Source of the DNA: Bacillota bacterium
GTDB lineage: Bacteria; Bacillota; Limnochordia; DTU087
Direction: 5' to 3'
NCBI GenBank assembly: GCA_012518905.1
Contig: JAAYRF010000008.1
Coordinates: 1-60,114, forward strand
Length of the DNA stretch: 60,114 bases
Shown: piece after piece, positions 1 through 60,114 of the stretch
Layout: each line of letters starts with the position of its first letter
Position numbering within the stretch: the stretch's first letter is position 1
Program-made: the position numbers and the translations under genes
Notes under the pieces: model-generated
The model's database searches: none
What the model was told of the DNA's origin: nothing
What the model saw: only the letters and a program-made list of their open reading frames with translations

Positions 1-41
1 CCACATACCGGACACCTGCCCACAACCTGCCTTCCTTCCAT
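1..41 (-). CDS. 5' end of an unidentified gene running off the left edge (MEGRQVVGRCPVC...)
   Basis: ATG at 41-39 is preceded by a GAGGTGA SD about 4 nt upstream and by a TTGACT-17-TATAAT promoter at 105-133. Only 13 codons are visible. Confidence 0.3.
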   Translation of the reverse strand, partial: MEGRQVVGRCPVC

Positions 42-104
42 GTTTTCACCTCGACCTTCATAAATGTTCATTGATACATTAATATTGTTAAGGTCTCACC
101 TTGA

Positions 105-133
105 ATTATATGCATTCCAGCAGTAGGAGTCAA
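105..133 (-). promoter_or_regulatory. sigma-A type promoter (TTGACT - 17 nt - TATAAT) reading leftwards
   Basis: The reverse complement of 128-133 is TTGACT and of 105-110 is TATAAT, with an exact 17-nt spacer. It lies just downstream of the uvrC terminator. Confidence 0.6.
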
Positions 134-169
134 TAGGAAAAGTGCCCAAAAACTGGAGGGTTTGGCACC

Positions 170-195
170 AAAAAAGGGGATCCGTACAGATCCCC
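170..195 (-). terminator. rho-independent terminator of uvrC
   Basis: The minus strand reads GGGGATC-tgtacg-GATCCCC followed by TTTTTT, about 30 nt after the uvrC stop. Confidence 0.8.
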
Positions 196-226
196 GGGCA
201 AATAGTGTCTGCCTTAACTGCAACTG

Positions 227-2113
227 CTAATCTATCCTCAGTTCCTGATGAATCCGTTGGGCTACTACTTCGGGAAGCCCAGGCACCTTAAGGAGCTCAT
301 CCAGGGAAGCTGTCCGCACACCTTGTACGGAGCCAAAATGGCGAATGAGCTGTTTCTTCCTCTTGGGGCCAACCCCAGGGATCTCGTCCAAAATAGAGCG
401 GGTTGTCCGCTTTGCCCGAAGATGTCTGTGGTAGGTGAGGGCAAAGCGATGGGCTTCATCTCTAAGCCGCTGTAGCATATACAGGGCCTGGGAGTCCCTG
501 GGGAGCTCCACCGGGTCTGGCCTGCCTTCTATATAGACCTCTTCCAGACGCTCTGCCAAACCCAAGGTAAAGATATCCTCTACACCTAAGTCCCTCATGA
601 TCTCCCGGACGATACCTAACTGCCCTTTCCCACCGTCTATGAGGACCAGTTGAGGTTTTTGGGCAAATCCGCCTTGGACCTCCGTCGTCAGTTTCTCGGG
701 ACCCCGGGCGAATCGGCGGCGAATCACTTCTCCCATCATGGCATAGTCATCGGGAGTATCCTTGCAGCGAATTCTAAAGCGACGGTATTCCGCCGGTGCT
801 GGCTCCCCTTCCAGAAAAACAACCATGGAGCCCACTGCTTCCGTGCCCTGGATATTGGAAATATCGAAAGCTTCAATGCGATGTGGAATGCCATCGAGAC
901 CCAAACATGACTGAAGCTCCTCCAAACCTTGCTGCCGTCGGGCCTGCTCTCTTTTCTCGCGGTTGATCCGTTCATCCAAAACTAGCTGTGCGTTCTTCTG
1001 CACCATCTCCATCAAGCGCCTTTTTTCGCCTCGTTGGGGAACCCGTAGGTATACCTTGGAGCCCCGCTGTTCCGTCAACCAGTTCCCAACTACCTCGGGC
1101 TCCTCGAGCGGCTCCGGTAGTAAGACCTCCTTGGGAACAAAAGTGGCTGTAGCATAGTATTGCTCTACAAAGGCAGTTATGATCTCACTTCCGGCTTCTT
1201 TGATAGGAGCATCTAGGAAGAAGTGCTCATTGCCAATGATTTTGCCACTGCGCACGAAGAACACCTGGACACACGCCAGGTTCTCCACCCGGGCATAGCC
1301 GATAATATCCTGGTCTATGTTATCCAGGGAGACGATTTTCTGCTTCTCCACAACCGCTGCCAAGGCTTGGATCTGATCCCGCAGTTTGGCTGCCTCCTCA
1401 AACCGCAAATCCTGAGCAGCCTCCTCCATACGCATCTTCATCTGCTCCAAGAGCCGTCCATGCCGTCCTTCTAGAACCATCATTACCTCATCGATCATTG
1501 CCCTATAGACCTCTTGACTGATTAGCTGGGCACATGGCGCTTGGCAGCGTTGGATGTGATAATTTAGGCAAGGACGGTCGCCGGCTCCTTCCAGACCAAT
1601 GTCCCGCTTGCAGGTCCTAATAGGAAAAATCCGCTGCAAGAATCTAACAGTCTGCCTTACCGCTTGAGCGTTAGTATATGGCCCAAAATACCGGGAGCCG
1701 TCCTTAGGTGTTCTCCGTACAATCACCACCCGGGGAAAGGGCTCCTGGAGAGTGACTTTGACATAGGGATAACTCTTGTCATCTTTGAGGCGAATATTAT
1801 ACCATGGCTCATGTTCCTTGATGAGATTACACTCTAGGATGAGAGCTTCGACTTCCGAATCGGTGACAATGTACTCAAAATCAACGATATGATCCACCAA
1901 AGCAGCTACCTTAGGGGAGCTGTGACGCCCCGCCTGAAAGTAAGAGCGCACCCGGTTACGCAGAGAAACTGCCTTACCCACATATATAATCTCTTCGGCA
2001 TCATTCTTCATCAAATATACGCCAGGCTTTGTAGGTAAGAGTCTCAACTTTTCTTCTATATTAGCGGTGATTACATCGGATGCATCAGTAACCATGGGCA
2101 AGGGTTCCTCCAC
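227..2113 (-). CDS. uvrC: excinuclease ABC subunit C
   Basis: 628-aa ORF with an N-terminal GIY-YIG region ([19 protein letters not shown]), a UVR-like helix ([15 protein letters not shown]) and a C-terminal HhH region. The start is uncertain: GTG at 2113 or ATG at 2095. Confidence 0.95.
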
Positions 2114-4976
2114 TGATCTTTAACTCCTGCTCCTTTATGATATCGGGTTCGGCTAGTCCACTGCTAAGCACCCTTTGAAGGAATTGCCCGGTATAAGAAG
2201 CGGGGTTCGCTGCTACTTCTTCCGGGGTCCCGCAGGCAATCACCTGACCGCCTCGATCGCCGCCCTCAGGGCCGAGATCGATGATATAATCGGCCGTCTT
2301 AATCACATCGAGATTATGCTCGATAACTATCACTGTATCACCTGCGTCCACCAGCCGCTGCAGCACAGCCAGCAGCTTCTTAATGTCATCCACATGGAGG
2401 CCGGTAGTGGGCTCATCTAGGATATAAAGGGTCTTACCATTACTGCGTCGACTGAGCTCTGTGGCCAGCTTTACCCGCTGAGCCTCTCCGCCGGAAAGCT
2501 GCGGCGCCGGTTGGCCCAGCTCCATATAGCCCAACCCTACATCGTAGAGGGTCTCCAATCTACGCCGAATCCTAGGAATATTCTTGAAAAACTCCAACGC
2601 GTCTTCCACCCGCATGGATAGAATATCGGCGATGTTTTTACCTTTATATCTAATCTCCAATGTCTCTCGATTATATCGCTTGCCTCTGCAAACTTCGCAC
2701 GGCACATATACATCGGGCAGAAAGTGCATCTCGATCTTGATAATGCCGTCCCCTCGGCAAGCTTCACATCGGCCTCCTTTGACATTAAAGCTAAACCTGC
2801 CCGGCTTATATCCCCGGGCCCTGGCCTCAGGAGTCTGGGAAAATATCTGCCTAATACCATCAAAGGCACCGGTATAGGTGGCGGGGTTAGAGCGAGGTGT
2901 ACGCCCAATGGGCGATTGGTCTATGTTAATTACCTTCTCCAGATTCTCCACACCTAAAACATCTGTATGAGCACCGGGAATAACCGATGATCGATGCAGC
3001 TGCGAGGCTAAGGCTTTATGCAGAATCTCATTTACTAAAGTGCTCTTGCCTGAACCCGACACCCCGGTGACACATGTGAACACCCCTAAGGGGAACTTAA
3101 CATCTATTTCCTTCAGATTATGCTCCCGTGCTCCCAGTACCTCCACCATACTCCCATTACTTTGTCGGCGCTTGGATGGGATAGGGATGCGCTTTTTGCC
3201 CACAAGATACTGACCAGTAATGGAGCGGGGACAGTCCATGACATCCTGCAGAGTCCCTGCCGCAACGATCTCTCCACCGTGGGCGCCGGCTCCAGGCCCG
3301 ATATCCACAACGTAATCGGCTTCCCGCACCGTCTCCTCATCATGCTCTACTACGATAACCGTGTTGCCTAGATCTCTTAGACCTCTCAGAGTATCGAGAA
3401 GTCGTCTGTTATCCCGTTGGTGCAAACCGATGCTGGGCTCATCAAGGATATACAATACCCCCACTAGGCTGGATCCAATCTGAGTAGCCAGGCGAATCCG
3501 CTGGGCTTCGCCCCCGGACAAAGTCCCCGCGGTGCGATCGAGAGTCAAGTAATCCAGCCCAACATTAACCAGAAATCCAAGCCTCTCTCTGATCTCCTTA
3601 AGGACCTGCCTTGCGATGAGTTCTTCCCTGTCACTTAGGCGCAAGTTGTTGAAGAAAGCCAAGGCCTCCCTTACCGGTAAAGCGGTGACGGAGTGGATAT
3701 TCTGTCCACCCACAGTTACGGCCAAACTCTCAGGCTTTAGTCTTGCGCCTTTGCAGTCCTGGCAGGGAATATAACTCATAAACTGCTCCACTTCGTTTCG
3801 AACATACTCCGATGTGGATTCTCGAAACCGTCGTTCCAGACTGGGTACAATCCCCTCGAACCTAACATCAAAGGTGCGGGTGCGGCCTGCCTGATTCGTG
3901 TAGGGAAAGCTGACTTTGGCGTCTCCTAGACCCCATAGTAGTATCTGTCGCTGTTTAGCAGTGAGTTCGCCAATGGGCCTTTCCGGATCGATACTGCAAG
4001 TTCTGCAGACTGCCTCCACAATACCAGCTATCCATTTGCTGGAAGTCTCGGCCCATGGCACAATCCCCCCCTCGGCAATACTGCGGCTGGTATCTAGAAC
4101 CAGATCGGGGTTGATCTCCATCCTTGTACCCAAACCATCGCAGGTCGGGCAAGCCCCGTAGGGGCTGTTAAAGGAAAACATCCTGGGGCTTAGTTCATCA
4201 AAACTGATGCCGCACTCTACACAAGCAAATCGCTCGCTAAACAAGATCTCGTTACCATCGAGGGTGTCTATGAGGACGGTACCTTCCGCCCGGTCCACGG
4301 CGATCTCAATGGAATCGGCCAAGCGATTCTCAACTCCCGAGCGCAGGATAATCCGATCAACCACTATCTCAATATCATGCTTCTTGTTCTTATCCAAATC
4401 AATGGAATCTGTCACTTCATGGAGCTCACCATCGACCCGAACCCGAACAAAACCATCCCGCCGAATATCCTCTAAAAGTTTCTTATACTCGCCTTTTCTA
4501 CCTCTGACCACCGGTGCCAAAATCTGCAATCTGGTACCTTCCGGCAGCTCTAAGATCTGATCTACCATCTGTTCCACTGTTTGCTGGGCGATGGAGCGCC
4601 CGCAGTTATAGCAGTGGGGATGCCCTACCCGGGCATAGAGCAATCGCAAGTAATCATAGATCTCAGTAACCGTCCCCACCGTGGAGCGAGGATTCTTGCT
4701 GGTAGTTCTCTGGTCGATGGAAATCGCCGGCGATAACCCCTCGATAAAATCCACATCGGGCTTATCCATCTGTCCCAAGAATTGCCGAGCATAAGCAGAT
4801 AAGGACTCAACGTATCGCCTCTGTCCCTCAGCATAGATAGTATCGAAGGCCAGAGAGGACTTGCCGGAGCCACTCAGCCCTGTAAAGACCACTAACTGGT
4901 CTCTGGGAATAATCACATTTACATTCTTAAGATTATGCTGTCTAGCACCTTGTACAACTATATGTTCCTTGGTCAA
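2085..4976 (-). CDS. uvrA: excinuclease ABC subunit A
   Basis: Two ABC ATPase modules ([23 protein letters not shown]; [11 protein letters not shown]) and zinc-finger CxxC pairs. I prefer the TTG at 4976 (GAGGAGG SD 7 nt upstream, giving [19 protein letters not shown]). The longest ORF extends to the ATG at 5027. Confidence 0.93.
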
Positions 4977-5016
4977 AGGAGTAACCTCCTCGCGATTGCG
5001 GTTGGCTATTCGGGTC

Positions 5017-7023
5017 TTAGCCGGCAAAACCTACCAGTTCCTTACGGAGCGCAGCTATCTCATCTCGCAGCTCTGCCGCACGCTCGAACTCCAGTGCTTC
5101 CGCGGCCTTATACATCTCTTCCTCTAACTTGCCTATATGGGCTGCCAATTTCTCCGGTGGCAACTGGATAGAAGGAGTTTTGCCCTTGCCAGTTTGATAT
5201 TCAGCCACGGTCTCCGCTGCTCCTACCGCCTGAGCCAGATCTTGAACGGCCTTGCGAATAGTAGCCGGAGTGATGCCATGTTCCTTATTGTAGTCTATCT
5301 GAATCTTTCTGCGGCGATCTGTTTCGTCGATGGCCCGTCGCATGGAATTGGTAATCTCATCGGCATACATGATAACTCTACCATTGACATTCCGAGCTGC
5401 CCGCCCGATGGTCTGGATGAGGGAAGTCTCTGATCTCAAAAAGCCTTCCTTATCTGCATCCAAAATGGCAACCAAAGATACCTCAGGCAAATCTAGGCCC
5501 TCTCGCAAGAGATTGATGCCTACAAGCACATCAAACTCCCCTAAACGGAGATCTCGAATGATCTCAATTCTTTCTAGAGTCTCTATCTCTGAATGTAGGT
5601 ATTTGACCTTTAGACCCATATCGATAAGATAATCCGATAAATCCTCTGCCATCCTAATCGTCAAAGTAGTCACTAGCACCCGCTCACCCCGGGCCACAAC
5701 TTCCCGAATCGCGGCAATCAGATCGTCTACCTGCCCCTTCACTGGCCGCACACTGATCTTTGGATCAACCAAACCCGTGGGCCGAATAATCTGTTCCACT
5801 ATCTGTTCACTCCGTTGTCTCTCATAGCGACCAGGAGTAGCCGAAAGATAGATAACTTGATTTACCCGATCTTCAAATTCGTCAAAACGCAACGGACGAT
5901 TGTCCAGCGCCGATGGTAACCTAAACCCATGGGCTACCAAAGTCTCTTTCCGGGATCGGTCACCGGCATACATGGCTCCTACCTGAGGAATAGTCATATG
6001 AGACTCATCAATGACAATCAAGTAATCCCCGGGAAAATAGTCCAATAGGGTGGCAGGAGCTTCACCGGGACCTCTGCCGGCCAAGTGCCGAGAGTAGTTT
6101 TCCACACCGGGGCAATATCCTACCTCCTGCAACATTTCCAAATCGTAATTGGTCCGCTGCTCCAATCTCTGAGCCTCTAGCAGCTGGCCCTTGGATCTAA
6201 AATAAGCTAGGCGCTCCTGAAGCTCTTCTTCAATGGAGGCTATCGCCCGCTTAATCTTATCTTCTGAAGTCACAAAGTGATTAGCTGGGTATATTGTAAT
6301 GGAATCAAGCTCACCGAGAATCTCGCCGGTGATCGGATCAAGCTCAATGAGCCGATCAACCTCATCTCCGAAAAGCTCGATCCTAATTACGTTCTCGTTG
6401 TATACGGGAATGATCTCTATCACGTCTCCCCGTACACGGAACGTCCCCCGGGTAAAGCCTATATCGTTGCGATGATATTGAATCCCCACCAGACGACGTA
6501 GGATCTTGTCACGGTCGCGAAAATCCCCATGCTGCAACGACAATGTCATGCCCACATAATCTTCCGGAGAACCTAGACCGTATATGCACGATACACTGGC
6601 CACAATAATTACATCTCTCCGTTCAAAAAGAGCACTGGTGGCAGCGTGTCGTAAACGATCGATCTCATCATTAATCGAAGCGTCTTTCTCTATATAGGTA
6701 TCGGTCTTCGGTACGTAGGCTTCCGGCTGATAGTAATCGTAATAACTGACAAAATAGTGAACGGCATTGTGGGGAAAGAACTGGCGAAACTCGCTGCATA
6801 GTTGAGCCGCAAGGGTCTTGTTATGCGCGATGACCAAAGTCGGCTTCTGTACTCGGGCGATAACCTGGGCCAAGGTGAAAGTCTTGCCAGTACCTGTAGC
6901 TCCCAGCAACGTCTGCTCCCGCATACTGGCCTGTATACCGGCGACTAATGCATCAATTGCCTCCGGTTGGTCTCCGGCCGGATCAAAGTCAGATACCACT
7001 TGAAATGGTCGGTCTTTGGTCAT
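5017..7023 (-). CDS. uvrB: excinuclease ABC subunit B
   Basis: Helicase motifs [10 protein letters not shown] and VIDESH, plus a C-terminal UVR domain ([17 protein letters not shown]). The ATG at 7023 has an AAGGAGTG SD 7 nt upstream. The ORF-track start at 7095 adds 24 unlikely residues. Confidence 0.95.
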
Positions 7024-7130
7024 TTGTGACCACTCCTTCTTTTTCCCCTTACCTGTCAGATCAAAACCTAGGCAAACCTGTCTGCCTGAGATCACGTTGA
7101 TAGCCTACCGGAAATCTCCGCTAGAAAATT

Positions 7131-7139
7131 ATTATACCA
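7131..7139 (-). promoter_or_regulatory. extended -10 element (TGgTATAAT) upstream of uvrB
   Basis: The reverse complement reads TGGTATAAT about 105 nt upstream of the uvrB ATG. There is no good -35. Confidence 0.45.
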
Positions 7140-7148
7140 CACAGACAC

Positions 7149-7162
7149 CAAACTATGGTTCC
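7149..7162. promoter_or_regulatory. candidate LexA/DinR (Cheo-type) box, promoter-proximal
   Basis: The minus strand reads GGAACCATAGTTTG, i.e. GAAC-N4-GTTT with one mismatch to GAAC-N4-GTTC. It sits over the -35 region of the uvrB promoter. Confidence 0.35.
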
Positions 7163-7188
7163 AGGCATCCTAGAGACCATGGTCTATG

Positions 7189-7202
7189 CGAACATATATT
7201 CC
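7189..7202. promoter_or_regulatory. candidate LexA/DinR (Cheo-type) box, distal
   Basis: CGAACATATATTCC matches the Firmicute consensus CGAACRNRYGTTYC at 13 of 14 positions. It lies about 55 nt upstream of the -10. Confidence 0.4.
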
Positions 7203-7272
7203 TTCTGCTGCGTTAGGGAAAATCCTGCTCGTTGAGACAAAAAGAATAACTACTTGAGGAAAAGCGAAACCA

Positions 7273-8478
7273 CTACCTATCAATTCGAGCGGGATCATCA
7301 CCAAAGGCGGGCTCAAAGTCAATATCCAGATGAGGTGCTGTGTCGGTAGATCCCGGCAGAGGGTCACCTATCATCATCGGTGTTGATACTATCTTAGAAG
7401 CAGGTACAATAATCACACCGGCCTCCTGGAAGCGAGGTGCCATCTCCACCAACCCTCGATACGTCTGGGGTCGAACATGGCCGATGCCCAGCGCTTGTCC
7501 ATCTTTTTGCGCCCTCTTAATCAGGCGCTCTAGCTGACTCTTAACCTTTTCTACATCATCATAATGGTCTAGAAATGCTTGGTTAGTGGCAGTAGCGACG
7601 CCCATCTCTTCCGCCAGTTCACCAGCTATGGAAGTAGGAGCTGTCCAGCTATCTATGAAATACAGGCCCCGCTTTCTCACTATCTCCAAAACGATCCCCA
7701 TAACACGTTCATCGGAGGTTGCTTTGGAGCCCATATGGTTGTTTACCCCTACGGCCCCGTCTACAGTCGCCAAAGCAGCCTCTACCCGCCTACGAATCTC
7801 GGCATCAGGTAAGTCAACGGTAATGGCTCCTTTTCCCGGTTCAATGGTGGGATTCTTCGGTTCCATGGGAAGGTGCAAGATAATCTCGTGGCCCCGCTGC
7901 CGTAGTAAAGCAACTTGCTCACTAGTCTTTGCCCTGTGAGGTAAAACAGCCGCAGTGAAAGGAATCTCCAGTGTCAAAAAATCTCGGGCAGCGGCCCAAT
8001 CATAACCCCAATCATCGATGACTATGGCCAGGCGGGGCTGAAAGCGAATGATGAGATCGGATTTCCGGGGCAGTATCCTATCCATAAAATTAAGCCCGTT
8101 GCCCTCTCCCATCCGAGAAAGGGGAGGAAGCGCACTATTGAGAAGAAAACTCCGATATTCGCCATCCCAAATGACAGGAACAGAAAGAACCGAGTTATCG
8201 TTTTCTCCCACGGGAGGCACGTCCAGTTTACGCAAAAGAGACCAATCGATACCCCACTGGTCTTGTCCCACCAGATCGCTATTCAGGCACCAGTTGCCTT
8301 CACAACCCCGAACTTGATCGCCACTCACCCTATCCAACTGAGCGGAAAGGACAGTTTGAGCATGCTGCAGCCGGGCCAGTTGGAATCCAAAGACCAAGCC
8401 CACCACTAGAACGATAATGACCAAAGCAGAAGCCAGGTAGTCTCTGTTAAGCCTGGCAACTTCCCGCATTTCCTCCAC
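7273..8478 (-). CDS. divergent polysaccharide deacetylase family protein (YibQ/DUF610-like) with an N-terminal membrane anchor
   Basis: One N-terminal TM segment (ALVIIVLVVGLVFGF), then a domain with AIVIDDWGYD and HLPMEP motifs typical of YibQ-type deacetylases. Confidence 0.8.
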   Translation of the reverse strand: MEEMREVARLNRDYLASALVIIVLVVGLVFGFQLARLQHAQTVLSAQLDRVSGDQVRGCEGNWCLNSDLVGQDQWGIDWSLLRKLDVPPVGENDNSVLSVPVIWDGEYRSFLLNSALPPLSRMGEGNGLNFMDRILPRKSDLIIRFQPRLAIVIDDWGYDWAAARDFLTLEIPFTAAVLPHRAKTSEQVALLRQRGHEIILHLPMEPKNPTIEPGKGAITVDLPDAEIRRRVEAALATVDGAVGVNNHMGSKATSDERVMGIVLEIVRKRGLYFIDSWTAPTSIAGELAEEMGVATATNQAFLDHYDDVEKVKSQLERLIKRAQKDGQALGIGHVRPQTYRGLVEMAPRFQEAGVIIVPASKIVSTPMMIGDPLPGSTDTAPHLDIDFEPAFGDDPARIDR

Positions 8479-8505
8479 TTTACCGCCACTCCTACAGGAA
8501 ATAGA

Positions 8506-9765
8506 CTACCGGCGACCCTCAAGCCACCGGGCTAAAAGTCCCTTGGACTGCAAAGAAAGAGCCCGAGGGGTATCGGCCTCCGGCACAAACACTACGCCCA
8601 AAGGGGGGATTGTTCCTTTATAGGATACTTCCCGGTTTCCTTTACCACTGATAGTGCCTGTAACCGTAAAAACGGGATCAACAATCCAAGGTAGCATTAC
8701 CTCCTGCACTTCCCGACCTGAGCTTACGGGATAGCCATTGACGTTTTGGATAACGTCACCAGGCACCAAACCCATCTGCTCCGCGGCAGACCCTCTTTGT
8801 ACAGCTAGGATCATGGCCCCTTCACTGGAGCGAAAAAGAGGAGGCGCGCACATCTCACCTCTACGACCGAGATAAATCACCAGCTCATGGCCTAAAGGTG
8901 CACCGAGAGCAGCAACCCATTTCAATATGGGCAGGTGGACTGAGCCAAGGGCCGCACCCAACAGTAACAGGCTGTACGTAGCCAGGTACATGGCAGATAA
9001 ATGAGCTTTCTGAATGGGTAGTCGAGATAGGCAAATATCGCCATAGCCTAAAGCCGCTATGATCGGAAAAAGCAAATACACAAAGGTGTCCCCTTGCCCT
9101 AAAGGCTGACTCGGCTTGATCAGGGGCCACCAATCCGGCATAGAAACCATGTCTGCTCCATCAAGCTCTCCACTCACAGCCATGAGCAGCAGGGCGAGAA
9201 TGGGCAAGGGCCAGAATTTCTGTAAAGTAAAGCCTCCCACCACCTCCCCTCCTTCTTGCCGAAGGTATATAGGGCTAGGCGCACGGTGACCGCTCAGATA
9301 GATTAAAGCAGCCTCTACCATATGCAAAACCGCAACAAGGGCCATCATAGCCGATACATTTAGGGCGGGCCAATCGAAAAGCAGGTTGGTTAAGGCCAGA
9401 AGTCCACCTGCGTAAGAGAAGCACAAAAAACGGGGATGAACAAGCATGAGCAGTAGAGCCAACGGCCAAACATACCAAAGACCAGCTTCAGATAAGGGTA
9501 TGCCGACACCGATAAATACCGCACTGGCAAAGACCCCGCCGATGAAGCCAAAGGCTAAGGACGTCTTCATCTCTGTCCAGGGATTGGTCCACGGCCGGCC
9601 CAACAAGCCAATCTCAATAATGGCCAACCGACGGTATTGCCCATATATTAACATCAACACGAGCAAAGCGGCTAAGAGAAAATCTATATTTAAGAAAGCC
9701 TGGGGGATAGAGCGACCGATCAGATGCAAGAGTTCCCAAACAGGCATCGATCGACCACCCCCCAT
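8506..9765 (-). CDS. polytopic membrane protein with a C-terminal PDZ domain (MinJ-like)
   Basis: About 300 aa of repeated hydrophobic segments followed by a PDZ-like region (GSAAEQMGLVPGDVIQNVNGYPV). It sits directly downstream of the S41 protease, as minJ/ctpB do in B. subtilis. Confidence 0.7.
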   Translation of the reverse strand: MGGGRSMPVWELLHLIGRSIPQAFLNIDFLLAALLVLMLIYGQYRRLAIIEIGLLGRPWTNPWTEMKTSLAFGFIGGVFASAVFIGVGIPLSEAGLWYVWPLALLLMLVHPRFLCFSYAGGLLALTNLLFDWPALNVSAMMALVAVLHMVEAALIYLSGHRAPSPIYLRQEGGEVVGGFTLQKFWPLPILALLLMAVSGELDGADMVSMPDWWPLIKPSQPLGQGDTFVYLLFPIIAALGYGDICLSRLPIQKAHLSAMYLATYSLLLLGAALGSVHLPILKWVAALGAPLGHELVIYLGRRGEMCAPPLFRSSEGAMILAVQRGSAAEQMGLVPGDVIQNVNGYPVSSGREVQEVMLPWIVDPVFTVTGTISGKGNREVSYKGTIPPLGVVFVPEADTPRALSLQSKGLLARWLEGRR

Positions 9766-9783
9766 ATTCTGGAATAACGTTCT

Positions 9784-11085
9784 TTAGCTGGCCTTAGGCA
9801 ACTCCCGCTCCTGCAATAGCTCTAGGGCAGCCTGTAGCTGTATGTCTTTAGATACATCCACGCCATTGCCGCCTTCTACATCGGAGGTATAGTAAGGCGG
9901 TTCTTCACCTTCCGGCAATTCCACGATTACATCGGGCATGATCCCCACCGAGTGTATATCATGACCACCTGCTGTCTGATACCGAGCCGTAGTCAAAGAA
10001 ACGGCAGACCCATCCCGGAGCGGAATTACGGTCTGCACCAGACCTTTGCCGAAGGTCTGAGCCCCGATGAGAGTAGCCATGCCTGTATCCTTGAGTGCAC
10101 CGGAGACTATCTCCGAGGCACTGGCACTGTATCCATCCACCATGACAACCATGGGATACTGCCTGCCGATATGCTGCGCAGAAGCTTCTACAGTCTGGGC
10201 TACACCGTTGCGCCCCACCACATGTAGAATTGGCCCTCCGGGAATGAACTTGTTGGCCACATCGATGGCAGCCGTCAATAGGCCCCCTGGGTTACCCCGC
10301 AAATCCAGAATCAGCGAACGCATACCCTGCTCCTCCAAAGATGCCAGAGCTTGCTCTAATTCCTGGGAAGTCCTCTCACTGAAACTCGATAACCTCACAT
10401 AGCCGACACCGTCATCAAACAGTATCTGCTTCGTCACACTACGGACTTCTATGATTTCCCTAATAATGGGTACTTCCTGAAACTCACCGTTCTTTTTGCG
10501 AATGCCCAAAATCACTTTGGCCCCCGCCTCACCCCGCATGTAGCTCACAGCTTCATCTTGGGACATATGCTTAGTCGGTTTGCCGTCAATAGACTCTATA
10601 ACGTCTCCACCTCTAAGGCCGGCATGGAAGCCCGGGGTTTGTTCAATGGGCGCCACGATAGTTAGCTTCTCGTCCCTGATGCCGACAACAATACCTATAC
10701 CTCCGTAGATACCGGTGGTATCTAGCTGCATCTGCTTGTAGGCGTAGGGTTCCAGATATCTGGTATATGGGTCGTCCAGTATTTTCAGCATGCCATTGAT
10801 GGTGCCATGGGCTACATAGCTTTTCAAAAGCTCGGTCATGCTTACAGGTTCTACATATTGTGTTTTGACCAATGCCGCAACCTCGAGTACTGTGCGTAGG
10901 TTAGAGAGCTTCCCTGCTTCGGCTCCGGCTTTTCCGTAACTAGAGCTAAACGCACCCGCAGCCAGCATGGCAACGGCAATGAGCACTAGAAGGATCTTGC
11001 GTTGTCTGGGCAAATTCCTCACCTGTCCTTCCCCAATATCTCCATATCCTATATGCTCACCGGCCCAGGGGTATGCAGTAGTCAC
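9784..11085 (-). CDS. ctpA: S41 family carboxyl-terminal processing protease
   Basis: Signal anchor, PDZ region (GLRGGDVIESIDGKP) and S41 catalytic region (LDLRGNPGGLL; VDGYSASASEIVSGAL). The exact start is uncertain because the SD at the GTG at 11085 is weak. Confidence 0.9.
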   Translation of the reverse strand: MTTAYPWAGEHIGYGDIGEGQVRNLPRQRKILLVLIAVAMLAAGAFSSSYGKAGAEAGKLSNLRTVLEVAALVKTQYVEPVSMTELLKSYVAHGTINGMLKILDDPYTRYLEPYAYKQMQLDTTGIYGGIGIVVGIRDEKLTIVAPIEQTPGFHAGLRGGDVIESIDGKPTKHMSQDEAVSYMRGEAGAKVILGIRKKNGEFQEVPIIREIIEVRSVTKQILFDDGVGYVRLSSFSERTSQELEQALASLEEQGMRSLILDLRGNPGGLLTAAIDVANKFIPGGPILHVVGRNGVAQTVEASAQHIGRQYPMVVMVDGYSASASEIVSGALKDTGMATLIGAQTFGKGLVQTVIPLRDGSAVSLTTARYQTAGGHDIHSVGIMPDVIVELPEGEEPPYYTSDVEGGNGVDVSKDIQLQAALELLQERELPKAS

Positions 11086-11133
11086 CGGCTGCCAGCAAAT
11101 AGAAGCTTAGTTACCAAGGGAAATTACTATTTC

Positions 11134-11162
11134 ATTATAGCCTAGGGGTAGGGGCAGTGCAA
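11134..11162 (-). promoter_or_regulatory. candidate promoter of the ctpA-minJ-like-yibQ unit (TTGCAC - 17 - TATAAT)
   Basis: The reverse complement of 11157-11162 is TTGCAC and of 11134-11139 is TATAAT, with a 17-nt spacer. Confidence 0.5.
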
Positions 11163-11229
11163 GCGGAGCATTTCGATGAAAGCAGGCAAGCTACCCTATT
11201 AGGACCTTGTATACTGCTCACCTGGTTGA

Positions 11230-12255
11230 CTATTGACCAAGCCTATCTAGGAACCCCTCAATAATTGGCAAACGCAAATCGGTATGGTCACAAAACATCT
11301 CATATACCCGCTCTATGTGCCCCATATCACTCATCATTAGTGCCTCGGCCCCCGGCGCCATACCTAGTTCTGCTGCTCCGTCTCGAGCGGATAGATAAAT
11401 ACTGAGCAATCGACGCAGTGCAGCCACCACCTGAAAATACTCAATATCTAGGATTTTCGTCTTTGAGATCTCCTGATACTGCTTCAATACAAGCTCCCCT
11501 ACCTCCTTGGAGGCGTAGGTACTCATCAAGAGGATAGTCCATGCCAGATCAAAACGAAAATCCTGGAGCCGAGCTCCCCCCCAGTCGATCACAAACGGAT
11601 TTTCGCCATCTTTCATGAGGATGTTTTCAGGGTGGAAATCGCAATGGGTAAGGCAAGGTTCCTGCCAGACAACTCGGTCATAGCCAACAGTCAACCACCG
11701 GAAGGCTGACTCAAACCCAGGGCCGGCCACCTGCTGCCACGCCTTGATTTGCAGAGCAAAATCACGATCCTCTGGCAACATAAGTAGTAAGACATCTTCA
11801 TGTTCACGCCAATTCCAGTGGTGTAAATCCACCAGCAGTTGGCAAAACAGAGTCAGAAGCTCCCCTTGAGATCCTGAATCAGCATAGAATAGGTCCCCTA
11901 GGGAAGTCCCTGGGATTTTCTCCATCAGCATAAAAGGCTTGCCTAGGTGAGCCAATGATGGCTCTACATGGTATACAGTAGGTACGGGAAAACCGGTTCT
12001 GCCAAGAAGATCCATGATCCCGAACTCCCGGCGGGATTTTCCCACACCGTCCTGCCCAGGGTATACCCGGAGAATCAGATCTTTGCCGCTGCTTTCGCCT
12101 TGGAAAGCAAGCTGAAAAGAGTAAACTTCGTTTTCCCAGCCACCAGTTATGCTCTGGAAATCACGGAGGATAGCAGTGCCCCTATTAGGCCAGCACTTCT
12201 CTACATATGCCTGCAATCTGTGTAATCGTTCCTCTAGATTCCCCGAGGTCTCCAT
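11230..12255 (-). CDS. phosphotransferase enzyme family protein (APH / choline-kinase fold)
   Basis: Catalytic loop HCDFHPENILM and metal-binding VIDWGGA. GGGAGGGAGG SD ahead of the ATG at 12255. Confidence 0.85.
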   Translation of the reverse strand: METSGNLEERLHRLQAYVEKCWPNRGTAILRDFQSITGGWENEVYSFQLAFQGESSGKDLILRVYPGQDGVGKSRREFGIMDLLGRTGFPVPTVYHVEPSLAHLGKPFMLMEKIPGTSLGDLFYADSGSQGELLTLFCQLLVDLHHWNWREHEDVLLLMLPEDRDFALQIKAWQQVAGPGFESAFRWLTVGYDRVVWQEPCLTHCDFHPENILMKDGENPFVIDWGGARLQDFRFDLAWTILLMSTYASKEVGELVLKQYQEISKTKILDIEYFQVVAALRRLLSIYLSARDGAAELGMAPGAEALMMSDMGHIERVYEMFCDHTDLRLPIIEGFLDRLGQ

Positions 12256-12489
12256 AGTCCTCCCTCCCAGACTTGGGCATCAGCCTATGTGCTCAAATCA
12301 GTCTCTGCGGTATAATAGGATACCTGACCTATTATCCAGGACAGAAATCCTACTACGTGTCATATAGATAGTTTCACTACCAACAACTAAACCCCTTTGC
12401 CATCGTATACGCATAGCACCTTTTCCCAAACGATGTCAGTAGGGAGATGGACACCATCTGTTGAATGATATATTATGAAGCACAAAACA

Positions 12490-12498
12490 TGGTATAAT
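12490..12498 (+). promoter_or_regulatory. extended -10 element (TGgTATAAT) ahead of the small ORF and ABC-2 operon
   Basis: TGGTATAAT read directly on the plus strand, 49 nt before the small-ORF ATG. A second TATAAT lies at 12311-12316. Confidence 0.45.
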
Positions 12499-12546
12499 TT
12501 TGGCCTGGGAATGACCATGGAAAATCCCCGGAAGGAGTGAGCAGGC

Positions 12547-12612
12547 ATGTTATCGTTGATCGGCGCAATAGTAGTGATTTGGATTGTGGTCAACTACTTA
12601 AAGACTCACTAA
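12547..12612 (+). CDS. candidate 21-aa hydrophobic peptide (MLSLIGAIVVIWIVVNYLKTH)
   Basis: ATG with a strong GGAAGGAGTG SD 7 nt upstream. It encodes a single predicted TM helix and a TAA stop. It is missing from the ORF track because it is too short. Confidence 0.4.
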   Translation: MLSLIGAIVVIWIVVNYLKTH

Positions 12613-12622
12613 TAGCGATACC

Positions 12623-12655
12623 ATAGGGAAATAGCTTGCAAGGCTATTTCCCTAT
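12623..12655. other. perfect 13-bp stem-loop (ATAGGGAAATAGC / GCTATTTCCCTAT, 7-nt loop) with no U-tract
   Basis: Read directly. It sits 10 nt after the small-ORF stop and 53 nt before the ABC-2 permease ATG. Confidence 0.7.
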
Positions 12656-12708
12656 ACATTGATGCAGTGTATGCCAGCCACACGCACCGGGACTAGGAGA
12701 GTCAGGTC

Positions 12709-13743
12709 ATGAATTTTCGCCGAATACGTGCCATTATCCATAAGGACTTTATCGAAGCTTTGCGGAACAAAACGATTCTAATCGCAATCTTTCTCCCTCT
12801 AGCTGCCTCACTGTCTTTGGCCGTTATCGATAGTGCTCAAAGACCCCAGTTTTTCCAGATAGGTATAACCGGAGAGGCGAGCTATCCAATGGGAATCTTC
12901 TTGATGGCATCGGCTGGGGATAACTTACACATAACCCCCTACGACGGTGTGGCCGAAGGTACCGAAGCGGTAAAACAAGGCAAAGCCGATGCATTGATCC
13001 TGGCAGAGTCAGAAGGCCAATTTAGAGTCTATGCCGATGGTACCAACCCTCTAGCGTATCTGAGCCTCAAGGAGCTTTTAGAGACTCTGCTATCGGCTTA
13101 CGTAGGCCGTCCATCGGAGCCCGTTCTGGAGCTGGTTTTAGTCAATGAAGGACAAGCCAGCACCTCGGTTCTACCCCTGTGGCTTACCATTACAACTGTC
13201 ATGATCGGAGTCATGATCCTCTCGGGAAGCTTCTCCGAGGAGAAGGAAAAAGGCACCCTGGATAACATCCGCATATCTCCTACCGCCGACGGGGAAATCC
13301 TGATCAGCAAGGGCATATCCGGTGCCTTGCTTATATTACTGGTCTCCTTTGCCATGCTGCTTCTTAACGGGGTCTCTTTCCACGGAAAGGGAATGCTTCT
13401 TGGCTGCATCTTGCTATTGGCGCTAGGTGCCATTAGTTTTACTTCCATAGGGCTTTTGATTGGCCTGTTGACCAAAACGCAATCGGCGGCCCGTGCCATT
13501 AGTACCATTGTCTATTTCCCTTTGATCTACCCGGCTATGGCCGCCGATATCGCCCCATCCACCCAGCATTTGGCAAAGGTTCTGCCTAGCTTTTATCTTT
13601 ATCGGGGCCTAAGGGAAATCTTAAACTACCAGTCACCCATAACCACAATCAAACCCGATATCATAGGGCTAGTAATCTTTGCTATCATCTTCTTTGGGGC
13701 TACGCTCCTTGGATACCGAGCCGTCCTTCATAGGGATAGCTGA
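12709..13743 (+). CDS. ABC-2 type transporter permease
   Basis: N-terminal TM, a large extracytoplasmic loop of about 110 aa, then five hydrophobic segments. AGGAGAG SD 7 nt upstream. It is followed by an ABC ATPase. Confidence 0.85.
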   Translation: MNFRRIRAIIHKDFIEALRNKTILIAIFLPLAASLSLAVIDSAQRPQFFQIGITGEASYPMGIFLMASAGDNLHITPYDGVAEGTEAVKQGKADALILAESEGQFRVYADGTNPLAYLSLKELLETLLSAYVGRPSEPVLELVLVNEGQASTSVLPLWLTITTVMIGVMILSGSFSEEKEKGTLDNIRISPTADGEILISKGISGALLILLVSFAMLLLNGVSFHGKGMLLGCILLLALGAISFTSIGLLIGLLTKTQSAARAISTIVYFPLIYPAMAADIAPSTQHLAKVLPSFYLYRGLREILNYQSPITTIKPDIIGLVIFAIIFFGATLLGYRAVLHRDS

Positions 13744-13767
13744 AATCCTTCGAAAGTGGTGATCTAT

Positions 13768-14691
13768 ATGGCCGATTCTCCAGCGATTATCGTCCAAGAT
13801 CTGGTGAAAAGATACCGCCATGCACAGACTTTAGCCCTAAAAGGCCTGAACTTCCATGTCAACTCGGGGGAGATATTTGGCTATCTCGGACCCAATGGTG
13901 CCGGTAAGACTACTACCATCCGCATCCTTGCAGGGCTAAGTCGGCCGACCAAGGGCTACTGTCGCGTTTTGGGCCAAGATACTGCTTCCAACCCCACCCT
14001 TTACAACCATCTGGGAGTAGTGTTTGAAGAAAGCCATCTTTATGAGAGGCTCTCGGGCTTGGAGAATCTACGCTTTTTCGCCTCACTCCATGGAGTACCC
14101 CAAGACAGAGTGTTAAGTCTACTGGAGGAATATGGTCTTGCCAAGGCAGCCAAGAGGCCAGTAGGCACTTACTCCAAGGGAATGAAAAGACGGCTGCTCA
14201 TTTGCCGGGCCTTGCTCCATGACCCTGATGTGCTTGTTATGGATGAACCTACTAGTGGCTTGGATCCCACGTCTGCCGGTGTAATCCACCGCGCCATCGA
14301 GGCTTTCCGCCGGCAAGGCAAAACCATCTTCCTTAGCACCCACGATATGGCGGAGGCCGATGCTCTTTGTGACCGGGTAGCCTTTATAAATCAAGGGCAA
14401 ATTGCCGCCCTCGATCGACCGAGTACTCTTAAGCGTCAGTATGGTCAGCCGGTTATCGTCGTGGAGATGCAACCGGGAGAGCATGGCGTAGAGGCAATCA
14501 AAGGGGTAATACCCACCGCCCGGATATCATGGGAAGAGGACCTGGTTAAGGTGAGCCTACCCCTTGACCAACCAGATCTCGGCACCAGCATAGACCGAAT
14601 TCGGGAATATGGTGAAGTTCTGACCATTCATTCCCAAGAAGCCTCTCTAGGCCAGGTTTTTCAAACTGTTACCGGTGCCGGCCTCCACTAA
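13768..14691 (+). CDS. ABC transporter ATP-binding protein (DrrA/CcmA-like exporter ATPase)
   Basis: Walker A GPNGAGKTT, signature-like YSKGMKRRL and Walker B LVMDEPTSGLD. The ATG at 13768 is preferred over the GTG at 13756, which has no SD. Confidence 0.9.
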   Translation: MADSPAIIVQDLVKRYRHAQTLALKGLNFHVNSGEIFGYLGPNGAGKTTTIRILAGLSRPTKGYCRVLGQDTASNPTLYNHLGVVFEESHLYERLSGLENLRFFASLHGVPQDRVLSLLEEYGLAKAAKRPVGTYSKGMKRRLLICRALLHDPDVLVMDEPTSGLDPTSAGVIHRAIEAFRRQGKTIFLSTHDMAEADALCDRVAFINQGQIAALDRPSTLKRQYGQPVIVVEMQPGEHGVEAIKGVIPTARISWEEDLVKVSLPLDQPDLGTSIDRIREYGEVLTIHSQEASLGQVFQTVTGAGLH

Positions 14692-14788
14692 AGGTCACTG
14701 CTTTGGATTTTCTCCTTAGCTTTGCACAGCCGCCACCAGCTGATCCACCATCGCCTTTGTCAGAGTGCATAATATGGTTATGAGTTAT

Positions 14789-15739
14789 TCAAGCCTTCCG
14801 AGCTATCACCTTCTGGATGGCAGTAACAATGGCCTCGGGGGTAAGCCCATAGTGTTTAAGAAGCTCATCCGGTCTTCCCGATCGGCCAAAAACATCCTTG
14901 ACCCCAACCCTCTCCATAGGTACGGGATGGGTCTCTACCAGAACTTCAGCAACCGCACCGCCCAAACCTCCTAAGATATTGTGCTCCTCCGCGGTGACTA
15001 TGGCCCCCGTCTCCTGGGCAGCCTTGACAATAGCTTCGGTGTCAATCGGTTTGACTGTCGCCATATCCAGTACTCGCACCTGTATACCATGGGATTTGAG
15101 CAGCTTGGCGGCCTCTAGAGCCTGGGACACCATGATGCCGCAAGCGATGATGGTAGCGGCATCTCCGTCCTCAATGAGTGTGGCCTTGCCCATCCTGAAC
15201 TCATATGCCTCATCGAAGATCAATGGCCATGCGCCACGGCCCATTCGCAGATACACAGGGCCCGTGTATTCAGCTACTGCTTTGACTGCTGCCGCGGCCT
15301 CTATTCCATCGGCGGGCACAATAACTGTCATGCCGGGAATCGCCCGCATCAAAGCAACATCCTCCAGCATTTGATGGGAACCGCCATCCTCTCCCACTGT
15401 TACCCCAGCGTGGGTGGCAGCGATTTTCACATTTAGCCCGGCATAAGCCACGGTGTTGCGTATTTGATCGTAGGCTCTACCCGCGGCAAATACCGCGAAG
15501 GTGCTGGCAAAAGGGATCTTCCCAGCCAAAGCCAATCCTGCCGCTGTGCCTATAAGATCCTGTTCAGCGATTCCTACCTGGATAAAACGGTCAGGAAACT
15601 CCCGAGCAAAACCGACTGTCTTGGTCGATTGTGATAGGTCGGCATCTAGTACCACTATCTTCGGATTCGTTTTTCCTAGTTCCACTAAAGCCTCTCCATA
15701 GGCATCTCGAGTCGCTTTTTTCAAAGCCATACCCTTCAT
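14789..15739 (-). CDS. transketolase, C-terminal (pyrimidine-binding) subunit
   Basis: 316 aa. Its start overlaps the stop of the N-terminal subunit by 4 nt. The sequence (FGIAEQDLIGTAAGLA...) is typical of split transketolases. Confidence 0.9.
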   Translation of the reverse strand: MKGMALKKATRDAYGEALVELGKTNPKIVVLDADLSQSTKTVGFAREFPDRFIQVGIAEQDLIGTAAGLALAGKIPFASTFAVFAAGRAYDQIRNTVAYAGLNVKIAATHAGVTVGEDGGSHQMLEDVALMRAIPGMTVIVPADGIEAAAAVKAVAEYTGPVYLRMGRGAWPLIFDEAYEFRMGKATLIEDGDAATIIACGIMVSQALEAAKLLKSHGIQVRVLDMATVKPIDTEAIVKAAQETGAIVTAEEHNILGGLGGAVAEVLVETHPVPMERVGVKDVFGRSGRPDELLKHYGLTPEAIVTAIQKVIARKA

Positions 15740-16575
15740 TCCTTTCCTCCGGCTAATTCCGCCAAGGCTTGTTCAACCTGTTCTGGGGAGGGAGCGGAGC
15801 CATGCCAGCCCACTTGGTTTTCCATAAACGATACACCCTTACCCTTCACGGTGTGGGCTACGATCACTGTAGGCTGTCCCTTAGTACCCCGGGCTAGGTT
15901 CAGGGCAGATATGATCTGACCTATATCGTGGCCATCGATATCAATAGCAACCCAACCAAAGCTACGGAAGCGTCGGGCCACATCGGTAATACCCATAACT
16001 TCCCGCACATCGCCATCAATCTGCAGCTTGTTATAATCAACTATGGCCACCAGGTTATCCAGATTGTAATGGGAGCTAGTCATAACTGCTTCCCAGACCA
16101 TGCCTTCTTCCAGTTCACCGTCGCCCAAAAGCGCATATACTCTATACTCTCCGCCATCCAACTTCGCTGCCAATGCCATACCATTGGCAATGGAAAGGCC
16201 TTGTCCCAGGGAACCGGTGGAGGCCTCCACTCCCGGAGTCTGCTTCATGTCGGGGTGACCCTGGAGATGGCTGTTGAGCTTGCGGAGGGTTAGTAAATCA
16301 TCCACCGGGAAATACCCTTTTTCTGCCAAACATGCATAGAGAATAGGAGCCGCATGCCCCTTGGACAAGATAAATCGGTCCCGCTCTGGCCAGTCCGGCC
16401 TGGATGGATCAACGCGCATCTCATGCCAATAAAGCACCGCCATGATATCTGCCGCAGAGAGTGAACCGCCCGGATGTCCCGAACCTGATTCTCCCAGCAT
16501 CTCGATAACGCGCTGTCTAAGCACCCTCGCCTGTCCTGACAGTGCCTCTATTTTCTGCTGCTTACAACTAGCCAC
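15736..16575 (-). CDS. transketolase, N-terminal (TPP-binding) subunit
   Basis: GHPGGSLS and GDGELEEG TPP motifs. The GTG at 16575 has an AAGGAGTG SD 5 nt upstream and removes the overlap with yitT that the 328-aa ORF-track version creates. Confidence 0.9.
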   Translation of the reverse strand: MASCKQQKIEALSGQARVLRQRVIEMLGESGSGHPGGSLSAADIMAVLYWHEMRVDPSRPDWPERDRFILSKGHAAPILYACLAEKGYFPVDDLLTLRKLNSHLQGHPDMKQTPGVEASTGSLGQGLSIANGMALAAKLDGGEYRVYALLGDGELEEGMVWEAVMTSSHYNLDNLVAIVDYNKLQIDGDVREVMGITDVARRFRSFGWVAIDIDGHDIGQIISALNLARGTKGQPTVIVAHTVKGKGVSFMENQVGWHGSAPSPEQVEQALAELAGGKE

Positions 16576-16651
16576 TTTATCACTCCTTCTCGACCTTCTT
16601 GCTCTATACCGATATTCCGCTAATGGCGCCGCTTTCCTGCCGAGCCCCGTC

Positions 16652-17503
16652 TCACATTCCCTTGAAGCCTTCGCCGAGCACCTCCCGAACATCACTAATG
16701 ACCACAAAGGCTCTAGGATCAATATCCCGCACCATTTCCTTAATAGCCGCGATTTCTGAACGGGTCACAATGACAAAAAGCACCTGTCGTTCATTGCCGG
16801 TGAACATCCCTGTTCCCTGTAATGCGGTAACGCCTCGCCCCAGCTGTTCCATGACGACTTGAGCAATCTGGGTTGGCTTTTGGGAAATGATATAGGCTGC
16901 CTTATTATAGCCAATGCCCTCTTGGACTAGGTCAATCGCTTTCGAGGAAAGAAAAAGACTCAAGAAAGCATATAATGCCAACTCAGGGCCGAAAACGATC
17001 CCCGCCAAAAGGATAATTCCTGTATCTACCATAAGCAAAGATTGCCCTATAGGCGTGCCGGTAAAGTGATTCACCAAAAGGGCTGCCAAATCTGTACCGC
17101 CAGTAGAACCACGGTATCTCATGGCAAGGCCGATACCTACTCCTCCAATACTACCCCCGTAAATGGCAGCTAACAGCGGATCCGCGGTAATAGGGGTAGT
17201 AATAACTCCAAACACGTCGGTTAGTATACCTAGTAAAACAGCTCCATAGACACTCTTTAGTCCAAACCTGGGGCCAAGAAAGTGAAAAACTGCGATAAAC
17301 AGAGGAATGTTATAGATCAAAATGGTCATGCCTACGGGAAAACCCCATAAGTGTAGGAAAATCGTGCCCAGTCCTCCGGCGCCTCCGCCGGCAATCTTAT
17401 TGGGGATCAAGAACCAATTATAGGCTAAAGCAGTTGTAGCTACACCTAAAGATACCATGATATATTCATAGGCAACCCGTTGCCACCGCGACACTACCGA
17501 CAC
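16652..17503 (-). CDS. YitT family membrane protein (C-terminal DUF2179 domain)
   Basis: Five or six TM segments with a G-rich YitT-type pattern, then a soluble C-terminal domain (VLFVIVTRSEIAAIKEMVRDIDPRAFVVISDV). Confidence 0.8.
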   Translation of the reverse strand: MSVVSRWQRVAYEYIMVSLGVATTALAYNWFLIPNKIAGGGAGGLGTIFLHLWGFPVGMTILIYNIPLFIAVFHFLGPRFGLKSVYGAVLLGILTDVFGVITTPITADPLLAAIYGGSIGGVGIGLAMRYRGSTGGTDLAALLVNHFTGTPIGQSLLMVDTGIILLAGIVFGPELALYAFLSLFLSSKAIDLVQEGIGYNKAAYIISQKPTQIAQVVMEQLGRGVTALQGTGMFTGNERQVLFVIVTRSEIAAIKEMVRDIDPRAFVVISDVREVLGEGFKGM

Positions 17504-17515
17504 CCACCCTCTCCT

Positions 17516-18265
17516 TTATCTGCCGGTCAACTTAGTACACACCACCTGATACACAAACCTCGGCAAGGCCAGCATCCGACCGATCCTCCTAGGATCTGTC
17601 GCCAGCCTGTATAGCCACTCTAGTCCATGATCACTCATCCAAGCCGGTGCTCGCTTAACTCGGCCTGACCAAACATCGAAACTCCCCCCTACCCCAACCG
17701 CCATCCCCACTTGTAGTTCATTGAAATGCTTGGCAATCCACAGCTCTTGTCGAGGCGCCCCCAGGGCAACCAGGAGAATATCTGGTGCCAATCCTCGGAT
17801 CTCAGCCACAACCTCTTCTTCCTCCATGTTACCAAAATAGCCATCTCGATACCCTGCGATATTGAAGCCGGGATATTTCGATTGCATCTTGGCGGCAGCC
17901 TCCTGGGCTACCCCCGGTTTAGCTCCAAGGAAATACACTGATAATCCCGTGCCCGCCGCCCACTTCACTAACTTCTCTGCTATCTCTACTCCTGGAAGCT
18001 TCTCCAGCAAGCAACCTCCCAGCCTGCGGGCAGCCCATATAATCCCCGACCCGTCGGCCAAAAGCAGGTCCGCTCGGCCAAGAGTCTGAGCTACTTCCCT
18101 GCTTTCTCTTGCCCGAATCACCAGTTCCGCATTGACAGTAACCAGCCATGTCCTCTGGCTGGCTGCCTGCCTGCGTTCAAGAAGCTCAAGCAGTTCTCTT
18201 TCTGTAATCTGGTGAATTGGTACTCCCAGGATGTCCACGGTAGGAACGTCTATCCCGGTGGCCAT
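17516..18265 (-). CDS. WecB/TagA/CpsF family glycosyltransferase
   Basis: 249 aa with LLLADGSGIIWAAR and GVGGSFDVWSG motifs typical of TagA-type ManNAc transferases. Confidence 0.85.
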   Translation of the reverse strand: MATGIDVPTVDILGVPIHQITERELLELLERRQAASQRTWLVTVNAELVIRARESREVAQTLGRADLLLADGSGIIWAARRLGGCLLEKLPGVEIAEKLVKWAAGTGLSVYFLGAKPGVAQEAAAKMQSKYPGFNIAGYRDGYFGNMEEEEVVAEIRGLAPDILLVALGAPRQELWIAKHFNELQVGMAVGVGGSFDVWSGRVKRAPAWMSDHGLEWLYRLATDPRRIGRMLALPRFVYQVVCTKLTGR

Positions 18266-18269
18266 GATC

Positions 18270-19424
18270 TCAACCCTCCGTTCTTCCTATGGCAGTCCTT
18301 GCAGCTAAAGCGCCTACATGGACCCCGAGCCTTTTAGTTGCTGTATGGACACGCTCAGCTAACTCCCCTGTCCTAGCCTCTATCTGAAGTACTACTTCCT
18401 CTCTTTCTTTGGCCAATCTCCGGAGCGCTTGAGCCAAGCTGCTTGGTTCTATAGGTCTTGTCGTCGCATCGGCTAGATTAAATGCAAGATGCCCCAGTCC
18501 CAACTCCTTAAGAAACTCTTTGACCTTGGGATCATAGGCGAGTCCCACCATGGGAATTCCCCAGATCGCGGCGAAAATCAGAGCATGCAGCCGCATACTC
18601 AGGCAGTAGTCTGCCTGGCCGAATAGGGGCAATATCTCCTCAGCATAAAGAGGCTGATCCCAGATTACTGCATACTCATCCATCATCTGGGCACACCTTT
18701 GGCAAAGAGGATAGTCCTCCTTGAATTGGAAGGGCAAGAAGACGATCTGCCATCCGTCTCGGGCAAGACTGTCTAAAGCAGTGGCCACCAGCGCTAGGCT
18801 GCTGGCCAAGGACGGCCAGGGTCTTAAAGAGACGAATAGAACCGGCCCGTTTCCCCGAAGTTTGCCTTTGAGCTTGTCCTGCAAAGGATTGGTAGCAGGG
18901 GCCTTTAGGCTAAGAACAGGGTCAGCACCTAGATACAGCTTCTCCCGACTAAATCCCCAAGCCAAGAGCTGGTCATAGGCTCCCTGATCTCGGACTATCA
19001 CCAGCTCTGTCTGGCCCAATGCCCAAAGGGCGAGACGCTGATTCCACCTATGGCGTAAGGGACCTATCCCCTGTCCATATATGATCACAGGCAGCCTGTA
19101 CAGCCGAGCCCACAGGAGCATGGCCAGATAATAATAAAGAGACCTGGAGCTCGTGACATCCTGAAGCAAAGTTCCGCCTCCACATATTAGTAATTGGCTA
19201 GTCCGCAAAGCGGCGGAAACCGCCCTTACATCATACCGAAAAATAGACTCCACGCCATGTTCTTCAATAGTTGCCTGGGGATCACCGGATAGTACGATAA
19301 ACCGTGCTCCTGGCCATAGGGTGGCAAGCTCCCGCAGTATGGCCGCTAACACAGCTTCATCACCGACATTGCCAAAACCATAGTAACCCAAAATGAGCAC
19401 TTGTTCTATCGAAGAAACCCTCAA
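18270..19424 (-). CDS. csaB: polysaccharide pyruvyl transferase CsaB
   Basis: The N-terminal ILGYYGFGNVGDEAVLAAIL motif is characteristic of CsaB. It overlaps the upstream gene by 4 nt. Confidence 0.85.
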   Translation of the reverse strand: MRVSSIEQVLILGYYGFGNVGDEAVLAAILRELATLWPGARFIVLSGDPQATIEEHGVESIFRYDVRAVSAALRTSQLLICGGGTLLQDVTSSRSLYYYLAMLLWARLYRLPVIIYGQGIGPLRHRWNQRLALWALGQTELVIVRDQGAYDQLLAWGFSREKLYLGADPVLSLKAPATNPLQDKLKGKLRGNGPVLFVSLRPWPSLASSLALVATALDSLARDGWQIVFLPFQFKEDYPLCQRCAQMMDEYAVIWDQPLYAEEILPLFGQADYCLSMRLHALIFAAIWGIPMVGLAYDPKVKEFLKELGLGHLAFNLADATTRPIEPSSLAQALRRLAKEREEVVLQIEARTGELAERVHTATKRLGVHVGALAARTAIGRTEG

Positions 19425-21268
19425 CGGCGCCGCCTCCTACAGGAGGCCGTATCGACCTTTGCCTCGCCTACAGAGTAATTTTCGCCACGGATACCATCAT
19501 GTTCTTCAGGGGAAGGGGCTACGGATAAGACACTGTAGAGTAAACCTATCCCCAAGCAAGCTCCTATAACGAGACCCACTATGGTCCGGGATATGCTGGC
19601 AATTAGGGGGGAATGAATGTGGGTAAAAGTATTGACCATGGATACTGGGCCGATTGTACCTAAAGCAGCTGTGAAGAGCCCTACCCGGTACCAACCCCAA
19701 CTGAATAACCCAAAACCTAAGATAAGAAGTGGATATCCGATGAGAAGCTCCTTGGTTCTGGGTCGGTAGGGAAACACCTGCTCCAAGAATTCCCGAAGCC
19801 TAAGCTCCCAGGCGGGAACTGGGATGATAAAATTGCCGGTACGCCCAATATAGATTATGCCGACCAAGAGTGCGAAAAATATCAGGCAAACTCTCATCCA
19901 TGCCGGGACCTTACCCCATTTATGCCGCCAGGTAAAGGTCCTATCAAGGCTAAAACCCTCAACTATCGCACCTCCTATAACCAACACCACTGGCAATAAC
20001 GACATGGCCTTAACTCCCCGAAACTGGACAACCTTAAGCATGAACCGAAAATCGCCCAAGGCAGCAATCACCACGGCAGCTCCCGCCAAGGCAATGCCTG
20101 CTGCCTGGCCAAACTCCTTGAGGCTGCGGGATAAGGCCACACTCTTTCTCGGGCCTAAAGCAGAGGCAGCCTTCGAGGACCATCGCTGAGGCATCACAGC
20201 CAACGCTGGGAAAGTAACAGCCGCCAGAAATGCCAAGGCCTGCCTAGCCAAGATCTCGTTGTAATAGAGAAACGTGGCCACAACTATGGCGGCTACGCAC
20301 CCTAAGATCGGGATAGCCAGCCTATCCAAAGAAGCTTCTAAGCTAGAGGCAACTTGCCGCCCAGCCAGAGGTCCTGGTAAGGCTGCACGTAGAGCTCTGT
20401 AAAGCAAAATGCCGCCTCCCAACCAACCACACGTGGCCAGCAAAAAGGGCACAAGGCCAGTCCGCCAAGGGGGTAGGCTGGAAGCCTGACCCCTTGAGTA
20501 TCCTGCCTTGCCAAGGGCTCCATTCAAATCCTTCACTAAGGCCTTGGTGCGAGACAAATCCCACTCCGGCAGTGCCCTGATGTACAGTAATCTGTAAGAC
20601 CGTTCCCGCACCGCCCGCATAAACCTAGTTTCGGCTGTATGTAGATCATATCGGGGCAACTCTCGCGGATAAATAGTGTGCACCCGCACCATATGTAGGG
20701 GAGCTAATCGAACAAGCTCAGTCTCCCCGGACTGATTGGCAAATTCCTGCCAGCCAAATCGGGTGTTACTGGCTCTAAGTAGTAATGCTACCTGGGACAG
20801 TTCAGATGGATAGCCCACCACTTGCCCACCGCCAAACACAACTACCTCCGGCTCGATCATAGAAACCAAGCTGGCAAGCTCCGGTATGGTCAGTGTAGGG
20901 CCAGAAGATGCAGCTGGCCGGCTGAATTTCTGGCCGGTGTCAAGACCGTAGTCCTCATCACCACCGATCTTTAGTATCACCTGGTATCCCGCAGCCTTTA
21001 TAGCCTGAGCAATCTCCCGCAACCTGGGGCTGGTCCACGGTTCTTGGGGAGATACCGTGATCACCAAACTTTCGACTCCCCAATCTGTGATTTCCGCAAG
21101 CAAACCGTCCATATCTGTGGTTTTTGCCAAGTCCCCTCCCACGAGATCTTCTAAGTCGACGGCGATTTCGACCGTATCAAAACCTGACTCCAGCGCTAAT
21201 CGCTGTCCGCCAACTACGAAACCAGATATCAATCCCAGGAGTACCAGCATCCAGGCCAGTCTCTGCAC
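19421..21268 (-). CDS. DUF5693-like membrane protein (N-terminal extracytoplasmic domain plus a polytopic C-terminal half)
   Basis: Signal anchor, a soluble region of about 250 aa, then at least nine hydrophobic segments. I recall this architecture as typically adjacent to csaB in Firmicutes. The family call is from memory and was not searched. Confidence 0.65.
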   Translation of the reverse strand: MQRLAWMLVLLGLISGFVVGGQRLALESGFDTVEIAVDLEDLVGGDLAKTTDMDGLLAEITDWGVESLVITVSPQEPWTSPRLREIAQAIKAAGYQVILKIGGDEDYGLDTGQKFSRPAASSGPTLTIPELASLVSMIEPEVVVFGGGQVVGYPSELSQVALLLRASNTRFGWQEFANQSGETELVRLAPLHMVRVHTIYPRELPRYDLHTAETRFMRAVRERSYRLLYIRALPEWDLSRTKALVKDLNGALGKAGYSRGQASSLPPWRTGLVPFLLATCGWLGGGILLYRALRAALPGPLAGRQVASSLEASLDRLAIPILGCVAAIVVATFLYYNEILARQALAFLAAVTFPALAVMPQRWSSKAASALGPRKSVALSRSLKEFGQAAGIALAGAAVVIAALGDFRFMLKVVQFRGVKAMSLLPVVLVIGGAIVEGFSLDRTFTWRHKWGKVPAWMRVCLIFFALLVGIIYIGRTGNFIIPVPAWELRLREFLEQVFPYRPRTKELLIGYPLLILGFGLFSWGWYRVGLFTAALGTIGPVSMVNTFTHIHSPLIASISRTIVGLVIGACLGIGLLYSVLSVAPSPEEHDGIRGENYSVGEAKVDTASCRRRRR

Positions 21269-21270
21269 TG

Positions 21271-22017
21271 CTACCGTCCTTCCCCATCAAGCTTTGCATA
21301 ATGCCCAAAAGCGTATAATTGTCCTTTCTCCAACCGGATTTCATCGATGACTAGCGGTACTGGCAATCCAGTAAGGTCTATGAGCAATGCCTTGTCTTCC
21401 GCCAATGCAGATAGAATGATTTGGGGGACTACTATGTCTTCCACAGCCAAAGCTTCCGGTACGAAAGTGATCTTGGTGTCATCACGGATTTCGAAGGCCC
21501 CCCGTAGATTGATATCGATCTTATGCCCGAAGAAATTGATATTCCCCTTTAGCACAGCACCTTCCGGCAATAGTGCTATCTGGAGCCGTTTCTCGGGATC
21601 CACTTTCTCCCAAAGATATTGGTTGATGCCTGCCTCGGTCAACAGGACAGTCAAGCGCAGATCTGCTGCATTGGTCACCATGACTTGACCGGTTGAGTAT
21701 AAGGCTTTCGGATCCAGGACTACCTGGCGACCCTGCAGAAGAAAAGCTCCTACCGATAGGTCGTCGATGACAAAATCTCGGACTTCCATATGGATGCTCT
21801 GGAAACGACCCGTGAGACTAGCCAAGGCCGGCCAAGCCTGAATATCTATATGGAGATATTCTGCAGCACTCAATCTCTCCCGCATTGCCCGTTCTACCCG
21901 CCCCTCCAGGGTCGGGGGCAAGAGCAACTGCGTCAGGCCCAATATGGCAAGGATAGCAGCCAAGCACCAGATCATAATCGGACGCATTCTACTTCTCATC
22001 TTGGACGCTCCCCCCAC
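21271..22017 (-). CDS. DUF2993 (LmeA-like) domain protein with an N-terminal anchor
   Basis: One TM segment (IMIWCLAAILAILGLTQLLL), then two repeats of a beta-rich module. It lies 2 nt upstream of the DUF5693 gene. Confidence 0.6.
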   Translation of the reverse strand: MGGASKMRSRMRPIMIWCLAAILAILGLTQLLLPPTLEGRVERAMRERLSAAEYLHIDIQAWPALASLTGRFQSIHMEVRDFVIDDLSVGAFLLQGRQVVLDPKALYSTGQVMVTNAADLRLTVLLTEAGINQYLWEKVDPEKRLQIALLPEGAVLKGNINFFGHKIDINLRGAFEIRDDTKITFVPEALAVEDIVVPQIILSALAEDKALLIDLTGLPVPLVIDEIRLEKGQLYAFGHYAKLDGEGR

Positions 22018-22039
22018 ATGGCAAGCCTAACTAACTCAA

Positions 22040-23156
22040 CTACCGCTGTTTATGCCAATGCAAATATGCTTGGATAAACGGATCGAGTTCACCATCCATG
22101 ACAGCTTGTACATTGCCGGTTTCGTATTCTGTGCGATGGTCCCGAACCATGGTGTAAGGGCAGAAAACATAGGAACGGATCTGGCTTCCCCAGGCTATCT
22201 CGCTCTGCTCGCCCCGCAGCTCTTCCATCATGGCTTCTTGCTCCAACAGCTTTTGTTCCAACAGCCGAGCCCTAAGAAGCTGCATGGCCCGCTCTCGGTT
22301 GGCATGTTGAGATCTTTCTCCCTGACACTGGACCACTATACCAGTGGGGATGTGGGTGATGCGCACAGCAGAATCAGTCTTGTTGACATGCTGACCCCCT
22401 GCACCGCTGGCCCGATAGGTATCGATGCGCAAGTCAGCTGCCTCGATAGCGATCTCATCGTCATCCTCTACCTGTGGGATGACATCCACCGATGCAAAAG
22501 ACGTGTGCCTACGGCCAGATGCGTCAAAGGGCGAGATCCTCACCAAGCGATGAACCCCCTTTTCCGCTTGTAGATACCCGTAAGCATTTTCACCTTTGAC
22601 TAAAAACGTGACATTCTTGATGCCCGCTTCTTCCCCCGGCATCAGATCAATAACCTCTATGCCGAAATCATGCCCCTCTGCCCAACGACTGTACATTCTA
22701 AAGAGCATCTCCGCCCAGTCCTGGGACTCCGTGCCTCCGGCCCCTGAGTGAATGGATACATAAGCATCACTGGCATCATGATCGCCACCCAATAACGTAG
22801 CAAGCTCGAGGGTCTCCACTTCTCGTTCCAGCCCTTCGAGCTCGGTTTTGACTTCGCGGATGGTATCTCCATCCTCCTCGGCCAATCCCAATTCCAGTAA
22901 TACCCCTAAGTCATCCAGCAATCTCTTGGCTTCATACCAAGCATTGAGGGGGTGTCTCGTGCTGTTTAGTTTCCGGATAACACCCTGGGCCGCCTCTGGA
23001 TCATCCCAGAAGCTCGGTTCGGCCATGAGCGCCTCGTACTCCTCCACCTGTTTGGCTCTGCCTACAACGTCAAAGATAAACCCCCATTTCTTCGATTTTC
23101 CGTTGCAGCTCTTCTAGGCGCTCTTCTATCTCTGGTACTTCGATCTCCCAAACCAC
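22040..23156 (-). CDS. prfB: peptide chain release factor 2, expressed through a programmed +1 frameshift
   Basis: The body contains SPF (RISPFDASGRRHTSFA) and GGQ (SGAGGQHVNKTDSAVR). Frame 0 starts at the GTG at 23156 (GGAG SD 8 nt upstream) and stops at the TGA at 23072-23070. The +1 frame continues as DVVGRAKQVEEYEAL... Confidence 0.95.
23070..23084 (-). promoter_or_regulatory. prfB +1 frameshift site (GGGGGT tat CTT TGA C)
   Basis: The minus strand reads ATGGGGGTTTATCTTTGAC. This is the canonical CUU UGA C slippery/stop context with an internal SD-like GGGGG 3 nt upstream of the CTT (L) codon. Confidence 0.9.
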
Positions 23157-23180
23157 TATCAGCACTCCTTCCTCGTCTGA

Positions 23181-25697
23181 CTACCGTCCACAACACCGTT
23201 TATATTTCTTGCCGCTGCCGCACGGACAGGGGTCATTGCGCCCGACTTTCTCTACCCTACGCTGGGCAATGTGAGCCTGGCCCATGGATCCGTCTCCATT
23301 TCGATTGGTAGTAGCTCGGCTCAATCGATCCTGCCGCATCCGCTCTTCCTCAGTCACAAGCCTAACCCGGAAAAGGAGCTGCACTACATCCTCTTGCATC
23401 TCCTCCATCATGGCCTGAAACATCTCATAGGCCTCGAACTTGTACTCCATGAGGGGATCTCTTTGCCCATAGACTCTAAGTCCAATCCCCTCCTTGAGAT
23501 CATCCATGGCCCGCAGATGCTCCATCCACTTGCTGTCCATGATCTTAAGAAGCACAATCCGCTCCAGCTCCCTAAGGTGCTCGGAGCCCAGTTCTTCCTC
23601 TCTCTCAGCGTAAGCTAAAAGTAACCGTTCTTGTAGCATCTCCCGGAGCTCTTCGCGTTCCCGGCCCACCAGCTCTTCTTCAGCTATCTTAATGGAATGG
23701 TTAGTTAGCTCATTTAGGTGCTGCATGAGCCCTACGAGATCCCAATCCTCCTGAAAGACTTTTTCATCAGCGTAAACACCTAGTGCCATATCGATCTGCC
23801 TTCTCAGCATATCCATCATGTTGTCCTTTAGGTTCTGGCCTTCCATCACCTTCCGGCGCTGACTGTAGATTGTCTCCCGCTGTCTATTCATAACGTCATC
23901 GTACTCAAGGACTTGCTTGCGGATATCAAAATGATAGGCTTCCAATTTCTTCTGGGCGCCTTCGATGGCTCGACTGATCTGAGGATGTTCTATGACTTCG
24001 TTCTCTTCCCATCCCAATCGATCCATGATGGCTCCAACCCGTTCTGATCCAAAGAGTCGCATTAAGTCGTCTTCCAGGGAGACATAGAACCGGGAGGACC
24101 CGGTATCACCCTGGCGACCGGCTCTCCCACGAAGCTGGTTATCTATGCGACGACTTTCGTGGCGCTCACTGCCAATAATGTGCAAGCCTCCGAGCTCATT
24201 TACACCCTCGCCCAGAACAATGTCAGTCCCTCGACCAGCCATATTAGTAGCAATGGTGACTGCCCCTCGTTGTCCGGCTCCCTTGACGATCTCTGCTTCC
24301 CGCTCATGGTGTTTTGCGTTAAGCACCGCGTGGGGAATACCTCGCCGTTGCAGCATGTCACTTAGCATTTCCGATTTCTCGATGGAGATTGTCCCCACCA
24401 ATACTGGTCGACCTTCCTTGTACAGCTCCTCAACTTCCTCAACTATGGCACGGGATTTGGAGCTTTCCGTTCGATAGACCGCGTCGGGGTGATCGATACG
24501 GATCATAGGTTTGTGGGTAGGAATCACCACAACATCCATGCCGTAGATCTTCTGGAATTCTGCCTCTTCCGTAGCTGCAGTCCCAGTCATACCCGCAAGC
24601 TTGTCATACATGCGAAAGTAGTTCTGAAAAGTGATGGAAGCCAGGGTTTGGCTCTCCCGCTCAATCTTCACATTCTCCCTGGCCTCGATGGCCTGGTGCA
24701 ATCCATCACTGTAGCGCCGCCCATGCATTAAGCGACCAGTAAACTCATCGACGATAATGACTTCACCGTCTTTGACCACATAGTCTCGATCTCTGCGAAA
24801 TAACGTGGCAGCTTTTAGAGCCTGGATAATGTAATGATTGAGCTCAAAATTTTCCTCATCAAAGAGGTTATCTATGCCCAAGAGCTCTTCAACCCGGGCT
24901 ACACCCGCCTCGGTGAGGGCTACGGCCTTGGCTTTCTCATCTACAGTATAATGGGTCTCAGCTTTGAGCCGAGGTACCAGCTTGGCGAACCGATAGTACT
25001 GCTCTGGAGCTTCTTCCGACGGACCAGAGATAATCAGTGGTGTGCGAGCTTCATCAATGAGGATGCTATCCACCTCATCAACTATGGCATAGTGCAAGGG
25101 CCGCTGTACCATGTGCTCAGCATAGAGGACCATATTATCTCGCAGATAGTCAAATCCGAATTCGTTATTGGTGCCATAGGTGATATCTGCGTTGTACGCA
25201 GCCCTGCGCTCATCAAATTCCAGGCCATGAACGATAGTGCCCACAGATAAGCCCAAGAATCGGTAAATACTGCCCATCCATTCAGCATCTCGACGGGCCA
25301 GATAATCATTGACAGTGACTAGGTGAACACCCTTGCCAGTGAGCGCGTTAAGGTAAATGGGCAGCGTGGCTACCAAAGTCTTGCCTTCTCCCGTCTTCAT
25401 CTCGGCTATGCGCCCTTCATGGAGCACTATGCCGCCCATCAGCTGCACATCAAAGTGCCGCATGTTCACCGTCCTCCAAGCAGCCTCTCTTACAACAGCA
25501 AAGGCCTCCGGCAAAATATCCTCCAGAGACGCCCCCCTGCTCAAGCGTTCTTTGAACTCCCCTGTTTTGGCCTGGAGTTCTCCATCGCTGAGCAGCTGCA
25601 TCTTTGGCTCCCAGCTGTTGATGATCTCCACCTGCTCTTGCAATCGCTTGAGCTCTTTAGTATTGCTATCAAAAAGTTTGCGTAGCAAACCTAGCAT
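23181..25697 (-). CDS. secA: preprotein translocase ATPase SecA
   Basis: 838 aa with MKTGEGKTL Walker A, a DEAD-like [12 protein letters not shown] motif and a C-terminal zinc finger [14 protein letters not shown]. prfB starts 24 nt downstream. Confidence 0.97.
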
Positions 25698-25802
25698 GAC
25701 GGCTCATCCTTTCCGGTTGAGCTCCCATTAGCTCGTATTTCTACTGATAACTATACCACAACTGGTCACCCCATGGAAATGGACCTCTTCCACAGCACAG
25801 AA

Positions 25803-25838
25803 CAAAAAATAAGGGGTGGGCAGTAACTGCCCACCCCC
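25803..25838 (-). terminator. rho-independent terminator of hpf
   Basis: The minus strand reads GGGGTGGGCAG-tta-CTGCCCACCCC, an 11-bp stem, followed by TTATTTTTTG. Confidence 0.85.
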
Positions 25839-25864
25839 AAGTATGCTAAACACATATGTCTTGC

Positions 25865-26434
25865 TTAGAACTCTGGCTCAATCAGACCATAGTCCCCGTT
25901 CCGCCGCTTATATACTACGTTGACTTCATCGGTGGCAGCATTGGCAAACACGAAGAAATCGTGGCCCAAAAGCTCCATCTGCAAAATAGCTTCTTCGACG
26001 GACATGGGTTTCATAGCAAATCGCTTGGTCTTAACTACCCTAGGAGGGGCGACTTCCTCTTCCTCAGTGGCGGTGATGTCGCCTAGAGAGCCGCTGCTAG
26101 CCAGTTCCCCTAGGCCCGGTCCCTGTTGACGCTTCTGGAACTTGGTCTTGTACTTGCGAATCTGGCGTTCAATCCGATCGATGGCTTCGTCTAGAGAGGC
26201 ATACATATCCGGTGTTCTCCCTTCGCCTCTAACTAGCAAACCACCAACCTGCACGGTAATCTCAGCCATCTGCAGCTCCCGCTCAATCTTCAGGACCACT
26301 TCGGCTTGGGGCTCGTGTGGCTCGTCAAAGAACTTGGCTACTTTTTTCAGCTTCTTGTGAGCGTACTCCCGCAACGCAGGCGTTACCTCTAGATTCTTGC
26401 CTTTGACTACTACTCGGACTTCTTCTACAGCCAC
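25865..26434 (-). CDS. hpf: ribosome hibernation promoting factor, long form
   Basis: The N-terminal sigma-54-modulation/S30AE fold (KGKNLEVTPALREYAHKKLKKV) and a C-terminal dimerisation domain (KPMSVEEAILQMELLGHDFFVFAN). The GTG at 26434 is 9 nt after AAAGGAG. The ORF-track TTG at 26443 abuts the SD. Confidence 0.9.
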   Translation of the reverse strand: MAVEEVRVVVKGKNLEVTPALREYAHKKLKKVAKFFDEPHEPQAEVVLKIERELQMAEITVQVGGLLVRGEGRTPDMYASLDEAIDRIERQIRKYKTKFQKRQQGPGLGELASSGSLGDITATEEEEVAPPRVVKTKRFAMKPMSVEEAILQMELLGHDFFVFANAATDEVNVVYKRRNGDYGLIEPEF

Positions 26435-26588
26435 TCTCACCAACTCCTTTGAGTTTGGATTGACCGACCTCTATGAACAATACTTCCGTAGCTTTCCACA
26501 AAACTCCTGCAAGGACAATCATGGCCAAATAAGGGTCGGTACTTAATATTTACCCAAACTTCTCCCGAGATACACCTTGCCATAAGGT

Positions 26589-26618
26589 AAAAACCCACAG
26601 AGTCATCGACTCTGTGGG
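26589..26618 (-). terminator. rho-independent terminator of the cold-shock gene
   Basis: The minus strand reads CCCACAGAGT-cgatg-ACTCTGTGGG followed by TTTTT. Confidence 0.85.
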
Positions 26619-26646
26619 TATGATATCGTTCACAATTTTCCTGTTC

Positions 26647-26844
26647 TCACACTTTCACAACGTTAGCAGCCTGTGGGCCCCTTTCACCTTCAACTATGTC
26701 GAACTCGACTTCCTGCCCCTCATCCAAGGACTTGAAACCCTGCTCCTGAATTGCGGAAAAGTGAACAAACACATCGCCGCCGTCTTCTCTCTCAATGAAG
26801 CCGTAGCCCTTCTCCGCGTTAAACCACTTAACTCTGCCTAGCAT
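26647..26844 (-). CDS. cold-shock protein (CspA family)
   Basis: 65 aa with an RNP1-like KGYGFIE and an RNP2-like VFVHFSAI. Confidence 0.95.
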
Positions 26845-27000
26845 TACAACGCATTCCTCCTAAAGATTTCTCCAACTCTTAAGGTAGCAAACAAGGCCAA
26901 GAACCAGGGGGCTTGCTTAGGGCCCGATGTTGCCAAGTACCAGCAACGCCTAAGAGTTTACAACTTTCGAACTAATGGTATCACACCCTGTTCCAGCCTG

Positions 27001-27672
27001 TCAAGAGGCTAAGCTATGTTCGTCCAATTTCATGCGGCGCTCTATCCTGCTCACCAAGAATGAAATGCTCTTGGTCATGATCAGATAGATGACTGCGATT
27101 TGGATATAGATCTCGAAGGGCCGATAGAACCGCGTAACATTGATCTGGCCTTTCCGCAACAGCTCCTCTAGGGAAATAACCGCCACCAAAGAAGAATCCT
27201 TCAGCAAAGCAATGAACTCATTGCCCAAAGGCGGAACGATCCGACGAAAGGCCTGCGGGAGCACTACGAACTGCATTGTTTGAGAACCAGTCATCCCCAG
27301 CGACCGGGCGGCTTCTACTTGCCCTCTATCTATGGACTCTATCCCAGCCCGAACGATTTCTGCTACATAAGCCCCACTATTAAGACTTAAGGCCGTCAAC
27401 GCTGCTGCCCAGTTGGAGAGTCTCAATCCCAGTTGCGGTAGTCCCATGTAGACCACGAAAATCTGCACTAGCAGGGGTGTACCGCGAAAAAAATCCACAT
27501 ATGCCCCGGATAGCGTCCGCACAACAGGTCTCCGTGAGAGGCGTCCCATCCCTAGTAATGTCCCCAGGATGATGCCCATAAACACTGAAAAGGCGGTCAG
27601 TTTTATAGTAACAATGGCTCCTTCTAGATGGGAGGGCAGTACTTTCCACATTAAGTCCCAGCGTAAACCCAT
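27001..27672 (-). CDS. amino acid ABC transporter permease (His/Glu/Gln/Arg/opine family)
   Basis: 223 aa with an EAA-loop (VEAARSLGMTGSQTM). It lies 2 nt downstream of the binding-protein gene. Confidence 0.9.
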   Translation of the reverse strand: MGLRWDLMWKVLPSHLEGAIVTIKLTAFSVFMGIILGTLLGMGRLSRRPVVRTLSGAYVDFFRGTPLLVQIFVVYMGLPQLGLRLSNWAAALTALSLNSGAYVAEIVRAGIESIDRGQVEAARSLGMTGSQTMQFVVLPQAFRRIVPPLGNEFIALLKDSSLVAVISLEELLRKGQINVTRFYRPFEIYIQIAVIYLIMTKSISFLVSRIERRMKLDEHSLAS

Positions 27673-27674
27673 GG

Positions 27675-28424
27675 TTAGTTCACACCAAAGTATTTGGTAT
27701 AGATTTCGTCATAAATGCCCTTTTCCACCACAGCGGCCAGGGCTTGGTTGACCTGGTCCAAGAGTTCCTTTCTGCCTTTGCGAATTGCGATACCATATTG
27801 CTCTTGGGTAAATGGCTCACCGACAATCTTGGCTCCTTCAGGATTGTTCTTCATGTAGTCCAGAGCCACCTGCAAATCAACGATGGCTACGTCTGCGCTC
27901 TTGTTCTGCAACTCCATAAAGGCTTCGGGAAAATAGTTGAAGCGAGCTACCCGCTTGAGACTCTTGATCTCACTTGCTTCTAGATCCCCGGTGGTGCCAA
28001 TCTGTACCGCAGCCACCATCCCGGTGAGATCATCTAGCCCCTTAATTCGATCGTCGTCTTTGCGGACCACCAGAACTTGACTGGCATTGAAATACGGTTC
28101 CGAGAAGTCCACCGCCATGAGGCGCTCTTCGGTAATAGTCATGGCAGCTATTACTATGTCGTAATTGCCATTGATTAGGCCTGGCAAGATCCCGTCCCAA
28201 GCTGTATTCAGAATCTCAACTTCCGCACCCATTTCTACGCCAATGGCCTTGATGAGGTCAATATCGAAACCTACACACTCATCGGTATCGGGATCGACGC
28301 TCTCAAAAGGAGGGAAAGTGGCATCAGTAGCTACCTTAAGAACCTCCTGGGCAAAACCCAACCCTGATGCTCCAAAAAACAGCACCACTGTAAGTATGAT
28401 GGCCAAGCGATTGAGTTTCTTCAC
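27675..28424 (-). CDS. amino acid ABC transporter substrate-binding protein
   Basis: Signal peptide KKLNRLAIILTVVLFFGASGLGFA, then a type-3 periplasmic binding fold (FPPFESVD...GFDIDL). The GTG at 28424 has a GAGAGGGG SD 8 nt upstream. The ORF-track start is 28457. Confidence 0.88.
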   Translation of the reverse strand: MKKLNRLAIILTVVLFFGASGLGFAQEVLKVATDATFPPFESVDPDTDECVGFDIDLIKAIGVEMGAEVEILNTAWDGILPGLINGNYDIVIAAMTITEERLMAVDFSEPYFNASQVLVVRKDDDRIKGLDDLTGMVAAVQIGTTGDLEASEIKSLKRVARFNYFPEAFMELQNKSADVAIVDLQVALDYMKNNPEGAKIVGEPFTQEQYGIAIRKGRKELLDQVNQALAAVVEKGIYDEIYTKYFGVN

Positions 28425-28474
28425 CTTAAATACCCCTCTCTTGTCTGCAACCCTCACTCGCGTACGACAAGATA

Positions 28475-28504
28475 ATTATACACGAAAGGGTATAAAATTA
28501 CAAG
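28475..28504 (-). promoter_or_regulatory. promoter of the amino-acid ABC operon (TTGTAA - 18 - TATAAT)
   Basis: The reverse complement of 28499-28504 is TTGTAA and of 28475-28480 is TATAAT. Confidence 0.55.
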
Positions 28505-28556
28505 CACAAATCAAAGACCCTTGCCGATATTTCCCCGGTAGTCTATCGACAAGGGT
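28505..28556 (-). terminator. terminator-like long hairpin after the zinc-ribbon gene
   Basis: The minus strand reads GACCCTTG..CGATA..TATCG..CAAGGGTC followed by TTTGATTTG. Confidence 0.5.
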
Positions 28557-28599
28557 CCACGCTTACTTCCTAAGTTAGCTTAGTCCTTCGCCTGTGAAC

Positions 28600-28896
28600 T
28601 TAGCTTCGACGATTGGCAAAGCACTCTCTGCAAAACACCGGTCTATCTAACTGAGGCTTAAAAGGCACTTCTGTCTCTGCACCACATTCGGCACATATTA
28701 CCTTGTACATCTCTCGCTGACGGGGGGGGCGGGCTTGAACGCTACGTTGTTGCTTCCGGCTCCGGCGACACTCTGGACACCGGCCCGGCTCATTAACGAA
28801 CCCTCTTTCTTCATAGAACGCTTGCTCCCCAGCACTAAAGGTGAACTCGGAACCACAATCACGGCAGACTAAAACCTTGTCAACAAAGGCACCCAT
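28600..28896 (-). CDS. CxxC-x17-CxxC zinc-ribbon protein (two repeats)
   Basis: The translation contains VCRDCGSEFTFSAGEQAFYEERGFVNEPGRCPECRRSRK and VICAECGAETEVPFKPQLDRPVFCRECF. The ATG at 28896 has a GAAGGGGA SD 8 nt upstream. The ATG at 28920 is an alternative start. Confidence 0.8.
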   Translation of the reverse strand: MGAFVDKVLVCRDCGSEFTFSAGEQAFYEERGFVNEPGRCPECRRSRKQQRSVQARPPRQREMYKVICAECGAETEVPFKPQLDRPVFCRECFANRRS

Positions 28897-29094
28897 TAAT
28901 CTGATCCCCTTCTTAGTCATCCGAAGTAACAATCTACAGTTACAGCGCGGGCCTGCCTTTGCCCCATTTTTTCCTTTACCCCCGCCGGGGGAGTGTTTTG
29001 CCAACACTTCCGGGGATCAAAACGGTGGCCTTAGAGCTTGGTCTTTCTGCCGTGGCAGGTTGGTTGCGCGACACCGACCGCGGGCCCACACTAT
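28897..29094 (-). other. long (about 200 nt) GC-rich structured 5' leader of the zinc-ribbon gene
   Basis: It lies between the predicted promoter and the ATG. Local hairpins include CGCG-gucggugu-CGCG, CUGC-cacg-GCAG, GGA(A)GUGUU-ggca-AACACUCC and CCCC-cggc-GGGG. It also carries a 16-codon uORF at 28967-28917. Confidence 0.4.
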
Positions 29095-29101
29095 CACTTG
29101 T

Positions 29102-29130
29102 ATTATATACGCGTAGGCCAAATAAAACAA
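29102..29130 (-). promoter_or_regulatory. candidate promoter (TTGTTT - 17 - TATAAT) for the zinc-ribbon gene
   Basis: The reverse complement of 29125-29130 is TTGTTT and of 29102-29107 is TATAAT. Confidence 0.5.
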
Positions 29131-29252
29131 CGCCCGGCAGCTCCCATCCTATTCAACAAGAAATCTCTTCTTGGGCAATAAGTATAGCTATGCATGGATG
29201 GACGCAAGGGGCGGGTGTTTTCCAGTGTTGAGACGTTCCCCTTCGTTAGCTT

Positions 29253-31178
29253 CTAGACAACCAGTTCTCCTTCTTCATTGATGTAGGCTCTCAGCCGCCG
29301 CTGAGGGTCCCGAAAGACTCGAGTCTCACCGCGAATGGAGATGCTGACATTGGGGTGTACCGTCTGAGCCACTATGACCCCGCCATTGACGATGACAACC
29401 TCCGTAGCTACTCCCCCAGGGCCGCCTAACTCTCTGAATTCCACATTGCCTTCATTGACTACGACCTTGCCGCCCCTCAAGAGCCCTCGGGGTGCCTTTA
29501 CTCCCTTGCCGGCAATGATGGTGGAATAGTAACAACCGGTTCCGTTGACCATTACCTTGCCACTGGCTTCTATTGTTGCATTCTGCAGGCTTCTGACTTC
29601 GATGTCGGCATCGACTGCCTGCATAGCTTCGAGGTGCAAGGCAAAGTTCTCCAAGGAGTGGACTAGGGATTGCAGCTCCCATCGGGAAGTGCCCGTTGGG
29701 CCCAAGCCAATCAGCCTGCTCCTTAGCGTCGGTATTAGTTCCGGGAAAAACTGGAATATCTCAACGGAACGAGCAGCATGATCTTCCAATTCGATAACAT
29801 GTTTGGGGATTTCGTTGAATCTGCTCTCCAACAGCTGATGAATAATCTGACCATCAGCTAGCTTAAGCTGTTGCATTCTGGGATCCCGCTGGAGTTGCTG
29901 CAACGCCTTGAGCAGCTCGTTTAAACGAAGAGTGAGTACGTCAACCACCGATAGGATCCGTTTACACTCCGCAGACACACCCCCGGCCTGTATCCGTCCT
30001 CCGATGACACTCTTGCGGACGATGGCGCCTTTCTGCCCCATAACCTTGGCATGGGATACCAGACCTGAGATTTCCACCAAACCTCCAGATAAGACTTCTA
30101 TACTATCGAGTACATCACCATTGACCACCACATCTCCGGAGAAGCGGATATGACCAGTACTGGCATCGGCATTTTGTGGTACGAGGAACGTGGGCACAAC
30201 TTTGATAGTCTTACCATCCAAAATAGGCCGCCCTTCGCGAGTGGCCACTGCCCGGCGACCGTCATCTACGAGTTCAGCACCCTCACCTACTGACAACACA
30301 GGATTACGGTAATTGCGGGATCTAACTGTGCCCCCGAGCACGTTGGTGCCCGGCTCCCCGGGCTGTGGTTCTTTTCTTGTGGCTAACACATCGCCGGGCT
30401 GAACCCACGGGATGGTATGTCGGTCATACAAATCCACCCGGGAAGCATCAGGATCGACATCCTTCTCAGCCAGGTCTGTAAAAAGGTACTGCAGTGAGCC
30501 ATCTACAGGCTCCTGGGGCGGCTGCCCTTGGGCGACTATCATCGGTCTACCACCGGCGCTGGCAATGAGCTCCTCAATGGCTTCTCGATCAATACCAAAT
30601 ACGACCTTTGCCTCAGCAAGCTGAGCGATGACATCTTCTACAGTTGGATCTGACGGGGTAATGACCTCCTCCAGATCCGCGGCGACATAAGCGAAAGGGC
30701 CTTCCGGTATATCTCTGATTTTGAATCGCTTACCGGCATGGCGCTGTATAGATGCCATGGCCTGCATCTTCGTAGAGCTAACGTTAACCCTCACCTCATA
30801 GGTAGGCTGTTCATCGGCAGACAGGATCTCTACCTGCTCGCCATCGGCGAGGGTGTGCTTTTCCTTTATAACCTCGCCATTTACCTTGACAATAACGTTA
30901 CTTCCCGGCTTAATCACAGGCCATCTCCCACCCGCTTCCGGCGGGATAACAGTCACTTTCCCATCTTGGACAGAAATTCGGCCATCTTTCGGCATCGGAT
31001 TCTCTTCTTGTTCGTGGCCGTCATCAGAAACCTCCGCTGTCTGCTTCATATCGGAGGCTTTCGAGCCAGTCACTTCTGGGCTTTCCAGCGTCTTCTCCTC
31101 AGCTTCCTGCCCCTCGATCCGCTTGCCATCACCCAACACAGATTGCGCCCTTGCCTTAACACGATCTCGCAGAGTCAT
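29253..31178 (-). CDS. FapA family protein (DUF342, flagellar-assembly-protein-A-like)
   Basis: 641 aa. It has an acidic N-terminal tail and a FapA_N-like region (ISVQDGKVTVIPPEAGG...VKVNGEVI). The C-terminal beta-helix repeats (GDVVVNGDV...; VVNEGNVEFRELGG) are typical of DUF342. AGGGGG SD 7 nt upstream. Confidence 0.8.
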   Translation of the reverse strand: MTLRDRVKARAQSVLGDGKRIEGQEAEEKTLESPEVTGSKASDMKQTAEVSDDGHEQEENPMPKDGRISVQDGKVTVIPPEAGGRWPVIKPGSNVIVKVNGEVIKEKHTLADGEQVEILSADEQPTYEVRVNVSSTKMQAMASIQRHAGKRFKIRDIPEGPFAYVAADLEEVITPSDPTVEDVIAQLAEAKVVFGIDREAIEELIASAGGRPMIVAQGQPPQEPVDGSLQYLFTDLAEKDVDPDASRVDLYDRHTIPWVQPGDVLATRKEPQPGEPGTNVLGGTVRSRNYRNPVLSVGEGAELVDDGRRAVATREGRPILDGKTIKVVPTFLVPQNADASTGHIRFSGDVVVNGDVLDSIEVLSGGLVEISGLVSHAKVMGQKGAIVRKSVIGGRIQAGGVSAECKRILSVVDVLTLRLNELLKALQQLQRDPRMQQLKLADGQIIHQLLESRFNEIPKHVIELEDHAARSVEIFQFFPELIPTLRSRLIGLGPTGTSRWELQSLVHSLENFALHLEAMQAVDADIEVRSLQNATIEASGKVMVNGTGCYYSTIIAGKGVKAPRGLLRGGKVVVNEGNVEFRELGGPGGVATEVVIVNGGVIVAQTVHPNVSISIRGETRVFRDPQRRLRAYINEEGELVV

Positions 31179-31206
31179 TTCACGACCCCCTAGCAGACTT
31201 ACGTCC

Positions 31207-33948
31207 TTAGTCTCGCCTAATAGACCGTTCCACTAGTTTCTGAATCTCACCAAACAAAATCGGAGTAGCAGATAGACCGATGACAAGATCCCAATGCAGT
31301 GCATCCAACGGCACCACGCCAAAAATCGGCTGCAAAACCGGGACTAGAAGCACTAAGAGTTGCAGGGTTGCCGAGACCGCCAGCGCCAAGACAAGGTGCT
31401 TATTGCTGAATAATCCGATTGTGAAAATTGACTGGGTTGACCTGGCGTTCATGGCCTGGAACAGCTGGGCAAAGGCCAGGGTGGCAAAGGCCATGGTTCT
31501 AGCCATCTCAACCGGAGCCCCTCGCCTGATTCCCAAGTAATAGGCCGCCAGCCCTAAGGCACCTATTAGACATCCGTGCAGGAAAATCCTGTAAGACATG
31601 CCACCGGCAAATATACTCTCACGGCTACCACGGGGCCTATGGCGCATAACCCCCGGCTCTGGGGGCTCTACCCCTAAAGCCAAAGCCGGCAAGCCATCGG
31701 TGACCAGATTGATCCATAGGATCTGAATTGCCGTTAGAGGCCTTCCCCAACCAAGCATAATAGACATGAAAATGGTAACAATCTCGCCAACATTACAGGA
31801 TAGCAGGTAGTATACAGCCTTACGGATGTTGGCGTAAATTGTGCGTCCCTCACTGACCGCGGCCACGATAGTGGCAAAGTTATCATCGGCCAATACCATC
31901 TCCGCTGCTTCCTTTGCCACATCCGTGCCGGTGATCCCCATGGCAGCTCCAATATCTGCTCTCTTTAGAGCAGGGGCATCGTTTACCCCGTCTCCTGTCA
32001 TGGCCACCACGTGGCCTTTCGCCTTCAAAGCGTCGACAATGCGGACCTTATGTTCCGGCGAGACCCTAGCAAAAACCCGCACGTTTTCGATGATCTCCGG
32101 TAGCTCTGTATCACTAAGCTTCTCAAGCTCTGGTCCCGAGACAACCATCTGGTTCTCATCTTCCAGGATGCCGAGTTCTTCGGCGATAGCCGTCGCTGTT
32201 ATCTTATGGTCTCCTGTCACCATAACTGTTCGAATCCCTGCCGTCTTGGCCAAGTGAACTGCAGACTTCACCTCAGGCCGCGGGGGGTCAATCATTCCGG
32301 CAAAACCAACGAACACTAAGTCGCGCTCTATCGTCTCGGGAGAAAGTGATGGCGGCATACTCTCCCACAAGCGGAAACCTGTAGCCAACACCCGCAAGGC
32401 TTCCTGGCCCATATTAGCATTGATCTCCAACAGCCTCTCCCGCTCTCTTTCATCTAAGGGCCTAATCTGTCCGTGGGAGAAAACATGGCTGCACAAAGAA
32501 AGCATGACATCGGGAGCGCCTTTGGAGAAGGAGATAACGCCTTGATCCATCACCCCGCTATTAACCAAATCTCCGGTGCCATTCACTTGGTGCAATGTCG
32601 TCATCAATTTGCGTTTAGAATCAAAAGGTATTTCGCCGATGCGGGGATACTCAGGATGCTCGCCTACGGGAATACCGGCCTTAGCTCCTAAAACTACCAA
32701 AGCTCCTTCCGTGGGATCACCGATGATCTGATAGCCCGTGCCATTGGCATCAAACTGAGCATCATTTGCCAGGGAGAATCCGTGCAGAAGCATGTTAAGA
32801 TGAGCATCGGCTAAAGGCTCTGTCTTAACTTCACCGTCTTTGGTCCGAAACTCACCTGCCGGCTCATAACCTTGACCAGATACTTCGAGGAATTGGCCGT
32901 TGACATACACCCGGGTGACAGTCATCTCATTTTGAGTTAGTGTTCCGGTCTTGTCGGAAGCAATGACGCTCGCTGTGCCTAAGGTCTCAACAGCGGGCAG
33001 CTTCCGGATAATCGCTTGCCGCCTGCTCATCCTTTGTACCCCTAGGGCCAGGACAATGGTGACGATGGCAGGCAACCCCTCGGGGATAGCGGCTACCGCC
33101 AAACTGATAGCCGTCATAAACATCTCAAAGGCTGGTTCTCCCCGTAATATGCCTGCCAAGAATACCAATACCACAAGAACCAAAGCAACTGCACCCAAGC
33201 TCTTCCCCAATTCCTCCAGCTTGCGCTGCAAAGGAGTGGCTTCTTGCGGCGCTTCTTGAATCATGCTGGCAATCTTGCCGATCTCAGTGGCCATTCCGGT
33301 CGCCGTTACTATGGCTCGACAGCGTCCATAGACTGAGGTAGTACCGCTAAACACCATGTTAACACGATCGCCCAACCCGGCATCTGCATCAGCTAGGGGC
33401 ACGGTAGTCTTTTCTACGGATACAGACTCGCCTGTCATAGCCGCCTCTTCACATCGCAGGTTCACCGCTTCCACCAAGCGGGCATCAGCAGGAATGTTGG
33501 TGCCAGCCTCTAGAACTACAAGATCCCCCGGTACCAGCTCCCGAGCGGGGATCTCTTGTATCTTCCCATCTCGGATAACTGTAGCCCTAGGTGCCGACAT
33601 CTTCATTAGAGCCGCTAACGAGCTCTCTGCTTTACTCTCCTGGACTACGCCAATCAAGGCGTTGAGCATTACAATGAGTAAAATCACAATTGTATCCGTG
33701 ACCTCGCCCATCAGGCCGGATATGATGGCAGCACCGATCAGCATCAGTACCATCACTTCTTTCACTTGCCCGACCAGCATGGACCAAATACTCCGCCCAG
33801 GACTTGCCTTAAGCTCGTTGGGTCCATATTCCTCCAGTCGCCTGGTAGCCTCAAAGGAAGTAAGTCCTGCATGTATATCCGTCTCTAAGGCCGTTTCTGT
33901 CTCCTTAACTGTCATGGTGTGCCAGTTTTGTCCATCAATGTCTGCCAC
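31207..33948 (-). CDS. cation-translocating P-type ATPase, P2A (SERCA/YloB-like Ca2+) type
   Basis: 913 aa with TGES, PEGLP in M4 ([16 protein letters not shown]), DKTGTLT and [11 protein letters not shown]. Confidence 0.92.
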
Positions 33949-33998
33949 TACTCTGGTGCGCCTCCCTATATGCCTGTAACAAACGTACGAATAAGCTA

Positions 33999-34475
33999 TT
34001 ACTTCTTCTCATCGACAAATCGAGGATCTCCGTAAACCGTAGGGCTCGGCTGATAGGCCTTAGCAGCCCGTCTGCTCTTTTGAAAATCCTCCAACTGTCC
34101 TTGCATGTTTTCTACTACTGAACGGAGCAACTCTTCGTTGACCCGCTCCTGCTCCTGCAATCTCATCAGAATATCCATAAGCTCGTCAATAGTCTTGCTA
34201 AGATCGGTGATAGGCAACCGCTCAGCTACTGCAGATAGAGCAAAAGTTTCTAGCCCCAGCTCGCATTGGAGTCTCTCGCGCAGTTCACCAAGGTCGTGCT
34301 CTCGCCCATCGATCTTACCCATGATAAGCTCTTTAGCACACAGCTTCTGGTCTACCGCCTCCCAGTTGCCCTCCTTTAGATGCCCTTCCATGGAGCTCGC
34401 CAAAGCCAATAGCTGCTCATATAATCCTAAAATAACCCTATAGCCCGCCTCCAGTTGGTCCACCAGTCTCTGCAT
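33999..34475 (-). CDS. FlgN-like protein (putative flagellar export chaperone family)
   Basis: 158 aa and all-helical. The FlgN-type layout is L..Y..LL.L...M...L..G.WE.V...L..KE.L...I, followed by LGL..F.LS. AAGGTGAG SD 8 nt upstream. The assignment is by pattern only. Confidence 0.5.
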   Translation of the reverse strand: MQRLVDQLEAGYRVILGLYEQLLALASSMEGHLKEGNWEAVDQKLCAKELIMGKIDGREHDLGELRERLQCELGLETFALSAVAERLPITDLSKTIDELMDILMRLQEQERVNEELLRSVVENMQGQLEDFQKSRRAAKAYQPSPTVYGDPRFVDEKK

Positions 34476-34504
34476 CTCTCACACTCACCTTAACTACATA
34501 TTTG

Positions 34505-34534
34505 TTGACATCCTCCCGGCCCCAACGCTACATT
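34505..34534 (+). promoter_or_regulatory. promoter (TTGACA - 18 - TACATT) for the metallophosphoesterase gene
   Basis: A perfect -35 read directly. It overlaps a minus-strand TATAAT (reverse complement of 34532-34537) that could serve the FlgN-like operon. Confidence 0.5.
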
Positions 34535-34638
34535 ATAAGCTTCGTGGAAGAGGAAAAAACTCCTACAAGCAGGAATCTACCTGAAGACGTGTACATTCTT
34601 TCCTTTTAGGCACAATAGGCCAGGAGGCAGATATTGAC

Positions 34639-35340
34639 ATGGATATATATGGTATCAGCGACTTACACCTCCCCGGTGGCGAAGACAAACCGATGGACAT
34701 CTTTGGTCCCGAGTGGCATGACCATGCGCATCGTATTGCCTCTGCTTGGCGAGAAATGGTAGCCCCTGAAGATGTGGTGCTTTTGCCCGGGGATTTATCA
34801 TGGGCCATGCGCCTGTCATCGGCACAACAGGATCTAGACTTTCTGGGAGAGCTCCCGGGCCAGATCGTGCTGGTCAAAGGCAATCACGATCTGTGGTGGA
34901 AGAGCATCAGCCAGCTGCGCCAAAGACTTCCGTCCAACGTCTATGCCATTCAAAATGACTTCTTCCCATTGCCCAAAGGACTAGCCATATGCGGTACTAG
35001 AGGCTGGAAATGCCCTACAGCCAGTGATTTCACGACTGAAGATGAAAGAGTCTACCGACGGGAGTTAGAGAGACTGCGCCTATCAGTAGGCTCTGCTACA
35101 AAAGCAGGCTACCAACCCGATATTGCAATGCTCCATTACCCACCCACTGATGAAAGCCATTCGGTTTCCGCATTCATGGAAATTCTGGAGACTGCCGGTG
35201 TTAGGCATTGCATCTATGGCCACCTCCATGGGTATGCTCAAAAGCAGGCACTCATAGGTCTACACAGAGGCGTCCACTACCATCTAGTAGCCTGTGATGC
35301 CACCGACTTCAAACCACTTTACATAACCAGCCTCACCTGA
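34639..35340 (+). CDS. metallophosphoesterase family protein
   Basis: The motifs ISDLH, GDLS and GNHD appear in the canonical order. Confidence 0.88.
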   Translation: MDIYGISDLHLPGGEDKPMDIFGPEWHDHAHRIASAWREMVAPEDVVLLPGDLSWAMRLSSAQQDLDFLGELPGQIVLVKGNHDLWWKSISQLRQRLPSNVYAIQNDFFPLPKGLAICGTRGWKCPTASDFTTEDERVYRRELERLRLSVGSATKAGYQPDIAMLHYPPTDESHSVSAFMEILETAGVRHCIYGHLHGYAQKQALIGLHRGVHYHLVACDATDFKPLYITSLT

Positions 35341-35372
35341 TGGGCCGAGCTGCAAGATGCCCAACCTTTTTG

Positions 35373-36692
35373 TTATAGCAATCCGATCTTCTTTGCTTCC
35401 CATGTGAGAGCATCTCGGAATTTCGGGTGAGCCAGACCGATGAGCAAGCGAGCCCTTTCATTGAGGGACTTGCCTTTGAGCTGAGCAACGCCATATTCCG
35501 TAACGATGTAATGTACATCGGTTCGGGGCGTGGTTACCACCGCTCCGGGACTCAGTGTTGGTACAATGCGGGATATCTCGCCTCCTTTTGCTGTGGAGCT
35601 AAAAGCGATAATGGCCTTGCCTCCCGGTGAGTCAAAGGCTCCCCGAGTAAAATCCAGTTGTCCACCGGTGCCACTGTACTGCTCTACACCAAAAGATTCG
35701 GCACAACACTGGCCAGTCAAATCCACCTGCAAAGCAGCATTAATAGCTACTTGCTTGTTGTTCTGGGCGATAACAGCCGGATCATTCACATATTGGACAG
35801 GATGGGTCTCAATCATGGGATTATCATCTAAAAAATCGTATAGTCTACGGGTACCAGTGGCAAAGGCGATCACAGCCTTATACCGATGCAAAGTCTTGCA
35901 TCGCCCGGTAGCCACCCCCGTCCGGATGAGCTCCATGAGACTGTCACTCATCATCTCAGTATGAATGCCCAAATCCCGATGATCCATAAGATACTTGGTT
36001 ACAGCACTGGGGATCCCACCAATGCCCAACTGTATGGTAGCACCGTTGGGGATCATTTCGGCGACGAGTTGGCCGATTTTCTCTTCAGCGGAGTTGAAAT
36101 TTGGCAAGGGCAGCTCCGGTAGGGGGGCCTCATGCTCGACAATTCCGTCGACCTCATCGATGTGCAGAAAACCAGCACCATGGGTACGGGGCATATTAGG
36201 GTTTACCTCGACCAAGAGCTGGCGGGCTCCGCGACACACATCAACATTGTAATCTACCGATACCCCTAGACTAAAACAACCGTGGCGGTCCATGGGAGCC
36301 ACAGTGGTAATAGCCGTATCGACTTTGCGAAACTCAGTGAAAATACGGGGGGCCTGGTGAAAGTGATTCGGAGTATATGTTGCCCTGCCCTCTTTGTATG
36401 CCTTACGATCTACACCACTAAAAAAATACGATTCCCAGTTAATTTCCGAAGGCAGATCGGGGCGTAGTACTGTCTTTAATGTATTAGCCAGAGGCAGCAT
36501 AGCATGCATAGTGATATTTTTCAGTTTGCCGGCCTCGACGGCATCGGCTATAGCAGCCAACAAAGCCGGAGGTTCGCCAGCACCTAAAGGCTGTATGATG
36601 GTGCTGCCGCTTTCAATGCCAGCCACCGCCTCTGCCGGTGTCATCAACTTCTCTTTATACTTCTCCTGTACGTCCTTGACAATAGTGATCAA
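35373..36692 (-). CDS. acetyl-CoA hydrolase/transferase family protein (4-hydroxybutyrate/succinate CoA-transferase-like)
   Basis: 439 aa with typical family I CoA-transferase layout (GGQLDF, EYGVA). The TTG start at 36692 has an AAGGAGG SD 7 nt upstream. Confidence 0.85.
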   Translation of the reverse strand: MITIVKDVQEKYKEKLMTPAEAVAGIESGSTIIQPLGAGEPPALLAAIADAVEAGKLKNITMHAMLPLANTLKTVLRPDLPSEINWESYFFSGVDRKAYKEGRATYTPNHFHQAPRIFTEFRKVDTAITTVAPMDRHGCFSLGVSVDYNVDVCRGARQLLVEVNPNMPRTHGAGFLHIDEVDGIVEHEAPLPELPLPNFNSAEEKIGQLVAEMIPNGATIQLGIGGIPSAVTKYLMDHRDLGIHTEMMSDSLMELIRTGVATGRCKTLHRYKAVIAFATGTRRLYDFLDDNPMIETHPVQYVNDPAVIAQNNKQVAINAALQVDLTGQCCAESFGVEQYSGTGGQLDFTRGAFDSPGGKAIIAFSSTAKGGEISRIVPTLSPGAVVTTPRTDVHYIVTEYGVAQLKGKSLNERARLLIGLAHPKFRDALTWEAKKIGLL

Positions 36693-36931
36693 ACTCGGAC
36701 CTCCTTTAGGCCTCCGATAGACCTATTCCCTTCTATGATTCCCCGCTAGTGTCAAAGGGACTTCACGCCACCTTTTACCACTGTCCAATACTACATTTGT
36801 GCCCACAATCCTGCTTCGGGACACCTAACCTGGCAGAGACAGGCATACGTGCAGTAGATTCGTATGGTATGTATGACACCTCTTGGCAAAGGTTATCCTA
36901 ATTTTGAATCTTAGAGAAAGGAGCTGAGTCC

Positions 36932-37225
36932 ATGCAGTTAATCCACGGAGTCGCTGTAGAGCCTAGTAATCCCTATAGCAATCAGGACATAACCATAAAC
37001 TATGATGGTCTCCTCCAAAAAAGTGGCGCAGACCAAATCTATCTGCACTATGGAGTCGATGGCTGGGAAAGTCCTGCTACCGTCCCTATGATGCGTAGTC
37101 AAAGAGGCTGCTTCCATACCATGATCAAGGCTTCTGCGAGACATGAAGTCAATTTCTGCTTCCATGATAGTGCCATGAACTGGGACAACAACAGTGGTCT
37201 GGACTGGACCATCCGGGTTTTCTAG
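36932..37225 (+). CDS. stand-alone carbohydrate-binding module protein (CBM25/CBM53-like)
   Basis: 97 aa. The pattern LHYGVDGW...VNFCFHDS..NWDNNSGLDW matches starch-binding CBM25/53 modules. AAAGGAG SD. No signal peptide. Confidence 0.7.
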   Translation: MQLIHGVAVEPSNPYSNQDITINYDGLLQKSGADQIYLHYGVDGWESPATVPMMRSQRGCFHTMIKASARHEVNFCFHDSAMNWDNNSGLDWTIRVF

Positions 37226-37264
37226 CGCCCAAAGCTGCGGGTAGAGTAAAAGTCTAATAGCAAA

Positions 37265-37307
37265 GATGGGGCGAAATCCTATAATCAGCAGAGGATCTCG
37301 CCCCATC
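37265..37307. other. strong stem-loop (GATGGGGCGA..ATCCT / AGGAT..TCGCCCCATC) without a U-tract
   Basis: Read directly. It sits between the CBM gene and the small zinc-ribbon gene. Confidence 0.6.
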
Positions 37308-37361
37308 ATCGGCAGCTGGAATCAGCGATCAGTAGCAAAAATGCGGCATGGAGGTGAAACC

Positions 37362-37538
37362 ATGGCAAACTACGTTTGCATGAAATGCGGTCAAGAAACA
37401 AACAATCCCCATTTCGATCTAGTCTCCGGCGTAGTACAATGCCCAACCTGCATGGAACAGGAGGCAAGCCTCTTAGGCAAGCTAAGGATCACCGAAGACA
37501 AAGATGCCGCCGATAGCATCCGGCCCCCCACGGTCTAG
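37362..37538 (+). CDS. small zinc-ribbon protein (58 aa, CxxC...CxxC)
   Basis: MANYVCMKCGQETNNPHFDLVSGVVQCPTCMEQ... GGAGGTGA SD 4-5 nt upstream of the ATG at 37362. The ORF-track start at 37266 lies inside the hairpin. Confidence 0.6.
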   Translation: MANYVCMKCGQETNNPHFDLVSGVVQCPTCMEQEASLLGKLRITEDKDAADSIRPPTV

Positions 37539-37581
37539 ACAACCGAACAATGGCAGGAATCCTATCCCTATGGCAAGAAGG

Positions 37582-37613
37582 GGTACAGGGCAAAATGACT
37601 GTACCTTTCTTTT
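37582..37613 (+). terminator. rho-independent terminator (GGTACAG-10 nt-CTGTACC then TTTCTTTT)
   Basis: Read directly, 44 nt after the zinc-ribbon stop. It ends only 4-16 nt before the next ORF. Confidence 0.6.
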
Positions 37614-37628
37614 GGGATGGAGAAGCAA

Positions 37629-37928
37629 ATGCAGAACCTGTTAAATAAGGGTGTCTGGACCCGACCCACTGACAAAATGGCAGTATATACCGAGCTAGAA
37701 CCAGGAAAGGCATGGGGTGTCCGGGTAACTTTGTACCCAGATACTGCTCGCGTAGAAGCCATCAACGGACCCAAGTGCACCTGGTATAAGGCACCATTAC
37801 GGATATCTGCTATAGTTAACATGCCCAACCGATGGGAAAGACTACGGGGCATCACCTTTCAGGATAAGCTAATGAAAGAGGTAGCCAATAAGCGGGCTGT
37901 GGCTGCGGAGGAAAACGCCAGACTCTAA
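37629..37928 (+). CDS. hypothetical protein (99 aa), no family recognised
   Basis: The ATG at 37629 has GGAG 6 nt upstream, and the composition is protein-like with a C-terminal helix. No promoter is visible, and competing antisense ORFs look less protein-like. Confidence 0.45.
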   Translation: MQNLLNKGVWTRPTDKMAVYTELEPGKAWGVRVTLYPDTARVEAINGPKCTWYKAPLRISAIVNMPNRWERLRGITFQDKLMKEVANKRAVAAEENARL

Positions 37929-37979
37929 CCGCTAGACATCCCCTTGCCTAATTGGCACACCATGCACGATACATCATGG

Positions 37980-39482
37980 CTAACCTTCCGAATCTCGTAG
38001 AATAAAAAGAGCCACGTTTTTCCCAGACTGCATGGCTCCGGCCATACTGCCGGAGTGCACATACCAATGTCCGCATTGATAGAGCCGAGGTAAAGCCGTG
38101 GTCTCTCGCTTGATATGGGAAAACGTCTCCGGTGTAGGCAGCCAACCCCTCTTGGCGCCTTTCCAGTTTCCCGTATAACGGCGGTACGTAATGGGCGTCG
38201 CGACAGTGGCCATGGTAATCCGATCCCGTAGCCCTGGCAGCACCCGCTCGGCAGAAGTTAGGAGAGCCGCCGCCACATCCTCCTTCAAAGCAGTATACTC
38301 TGGGCCCCTCATCTCGCTAATGGTCTGCCAGCGTTGCCGATACTCAAAGGAAACCTGGGCTCCTACTGCGATGCTCCTGTATCCCGTAGGGGCATGCAGA
38401 TTGTCGGCGAGACTATGGTCCACAATACTGATCAACCACTGAGTAGGGTCCTCGCTGTCCATGGCATCGATAAGAGCCGGGCAATAGGTTATATGATGAT
38501 GCCAAGCCGCTAGTTTAGTCACACTATCATCGACACCCAAGGAAATCTGAAAATACGAAGGCCAGGGTTCCAGCGCACTGAGATCTTCCAAAACGTATTC
38601 CGGCACTGCCCCTTCAGGTACCAACTGGCCATAGAGCCTCATGGCGTCACAAGCAGCAACAACAAAGTCACTGCGGATCTCCTCACCATCTACCAACTTG
38701 ACTCCGATGGCGGAGTCACCCTCTACCAGAATCCCGACTACCTCGGCACCACAGCGGACCTCTCCGCCGTGTTCTTCCACTGCCTGCCGCAATGCATCAA
38801 CCAGACCTTGGCCACCGCCAACGGGATAATACAAATGCCGCTCCCTTACCCACCCAATTGTAGTAAGGAGCAACAGTGCTGATGCTTCGCCTACAGGACA
38901 TAGGGAATAGAAGAAAGTGCGCAGCTGAGGATCCTTAAACTCCTGGACCAATAGGTCCTGAATACTCAGACCTGCATATTTACCCAGGAGCTTGGTGTTG
39001 CGTAAACCCGCCAGCCCAATTTTCAGTTTTTCCCATCGGGTGAGCATTTCCTGAGGCTTCTTAGGCGTAGAAGGCAGTCGCCGGAAGAGCTTGATGGCAT
39101 CTGCCACCAACCTTTCAATAGCCTCTCTATCATTGGGAAAAAGTTCGCACAGCTTTTCCGTCCACTCGGCCACATCAGAGGACAAGAGAATATCAAAACC
39201 AGGCCCCATCTGGCGGCTAAAGGGATCAAGCTGTCTGAAGCTTAAGTTCAACCCAAGCTCTTCTCGACAGGTGCTGATAGAACCACTACTGTGACACCCT
39301 ATGAGCCACTGCAATGCCGGCTCAAACAGATATTCTCGCCGGGAAAACGCTGCTGCCAATCCTCCCGGTCGATGTTGCTGCTCCAAGACGCAGACGCTCA
39401 TCCCCGCCCGAGCCAGGTAGGCAGCTGCCGTCAAGCCGGCGATACCACCACCAATAACTACTACATCTACATCCTTCGCCAT
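37980..39482 (-). CDS. NAD(P)/FAD-dependent oxidoreductase, phytoene-desaturase (CrtI) family
   Basis: Rossmann motif VVVIGGGIAGLTAAAYLARAG at the N-terminus, counted from the ATG at 39482 (AAAGGTG SD). Confidence 0.85.
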   Translation of the reverse strand: MAKDVDVVVIGGGIAGLTAAAYLARAGMSVCVLEQQHRPGGLAAAFSRREYLFEPALQWLIGCHSSGSISTCREELGLNLSFRQLDPFSRQMGPGFDILLSSDVAEWTEKLCELFPNDREAIERLVADAIKLFRRLPSTPKKPQEMLTRWEKLKIGLAGLRNTKLLGKYAGLSIQDLLVQEFKDPQLRTFFYSLCPVGEASALLLLTTIGWVRERHLYYPVGGGQGLVDALRQAVEEHGGEVRCGAEVVGILVEGDSAIGVKLVDGEEIRSDFVVAACDAMRLYGQLVPEGAVPEYVLEDLSALEPWPSYFQISLGVDDSVTKLAAWHHHITYCPALIDAMDSEDPTQWLISIVDHSLADNLHAPTGYRSIAVGAQVSFEYRQRWQTISEMRGPEYTALKEDVAAALLTSAERVLPGLRDRITMATVATPITYRRYTGNWKGAKRGWLPTPETFSHIKRETTALPRLYQCGHWYVHSGSMAGAMQSGKNVALFILRDSEG

Positions 39483-39672
39483 TTCGACGCACCTTTTCTC
39501 TCTGTACCCTCTGTAGTTGGTCCAGATCACTTAGAACCGTGGTTTCGTACATGCCTTTCGCAGCCGCAGCCAAACGAGATATGTGAAGACAGGGCCACGA
39601 TCCTACTCTGCCACTCAATAAGCACTCAAGGGACAGCAGCAGTGATGAGCCCTGCCTTCGCTCGGCGGCCAG

Positions 39673-40653
39673 TTAGTTATCTAGCTTAACAGGCTTTCCT
39701 GTCTTGGCTGATTCATAGGCGGCCAAAGCCACCTCCAGGGCCTTTATGCCATCTTGAGCCGTTATAGTCGGCTGACGATCTTCCTGAATACAAGCCACAA
39801 ACTCCTTGACCAGCCCGTAATCACTGTTGGATCCCCAAAACTCCCACTGATAGTTGGGATCCTGCGACCCGATCCGTTCAAGGCTCTGGCGCATCATGTC
39901 CACTTCTGTTACCATGTTTGTCCCTACGACCTTCAGATAGAGATCTCCCCAGGTATAGAAATCATCGGGGCGGGACCAACTAGGATCCAAAGTCATAAAG
40001 GCGCCATTGGTCAACTCTAAAGTGAGTAGGCCACAGTCATCGGTGGGAATGTCATGAAAGCGGCGATCAATCTCAGCATACACTTCCTTGATCTCCGTCT
40101 GGAAAATCCACCGCACCAAATCCACCAGATGAACTGTATGATCAACAACAGCTCCACCACCGGCTGCCTCGGGGTCAATAAAGAACCCGCCAGGCATCTT
40201 CCCATGGTTAGTGCCCCTCAAAAGGACCACCCTACCTAATAGACCATCATCGTATTGAGCTTTCAGGCGCTGTACCGCAGGAACATACCGGCACGGAAAG
40301 GCCATCTGAAACTTGACTCCGGCCTCCCTAGTAACCTTTTCCATGGCCAGACCATCCTCAAGGGTGGTGGCGATTGGTTTTTCGCAAAGTATGTGTTTGC
40401 CGGCGGCAGCGGCCATCTCCGTAAGCCTGCGGTGATCAGCATTAGCAGCAGTAATAATGACACCATCGATATCTGCTTTAAGCAGCTCCTCGAAGGAATT
40501 AAAATACCTGGTGCCAAGTTGACTGGCAACAGCCTTCCCCCGTTCTGCATCCTCATCGGCTATGCCAGCAAATTCGACACCAGCCAACTGGTTGAGTACA
40601 TCAGCATAGGCATAAGCATGCAAATGGGCAAAACTCATAATACCGATTCTCAT
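39673..40653 (-). CDS. Gfo/Idh/MocA family oxidoreductase
   Basis: N-terminal Rossmann fold, an EKP motif (ILCEKPIA) and a C-terminal GFO_IDH_MocA_C-like domain. Confidence 0.88.
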   Translation of the reverse strand: MRIGIMSFAHLHAYAYADVLNQLAGVEFAGIADEDAERGKAVASQLGTRYFNSFEELLKADIDGVIITAANADHRRLTEMAAAAGKHILCEKPIATTLEDGLAMEKVTREAGVKFQMAFPCRYVPAVQRLKAQYDDGLLGRVVLLRGTNHGKMPGGFFIDPEAAGGGAVVDHTVHLVDLVRWIFQTEIKEVYAEIDRRFHDIPTDDCGLLTLELTNGAFMTLDPSWSRPDDFYTWGDLYLKVVGTNMVTEVDMMRQSLERIGSQDPNYQWEFWGSNSDYGLVKEFVACIQEDRQPTITAQDGIKALEVALAAYESAKTGKPVKLDN

Positions 40654-40658
40654 CGCCC

Positions 40659-41660
40659 TTACCCCCTTTCCAGCCTTACCGGTTTCCCAGTTTTTATAGA
40701 CTCTTGAGCAGCCACAGCGATTTCAACGGCTCGCAGGGCCTCTTCTCCGTTGATCATCGGCTCTTTACCTTCCCGGGCGCACTCTATGAAATGCTTTAGC
40801 TCCAGAGTATATGGATCTATCGCCATTGGGCTCTCCGGCACCGCTACACCTGGCTTTCCGGTATGGGCAGCACTCTGTAATTGATAGCTCTTAAGAGCAG
40901 AAGACCAATGGGAATCATGGGTCAACAGCCCCTCATCACAAGCGAACTCGAACTTCGTCCCAAAGGTGCCTAGATCCAGCCAGGTTCCTTCGACGTTGCC
41001 AATGACTCCATTGGCAAATCGCAGGCTGACCAAAACATGCTCCATTCTATTATTCTCCCGGCCCCATGTGCTCTTGGCGAAAACCCGCTCCACTTCGCCT
41101 AGGGTCCACCGGAGAAAATCAAAGTCATGAATGATAAGATCCAGGGTGAGACCACCGCTCCACTCATATCTGGCATACCAATCTTGCCAAGCAGTGGGGA
41201 ATCCACCCCCGCCTCGATAGGTGTACACTGTACCAACATTGCCCATCTGGCCGCTTTCTATAACGGCCTTCGCCCGCTGATATTCGGGGAAAAACCGTAC
41301 CACGTGACCTACACCCAATATGACCCCGGCCTTTCGACAAGCATCAACCATCGCTTGTCCTTCAGCCCTGCTGCGGGCCAATGGCTTTTCGCAGAAGACA
41401 TGCTTACCAGCCTCTGCTGCTATCTCCACATGCTCCCGGTGGAGAAAGGTTGGGACGCATACATCGATCACGTCCAATGCTTCGGCAGATAACATGTCTC
41501 GAAGGGTCGCGTAGCTCCTTACATCATGCTGTTCTTCCGCTAGTGCGCGTCGCTCCGGTCGAATATCGGCTATGGCCACCAGTTCACAATCGGCGATTCT
41601 CTGGTAACTCGCCGCATGGGTTGTGCCCATGGTACCAAATCCGACGATTCCAACCCTCAT
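40659..41660 (-). CDS. Gfo/Idh/MocA family oxidoreductase
   Basis: MRVGIVGFGTMGTTHA Rossmann motif and an EKP motif (VFCEKPLA). GGAGGTGAGGG SD. Confidence 0.88.
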   Translation of the reverse strand: MRVGIVGFGTMGTTHAASYQRIADCELVAIADIRPERRALAEEQHDVRSYATLRDMLSAEALDVIDVCVPTFLHREHVEIAAEAGKHVFCEKPLARSRAEGQAMVDACRKAGVILGVGHVVRFFPEYQRAKAVIESGQMGNVGTVYTYRGGGGFPTAWQDWYARYEWSGGLTLDLIIHDFDFLRWTLGEVERVFAKSTWGRENNRMEHVLVSLRFANGVIGNVEGTWLDLGTFGTKFEFACDEGLLTHDSHWSSALKSYQLQSAAHTGKPGVAVPESPMAIDPYTLELKHFIECAREGKEPMINGEEALRAVEIAVAAQESIKTGKPVRLERG

Positions 41661-41810
41661 TCACCCTCACCTCCATAATAAACTACCTAATCTCCTTATT
41701 CTGGAATGGACATTTGTTTCCTTCTGCCAATTGGGTTTTTGCCAGGCACCAAGCTACATCTAGGCGCCCATGATGCCATGCCCAGCATCCAGAAGGACAA
41801 TCAGATCTAA

Positions 41811-41842
41811 ACTGCCGCTGTTTATCTTCCCCCAGCGGCAGT
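41811..41842 (-). terminator. terminator-like hairpin after rnhA (10-bp stem ACTGCCGCTG/CAGCGGCAGT)
   Basis: A perfect 10-bp stem with a 12-nt loop. The T-tract is weak (TTAGATCTGATT). Confidence 0.4.
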
Positions 41843-41889
41843 GGCCTATTGTATGGCAATTAGTCATGGCACAAGTCTCCAAACCAAGG

Positions 41890-42354
41890 CTATTCGTCAG
41901 CGCTTCTTTCAGGGCTGCTCTTCCTAATGGCTTCCTTAGCCAGATAGTCACAGCGGTTGTTAAGCTCGTTATCGGAATGACCGGGTACTTTGATCCATCG
42001 GACTTGGTGACGATTAGCTAGAGCAATGAGGCGCTTCCAAAGATCCTGGTTTTCCACGGGCTTCTTCTTAGCATTCAGCCACCCATTTCTCTGCCAATTC
42101 TCTATCCATTTCCGCTGGAAAGCATTGACAAGATAAGCGCTATCACTGTAAAGCTCCACAGAGCAAGGCCGGGTTAAGGCCTCTAACCCCTTGATAGCTG
42201 CCAAGAGCTCCATGCGCTGATTGGTGGATTCTCCTTCATACCCAGCCAACTCCCTCCGGTGGGGCCCATAGATCAGGATGGCTCCCCACCCACCGGGTCC
42301 AGGGTTGCCGGAGCAAGCCCCATCGGTATAGATTTTCACCTCAGCTAGACTCAC
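41890..42354 (-). CDS. rnhA: ribonuclease HI
   Basis: VKIYTDGACSGNPGPGGWG plus downstream ELLA...D motifs. The GTG at 42354 gives a 154-aa protein that aligns in length with E. coli RNase HI. The ORF-track start is 42390. Confidence 0.9.
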   Translation of the reverse strand: MSLAEVKIYTDGACSGNPGPGGWGAILIYGPHRRELAGYEGESTNQRMELLAAIKGLEALTRPCSVELYSDSAYLVNAFQRKWIENWQRNGWLNAKKKPVENQDLWKRLIALANRHQVRWIKVPGHSDNELNNRCDYLAKEAIRKSSPERSADE

Positions 42355-42407
42355 CGTTAATATCCCTTTCCCTTCTGACTTCGCCGCCAAACAGTATCCG
42401 CTGACGG

Positions 42408-42433
42408 CAAAGGGGCTGCTAAAACCAGCTCCC
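42408..42433 (-). terminator. weak terminator-like hairpin after the ThuA gene
   Basis: The minus strand reads GGG(A)GCTG-gttttag-CAGCCCC followed by TTTG. Confidence 0.3.
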
Positions 42434-42488
42434 TGCCACAGGCAAATCTTTAACCTCTCGGGGAACCTTTGCGTCTAGATCCTCCCCA

Positions 42489-43208
42489 CTAGATATTCTC
42501 CAAAGGAGCCGGATGATGCCCAAAGGTCGGTACAGGCCCCTGGCTAGGTGCTGCCCACCGAACAGCGTTGGTGATCACTCGTTGGACATCCTGATTGTAG
42601 AATATAGGATATGTCTCATGTCCCGGGCGGAAATAGAAAATCTTGCCCCTGCCTCGGCAATAGCAACAACCACTGCGGAAGACTTCCCCTCCTGCAAACC
42701 AACTGATAAACACTAAGGTGTCCGGTGCTGGGATATCGAAGCGCTCGCCGTACATTTCAGTCTTTGGCAACTCGATATATTCGCCGATGCCTGCCACAAT
42801 GGGGTGCCCCGGCTCCACAACCCAGAGCCGCTCCTTTTCACCAATTTCTCTCCACTTCAGATCACAGGTAGTGCCCATGAGGCGCCGAAATATCTTGGAA
42901 AAATGGGCAGAATGCAACACTATCAAGCCCATACCGTCTAGAACTCGCTGTTCCACCTTATCCACCACGGCGTCACTGACTTCATGGTGGGCCGTATGAC
43001 CCCACCATGTGAGAACATCGGTATTGTCCAATACCTCATCGGTAAGGCCATGCTCTGGCTCATCCAAAGTTGCCGTTTTAGTATCCATCCCCTCGCTCTT
43101 CAGAAAACTGGCGATGGCCCCGTGGATACCTTCGGGATATACCTCTCTTACCTTTGCACTTTTTTTCTCGTGGCGATTTTCATTCCATATCGTCACACGA
43201 ATTGCCAT
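42489..43208 (-). CDS. ThuA domain-containing protein (trehalose-utilisation-like)
   Basis: [14 protein letters not shown]... and [13 protein letters not shown] are typical of ThuA. The ATG at 43208 is preceded by a GAGAGGCGG SD. The ORF-track start is 43292. Confidence 0.85.
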
Positions 43209-43410
43209 ACTACCGCCTCTCTTTCCGAGGATTTGGCCCTTGGCCGGATCTTGCGTTTTACAGTGCTTTCTATGAGAGGAATACATTCTCATGTTAGAAT
43301 TCCAGTTTCAGGAGCCCGATTCCTGCTTGCAGCCAGGCCCTGAGTCACCGATTCAAGGTCGATAACTTCTCGGTTTTTCAATGCCAACAAAGGAATTAAT
43401 TGCCAGAGCA

Positions 43411-43430
43411 ACGAACGAGAACGAACGAGA
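43411..43430. repeat. perfect tandem direct repeat ACGAACGAGA x2
   Basis: Read directly in the 350-nt divergent intergenic region between the ThuA and LbH genes. Confidence 0.9.
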
Positions 43431-43557
43431 TAGATCTGTATCAAAACATGGCAGCGGCGTTAGGACCTACCAGTAGCGTCATGCATGGGCATATTCCTAA
43501 TGGTAGTAACGTATGCTGCTTGGAGAACGGTTTTCACCATCTGGCGGAGGTAGCAAC

Positions 43558-44247
43558 ATGCTGCAAGCGGAAGATTATTTCCAGTGGCAGTCCACTACTT
43601 TGGCAGCGCTATTTGTGGGGCTAAACTTTGTATGGGAGGCGCTTGCCCAGATAGAGCCTTGGCTGGAAGAAGAGCTCAAGCGCCTATCTCCCAACGAGCG
43701 AAGCCAAGGCATTATTCAGCCCGGTGCCTTTGTCAACGATAGTGTGATCCTAGGGCCCTATTCTGTGGTGGAGACCGGTGCCTATGTAAAGGGGCCGGCA
43801 TATATTGGGAGTTTCAGCCACATTCGCCATGGTGCATACCTGCGGGAAGGCGCCATAATCGGTGAACATTGCGTTGTAGGCCATGCTTCCGAGGTAAAGA
43901 ACAGCATTCTCCTGGATAAGAGCGCTGCTCCCCATTTTAACTATGTGGGCGATTCCATTCTAGGCAGGCACTGTAATCTCGGAGCGGGGGTCAAGTTATC
44001 CAATCTGAAGCACACCAAGGCTGAAGTCATCGTCAAGGCCCACGGATTGGATTACCCCACAGGTCTTATCAAGCTGGGCGCCATTTTGGGAGACGATGTA
44101 GCCTTAGGCTGCAATACAGTCTGTAATCCCGGCACACTGGTGGGACCTGGTACGCTGGTTTATCCCAATGCATCACTCCGGGGAATATATCCGGCCAATT
44201 CCATTATCAAGGTAGTGGGAAACACCGAGGTCCATCCCCGAAGCTAA
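43558..44247 (+). CDS. left-handed beta-helix (hexapeptide repeat) protein, sugar-nucleotidyltransferase C-terminal-domain-like
   Basis: Hexapeptide repeats run throughout (VILGPYSVV, AYIGSFSHI, AIIGEHCVV, SILGRHCNLGAGV...). The ATG at 43558 has GGAGG 7 nt upstream. No nucleotidyltransferase N-domain is present. Confidence 0.75.
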   Translation: MLQAEDYFQWQSTTLAALFVGLNFVWEALAQIEPWLEEELKRLSPNERSQGIIQPGAFVNDSVILGPYSVVETGAYVKGPAYIGSFSHIRHGAYLREGAIIGEHCVVGHASEVKNSILLDKSAAPHFNYVGDSILGRHCNLGAGVKLSNLKHTKAEVIVKAHGLDYPTGLIKLGAILGDDVALGCNTVCNPGTLVGPGTLVYPNASLRGIYPANSIIKVVGNTEVHPRS

Positions 44248-44304
44248 GGCAAGAACTAGATCTAATCGCCCGCGTAGTGGCGGAGGGAAAGGATGTGAGA
44301 AACT

Positions 44305-44769
44305 GTGGATAGGGATAAACGGTTAGGTACGATTCTAATAGGTGTCGGAATCTTGGCCCTCTTAGGGCGAGCCGGGTTGTTAGAAGGCGCCGGTACGCTT
44401 TTTGTTTTAAGTGCTGTGGCACTGGCCATCTATGCATTTTCCGGCGGGCACCGCAAATACAGCAACATAGCCTCATTGATACCTGGTCTGGTGCTTGTGG
44501 CCATAGGTATCTCCATATACTTAGAGCAAAGATTCAACATTTCCGATGGGGCGATTCTTTTCTGGCTGTCGGCAGCTTTTTTCGGCATCTACTTGATCCA
44601 TACCCGCATCGCCGGTAGCGATTGGGGCAGTAGATACTGGCCCCTGTTTCCCGGATGTGGATTGCTCATCATTGGTTTTCTGGATAACCCGGACATCCTG
44701 GGCAACTATACTTACCTGTTGGCCGTAGGGTTGATCCTCGGCGGTCTCTACTTAATCAGAAAACCATGA
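44305..44769 (+). CDS. integral membrane protein (about five TM segments), family not recognised
   Basis: GTG start after a GGAGGGAAAGG SD. It is hydrophobic throughout. Confidence 0.65.
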   Translation: MDRDKRLGTILIGVGILALLGRAGLLEGAGTLFVLSAVALAIYAFSGGHRKYSNIASLIPGLVLVAIGISIYLEQRFNISDGAILFWLSAAFFGIYLIHTRIAGSDWGSRYWPLFPGCGLLIIGFLDNPDILGNYTYLLAVGLILGGLYLIRKP

Positions 44770-44798
44770 CTGACAAGCAAAGGTCAAAGACATGAAGC

Positions 44799-44839
44799 GG
44801 CCTCTTAGAGGAACACCATCGACTTTCCTAAAAGAGGCC
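44799..44839. terminator. bidirectional terminator-like hairpin between convergent genes
   Basis: GGCCTCTTAGAGGAA / TTCCTAAAAGAGGCC, 15-nt arms with 2 mismatches. Confidence 0.45.
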
Positions 44840-44875
44840 CTAGCTGTTGATGTCAATCCCGTCTACCTTGGCAAT

Positions 44876-45256
44876 CTAGGCCGTGGTAAAAGTCAGGCAG
44901 TTAGTATCCTGACACTCTTTGGCGTCATTACCACTGACAAAGATCTCCTTTGCTTCACACCGATCACCATCTACCCAGTAGCCACAAGATTCTACAACAC
45001 AGGTTACAGTTGGCGAGATATCGCGGTCAGGCAAGAATGCCGCCTCAATAGCCCCCCACCAGTTGACATTGTCTGCTGAACCTACTAGATTAGCCAAACC
45101 CCGCCGTTCTGAGAAGGTTTTGCACTCAGTATGCTCTGCAGACTCTGCCAAAACCTCTTCTTCATTGAGGATATCGATATTGGCTGCGCCACAGAGTTTC
45201 CCCGGCAGCCAGTGAGTACACGTTTCTACTTCACAGATGACCTTCGGATCAGCCAT
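44876..45256 (-). CDS. DUF1540 domain-containing protein (two Cys-rich repeats)
   Basis: The repeats are VICEVETCTHWLPGKLCGAANI and VTCVVESCGYWVDGDRCEAKEI. AAAGGAG SD. Confidence 0.8.
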   Translation of the reverse strand: MADPKVICEVETCTHWLPGKLCGAANIDILNEEEVLAESAEHTECKTFSERRGLANLVGSADNVNWWGAIEAAFLPDRDISPTVTCVVESCGYWVDGDRCEAKEIFVSGNDAKECQDTNCLTFTTA

Positions 45257-45467
45257 GAGCTCACACTCCTTTCACCCTTGAGTATCACCGGAAATCAGGA
45301 ACCGTATGTAACGAAGAAACAGCAGCAAAAAGCCATAGGCAAAGGGTATGTAATCTAGCTGACTGCAAAGGTGCAAACAACCATGCAATACTAATATCTA
45401 CCAGATGTGTGGCCGGACAGACTGAAGTAGGGCAGACATTGGCGCCTTTCGTACTTAATGGGGAGGT

Positions 45468-46328
45468 ATGACTGTGCTGAAACGTGAATACGGGAAAACA
45501 GGTGAAATGCTGTCTATCATTGGTTTCGGCGGTATCGTAGTGGCCCGCATGGATCAGACCGCTGCCAACAATCTCGTAGCTCAAGCCATTGATCGAGGGG
45601 TCAACTATTTCGATGTAGCGCCCACCTATGATGATGCCGAAGACCGCTTGGGGCCTGCCCTCGTAGGCAAGAGAGACGAGGTATTCTTAGCCTGCAAGAC
45701 AACCATGCGTACTCGCAAAGAGGCTGAAAGGGAGCTGCATCAATCTCTCCGCAAGCTCAAGACCGACCGTTTCGATTTGTATCAGCTCCATGCCATGAAT
45801 ACTAAAGCCGATATCGAGACAGCCATGGGACCTGGCGGAGTTTTAGAAGCCGTATTGGCTGCTAAGGACGAGGGACTAATCCGCTATGTTGGCTTTTCCT
45901 CTCACACAGTAGAGGCTGCTATGACCCTAATGGATTCATATCACTTTGATAGTGTCCTCTTTCCCTTCAACTGGGCCGGGTTCTTCAATGCCGATTTCGG
46001 ACCCCAGGTTTTGGAGAAGGCTACGGAAAAGGGCATGGCCAAGCTAGCCTTAAAGGCCATGGCTCATACTTTATGGGAAGAAGGCGAGGAGAGAGCCTAC
46101 GCCAAGACATGGTACAAACCCATTGAGGATCGGAGGTTAGCCAGCCTCGCCCTGCGCTTTACACTATCGCAAAGCATCACAGCAGCCATTCCACCGGGAG
46201 AACCACAGTTTTTCCAAATGGCCCTGGATATAGTGGAAAACTATGAGCCCATTGCCGAAGATGAAATCCAGGAATTGCGGGAATTGGCTGAAGGTGTCAC
46301 CCCTGTGTTCAGTGAACATTCTGCTTGA
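45468..46328 (+). CDS. aldo/keto reductase
   Basis: YGKTGEMLSIIGFGG... NYFDVAPTYDDAE... are typical AKR motifs. The GTG at 45474 (7 nt after GGAGG) may be the true start. Confidence 0.88.
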   Translation: MTVLKREYGKTGEMLSIIGFGGIVVARMDQTAANNLVAQAIDRGVNYFDVAPTYDDAEDRLGPALVGKRDEVFLACKTTMRTRKEAERELHQSLRKLKTDRFDLYQLHAMNTKADIETAMGPGGVLEAVLAAKDEGLIRYVGFSSHTVEAAMTLMDSYHFDSVLFPFNWAGFFNADFGPQVLEKATEKGMAKLALKAMAHTLWEEGEERAYAKTWYKPIEDRRLASLALRFTLSQSITAAIPPGEPQFFQMALDIVENYEPIAEDEIQELRELAEGVTPVFSEHSA

Positions 46329-46354
46329 TTTGCCACTCCCCCCCATTCCCCACA

Positions 46355-46392
46355 AAGGTAAAGGCAGGTCCCATTGGACCTGCCTTTACCTT
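46355..46392. terminator. bidirectional terminator, perfect 17-bp stem
   Basis: AAGGTAAAGGCAGGTCC-catt-GGACCTGCCTTTACCTT, between the convergent AKR and thioesterase genes. It is followed by a pyrimidine-rich run (ATCTTCTCTGC) on the plus strand but has no T-run on either strand. Confidence 0.8.
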
Positions 46393-46422
46393 ATCTTCTC
46401 TGCTTAGTCTTTTCCTTTCCGC

Positions 46423-46845
46423 CTACCGGGCTCGAAAGAAAATGCCCTTAGCTTCAGCCAAAATCCTACCCTCTTCGTCCCGGATCTGTCCCTGTGCAGT
46501 AAAGGTGCTGCCCCGTTCCTCCTCCACCCATCCCTTAACTGATAACGGAGACCCTATCAAGGCAGGCCGCCGGAAGCGTACCTCAATTTTCCCTGTTACA
46601 GCCGTAACCCCGCGAGCCGCAATGGCCTGCACCATGACTTCATCAAGGAGGGTGGAAAGTAGACCTCCATGCAGCACCCCATCATATCCCTGATATGTCT
46701 TTGACGGTGCAAAGTCTCCATATGCCGCTTTGCCATCGGTGAAAAACTCAATTTGTAGACCTAAGGGATTATCTTGACCGCAGACAAGACAACCCCTTGA
46801 AGGCGGTAATCTTCGCATATTCCTTAGGTCGCCTTTTTGATTCAT
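46423..46845 (-). CDS. PaaI-family hotdog-fold thioesterase
   Basis: 140 aa with [12 protein letters not shown] and [19 protein letters not shown] motifs. Its ATG overlaps the trpB stop (ATGA). Confidence 0.8.
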
Positions 46846-48053
46846 TGGCCGGCAACAGCAGCCTTGGCCGCCTGTACCATTTCAAACACTTGCTGAGCAT
46901 CTTTGTCACCCCGCCCGGAGAGATTGACTATAATCACATCCTCCGGTGAGAGACTCGGTGCCAACTTCACCGCTTGAGCCACGGCATGGGCGCTCTCCAA
47001 TGCAGGAATAATACCTTCCACCTGGGAAAGCAGCTTGAAAGCTTCTAGCGCTTCTTCATCGGTTACGGCTACATACTCCGCTCGCCCACTAGCTTTATAG
47101 AAGCTATGCTCCGGTCCCACACCGGGATAGTCCAGCCCAGCAGCGATGGAGTAGGTGGGTAAAGGTTCACCGATTGCATCTTGCATGACATAACACTTAA
47201 AACCATGCAAAAGACCGGGTTTTCCCAAATTGAGGGGAGCTGCATGCTTGCCTGTGGCCAAACCCTTGCCGGCAGGCTCAACTCCAATCATCCCAACGTC
47301 CTTGTCATCATAGAAGGGATGGAACAACCCGATGGCATTACTTCCACCGCCGACGCAGGCTATGACATAGGTGGGGAGCTTGCCTTCCTGCTCAAGAATT
47401 TGCTGCCGGGCCTCCTTGCCAATGACACTTTGAAAATGTCGCACAATCGCTGGGAAGGGATGAGGTCCTACGGCAGAGCCTAGCATGTAATAAGTATGTC
47501 CATAATTGGCCAGAAGGTCAGCAAAGGCTTCGTCCACAGCTTCTTTTAGAGTGCGATTGCCCGTGGTAACTGAGATAACTTTAGCACCCAAGAGCTCCAT
47601 ACGAAAGACGTTCAGTGCCTGACGACGGATATCCTCGGCACCCATATAGATGGTGCAATCCATCCCAAACAGAGCACATGCTGTAGCAGTAGCCACCCCA
47701 TGCTGCCCCGCACCAGTTTCTGCTATCACCCGCTTGATACCCATCCGTTTGGCCAAAAGTGCCTGACCGATGACATTGTTGATCTTGTGGGAGCCGGTAT
47801 GGTTGAGATCCTCCCGCTTAATGTAGATCTTAGCTCCACCTAACTCCTCTGATAACCTGGCGGCGTAATACAAGGGGCTGGGGCGACCAACATAATCCCT
47901 ATGATAGTACCTTAGCTCCTCGTTAAACTCCTCATCGTCCTTGTAGCGCAGAAAGGCATCTTCCAGATGATCAAGGACTGTTTGCAGCTCCGGTGTGACA
48001 AAACTTCCCCCGAACTGTCCGTAAAACCCTTTCTCCCCATCAGTCTTCATCAT
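46842..48053 (-). CDS. trpB: tryptophan synthase beta chain (TrpB1 type), stand-alone
   Basis: [15 protein letters not shown]-lysine motif [23 protein letters not shown] and [10 protein letters not shown]. No trpA or other trp genes are adjacent. Confidence 0.92.
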
Positions 48054-48054
48054 G

Positions 48055-48116
48055 CTCCTCCTCAGCTAATCTAATCTCAGCTATACTCGGCTCAACTCAC
48101 GGGAACCTCTAGCCTC
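48055..48116 (-). promoter_or_regulatory. candidate TRAP (MtrB) binding site: 11 (G/U)AG triplets overlapping the trpB SD
   Basis: The minus strand reads GAG gc UAG (10 nt) GAG uu GAG cc GAG ua UAG cu GAG au UAG au UAG cu GAG gag GAG c AUG. Eight consecutive triplets have exact 2-nt spacers. The last triplets form the SD GAGGAGGAG. A TATAAT lies upstream (reverse complement of 48144-48149). Confidence 0.7.
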
Positions 48117-48228
48117 TCCGGCGCCGATACGCTGGTACATGAAATTATAGTTCGCCGATAATGCTGGACTTCCTGCCATATACTAGTTCCAGTTTTCTCA
48201 AAGAATAAGTCTTACTCCATGCTAAAGC

Positions 48229-48257
48229 TTGCTGAGAGATCACTTCCATGGTAAACT
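48229..48257 (+). promoter_or_regulatory. candidate marR-MATE promoter (TTGCTG - 17 - TAAACT)
   Basis: Read directly, 52 nt upstream of the marR GTG. Confidence 0.45.
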
Positions 48258-48277
48258 AGTTCGTGTGCGAACTGTTT
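48254..48277. promoter_or_regulatory. inverted repeat AACTAGTTCG-tgtg-CGAACTGTTT, candidate MarR operator
   Basis: The core AGTTCG/CGAACT arms are perfect, and 8 of 10 positions match when extended. It overlaps the -10. A second ACTAGTTC copy lies at 48182-48189. Confidence 0.5.
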
Positions 48278-48308
48278 TGTATGTCATTTCCAGGAAAGGA
48301 GTACACCC

Positions 48309-48776
48309 GTGACCCCCCCAACTAGGGAAGAACTAGATCAAGCCAAACACTTGCTGCATAGGACTAACCGAGGGCTCACGTGCCGAATGAGGGAGATTCT
48401 CCAAGATAGTGGGCTCACTTTTCCCCAGGCTCTAGTGCTCAAGACGATTAAGCGGAGCGACAGCCCTCCCTCACTAGCAGAAGTGGCTAATAAGGTGCAC
48501 TTGGCACCCAGTACGGTAACGGATATTATCCAAAGGCTAGAGCGCAACAAGCTACTCACTAAGGAAAAAGACCCCACCGATGCCCGGGCCTTCCGCTTGC
48601 GCATAACTGAAGAGGCCCGCAAACTAGTTGGGATAGCTGAGGCAAAGTACGACTCCTTTGTCCTGCACTGCATAGCCAGCTTTGATGCCGATGAACTCCG
48701 ATTATTCATGGCACTATTAGAGAAGTTTAGTCGGGCCCTACAAGAACCCATGACCGGTGAGGCGTCACATCACTAG
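48309..48776 (+). CDS. MarR family transcriptional regulator
   Basis: 155 aa with a winged-helix region (LTFPQALVLKTIKRSD...LAEVANKVHLAPSTVTDIIQRLERNKLL). GTG start after an AGGAAAGGAG SD. Confidence 0.88.
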   Translation: MTPPTREELDQAKHLLHRTNRGLTCRMREILQDSGLTFPQALVLKTIKRSDSPPSLAEVANKVHLAPSTVTDIIQRLERNKLLTKEKDPTDARAFRLRITEEARKLVGIAEAKYDSFVLHCIASFDADELRLFMALLEKFSRALQEPMTGEASHH

Positions 48777-48817
48777 GTACATCTTTAGTTTTCTTTCTTC
48801 TAGAGAGGAGTCTTGCA

Positions 48818-50206
48818 TTGCAGCGTACACAGATTACTGACTTCACCGAAGGTAGTATTCCCAAACATCTGGTAATGTTCTCGATACCCATGTTGTTGGG
48901 CAATCTCTTGCAAGCCTTATATAACACTGTAGATAGCATTTGGGTAGGGCGCTTTCTTGGTCCCCACGCCTTGGCCGCTGTATCAGTTGGCTTTCCTGTC
49001 ATTTTCGCTCTTATAGCCCTAGTCAACGGGGTGACCATGGCCACAACCATTCTGGTATCCCAATATTTCGGAGCACGTCAACAGGAGCGATTAGTTAAGA
49101 CGGTGACTAACTCCTTAATCCTACTCGTCGCTCTAGGGTTGATTATCTCTGTTATTGGAGTTGTTTTCCGCCGTCCCCTCTTGGAGTTGATCAATACCCC
49201 GCCGGAAATCATCGATATGGCATCAGAATATCTGGCCATCTACATGGCAGGACTTGTGGGCATGTTCTTATATAACGTAGCTAGTGCCATACTGCGTGGC
49301 CTGGGAGACTCTCGTACTCCCTTGCGGTTCCTAGCTTATGCTACATTCCTGAACATCGTCCTGGATCCGCTCTTGATCTTCGGCCTAGGACCAATTCCCC
49401 CCATGGGGGTTGCCGGTGTGGCTTTGGCTACAGTCATTGCCCAAGGCATGTCCGCTGTTATATCTTTAAGGTATCTTTATTTGAAATCGGGGCTTCTACA
49501 CTATGAGCCCGGCATGTTTCGCCTGGATTGGGAGTTGACATCCTTGACCTTTCGAGTGGGGCTTCCCGCTGGCATCCAGCAGGTGCTGGTTTCCCTAAGT
49601 AGTGTAGTGGTGAACTCCATCGTCAATAGCTTTGGCGCTACTGTTATTGCGGGGTTCGGCGCTGCCTCCCGCCTGGACCAGTTCGCCTTTATGCCATCCA
49701 TGACAATGGGTATGGCGGTCTCAGCCCTGGTGGGCCAAAATCTAGGAGCGGGTAAGTCAGAGAGGGTCTCCGAGACTGTCAGATGGAGCGCCATCCTCTC
49801 TAGCAGCATCACCGCCATAGTTTCTGCCATCGCCATTTTGCGACCGGATATTCTCATGGTGCTTTTTACCAAAGATGAGGCAGTACTGGCACAAGGAGCA
49901 TTATATCTTCGATATGTATCCCTATCGTATATTCCCATGGCTTTGATGTTCACCATTGGCGGTGTGATGCGGGGTGCCGGTGACACTGTAGCCACAATGC
50001 TCTTGACCCTTGTGTCTTTGTGGCTCTTCAGGGTGCCTTTGGCCAAGTACCTTTCTTCCATACCGGAGCTGGGCGTTGGAGGCGTATGGCTAGGCATCGC
50101 TATGGGTTCGGTGGCTGGTTTTCTACTCAACTTCGGCTACTACAAGACGGGGCGCTGGAAAAGGCGGGTGCTTGTGCAAAGAACCGTGGATGCAGAAAGC
50201 AACTGA
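48818..50206 (+). CDS. MATE family efflux transporter
   Basis: 462 aa with 12 TM segments. The N-terminal ITDFTEGSIPKHLVMFSIPMLLGNLLQALYNTVDSIWVGRFLG is typical of MATE/NorM. TTG start 7 nt after GAGAGGAG. Confidence 0.9.
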   Translation: MQRTQITDFTEGSIPKHLVMFSIPMLLGNLLQALYNTVDSIWVGRFLGPHALAAVSVGFPVIFALIALVNGVTMATTILVSQYFGARQQERLVKTVTNSLILLVALGLIISVIGVVFRRPLLELINTPPEIIDMASEYLAIYMAGLVGMFLYNVASAILRGLGDSRTPLRFLAYATFLNIVLDPLLIFGLGPIPPMGVAGVALATVIAQGMSAVISLRYLYLKSGLLHYEPGMFRLDWELTSLTFRVGLPAGIQQVLVSLSSVVVNSIVNSFGATVIAGFGAASRLDQFAFMPSMTMGMAVSALVGQNLGAGKSERVSETVRWSAILSSSITAIVSAIAILRPDILMVLFTKDEAVLAQGALYLRYVSLSYIPMALMFTIGGVMRGAGDTVATMLLTLVSLWLFRVPLAKYLSSIPELGVGGVWLGIAMGSVAGFLLNFGYYKTGRWKRRVLVQRTVDAESN

Positions 50207-50255
50207 TCTTGATGAGCCAAAACGGGGATCCGGCCCGCATGTCTGGATATCCCAA

Positions 50256-50283
50256 GGGGGCAGTGGTCCGACCACTAACCCCC
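50256..50283. terminator. terminator-like hairpin between the convergent MATE and PHP-phosphatase genes
   Basis: GGGGGcAGTGGT-ccg-ACCACTaaCCCCC. There is no clear U-tract on either strand. Confidence 0.35.
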
Positions 50284-50323
50284 ACCTCCAATACTCCAAT
50301 CGCCTATCGAGGTGGTCTGTCGT

Positions 50324-51169
50324 CTATCGGCCTACTGCCACCTTGGTGGTCTTGCGGCCTAGTGGAACCATCCTCCGCTCTCGCTTTTCAAAAACAGCCA
50401 CTTCATGAATGCCATGGTGGTGCAACTCCCTTATTATTTCTGGATAGTTGCGCCCGATCTGGTCAACGGCATGGGCATCTGACCCCAATGTAATGGGTAC
50501 GCCGTAATCTGCAAGCAGGCTGATATATTTCTGGTAGACCTCCCGAGAACCGAAACCCTCGAAATTGAAAGCACGGGTATTGATCTCCAAGCACATATCC
50601 TGGGCCCGGGCTGCAGCTACTACTTCTGCCAGGGCTTCTTCCACTGCCAGCTCTTCAGAACCGCCCTCAGGCCAAGGTACCGCTTGCCAAACCAAGTGTA
50701 TATGCGCTAGGGAATCGAACAAGCCGCTTTCCACAGCCTGCCGAGCATATTCAAAGTACTCCAGGAGTAAAGTGACCGGTGCTTCCTCAATCAAGGTGAT
50801 GTATTGCATATCATGGGAGGGCATAAAGTGGACGGTACCTAGAGCAAAATCTAGGGGCAATCCTGTCAAAAACTCACCAACCGCCTCATCATAGCCGGGA
50901 AAGTAGTCTACCTCTAGTCCCCGTCTAACCCTGATCGGCGTTTTCTTCGCAGCTTCAGCTACATCGGTAAGGTAGCCTTCCAGCTCATGATCCCGCATCC
51001 ATTTATATGGGATCGTCTCCTGGACTTTTTCTGGTAGAAATGGCCGGGGACTATGCTCGGCAAAGCAGACCTCCTCCATTTCTAATGCCTTGGCCCTAGC
51101 CAAATACGCCTCTATTGAGCCAACTGCATGGCGGGAGTAAACTGTATGAAGATGATAATCTACCAGCAC
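50324..51169 (-). CDS. histidinol-phosphatase HisJ family (PHP domain) protein
   Basis: LVDYHLHT at the N-terminus, then further His/Asp PHP motifs (FAEHSP, TVHF, LAHIH, GSDAH). GTG start 7 nt after GAGGAGG. Confidence 0.85.
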   Translation of the reverse strand: MLVDYHLHTVYSRHAVGSIEAYLARAKALEMEEVCFAEHSPRPFLPEKVQETIPYKWMRDHELEGYLTDVAEAAKKTPIRVRRGLEVDYFPGYDEAVGEFLTGLPLDFALGTVHFMPSHDMQYITLIEEAPVTLLLEYFEYARQAVESGLFDSLAHIHLVWQAVPWPEGGSEELAVEEALAEVVAAARAQDMCLEINTRAFNFEGFGSREVYQKYISLLADYGVPITLGSDAHAVDQIGRNYPEIIRELHHHGIHEVAVFEKRERRMVPLGRKTTKVAVGR

Positions 51170-51218
51170 AACCGGTCCTCCTCAAGGGTTCTTTACCATT
51201 GGCATCTAGCCTGTTACC

Positions 51219-51238
51219 GGGCTTGCTGATGCAAGCCC
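51219..51238. other. perfect 8-bp hairpin GGGCTTGC-tgat-GCAAGCCC in the PHP-phosphatase upstream region
   Basis: Read directly. The motif CAAGCCC recurs 8 nt further on. Confidence 0.5.
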
Positions 51239-51324
51239 TGTCACAAGCCCTTTATAGGGTACCATAACGGTGTAAACATTTCATGACGACCGACATACAC
51301 GGCCTTGATCTCCAGATAATCGTA

Positions 51325-51353
51325 TTGACAACGCCTAAGCCCATTTATATAAT
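51325..51353 (+). promoter_or_regulatory. consensus sigma-A promoter (TTGACA - 17 - TATAAT) of the arsR/cadC-cadA operon
   Basis: Both hexamers are perfect and the spacer is 17 nt. Confidence 0.8.
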
Positions 51354-51377
51354 ACAATTAAACGATTGCTTAATTGT
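51354..51377. promoter_or_regulatory. inverted repeat ACAATTAA-N8-TTAATTGT, candidate ArsR/SmtB operator
   Basis: Perfect 8-bp arms start immediately after the -10 and cover the expected transcription start. Confidence 0.65.
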
Positions 51378-51400
51378 TGAAATGAGTTGGGGGTGACATC

Positions 51401-51763
51401 GTGACAGACTGCAATTTTTCTCGGGACATCTGTGACCAGTACTGTCCCAACTGCAAGGAAAAAGACAGGTTGCGGGAGAAGGTCCTGGAGGTCGCAGGGC
51501 TCTCAGAACTTTTCAAGGTCCTCGCTGATGAGACTAGAACTAAGATCATTTATCTCTTGTCAGAGCAAGAACTCTGTGTATGTGATCTGGCAGAGCTCTT
51601 GGACATGAGCATGCCAGCCATTTCCCATCATTTAAGACTTCTAAGGGCCATGCGCCTGGTTAGATATCGCCGGGAAGGCAAGCAAGTCTATTATACCTTA
51701 GATGATGACCACATTGTTAATCTGATCCAGCAAGCCCAAGCACACTATGCTGAAGAAAGGTAG
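51401..51763 (+). CDS. ArsR/SmtB family metalloregulator, CadC-like
   Basis: An ELCVCDL alpha-3 metal site, four N-terminal Cys residues (C4, C11, C15, C18) and an HHLRLLR recognition helix. Confidence 0.9.
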   Translation: MTDCNFSRDICDQYCPNCKEKDRLREKVLEVAGLSELFKVLADETRTKIIYLLSEQELCVCDLAELLDMSMPAISHHLRLLRAMRLVRYRREGKQVYYTLDDDHIVNLIQQAQAHYAEER

Positions 51764-51770
51764 TGAGACC

Positions 51771-53984
51771 ATGCCAGATGCAATCAATGCCCATGGGGCG
51801 CCCAAGACATACCCCTTGCGTCATTTGGACTGTGCCAACTGTGCTGCTAAGATCGAAGCTCGTCTGCAAAAGGAACTAGACTCCAATGCTACTATTAGCT
51901 TCGCCACCGGGACGCTTAGTATAGACCCAACCAAGGTGGAGGCCGCCCAGAGAGTTATCGATGCCATTGAACCCGGTGTTGTAATAGAGCTGTCCAACAG
52001 ACCCCAAGAGACTGCTTCAGCAGCTGGACTAGGATCTGGCAGTATCCATAGCCATCAGCACTCGGTTAAGCTTTGGCCCTTAGCCATTGCCGGTCTGCTA
52101 TTTGTTTCGGGACTCATTTTTAAATCAGAGTTGACCAACATGGCCGGGGGCTGGGCTGAGTATATTGTTTTCGTTACCGCCTATTTGCTGGTAGGCAACG
52201 GTGTCCTCAGAGCTGCCATGCGCAATGCTCTGCAGGGCCAATTTTTCGATGAAAACTTTTTGATGACTATTGCCACCCTAGGAGCCTTCGCCATCGGCAA
52301 TCTGCCCGAGGCTGTCGGTGTAATGCTCTTCTACTATGTTGGTGAATTGCTACAAGACATCGCAGTATCCCGTTCCCGAGGTTCTATCCAGGCACTCCTA
52401 GACATCAGGCCTGACACTGCCAATCTCAAGACAGCCACCGGCATCACAGAAGTCAGTCCAAACCAGGTCAGTATCGGAGACGTCATCCTAGTTCGGCCGG
52501 GAGAGAGAATCCCCCTCGACGGAGAAGTCACCGATGGAGAGTCATTCGTCGATACATCGGCTCTTACCGGTGAGTCAGTGCCCCAGCGGGTTGTCCCCGG
52601 TAAAGCAGTACTGGCCGGTATGGTTAATAACTCAGGTCTGCTCCAAATTAGGGTCACCAAGACCTATAGTGAAACTTCTTTGGCGAGAATCCTGGAACTG
52701 GTGGAACACGCCGCTAATCGCAAGGCTCCCACAGAGCAATTTATTACCAAGTTCGCCCGCTATTACACTCCATCAGTTGTAATTGGTGCTGCTTTAGTGG
52801 CCTTTCTGCCACCCCTTTTCATACCAGGGGCTGCCTTGCGGGATTGGGTCCATCGGGCATTAGTACTCTTAGTGATCTCCTGCCCCTGTGCCCTTGTCAT
52901 ATCTATACCCCTGGGATATTTCGGCGGTATTGGCGGTGCATCCCGTCGGGGAATCCTAGTAAAGGGTGCTAACTATCTGGAGGCACTGGCCGATATAGAC
53001 ACCGTCGTTTTCGATAAGACCGGTACACTAACAGAAGGCATCTTCGAGGTTCAGGACATCATACCTGCTCCGGGGTTCACCCCAGAGACAGTACTTCACC
53101 TAGCGGCCCAGGCAGAGGTTCACTCTGCCCATCCTATTGCCCTTTCCATCCTTCAAGCTAGCTCCATACAAAATGGGTTAGCCCAAGAGGGGCAATTCCA
53201 GGAAATCGCCGGCAAGGGCGTCCGGGCCAAGGTAGGTGACGCTGATATTCTAGTGGGCAATGTGAGCCTTCTGCAAAGCCAGGATATCACCTTCACACCA
53301 CCGGCAGATTACGGCATCACCATGGTACACGTGGCCTACAATAACGAATATGCAGGTAGTATCGCCATCGCTGATAGGATCAAGCCCGGTGCCGCCGCTA
53401 CACTTCATGATCTTTGGCATCTAGGTGTAGAGAAGACCGTCATGCTGACCGGTGACGCTTCTGCCACTGCCCACCGGGTAGGCGGGGATCTAGCCATAGA
53501 TGCCATCCATGCTGAGCTTCTACCCGATGAAAAGGTGGCTCACGTTGAGGCTCTCCTGGAAGAGAAGAGACAGGGCAAAGGTAAGCTAGCCTTCGTCGGC
53601 GACGGAATCAATGATGCCCCGGTCCTCACCCGGGCCGATGTAGGCATCGCCATGGGCGGCCTAGGGTCTGATGCCGCCATTGAGGCTGCCGATGTTGTGA
53701 TCATGGAGGACCGGCTGGATAAAGTATCCGAAGCCATTACCATCGCCCGCTATACACGTCGTATCATAATCGAAAATATTCTGTTAGCCTTTGCCGTCAA
53801 AGCCCTCTTCATCGGCCTGGGCGTCTTGGGAGTTGCTACTCTTTGGGAGGCAGTCTTTGCCGATGTGGGAGTAGCATTACTGGCTGTTTTCAACTCCACC
53901 CGGGCTCTGCGCTTTCAGCTGGCGCCCAAACCCATTTGCACCTGCCCAACCAGGCCATATCCCCAACAAGCAAAGGTTTTCTAA
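51771..53984 (+). CDS. heavy-metal (Cd/Zn/Co-type) translocating P1B-type ATPase
   Basis: An HMA-like N-domain (LDCANCAAKIE), TGES, CPC in TM6 (SCPCALVIS), DKTGTLT, an HP motif and GDGINDAP. The ATG at 51771 lies 7 nt after the arsR stop. The ORF-track ATG at 51747 has no SD. Confidence 0.93.
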   Translation: MPDAINAHGAPKTYPLRHLDCANCAAKIEARLQKELDSNATISFATGTLSIDPTKVEAAQRVIDAIEPGVVIELSNRPQETASAAGLGSGSIHSHQHSVKLWPLAIAGLLFVSGLIFKSELTNMAGGWAEYIVFVTAYLLVGNGVLRAAMRNALQGQFFDENFLMTIATLGAFAIGNLPEAVGVMLFYYVGELLQDIAVSRSRGSIQALLDIRPDTANLKTATGITEVSPNQVSIGDVILVRPGERIPLDGEVTDGESFVDTSALTGESVPQRVVPGKAVLAGMVNNSGLLQIRVTKTYSETSLARILELVEHAANRKAPTEQFITKFARYYTPSVVIGAALVAFLPPLFIPGAALRDWVHRALVLLVISCPCALVISIPLGYFGGIGGASRRGILVKGANYLEALADIDTVVFDKTGTLTEGIFEVQDIIPAPGFTPETVLHLAAQAEVHSAHPIALSILQASSIQNGLAQEGQFQEIAGKGVRAKVGDADILVGNVSLLQSQDITFTPPADYGITMVHVAYNNEYAGSIAIADRIKPGAAATLHDLWHLGVEKTVMLTGDASATAHRVGGDLAIDAIHAELLPDEKVAHVEALLEEKRQGKGKLAFVGDGINDAPVLTRADVGIAMGGLGSDAAIEAADVVIMEDRLDKVSEAITIARYTRRIIIENILLAFAVKALFIGLGVLGVATLWEAVFADVGVALLAVFNSTRALRFQLAPKPICTCPTRPYPQQAKVF

Positions 53985-53996
53985 CCTAAAGATAAT

Positions 53997-54035
53997 CGGC
54001 TCCGGGGCTTTAAACACCCCGGGGCTTCTTTCTCA
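53997..54035 (+). terminator. rho-independent terminator of the metal ATPase
   Basis: GGCTCCGGGG-ctttaaaca-CCCCGGGGCT followed by TCTTTCTC. Confidence 0.65.
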
Positions 54036-54104
54036 AATTGTACTCTCAAAGCCGTCAAGGCACCTTGGCACCCCATCACAGAAATCGATCCCACATGATC
54101 CAGG

Positions 54105-56027
54105 TCATCTCATAAGAGAAAGTGGCAACCGCACGTAAGAGCCGAGATCAATATAGGTGTAGGCCAAGATCAGAAAAATCAGGGTCCCTATTAGCACTCC
54201 GGCACTAAGACTGATATCCGCCAAAGATCGTCCTCCAGCTGTGAGAGTGCCCGAGGTATCGAGTCTATGAATGGCTAATAGCAATCCATTACCCCGTGCC
54301 CTTAAGTCACTGAGTAAAGAAGTGGACAAGGTAAGGTATAGCTTTTCTATAGATGCCAGCGCAGTTTGGAGCTGGCAAAAGGCCATCTTCCCCAGCCCCT
54401 CAAGGGTCAGCCAAACAGGGGGAGATAGATGAAAGAGGCCCGTCTTCAGCCCTACCCAACAGAAAGTAATCCCAAGGGCCAAAGTAATCACCATACCCAT
54501 GATGTCCCCTATGTTCCAAAAAGAAAGACCCATAGCTGTCGCAGCGGCGCCTTCCATGCCTAAAGCTTGGGCCGCGGGTATGGCACAAGCGTCAACGAAC
54601 AGGTTTGGCCTAACACCGATGGTCACCATGACTAAGGCCAAAAAGCCCATGGCCACTTGAAATTGCCAACGTTCACCTTGGGTAATCTTCTCTTGCTTTG
54701 GTTTTCCCAAGAACATCAGATAGAAAAGCTTCGTAAAAGAAGCAGTCGTACCAACTCCCACCAAGTTAAACAGCCTTTCTACCCAAATCATCAAGGGCAA
54801 GCCTGAGTTAGCTGCTTCACTCACTCCGTGATGCAGCATTGTCTTGCTGGCATAGCCATTAAGGCCCGGAGTTCCCGTTATTCCCAAAACAGCCAAAAAC
54901 ATCAATATCGCAGTTACGGGGTAGGAACGCCATAGACCCCCGAGTTCATACAGATTCGTCTTTTTCGTACCAACATAGACAACACCAACACCTAGGAAGA
55001 GAGCTGCCTTAAAGAGGGCATGGTTCACGATATGATAAATAGACCCCATCAATCCCATGCCACCTGCCGGTCCCAAAAAGAGCCCAACACCCAGGCCGAG
55101 GATTATATAGCCCATTTGACTGACGCTATGATAGGCTAGAAGACGCTTTGCATCACTTTGGAGCAAGGCGGCAGTAACCCCCACCAGCATTGTACAGGTG
55201 CCCAAAATGGTCAAACCAGGCCCTAACCACCTAGTAAGACTCGCCAATTCCATACCCCAACCGGCTAACTCTCCGGTACGAATTAGCCCATATGCTCCCA
55301 CTTTAATCAGTAGTCCCGACAAAAGGGCACTGGCAGGGGTGGGTGCCACTGAGTGGGCATGGGGCAACCAAAGATGCAAAGGCACCATACCTGCTTTGAT
55401 GCCAAATCCCGCCAAAAATAAAGCCAAACCCCATGGGAAAAACTTAGGATCCAGAAAGGTCGCGGGACCGGTGCCAATGGTGGGCACCCCGCCGATGGCT
55501 GCTCTAATGAAAACGAGCCCCAGGGCGATAAAAAGTCCCCCAACAATGCTGAAAAACAAGTAGAAGTACGCAGCCCGTATGGCCTCCTCATTCCACCGAT
55601 GGATAACCCAGAAGAACGAGGCAACAGTCATCAGCTCGAAGAAAAGGAGTAAAGTAAATAGATCTCCCGCTACAAACACTCCCAAGACTGCTGATTGCGT
55701 TAGGAGCGTGCAGATATAGAAGCTGCGGATCCTGCCTTCATGCTTCATGTACTCCGGTGCATAGATAGATACTGCCCACCATAAGAACGCAGCCAATACC
55801 ACAAAAACAGCCGTAACGGCATCCGCTTGAAAAGTCGGGTTGAAGGGACCGGACAAAGGTATCTCGTAGGTAATCGGCATGCCTGCAAAGGCTCCTCTTA
55901 GGCCCCAACTCCCCAAGATCAGAACGATAGAGCTCGCAACAAAGGGCATATTTATAACCTTCTCCCCCATGCCGATTAAGACCAAGGCCCCCAAAAAGGG
56001 AATAAGGGGAAGGATCACTAGCAGCAT
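54105..56027 (-). CDS. NuoL/MrpA-like proton-conducting antiporter subunit with a C-terminal extension
   Basis: 640 aa. The core is a proton_antipo_M-type domain (WLPHAHSVAPTPASALLSGLLIKVGAYG). An extra C-terminal part of about 160 aa carries further TM segments, as in NuoL. Confidence 0.85.
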   Translation of the reverse strand: MLLVILPLIPFLGALVLIGMGEKVINMPFVASSIVLILGSWGLRGAFAGMPITYEIPLSGPFNPTFQADAVTAVFVVLAAFLWWAVSIYAPEYMKHEGRIRSFYICTLLTQSAVLGVFVAGDLFTLLLFFELMTVASFFWVIHRWNEEAIRAAYFYLFFSIVGGLFIALGLVFIRAAIGGVPTIGTGPATFLDPKFFPWGLALFLAGFGIKAGMVPLHLWLPHAHSVAPTPASALLSGLLIKVGAYGLIRTGELAGWGMELASLTRWLGPGLTILGTCTMLVGVTAALLQSDAKRLLAYHSVSQMGYIILGLGVGLFLGPAGGMGLMGSIYHIVNHALFKAALFLGVGVVYVGTKKTNLYELGGLWRSYPVTAILMFLAVLGITGTPGLNGYASKTMLHHGVSEAANSGLPLMIWVERLFNLVGVGTTASFTKLFYLMFLGKPKQEKITQGERWQFQVAMGFLALVMVTIGVRPNLFVDACAIPAAQALGMEGAAATAMGLSFWNIGDIMGMVITLALGITFCWVGLKTGLFHLSPPVWLTLEGLGKMAFCQLQTALASIEKLYLTLSTSLLSDLRARGNGLLLAIHRLDTSGTLTAGGRSLADISLSAGVLIGTLIFLILAYTYIDLGSYVRLPLSLMR

Positions 56028-56041
56028 ATGACTTAACCTCC

Positions 56042-57493
56042 TTACCGTATGAAAAACGAGTTTACAACTGCCTCAACTCCAGGCCAGACTAATCCCGGCC
56101 ACAGTCCTAAAAGGACTGCAATCCCAGCCAAAAGCACTGTCGGTGCCACCATAAGGGTGACATTACCTCCCTTTTCCCGAGAAAGCTGATCTCTATCTCC
56201 TGTAAAGGCAGCTACCACCGTGGGCAAAAAGCAGAGGGCATTAATAAAGCCACTGATGATGAGCACCAAGGCAAAGGGCCATTTCCCTCCGGCTACACTG
56301 CCTCTCATCAAGTAGTATTTGCTCCAGAACGTATTCAAAGGTAGCATCCCAATCATACCGAGGCTTGCGACTCCAAAAGAGGCCATAGTCCAAGGCAGCT
56401 GCCACCCCACCCCGCCCATATCACTCACCCTGATCTTGGTAGTCTGTTTGGCCACGATGCCGGCACCGAAGAAAAGGGTGATCTTGAGGGTGGAATAGCT
56501 AATCATATGAAATATGGCTCCCGCCAATCCCCAAGGATGCAATGTGAAGGCACCTAACAGAATATATGAGAGCTGGCTGATGGTGTGATATGCTAAGCGG
56601 CGCTTCAAAACATCCTGCTGTGTGGCGATGATGACTCCCGCCAAGATGGTAAAGCCCGCCACCCACGGCAGGGCCCGACTGAAGTTCATCTGGGCCATCA
56701 ATTCATGGCCAAAAACCGAGTATACAACCCGCAAGATGCCATATACACCGGAATATACCACTGCTACAGCATGGAGCAGAGCACTAATGGGAGTGGGTGC
56801 AATCATGGCCTCGGGCAACCAACGATGCAAGGGCATGATGGCTGCCTTCACACCGAATCCCGCCACATACAAACCCAAGAGCCAACCCAAACCCGGCCTA
56901 AGACCTCCTCGGGCCAGCAAAGGCCCGCCTGCAAAATCCAGACTGCCTGCCCAACCATGGGTAACTACTATGGCTATCAATATTGCTCCTGCACCGCAAA
57001 GGCTGTAGGCAATGTATTTGACACCAGCCCTTATGGCCTCATCATTGCGTTCATGAATGACCAATGGATAGGTAGCAAAAGTAAGCAATTCATAGAATAA
57101 GTAGAGGGACAATAGGCTTCCCGAAAAAGCTACCCCCAATGCCACGCTGAATGCTATCAACAGGAAGGCGTAGTAAGTCCGCTGTCGCGGCTCATCGGCC
57201 ATATAGCCAAAGGAGTAAACCGTTGCGAAAAGCCACAAAGTGGCAACAATTAGACCAAAGACTGTCCCCAAGGGATCCGGCTGTAGACTCCATGCCAATC
57301 CTGCGATCTCCCCGGACAGCCTAATGGTCCCGCCAGAAAATACGGTCCCGGCTACTCGCCAGCTAAAAACCGCACCGGCCACGGAAAACAAGAGCACCAA
57401 TGTATTGCGCAGGCGATTACTAGCTTGGGGCAAGAGGGCAATCACTATCCCGCCAACCAAACCACTAAGCAAAGCCAGAATAATATCAGTCAT
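56042..57493 (-). CDS. Mrp subunit D / NuoM/N-like antiporter subunit
   Basis: 483 aa with WLPEAMIAPTPISALLHAVAVVYSGVYG. It is a paralogue of both neighbours. Confidence 0.85.
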   Translation of the reverse strand: MTDIILALLSGLVGGIVIALLPQASNRLRNTLVLLFSVAGAVFSWRVAGTVFSGGTIRLSGEIAGLAWSLQPDPLGTVFGLIVATLWLFATVYSFGYMADEPRQRTYYAFLLIAFSVALGVAFSGSLLSLYLFYELLTFATYPLVIHERNDEAIRAGVKYIAYSLCGAGAILIAIVVTHGWAGSLDFAGGPLLARGGLRPGLGWLLGLYVAGFGVKAAIMPLHRWLPEAMIAPTPISALLHAVAVVYSGVYGILRVVYSVFGHELMAQMNFSRALPWVAGFTILAGVIIATQQDVLKRRLAYHTISQLSYILLGAFTLHPWGLAGAIFHMISYSTLKITLFFGAGIVAKQTTKIRVSDMGGVGWQLPWTMASFGVASLGMIGMLPLNTFWSKYYLMRGSVAGGKWPFALVLIISGFINALCFLPTVVAAFTGDRDQLSREKGGNVTLMVAPTVLLAGIAVLLGLWPGLVWPGVEAVVNSFFIR

Positions 57494-57514
57494 TAGTTAG
57501 TCCCCCTCCCCATC

Positions 57515-59011
57515 CTAATTAAAAACTAGAAAATCAGTCGCTGCTGCCAATGCTAACTCTAGAAGCGGCCCTGGGATTGTGCCCAGAACAAAAATCCCCA
57601 TGGCCAAAAGGATCAGGGCCAGCCTCTGCCTCACGCCTGGCTCCTGCCAATCATCGGCCGGTGCCGGCTCAAAGTAAGCCACTCTTATCACGGGGAAAAG
57701 ATATCCTGCACACAAGACGCTGCCGGCAACGATCACCGCGGCAGCTAGATAATCCCCGGCTCCCAGGCTCCCTAGAAGCATATACCATTTGCCCACAAAG
57801 CCGGAAAAAAGCGGTATACCCACTAGGCCAAGGCTCGCTATTGTGAAAACTCCCATGGTGATAGGCATCTTCTTGCCGACACCAGCTAACTCACTCACCC
57901 GCTCTTTACCCGTCTGAGTGATCACGGCACCTGCCGCCAGGAATAATGCGGATTTGATAATACCATGACTGGCTATATGGAACAAAGCACCGGTCATGCC
58001 CTTGACATTAAGCAAACCCATGCCCAGGAAAATGTAGCCGATCTGGGCCACCGTGGAGAATGCCAACCGGCGTTTCAACTCATCTTGACCAAGGGCAAGA
58101 ATAGAACCGATCAAGATGGCTACCATGCCCAATAGTACTAGAAGTCGATTGAGAGAGAACACCTGCATCAGTTCAGGGCCTACCACGTGGAATAAGACCT
58201 TCATGAGGCAGATAATATACCCCTTGACTGCCAAACCTGACAAAACTGCGCTGGCCGGGGAAGGGGCGACGGAATGAGCATCAGGCAGCCAAATGTGCAG
58301 AGGGAAAAATGCCGCTTTGACACCGAAACCAACCATAAAGAAACTAATTGCCATCCAAACCACATGGGGGTAGTCTTGCCAAACTGTCGCCAGAGCTCTA
58401 GCGGCAAACCCCATATTGAGGTGGCCTGTGACGATATACAAAAAACCAATGCCTCCCAGGATCATGCCGGACCCAAGGGTAGCTAGTATCAGATAGTTGA
58501 AGGCAGCCTCTGCTCCACTAGGTTCTTGACTGGCACTGACTAGCCCGCAACAGCTTAGGGTGGCAACCTCCACCAACACGAAAACGTTAAAGAGATCATT
58601 AGTTATGGACATCCCGGCTAAGGCCCCGCCCAGCAAGAGGTAGAGCACATAGAACCAGGCTCGTCTACGGGCACCCTCCACTTCCTTGGCGAGGTTGCCG
58701 GAAGCATAAATCGCCACCGGCAAGCTCACTCCGGCAACTACCAAAAGGAAAAAAGCGCCAAGATTACCCACCACAAGCTCAATACCCCAAGGAGCCGACC
58801 AACCGCCGACTTCGTAAATGATTGGTAGGCCCCCCTGAGCCAGAACTAGACGGGCAAGATAGGCTGTTCCCCACAGTCCCACAGCCTGAACAAATATAAC
58901 CAGTCCTTCCACCAGTCGGGTGCGCCGGGCAAAAGTCGGCAAAACAAAGGCTACAAACAAGGGAGCGATCACTGCGAAGACCGGTAAGTTGGCACGAATA
59001 GCCGCTGTCAT
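57515..59011 (-). CDS. Mrp subunit D / NuoM/N-like antiporter subunit
   Basis: 498 aa with WLPDAHSVAPSPASAVLSGLAVKGY. It overlaps the mnhC-like gene by 4 nt. Confidence 0.85.
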   Translation of the reverse strand: MTAAIRANLPVFAVIAPLFVAFVLPTFARRTRLVEGLVIFVQAVGLWGTAYLARLVLAQGGLPIIYEVGGWSAPWGIELVVGNLGAFFLLVVAGVSLPVAIYASGNLAKEVEGARRRAWFYVLYLLLGGALAGMSITNDLFNVFVLVEVATLSCCGLVSASQEPSGAEAAFNYLILATLGSGMILGGIGFLYIVTGHLNMGFAARALATVWQDYPHVVWMAISFFMVGFGVKAAFFPLHIWLPDAHSVAPSPASAVLSGLAVKGYIICLMKVLFHVVGPELMQVFSLNRLLVLLGMVAILIGSILALGQDELKRRLAFSTVAQIGYIFLGMGLLNVKGMTGALFHIASHGIIKSALFLAAGAVITQTGKERVSELAGVGKKMPITMGVFTIASLGLVGIPLFSGFVGKWYMLLGSLGAGDYLAAAVIVAGSVLCAGYLFPVIRVAYFEPAPADDWQEPGVRQRLALILLAMGIFVLGTIPGPLLELALAAATDFLVFN

Positions 59012-59391
59012 CTATCTGCCACCCCGTTTCTCATCTCCGCTATTCGCCTGGCGTTTGTTGTTCCATAGGAATCATATAACCTGACAATCAGTGCCAGAGC
59101 AAAGGCGGTAACACTAACGCTAACTACTATCCCTGTTAGCATCAGCGCTGAGGGGATAGGATTGATATAGGACGCACCAGGATTTGCCTGATCCAATATG
59201 GGTACAGCACCGCCCCGGGTATTACCTGCGGCAATAAACATGAGAAAGATAGCACTTTCCATGATATTGATCCCGATCAGCTTTTTGAAGAGATTAGACC
59301 TGGTCAAAACCGTGGAAGCCCCAATGATAAACAAAACCACCGATGCCATATACGGGTAATTAATTAGTAATTTACTAAGAAGTATTCTCAC
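59008..59391 (-). CDS. Mrp subunit C (NuoK-like)
   Basis: 127 aa with three TM segments, including LIGINIMESAIFLMFIAAG with a conserved membrane Glu. Confidence 0.8.
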   Translation of the reverse strand: MRILLSKLLINYPYMASVVLFIIGASTVLTRSNLFKKLIGINIMESAIFLMFIAAGNTRGGAVPILDQANPGASYINPIPSALMLTGIVVSVSVTAFALALIVRLYDSYGTTNARRIAEMRNGVADR

Positions 59392-59816
59392 GGCTTTTCC
59401 TCCATCATGGTAAAGAACAGAGTTGTGATAGTGCTGGCTACCCTAATGCCGACTCCGAGGCCAATCCAAGAGATCAGGCCTCCTGATGTGAGAGTTCCCG
59501 GTACTCCTACATCGATGCCGGCCAGCTTATTTGCTAGGAAGGGGAACCCTTTGAAGATGCCGATCATGCCCATGATGCCATACCAAAGTGTACCATAGCT
59601 CTCTGTAAGGGTTGTAACCTTCTCCGGCAGCATCTGTCTGCCTCGATCCAAACCAAACACTGTAGCAAAAGCGACAAAGCCCAATCCCAAGATCATCCCT
59701 CCAGCAAAGGAACCCCCAGGGGATACATGGCCATGGAAGATGACATAAAGTCCGTACATCTGGATGAAGGGCAAGAGCACTATGACTATCCGTTTGAGAA
59801 CGAAATCCTTCATCAT
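59388..59816 (-). CDS. Mrp subunit B (MnhB domain)
   Basis: 142 aa. The FHGHVSPGGSFAGGMILG motif is typical of MrpB. Confidence 0.8.
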   Translation of the reverse strand: MMKDFVLKRIVIVLLPFIQMYGLYVIFHGHVSPGGSFAGGMILGLGFVAFATVFGLDRGRQMLPEKVTTLTESYGTLWYGIMGMIGIFKGFPFLANKLAGIDVGVPGTLTSGGLISWIGLGVGIRVASTITTLFFTMMEEKP

Positions 59817-60109
59817 TTGCCACTCCTTCCAAGGTCTGTTTTCAGGGTGATGAGCACTGCCACTACTGCTGTAAACAAGACTATGGTCTCAAACATGGTA
59901 TCATAAGCCCTGTAGTCCAGAATAATGGCGGTAATCATGTTGAGTACACCAGTCTCTTCCAGTGAATCGTTAATATAGCGCTCCGTCACTTCGTTTCGTG
60001 AGGGATTATTAGGCATTCCATAGGGGGGCATTTCGGCTACGGTGACCATGATCATGTAGCCAGCTAGTACCGCAACCAAGAGTGCTAGCAGAACCCGTAA
60101 TCGCTTCAC
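59813..60109 (-). CDS. MnhB-related small membrane subunit
   Basis: 98 aa with a NMITAIILDYRAYDTMFETIVLFTAV motif, as in the MnhB-related/MrpA C-terminal region. The GTG start is 5 nt from the window edge, so the upstream context is unseen. Confidence 0.65.
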   Translation of the reverse strand: MKRLRVLLALLVAVLAGYMIMVTVAEMPPYGMPNNPSRNEVTERYINDSLEETGVLNMITAIILDYRAYDTMFETIVLFTAVVAVLITLKTDLGRSGK

Positions 60110-60114
60110 CTTCA

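Follow-up and report, generated by a model that had tools for sequence, protein, structure and literature searches.

The leader of a lone trpB gene raises the question of which factor reads the run of G/UAG triplets that extends into its Shine-Dalgarno (SD) sequence, and at which step of expression that factor would act. The stretch of DNA analysed, called the window throughout, comprises 60,114 nucleotides and carries the gene on its minus strand. As judged from the sequence, the array is likely to be a TRAP-type translational operator; TRAP as the binder, its encoding in the genome of the window and repression by occlusion are all points that we infer. The sites recognised by TRAP (MtrB) contain 9-11 NAG repeats, the spacers of which are not conserved, and TRAP can block the ribosome-binding site directly, as at trpG and trpP (PMC4347634).

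Geometry of the triplet array and the start of trpB

The features of the array and of the gene behind it are as follows.

48055..48098, minus strand: core array of nine G/UAG triplets (six GAG and three UAG), proposed TRAP-binding site, conserved in phase in the sister genomes L007-L011.
48107..48118, minus strand: upstream triplets GAG 48118, GAG 48116, UAG 48111 and GAG 48109, 10 nt from the core.
48055..48063, minus strand: SD sequence GAGGAGGAG, made of the last triplets of the array and invariant in six leaders.
48048..48050, minus strand: probable trpB start codon (the second ATG), giving the 402-aa form, with SD spacing as in relatives.
46842..48050, minus strand: stand-alone trpB (tryptophan synthase beta, TrpB1 type; Pfam PALP, TIGR00263).

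The first eight triplets of the core array were found to recur exactly every 5 nt, with first bases at 48098, 48093, 48088, 48083, 48078, 48073, 48068 and 48063, and a ninth triplet follows at 48057. The spacers are of 2 nt throughout, except for the one of 3 nt before the ninth triplet, which itself reads GAG (48060). On the minus strand the array region reads ...cgGAGAGgcUAGAGguucccguGAGuuGAGccGAGuaUAGcuGAGauUAGauUAGcuGAGGAGGAGcAUGAUG, and the 255-bp intergenic region upstream of trpB ends, on the trpB strand, with ...GAGuuGAGccGAGuaUAGcuGAGauUAGauUAGcuGAGGAGGAGcAUGAUG. The upstream group reads GAG 48116 - gc - UAG 48111, and the GAG triplets at 48118 and 48109 overlap these two. It is possible that the upstream triplets at 48107..48118 provide extra TRAP contacts.

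The period of the eight triplets, the offset of the ninth and the identity of the last three GAG triplets with the ribosome-binding site (SD 48063..48055), all given in the earlier note, were reproduced on the minus strand. The total of eleven triplets given there was found to be valid in part. Two upstream triplets (GAG 48116 and UAG 48111) add to the nine of the core, so that eleven is a legitimate way of counting the window sequence; this count does not extend to the relatives, in which the nine triplets of the core and one upstream GAG are kept. With nine triplets and spacers of 2-3 nt the array fits the TRAP recognition rule of 9-11 NAG repeats, as had been proposed (PMC4347634). The proposed likeness in placement to B. 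subtilis trpG and trpP, where the site overlaps the SD, also holds, the last triplets of the array being the SD.

The distance from the 3′ end of the array, GAGGAGGAG, to the ATG is 1-4 nt. An alternative in-frame ATG (48053..48051) is present 3 nt upstream of the probable start. The second ATG (48050) is the likelier start of trpB, as it lies 6 nt from GGAGG, is aligned with the starts of the relatives and gives the 402-aa protein on record (NLJ84932.1); the 403-aa form that would begin at the upstream ATG was not found in public assemblies.

The array against chance expectation

The longest chain of G/UAG triplets in the window, as found by dynamic programming with spacers of 2-3 nt, contained nine triplets and occurred once, followed by chains of three as the next longest. 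In 300 first-order Markov windows of 60 kb, scanned on both strands, the maximum chain was six and was reached three times. A six-triplet pattern gave a single match in the window, at the array, and no match in 100 dinucleotide-preserving shuffles. Chains of at least seven triplets, sought on both strands of 1.37 Mb of fetched genomic DNA, were confined to the region upstream of trpB orthologues. A metagenome-wide scan with a triplet-only pattern gave two matches, both of them low-complexity purine repeats unrelated to trpB; the collection is incomplete for this sample, because the scan missed the known JGI copy of the contig (L005).

The 5-nt period gives the array a superficial likeness to a microsatellite, and a functionless pentanucleotide repeat, arisen by chance or by slippage, was considered for this reason. 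Tandem Repeats Finder gave no row at the array at a minimum score of 30 and the units share the triplet alone, so the array is not a slipped microsatellite or a simple tandem duplication. The observed chain of nine against a simulated maximum of six and the absence of matches among the 100 shuffles likewise speak against a chance origin, and the array is kept across genomes whose flanks are only about 44% identical, a pattern of conservation that refutes it. The probability left to a functionless repeat is next to nil. The uniqueness of the array in the window, the Markov simulations, the shuffles and the 1.37 Mb of real DNA agree with one another, and bear out the original statement that such an array is very unlikely to arise by chance.

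Conservation of the array in sister genomes

The comparison set contained the window and five sister genomes assembled from digesters (L007-L011; TrpB identity 79-88%), which were obtained by a scan with one genome per species. These five genomes are of 2.4-2.7 Mb with 48-50% GC and are classed only as 'Firmicutes' (PMC7038595, supplement).

The phase of the array and its distance to the start codon were found to be kept in all five sister genomes. In all ten triplets, positions 2 and 3 (A and G) were 100% identical among the six genomes, followed by position 1 with 85% identity, where G or U was present in 59 of the 60 cases (ten triplets in six genomes). GAG and UAG were interchanged at three of the triplets. 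The nine free spacer columns were about 43% identical, as against 44% in the unconstrained flank, whereas three to five spacer columns, including CC and CU, were invariant, which is not predicted by a simple TRAP model. The alignment of related leaders that the earlier note had called for thus gave conserved triplets in a conserved phase, with drifting spacers. At the level of the alignment, an invariant AG with drifting spacers is the expected signature of a protein that reads the triplets and ignores what lies between them.

The region upstream of the core in the relatives was found to contain one GAG followed by a short GC-rich hairpin. In L007-L011 this hairpin separates the upstream GAG from the first triplet of the array, with stems that differ among the genomes (CUGC/GCAG in some and GGCA/UGCC in others), and it is weak in the window leader. 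It may serve as a structured spacer between triplets.

The genes around trpB were found to differ among the sister genomes. A divergent marR-matE pair is present upstream of trpB in the window; in L008-L011 marR is not adjacent to trpB and the array is still present upstream of trpB. The flanking genes differ, and therefore the array travels with trpB. MarR was considered as a regulator acting through the array and was rejected on the same distribution.

Promoter-like block, leader and predicted RNA structure

Two further features were found upstream of the array.

48123..48135, minus strand: conserved 5′ leader motif CCAGCnnAUCGGC, with invariant columns, paired in the predicted folds.
48144..48176, minus strand: promoter-like block GCAGGA-N14-GAAC, with fixed spacing in six genomes.

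The promoter-like block was found as GCAGGA-N14-GAA(T/C/A) across the six genomes. If used, it would put the start of the transcript near 48137 and give a leader of about 87 nt, as read from the sequence. The block overlaps a perfect TATAAT at 48149..48144, which has no usable -35 element at 17 nt, and a full sigma-70 promoter was not found at 48144..48176 by a simple scan. The GCAGGA-N14-GAA block resembles what we take to be the B. subtilis sigma-H promoter consensus.

A consensus scan of the leader gave no terminator-like site on the trpB strand, and the array reaches as far as the start codon. With no terminator to separate array and start codon, control would be translational, which agrees with the purely translational layout claimed at the outset. 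A leader-peptide attenuator was also considered. The leader ORF of the window contained 19 codons without Trp and that of L007 contained 18 codons with two Trp, followed by L008-L011, which contained no start codon there; this candidate was rejected, as a Trp-containing ORF is not conserved and a terminator is not present.

The CCAGC..UCGGC nucleotides of the 5′ motif were found to be complementary to GCCGA (48091..48087) and GCUG (48081..48078) of the array, which are the two invariant spacers with their neighbouring bases. The two helices, 48134-48131/48081-48078 and 48127-48123/48091-48087, were present in all six minimum-free-energy folds and in the RNAalifold consensus. They suggest a switch made of RNA only, in which pairing of the 5′ motif with triplets 2-5 would set translation or mRNA stability and the periodicity would be secondary; the invariance of the paired 'spacers' is in line with this. 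Such a switch is very unlikely. No compensatory substitution was found in the helices across the six leaders, the stability of the leader fold was equal to that of shuffled sequences (z = 0.08), and the leader gave no Rfam match. Nine paired bases cannot explain an invariant AG at ten phased triplets, and CC and CU spacers are also present in unrelated arrays without the 5′ motif. Because of the absence of compensatory change, the shuffle-level stability and the presence of CC and CU elsewhere, the helix of the 5′ motif is an unproven possibility. Within the preferred reading as a TRAP operator, the modelled helix might be a competitor of TRAP or shield the 5′ end.

The trpB gene and its neighbourhood

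The product of the gene was matched to the NCBIfam equivalog TIGR00263 with 599 bits (cut-off 392), and its top matches in the PDB were all TrpB. The naming of the gene as an orphan trpB was upheld by the TIGR00263 match and by the absence of trp neighbours here and in all close relatives; other trp genes were not found in the window, nor was any Rfam family at its gathering score. The contig of the window recurs in several assemblies from biogas fermenters.

The gene downstream of trpB was found to be the following.

46423..46845, minus strand: gene for a hotdog-fold (4HBT) thioesterase, with a 4-nt overlap between its start and the stop of trpB.

The thioesterase is probably co-transcribed with trpB, in the window species only. 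As a conserved operon member it was rejected, since it follows trpB in the window species and not in the sister genomes, where trpB is monocistronic. A 4HBT thioesterase, not a close homologue of the one in the window, was also found in L103 (8482..8907), following a TRAP gene and its small ORF.

The best match of the window TrpB among solved structures was the reconstructed ancestral LBCA TrpB (5ey5_B, E = 9e-176). LBCA TrpB is noted for its high stand-alone activity. On reading of the alignment, two of the six 'Res6' residues of LBCA TrpB were found in the window TrpB (PMC11917138).

A perfect palindrome, AGTTCG-TGTG-CGAACT, was found at 48257..48274, some 35 nt before the marR start codon, and is probably a MarR operator; the simple scan scored the same palindrome as a terminator-like site on the plus strand. 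The prfB gene (22040..23047) was found to be preceded by a canonical programmed +1 frameshift site, UAU CUU UGA C, at 23070..23080 on the minus strand. The gene order hpf-secA-prfB in the window is the same as in Bacillus.

Arrays and T-boxes upstream of stand-alone trpB genes

An adjacent downstream trpA was absent in all fetched trpB loci with at least 64% identity to the window TrpB (L012-L053, L058, L070, L078, L118 and L119), including those of cultured relatives of Lysinibacillus, Bacillus, Clostridium and Desulfotomaculum, and was present at almost all of the more distant trpB loci (58-63% identity). The window gene is thus placed, by this shared lack of trpA, in a clade of stand-alone trpB paralogues.

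A T-box core motif was found 90-270 nt upstream of trpB in about 26 loci, mostly of the Clostridia type. An Rfam T-box was present directly upstream of trpB in 10 of the 11 loci tested, and the specifier was UGG (Trp) in both of the loci read. A Trp T-box on a 'trpB-like' gene of Dehalococcoides is mentioned in PMC2494555. The core motif was found in none of the array-bearing leaders, and no locus contained both a T-box and an array. The majority of the loci of the clade bear a Trp T-box, and the remainder bear G/UAG arrays. In the window, no sequence reached the Rfam gathering score of the T-box (RF00230). In L026, a Clostridiaceae MAG, an Rfam match to the Na+ riboswitch (DUF1646 type) was found at 16795..16854, unrelated to the array.

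Distant stand-alone trpB genes were found to contain 6-10 triplets in two other layouts. In the first, the triplets flank the SD and cross the start codon (L012-L014, L118, L119 and the Bacillaceae loci L043, L044 and L050). In the second, they run from the SD into the first ~17 codons (L020 and L078).

As the array and a sensor of tRNA-Trp are mutually exclusive on the same gene clade, the array would be tryptophan-responsive. The exclusivity, read from the sequences of these leaders, is strong indirect evidence for the array as a tryptophan-responsive control element. It also bears on the proposal that the repeats, which are rich in purines, enhance translation constitutively or serve as a standby site for the ribosome, without any sensing of tryptophan; the very strong SD at the 3′ end and the GAG repeats, as partial matches to an SD, may be cited in favour of this proposal. 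Triplets of the UAG type are not SD-like and are nonetheless conserved or swapped with GAG, and a standby site needs no strict 5-nt phasing. The array was moreover present on trpB only, in 1.37 Mb, and alternates with a Trp T-box on the orthologues. A constitutive enhancer is accordingly accorded a very small probability, a shade below that of the RNA-only switch.

TRAP proteins and the identity of the binder

TRAP proteins gave 7486 matches with a profile of divergent representatives and were found to be widespread outside Bacillaceae. The matches included Thermosyntropha, Desulfitibacter, Carboxydothermus, Syntrophomonas, Heliorestis and many MAGs named 'Bacillota bacterium' or 'Clostridia bacterium'. 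In the MAG series of the window itself, two 'Clostridia bacterium' MAGs were found to contain TRAP, by accession-prefix look-ups of the clusters.

Two loci from uncultured Bacillota served as positive controls. The regions L093 8296..8420 and L130 6285..6400 were found to be classic attenuators of the TRAP type, with 10-12 G/UAG triplets ahead of a strong intrinsic terminator. Each array follows directly on a TRAP gene and precedes trpE-trpB-trpA or aroF-trpEDCFBA. So TRAP and triplet arrays co-occur in uncultured Bacillota, and the chain detector finds them there.

The TRAP loci outside Bacillaceae (L087, L093, L103, L105, L110, L120, L127/L128 and L130) contained dnaE, malic enzyme, accD/accA, pfkA, pyk or ytrH/ytrI as neighbours of the TRAP gene. 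An ORF of 60-69 aa, with weak DUF2007 matches in some, was found downstream of TRAP in every one of these loci, immediately after it except in L093, where trpE-trpB-trpA intervene. In L087 a gene of the Trp_repressor family was found two genes from TRAP.

A tblastn search with 235 TRAP sequences gave no mtrB in the window or in any fetched trpB locus. Eight TRAP-bearing lineages were compared with the lineage of the window by sample, assembly accession and tetranucleotide signature, and none was tied to it; the tetranucleotide correlation of the TRAP contigs with the window lineage was at most 0.55, as against 0.84-0.91 within the lineage. These results would suit a different multimeric RNA-binding protein, not a homologue of TRAP, that reads G/UAG at a 5-nt period in a lineage without mtrB, and the invariant CC/CU spacers and the conserved 5′ motif, both foreign to the classic TRAP site, would suit it as well. 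The composition of the array, with (G/U)AG triplets, spacers of 2-3 nt, 9-11 copies and a position on the SD of a trp gene, is exactly the rule of TRAP, and TRAP is common in related uncultured Bacillota, where it stands beside the same type of array. To our knowledge, no other protein with specificity for G/UAG arrays has been described. A non-TRAP binder is thus judged unlikely, and the same low probability is given to the wider statement that the lineage lacks mtrB and uses an unrelated oligomeric binder, or that the array and the 5′ motif form a new protein-RNA switch. If true, either would be a convergent second solution to the triplet code of TRAP.

Proposed mechanism

With TRAP retained as the probable binder, the following course of events is proposed. 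When tryptophan is plentiful, the Trp-loaded TRAP ring would wrap the leader, with one G/UAG triplet per subunit. Because the last triplets are the SD itself, the 30S subunit would be excluded from the TRAP-bound leader, and the stand-alone TrpB, which would form tryptophan from indole and serine, would not be made. When tryptophan is scarce, TRAP would be released and the strong GGAGG site would be used. No terminator step would take part in this control.

Comparison with known systems

The TRAP operator of B. subtilis trpG was reportedly described by Du et al. in 1997 and by Yang et al. in 1995. As in the window, trpG (pabA) contains about nine G/UAG triplets around and over the SD, and the ribosome is blocked there without a terminator (PMC4347634). 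The target in the window is a stand-alone trpB, whereas trpG encodes a shared glutamine amidotransferase. The window array is wholly 5′ of the start codon, with its last three triplets as the SD itself, and its host is an uncultured, deep-branching lineage of Bacillota.

In B. subtilis trpP (yhaG) and ycbK, translational control by TRAP is exerted through triplets over the SD and the start region of a monocistronic Trp-related gene (PMC4347634). Those arrays enter the coding region, as do the ones in L012-L014, L020, L078, L118 and L119, whereas the window array does not. The triplet code of the B. subtilis trp operon leader is common to the window array and to the arrays of L093 and L130. In the trp operon leader the array is followed by a terminator and control is transcriptional, as in the layout of those two loci, whereas the window array lacks both a terminator and an antiterminator and stands directly before the start codon.

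The Trp T-box on orthologous trpB genes acts on the same gene clade and presumably by the same logic, with TrpB made when tryptophan or charged tRNA-Trp is low, whereas its mechanism and sequence are wholly different and no T-box was found in the window. The sites of HutP and CsrA are likewise short, repeated, purine-containing motifs in leaders that are read by an oligomeric protein. HutP recognises two sets of three UAG triplets with 4-nt spacers on hut genes, and CsrA recognises GGA in hairpin loops. The window leader contained instead nine G/UAG triplets in a row at a 5-nt period, with GGA confined to the SD.

Significance

The literature searched contained no account of a TRAP site on a stand-alone trpB gene or of a TRAP regulon in Clostridia. 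The known translational targets of TRAP are trpG, trpP, ycbK and trpE. If the reading is confirmed, a stand-alone trpB, presumably serving indole salvage, would join this short list, and the triplet code of TRAP would be seen to operate in uncultured Bacillota of anaerobic digesters, at a great distance from Bacillus. Nothing in the window array alters the picture of how TRAP itself works. Phased triplet chains of at least seven provide a simple sequence criterion for the prediction of TRAP regulons in metagenomes. The lone trpB genes of this single clade, with Trp T-boxes in certain lineages and G/UAG arrays of three layouts in others, are a clean natural case of one regulatory system replaced by another.
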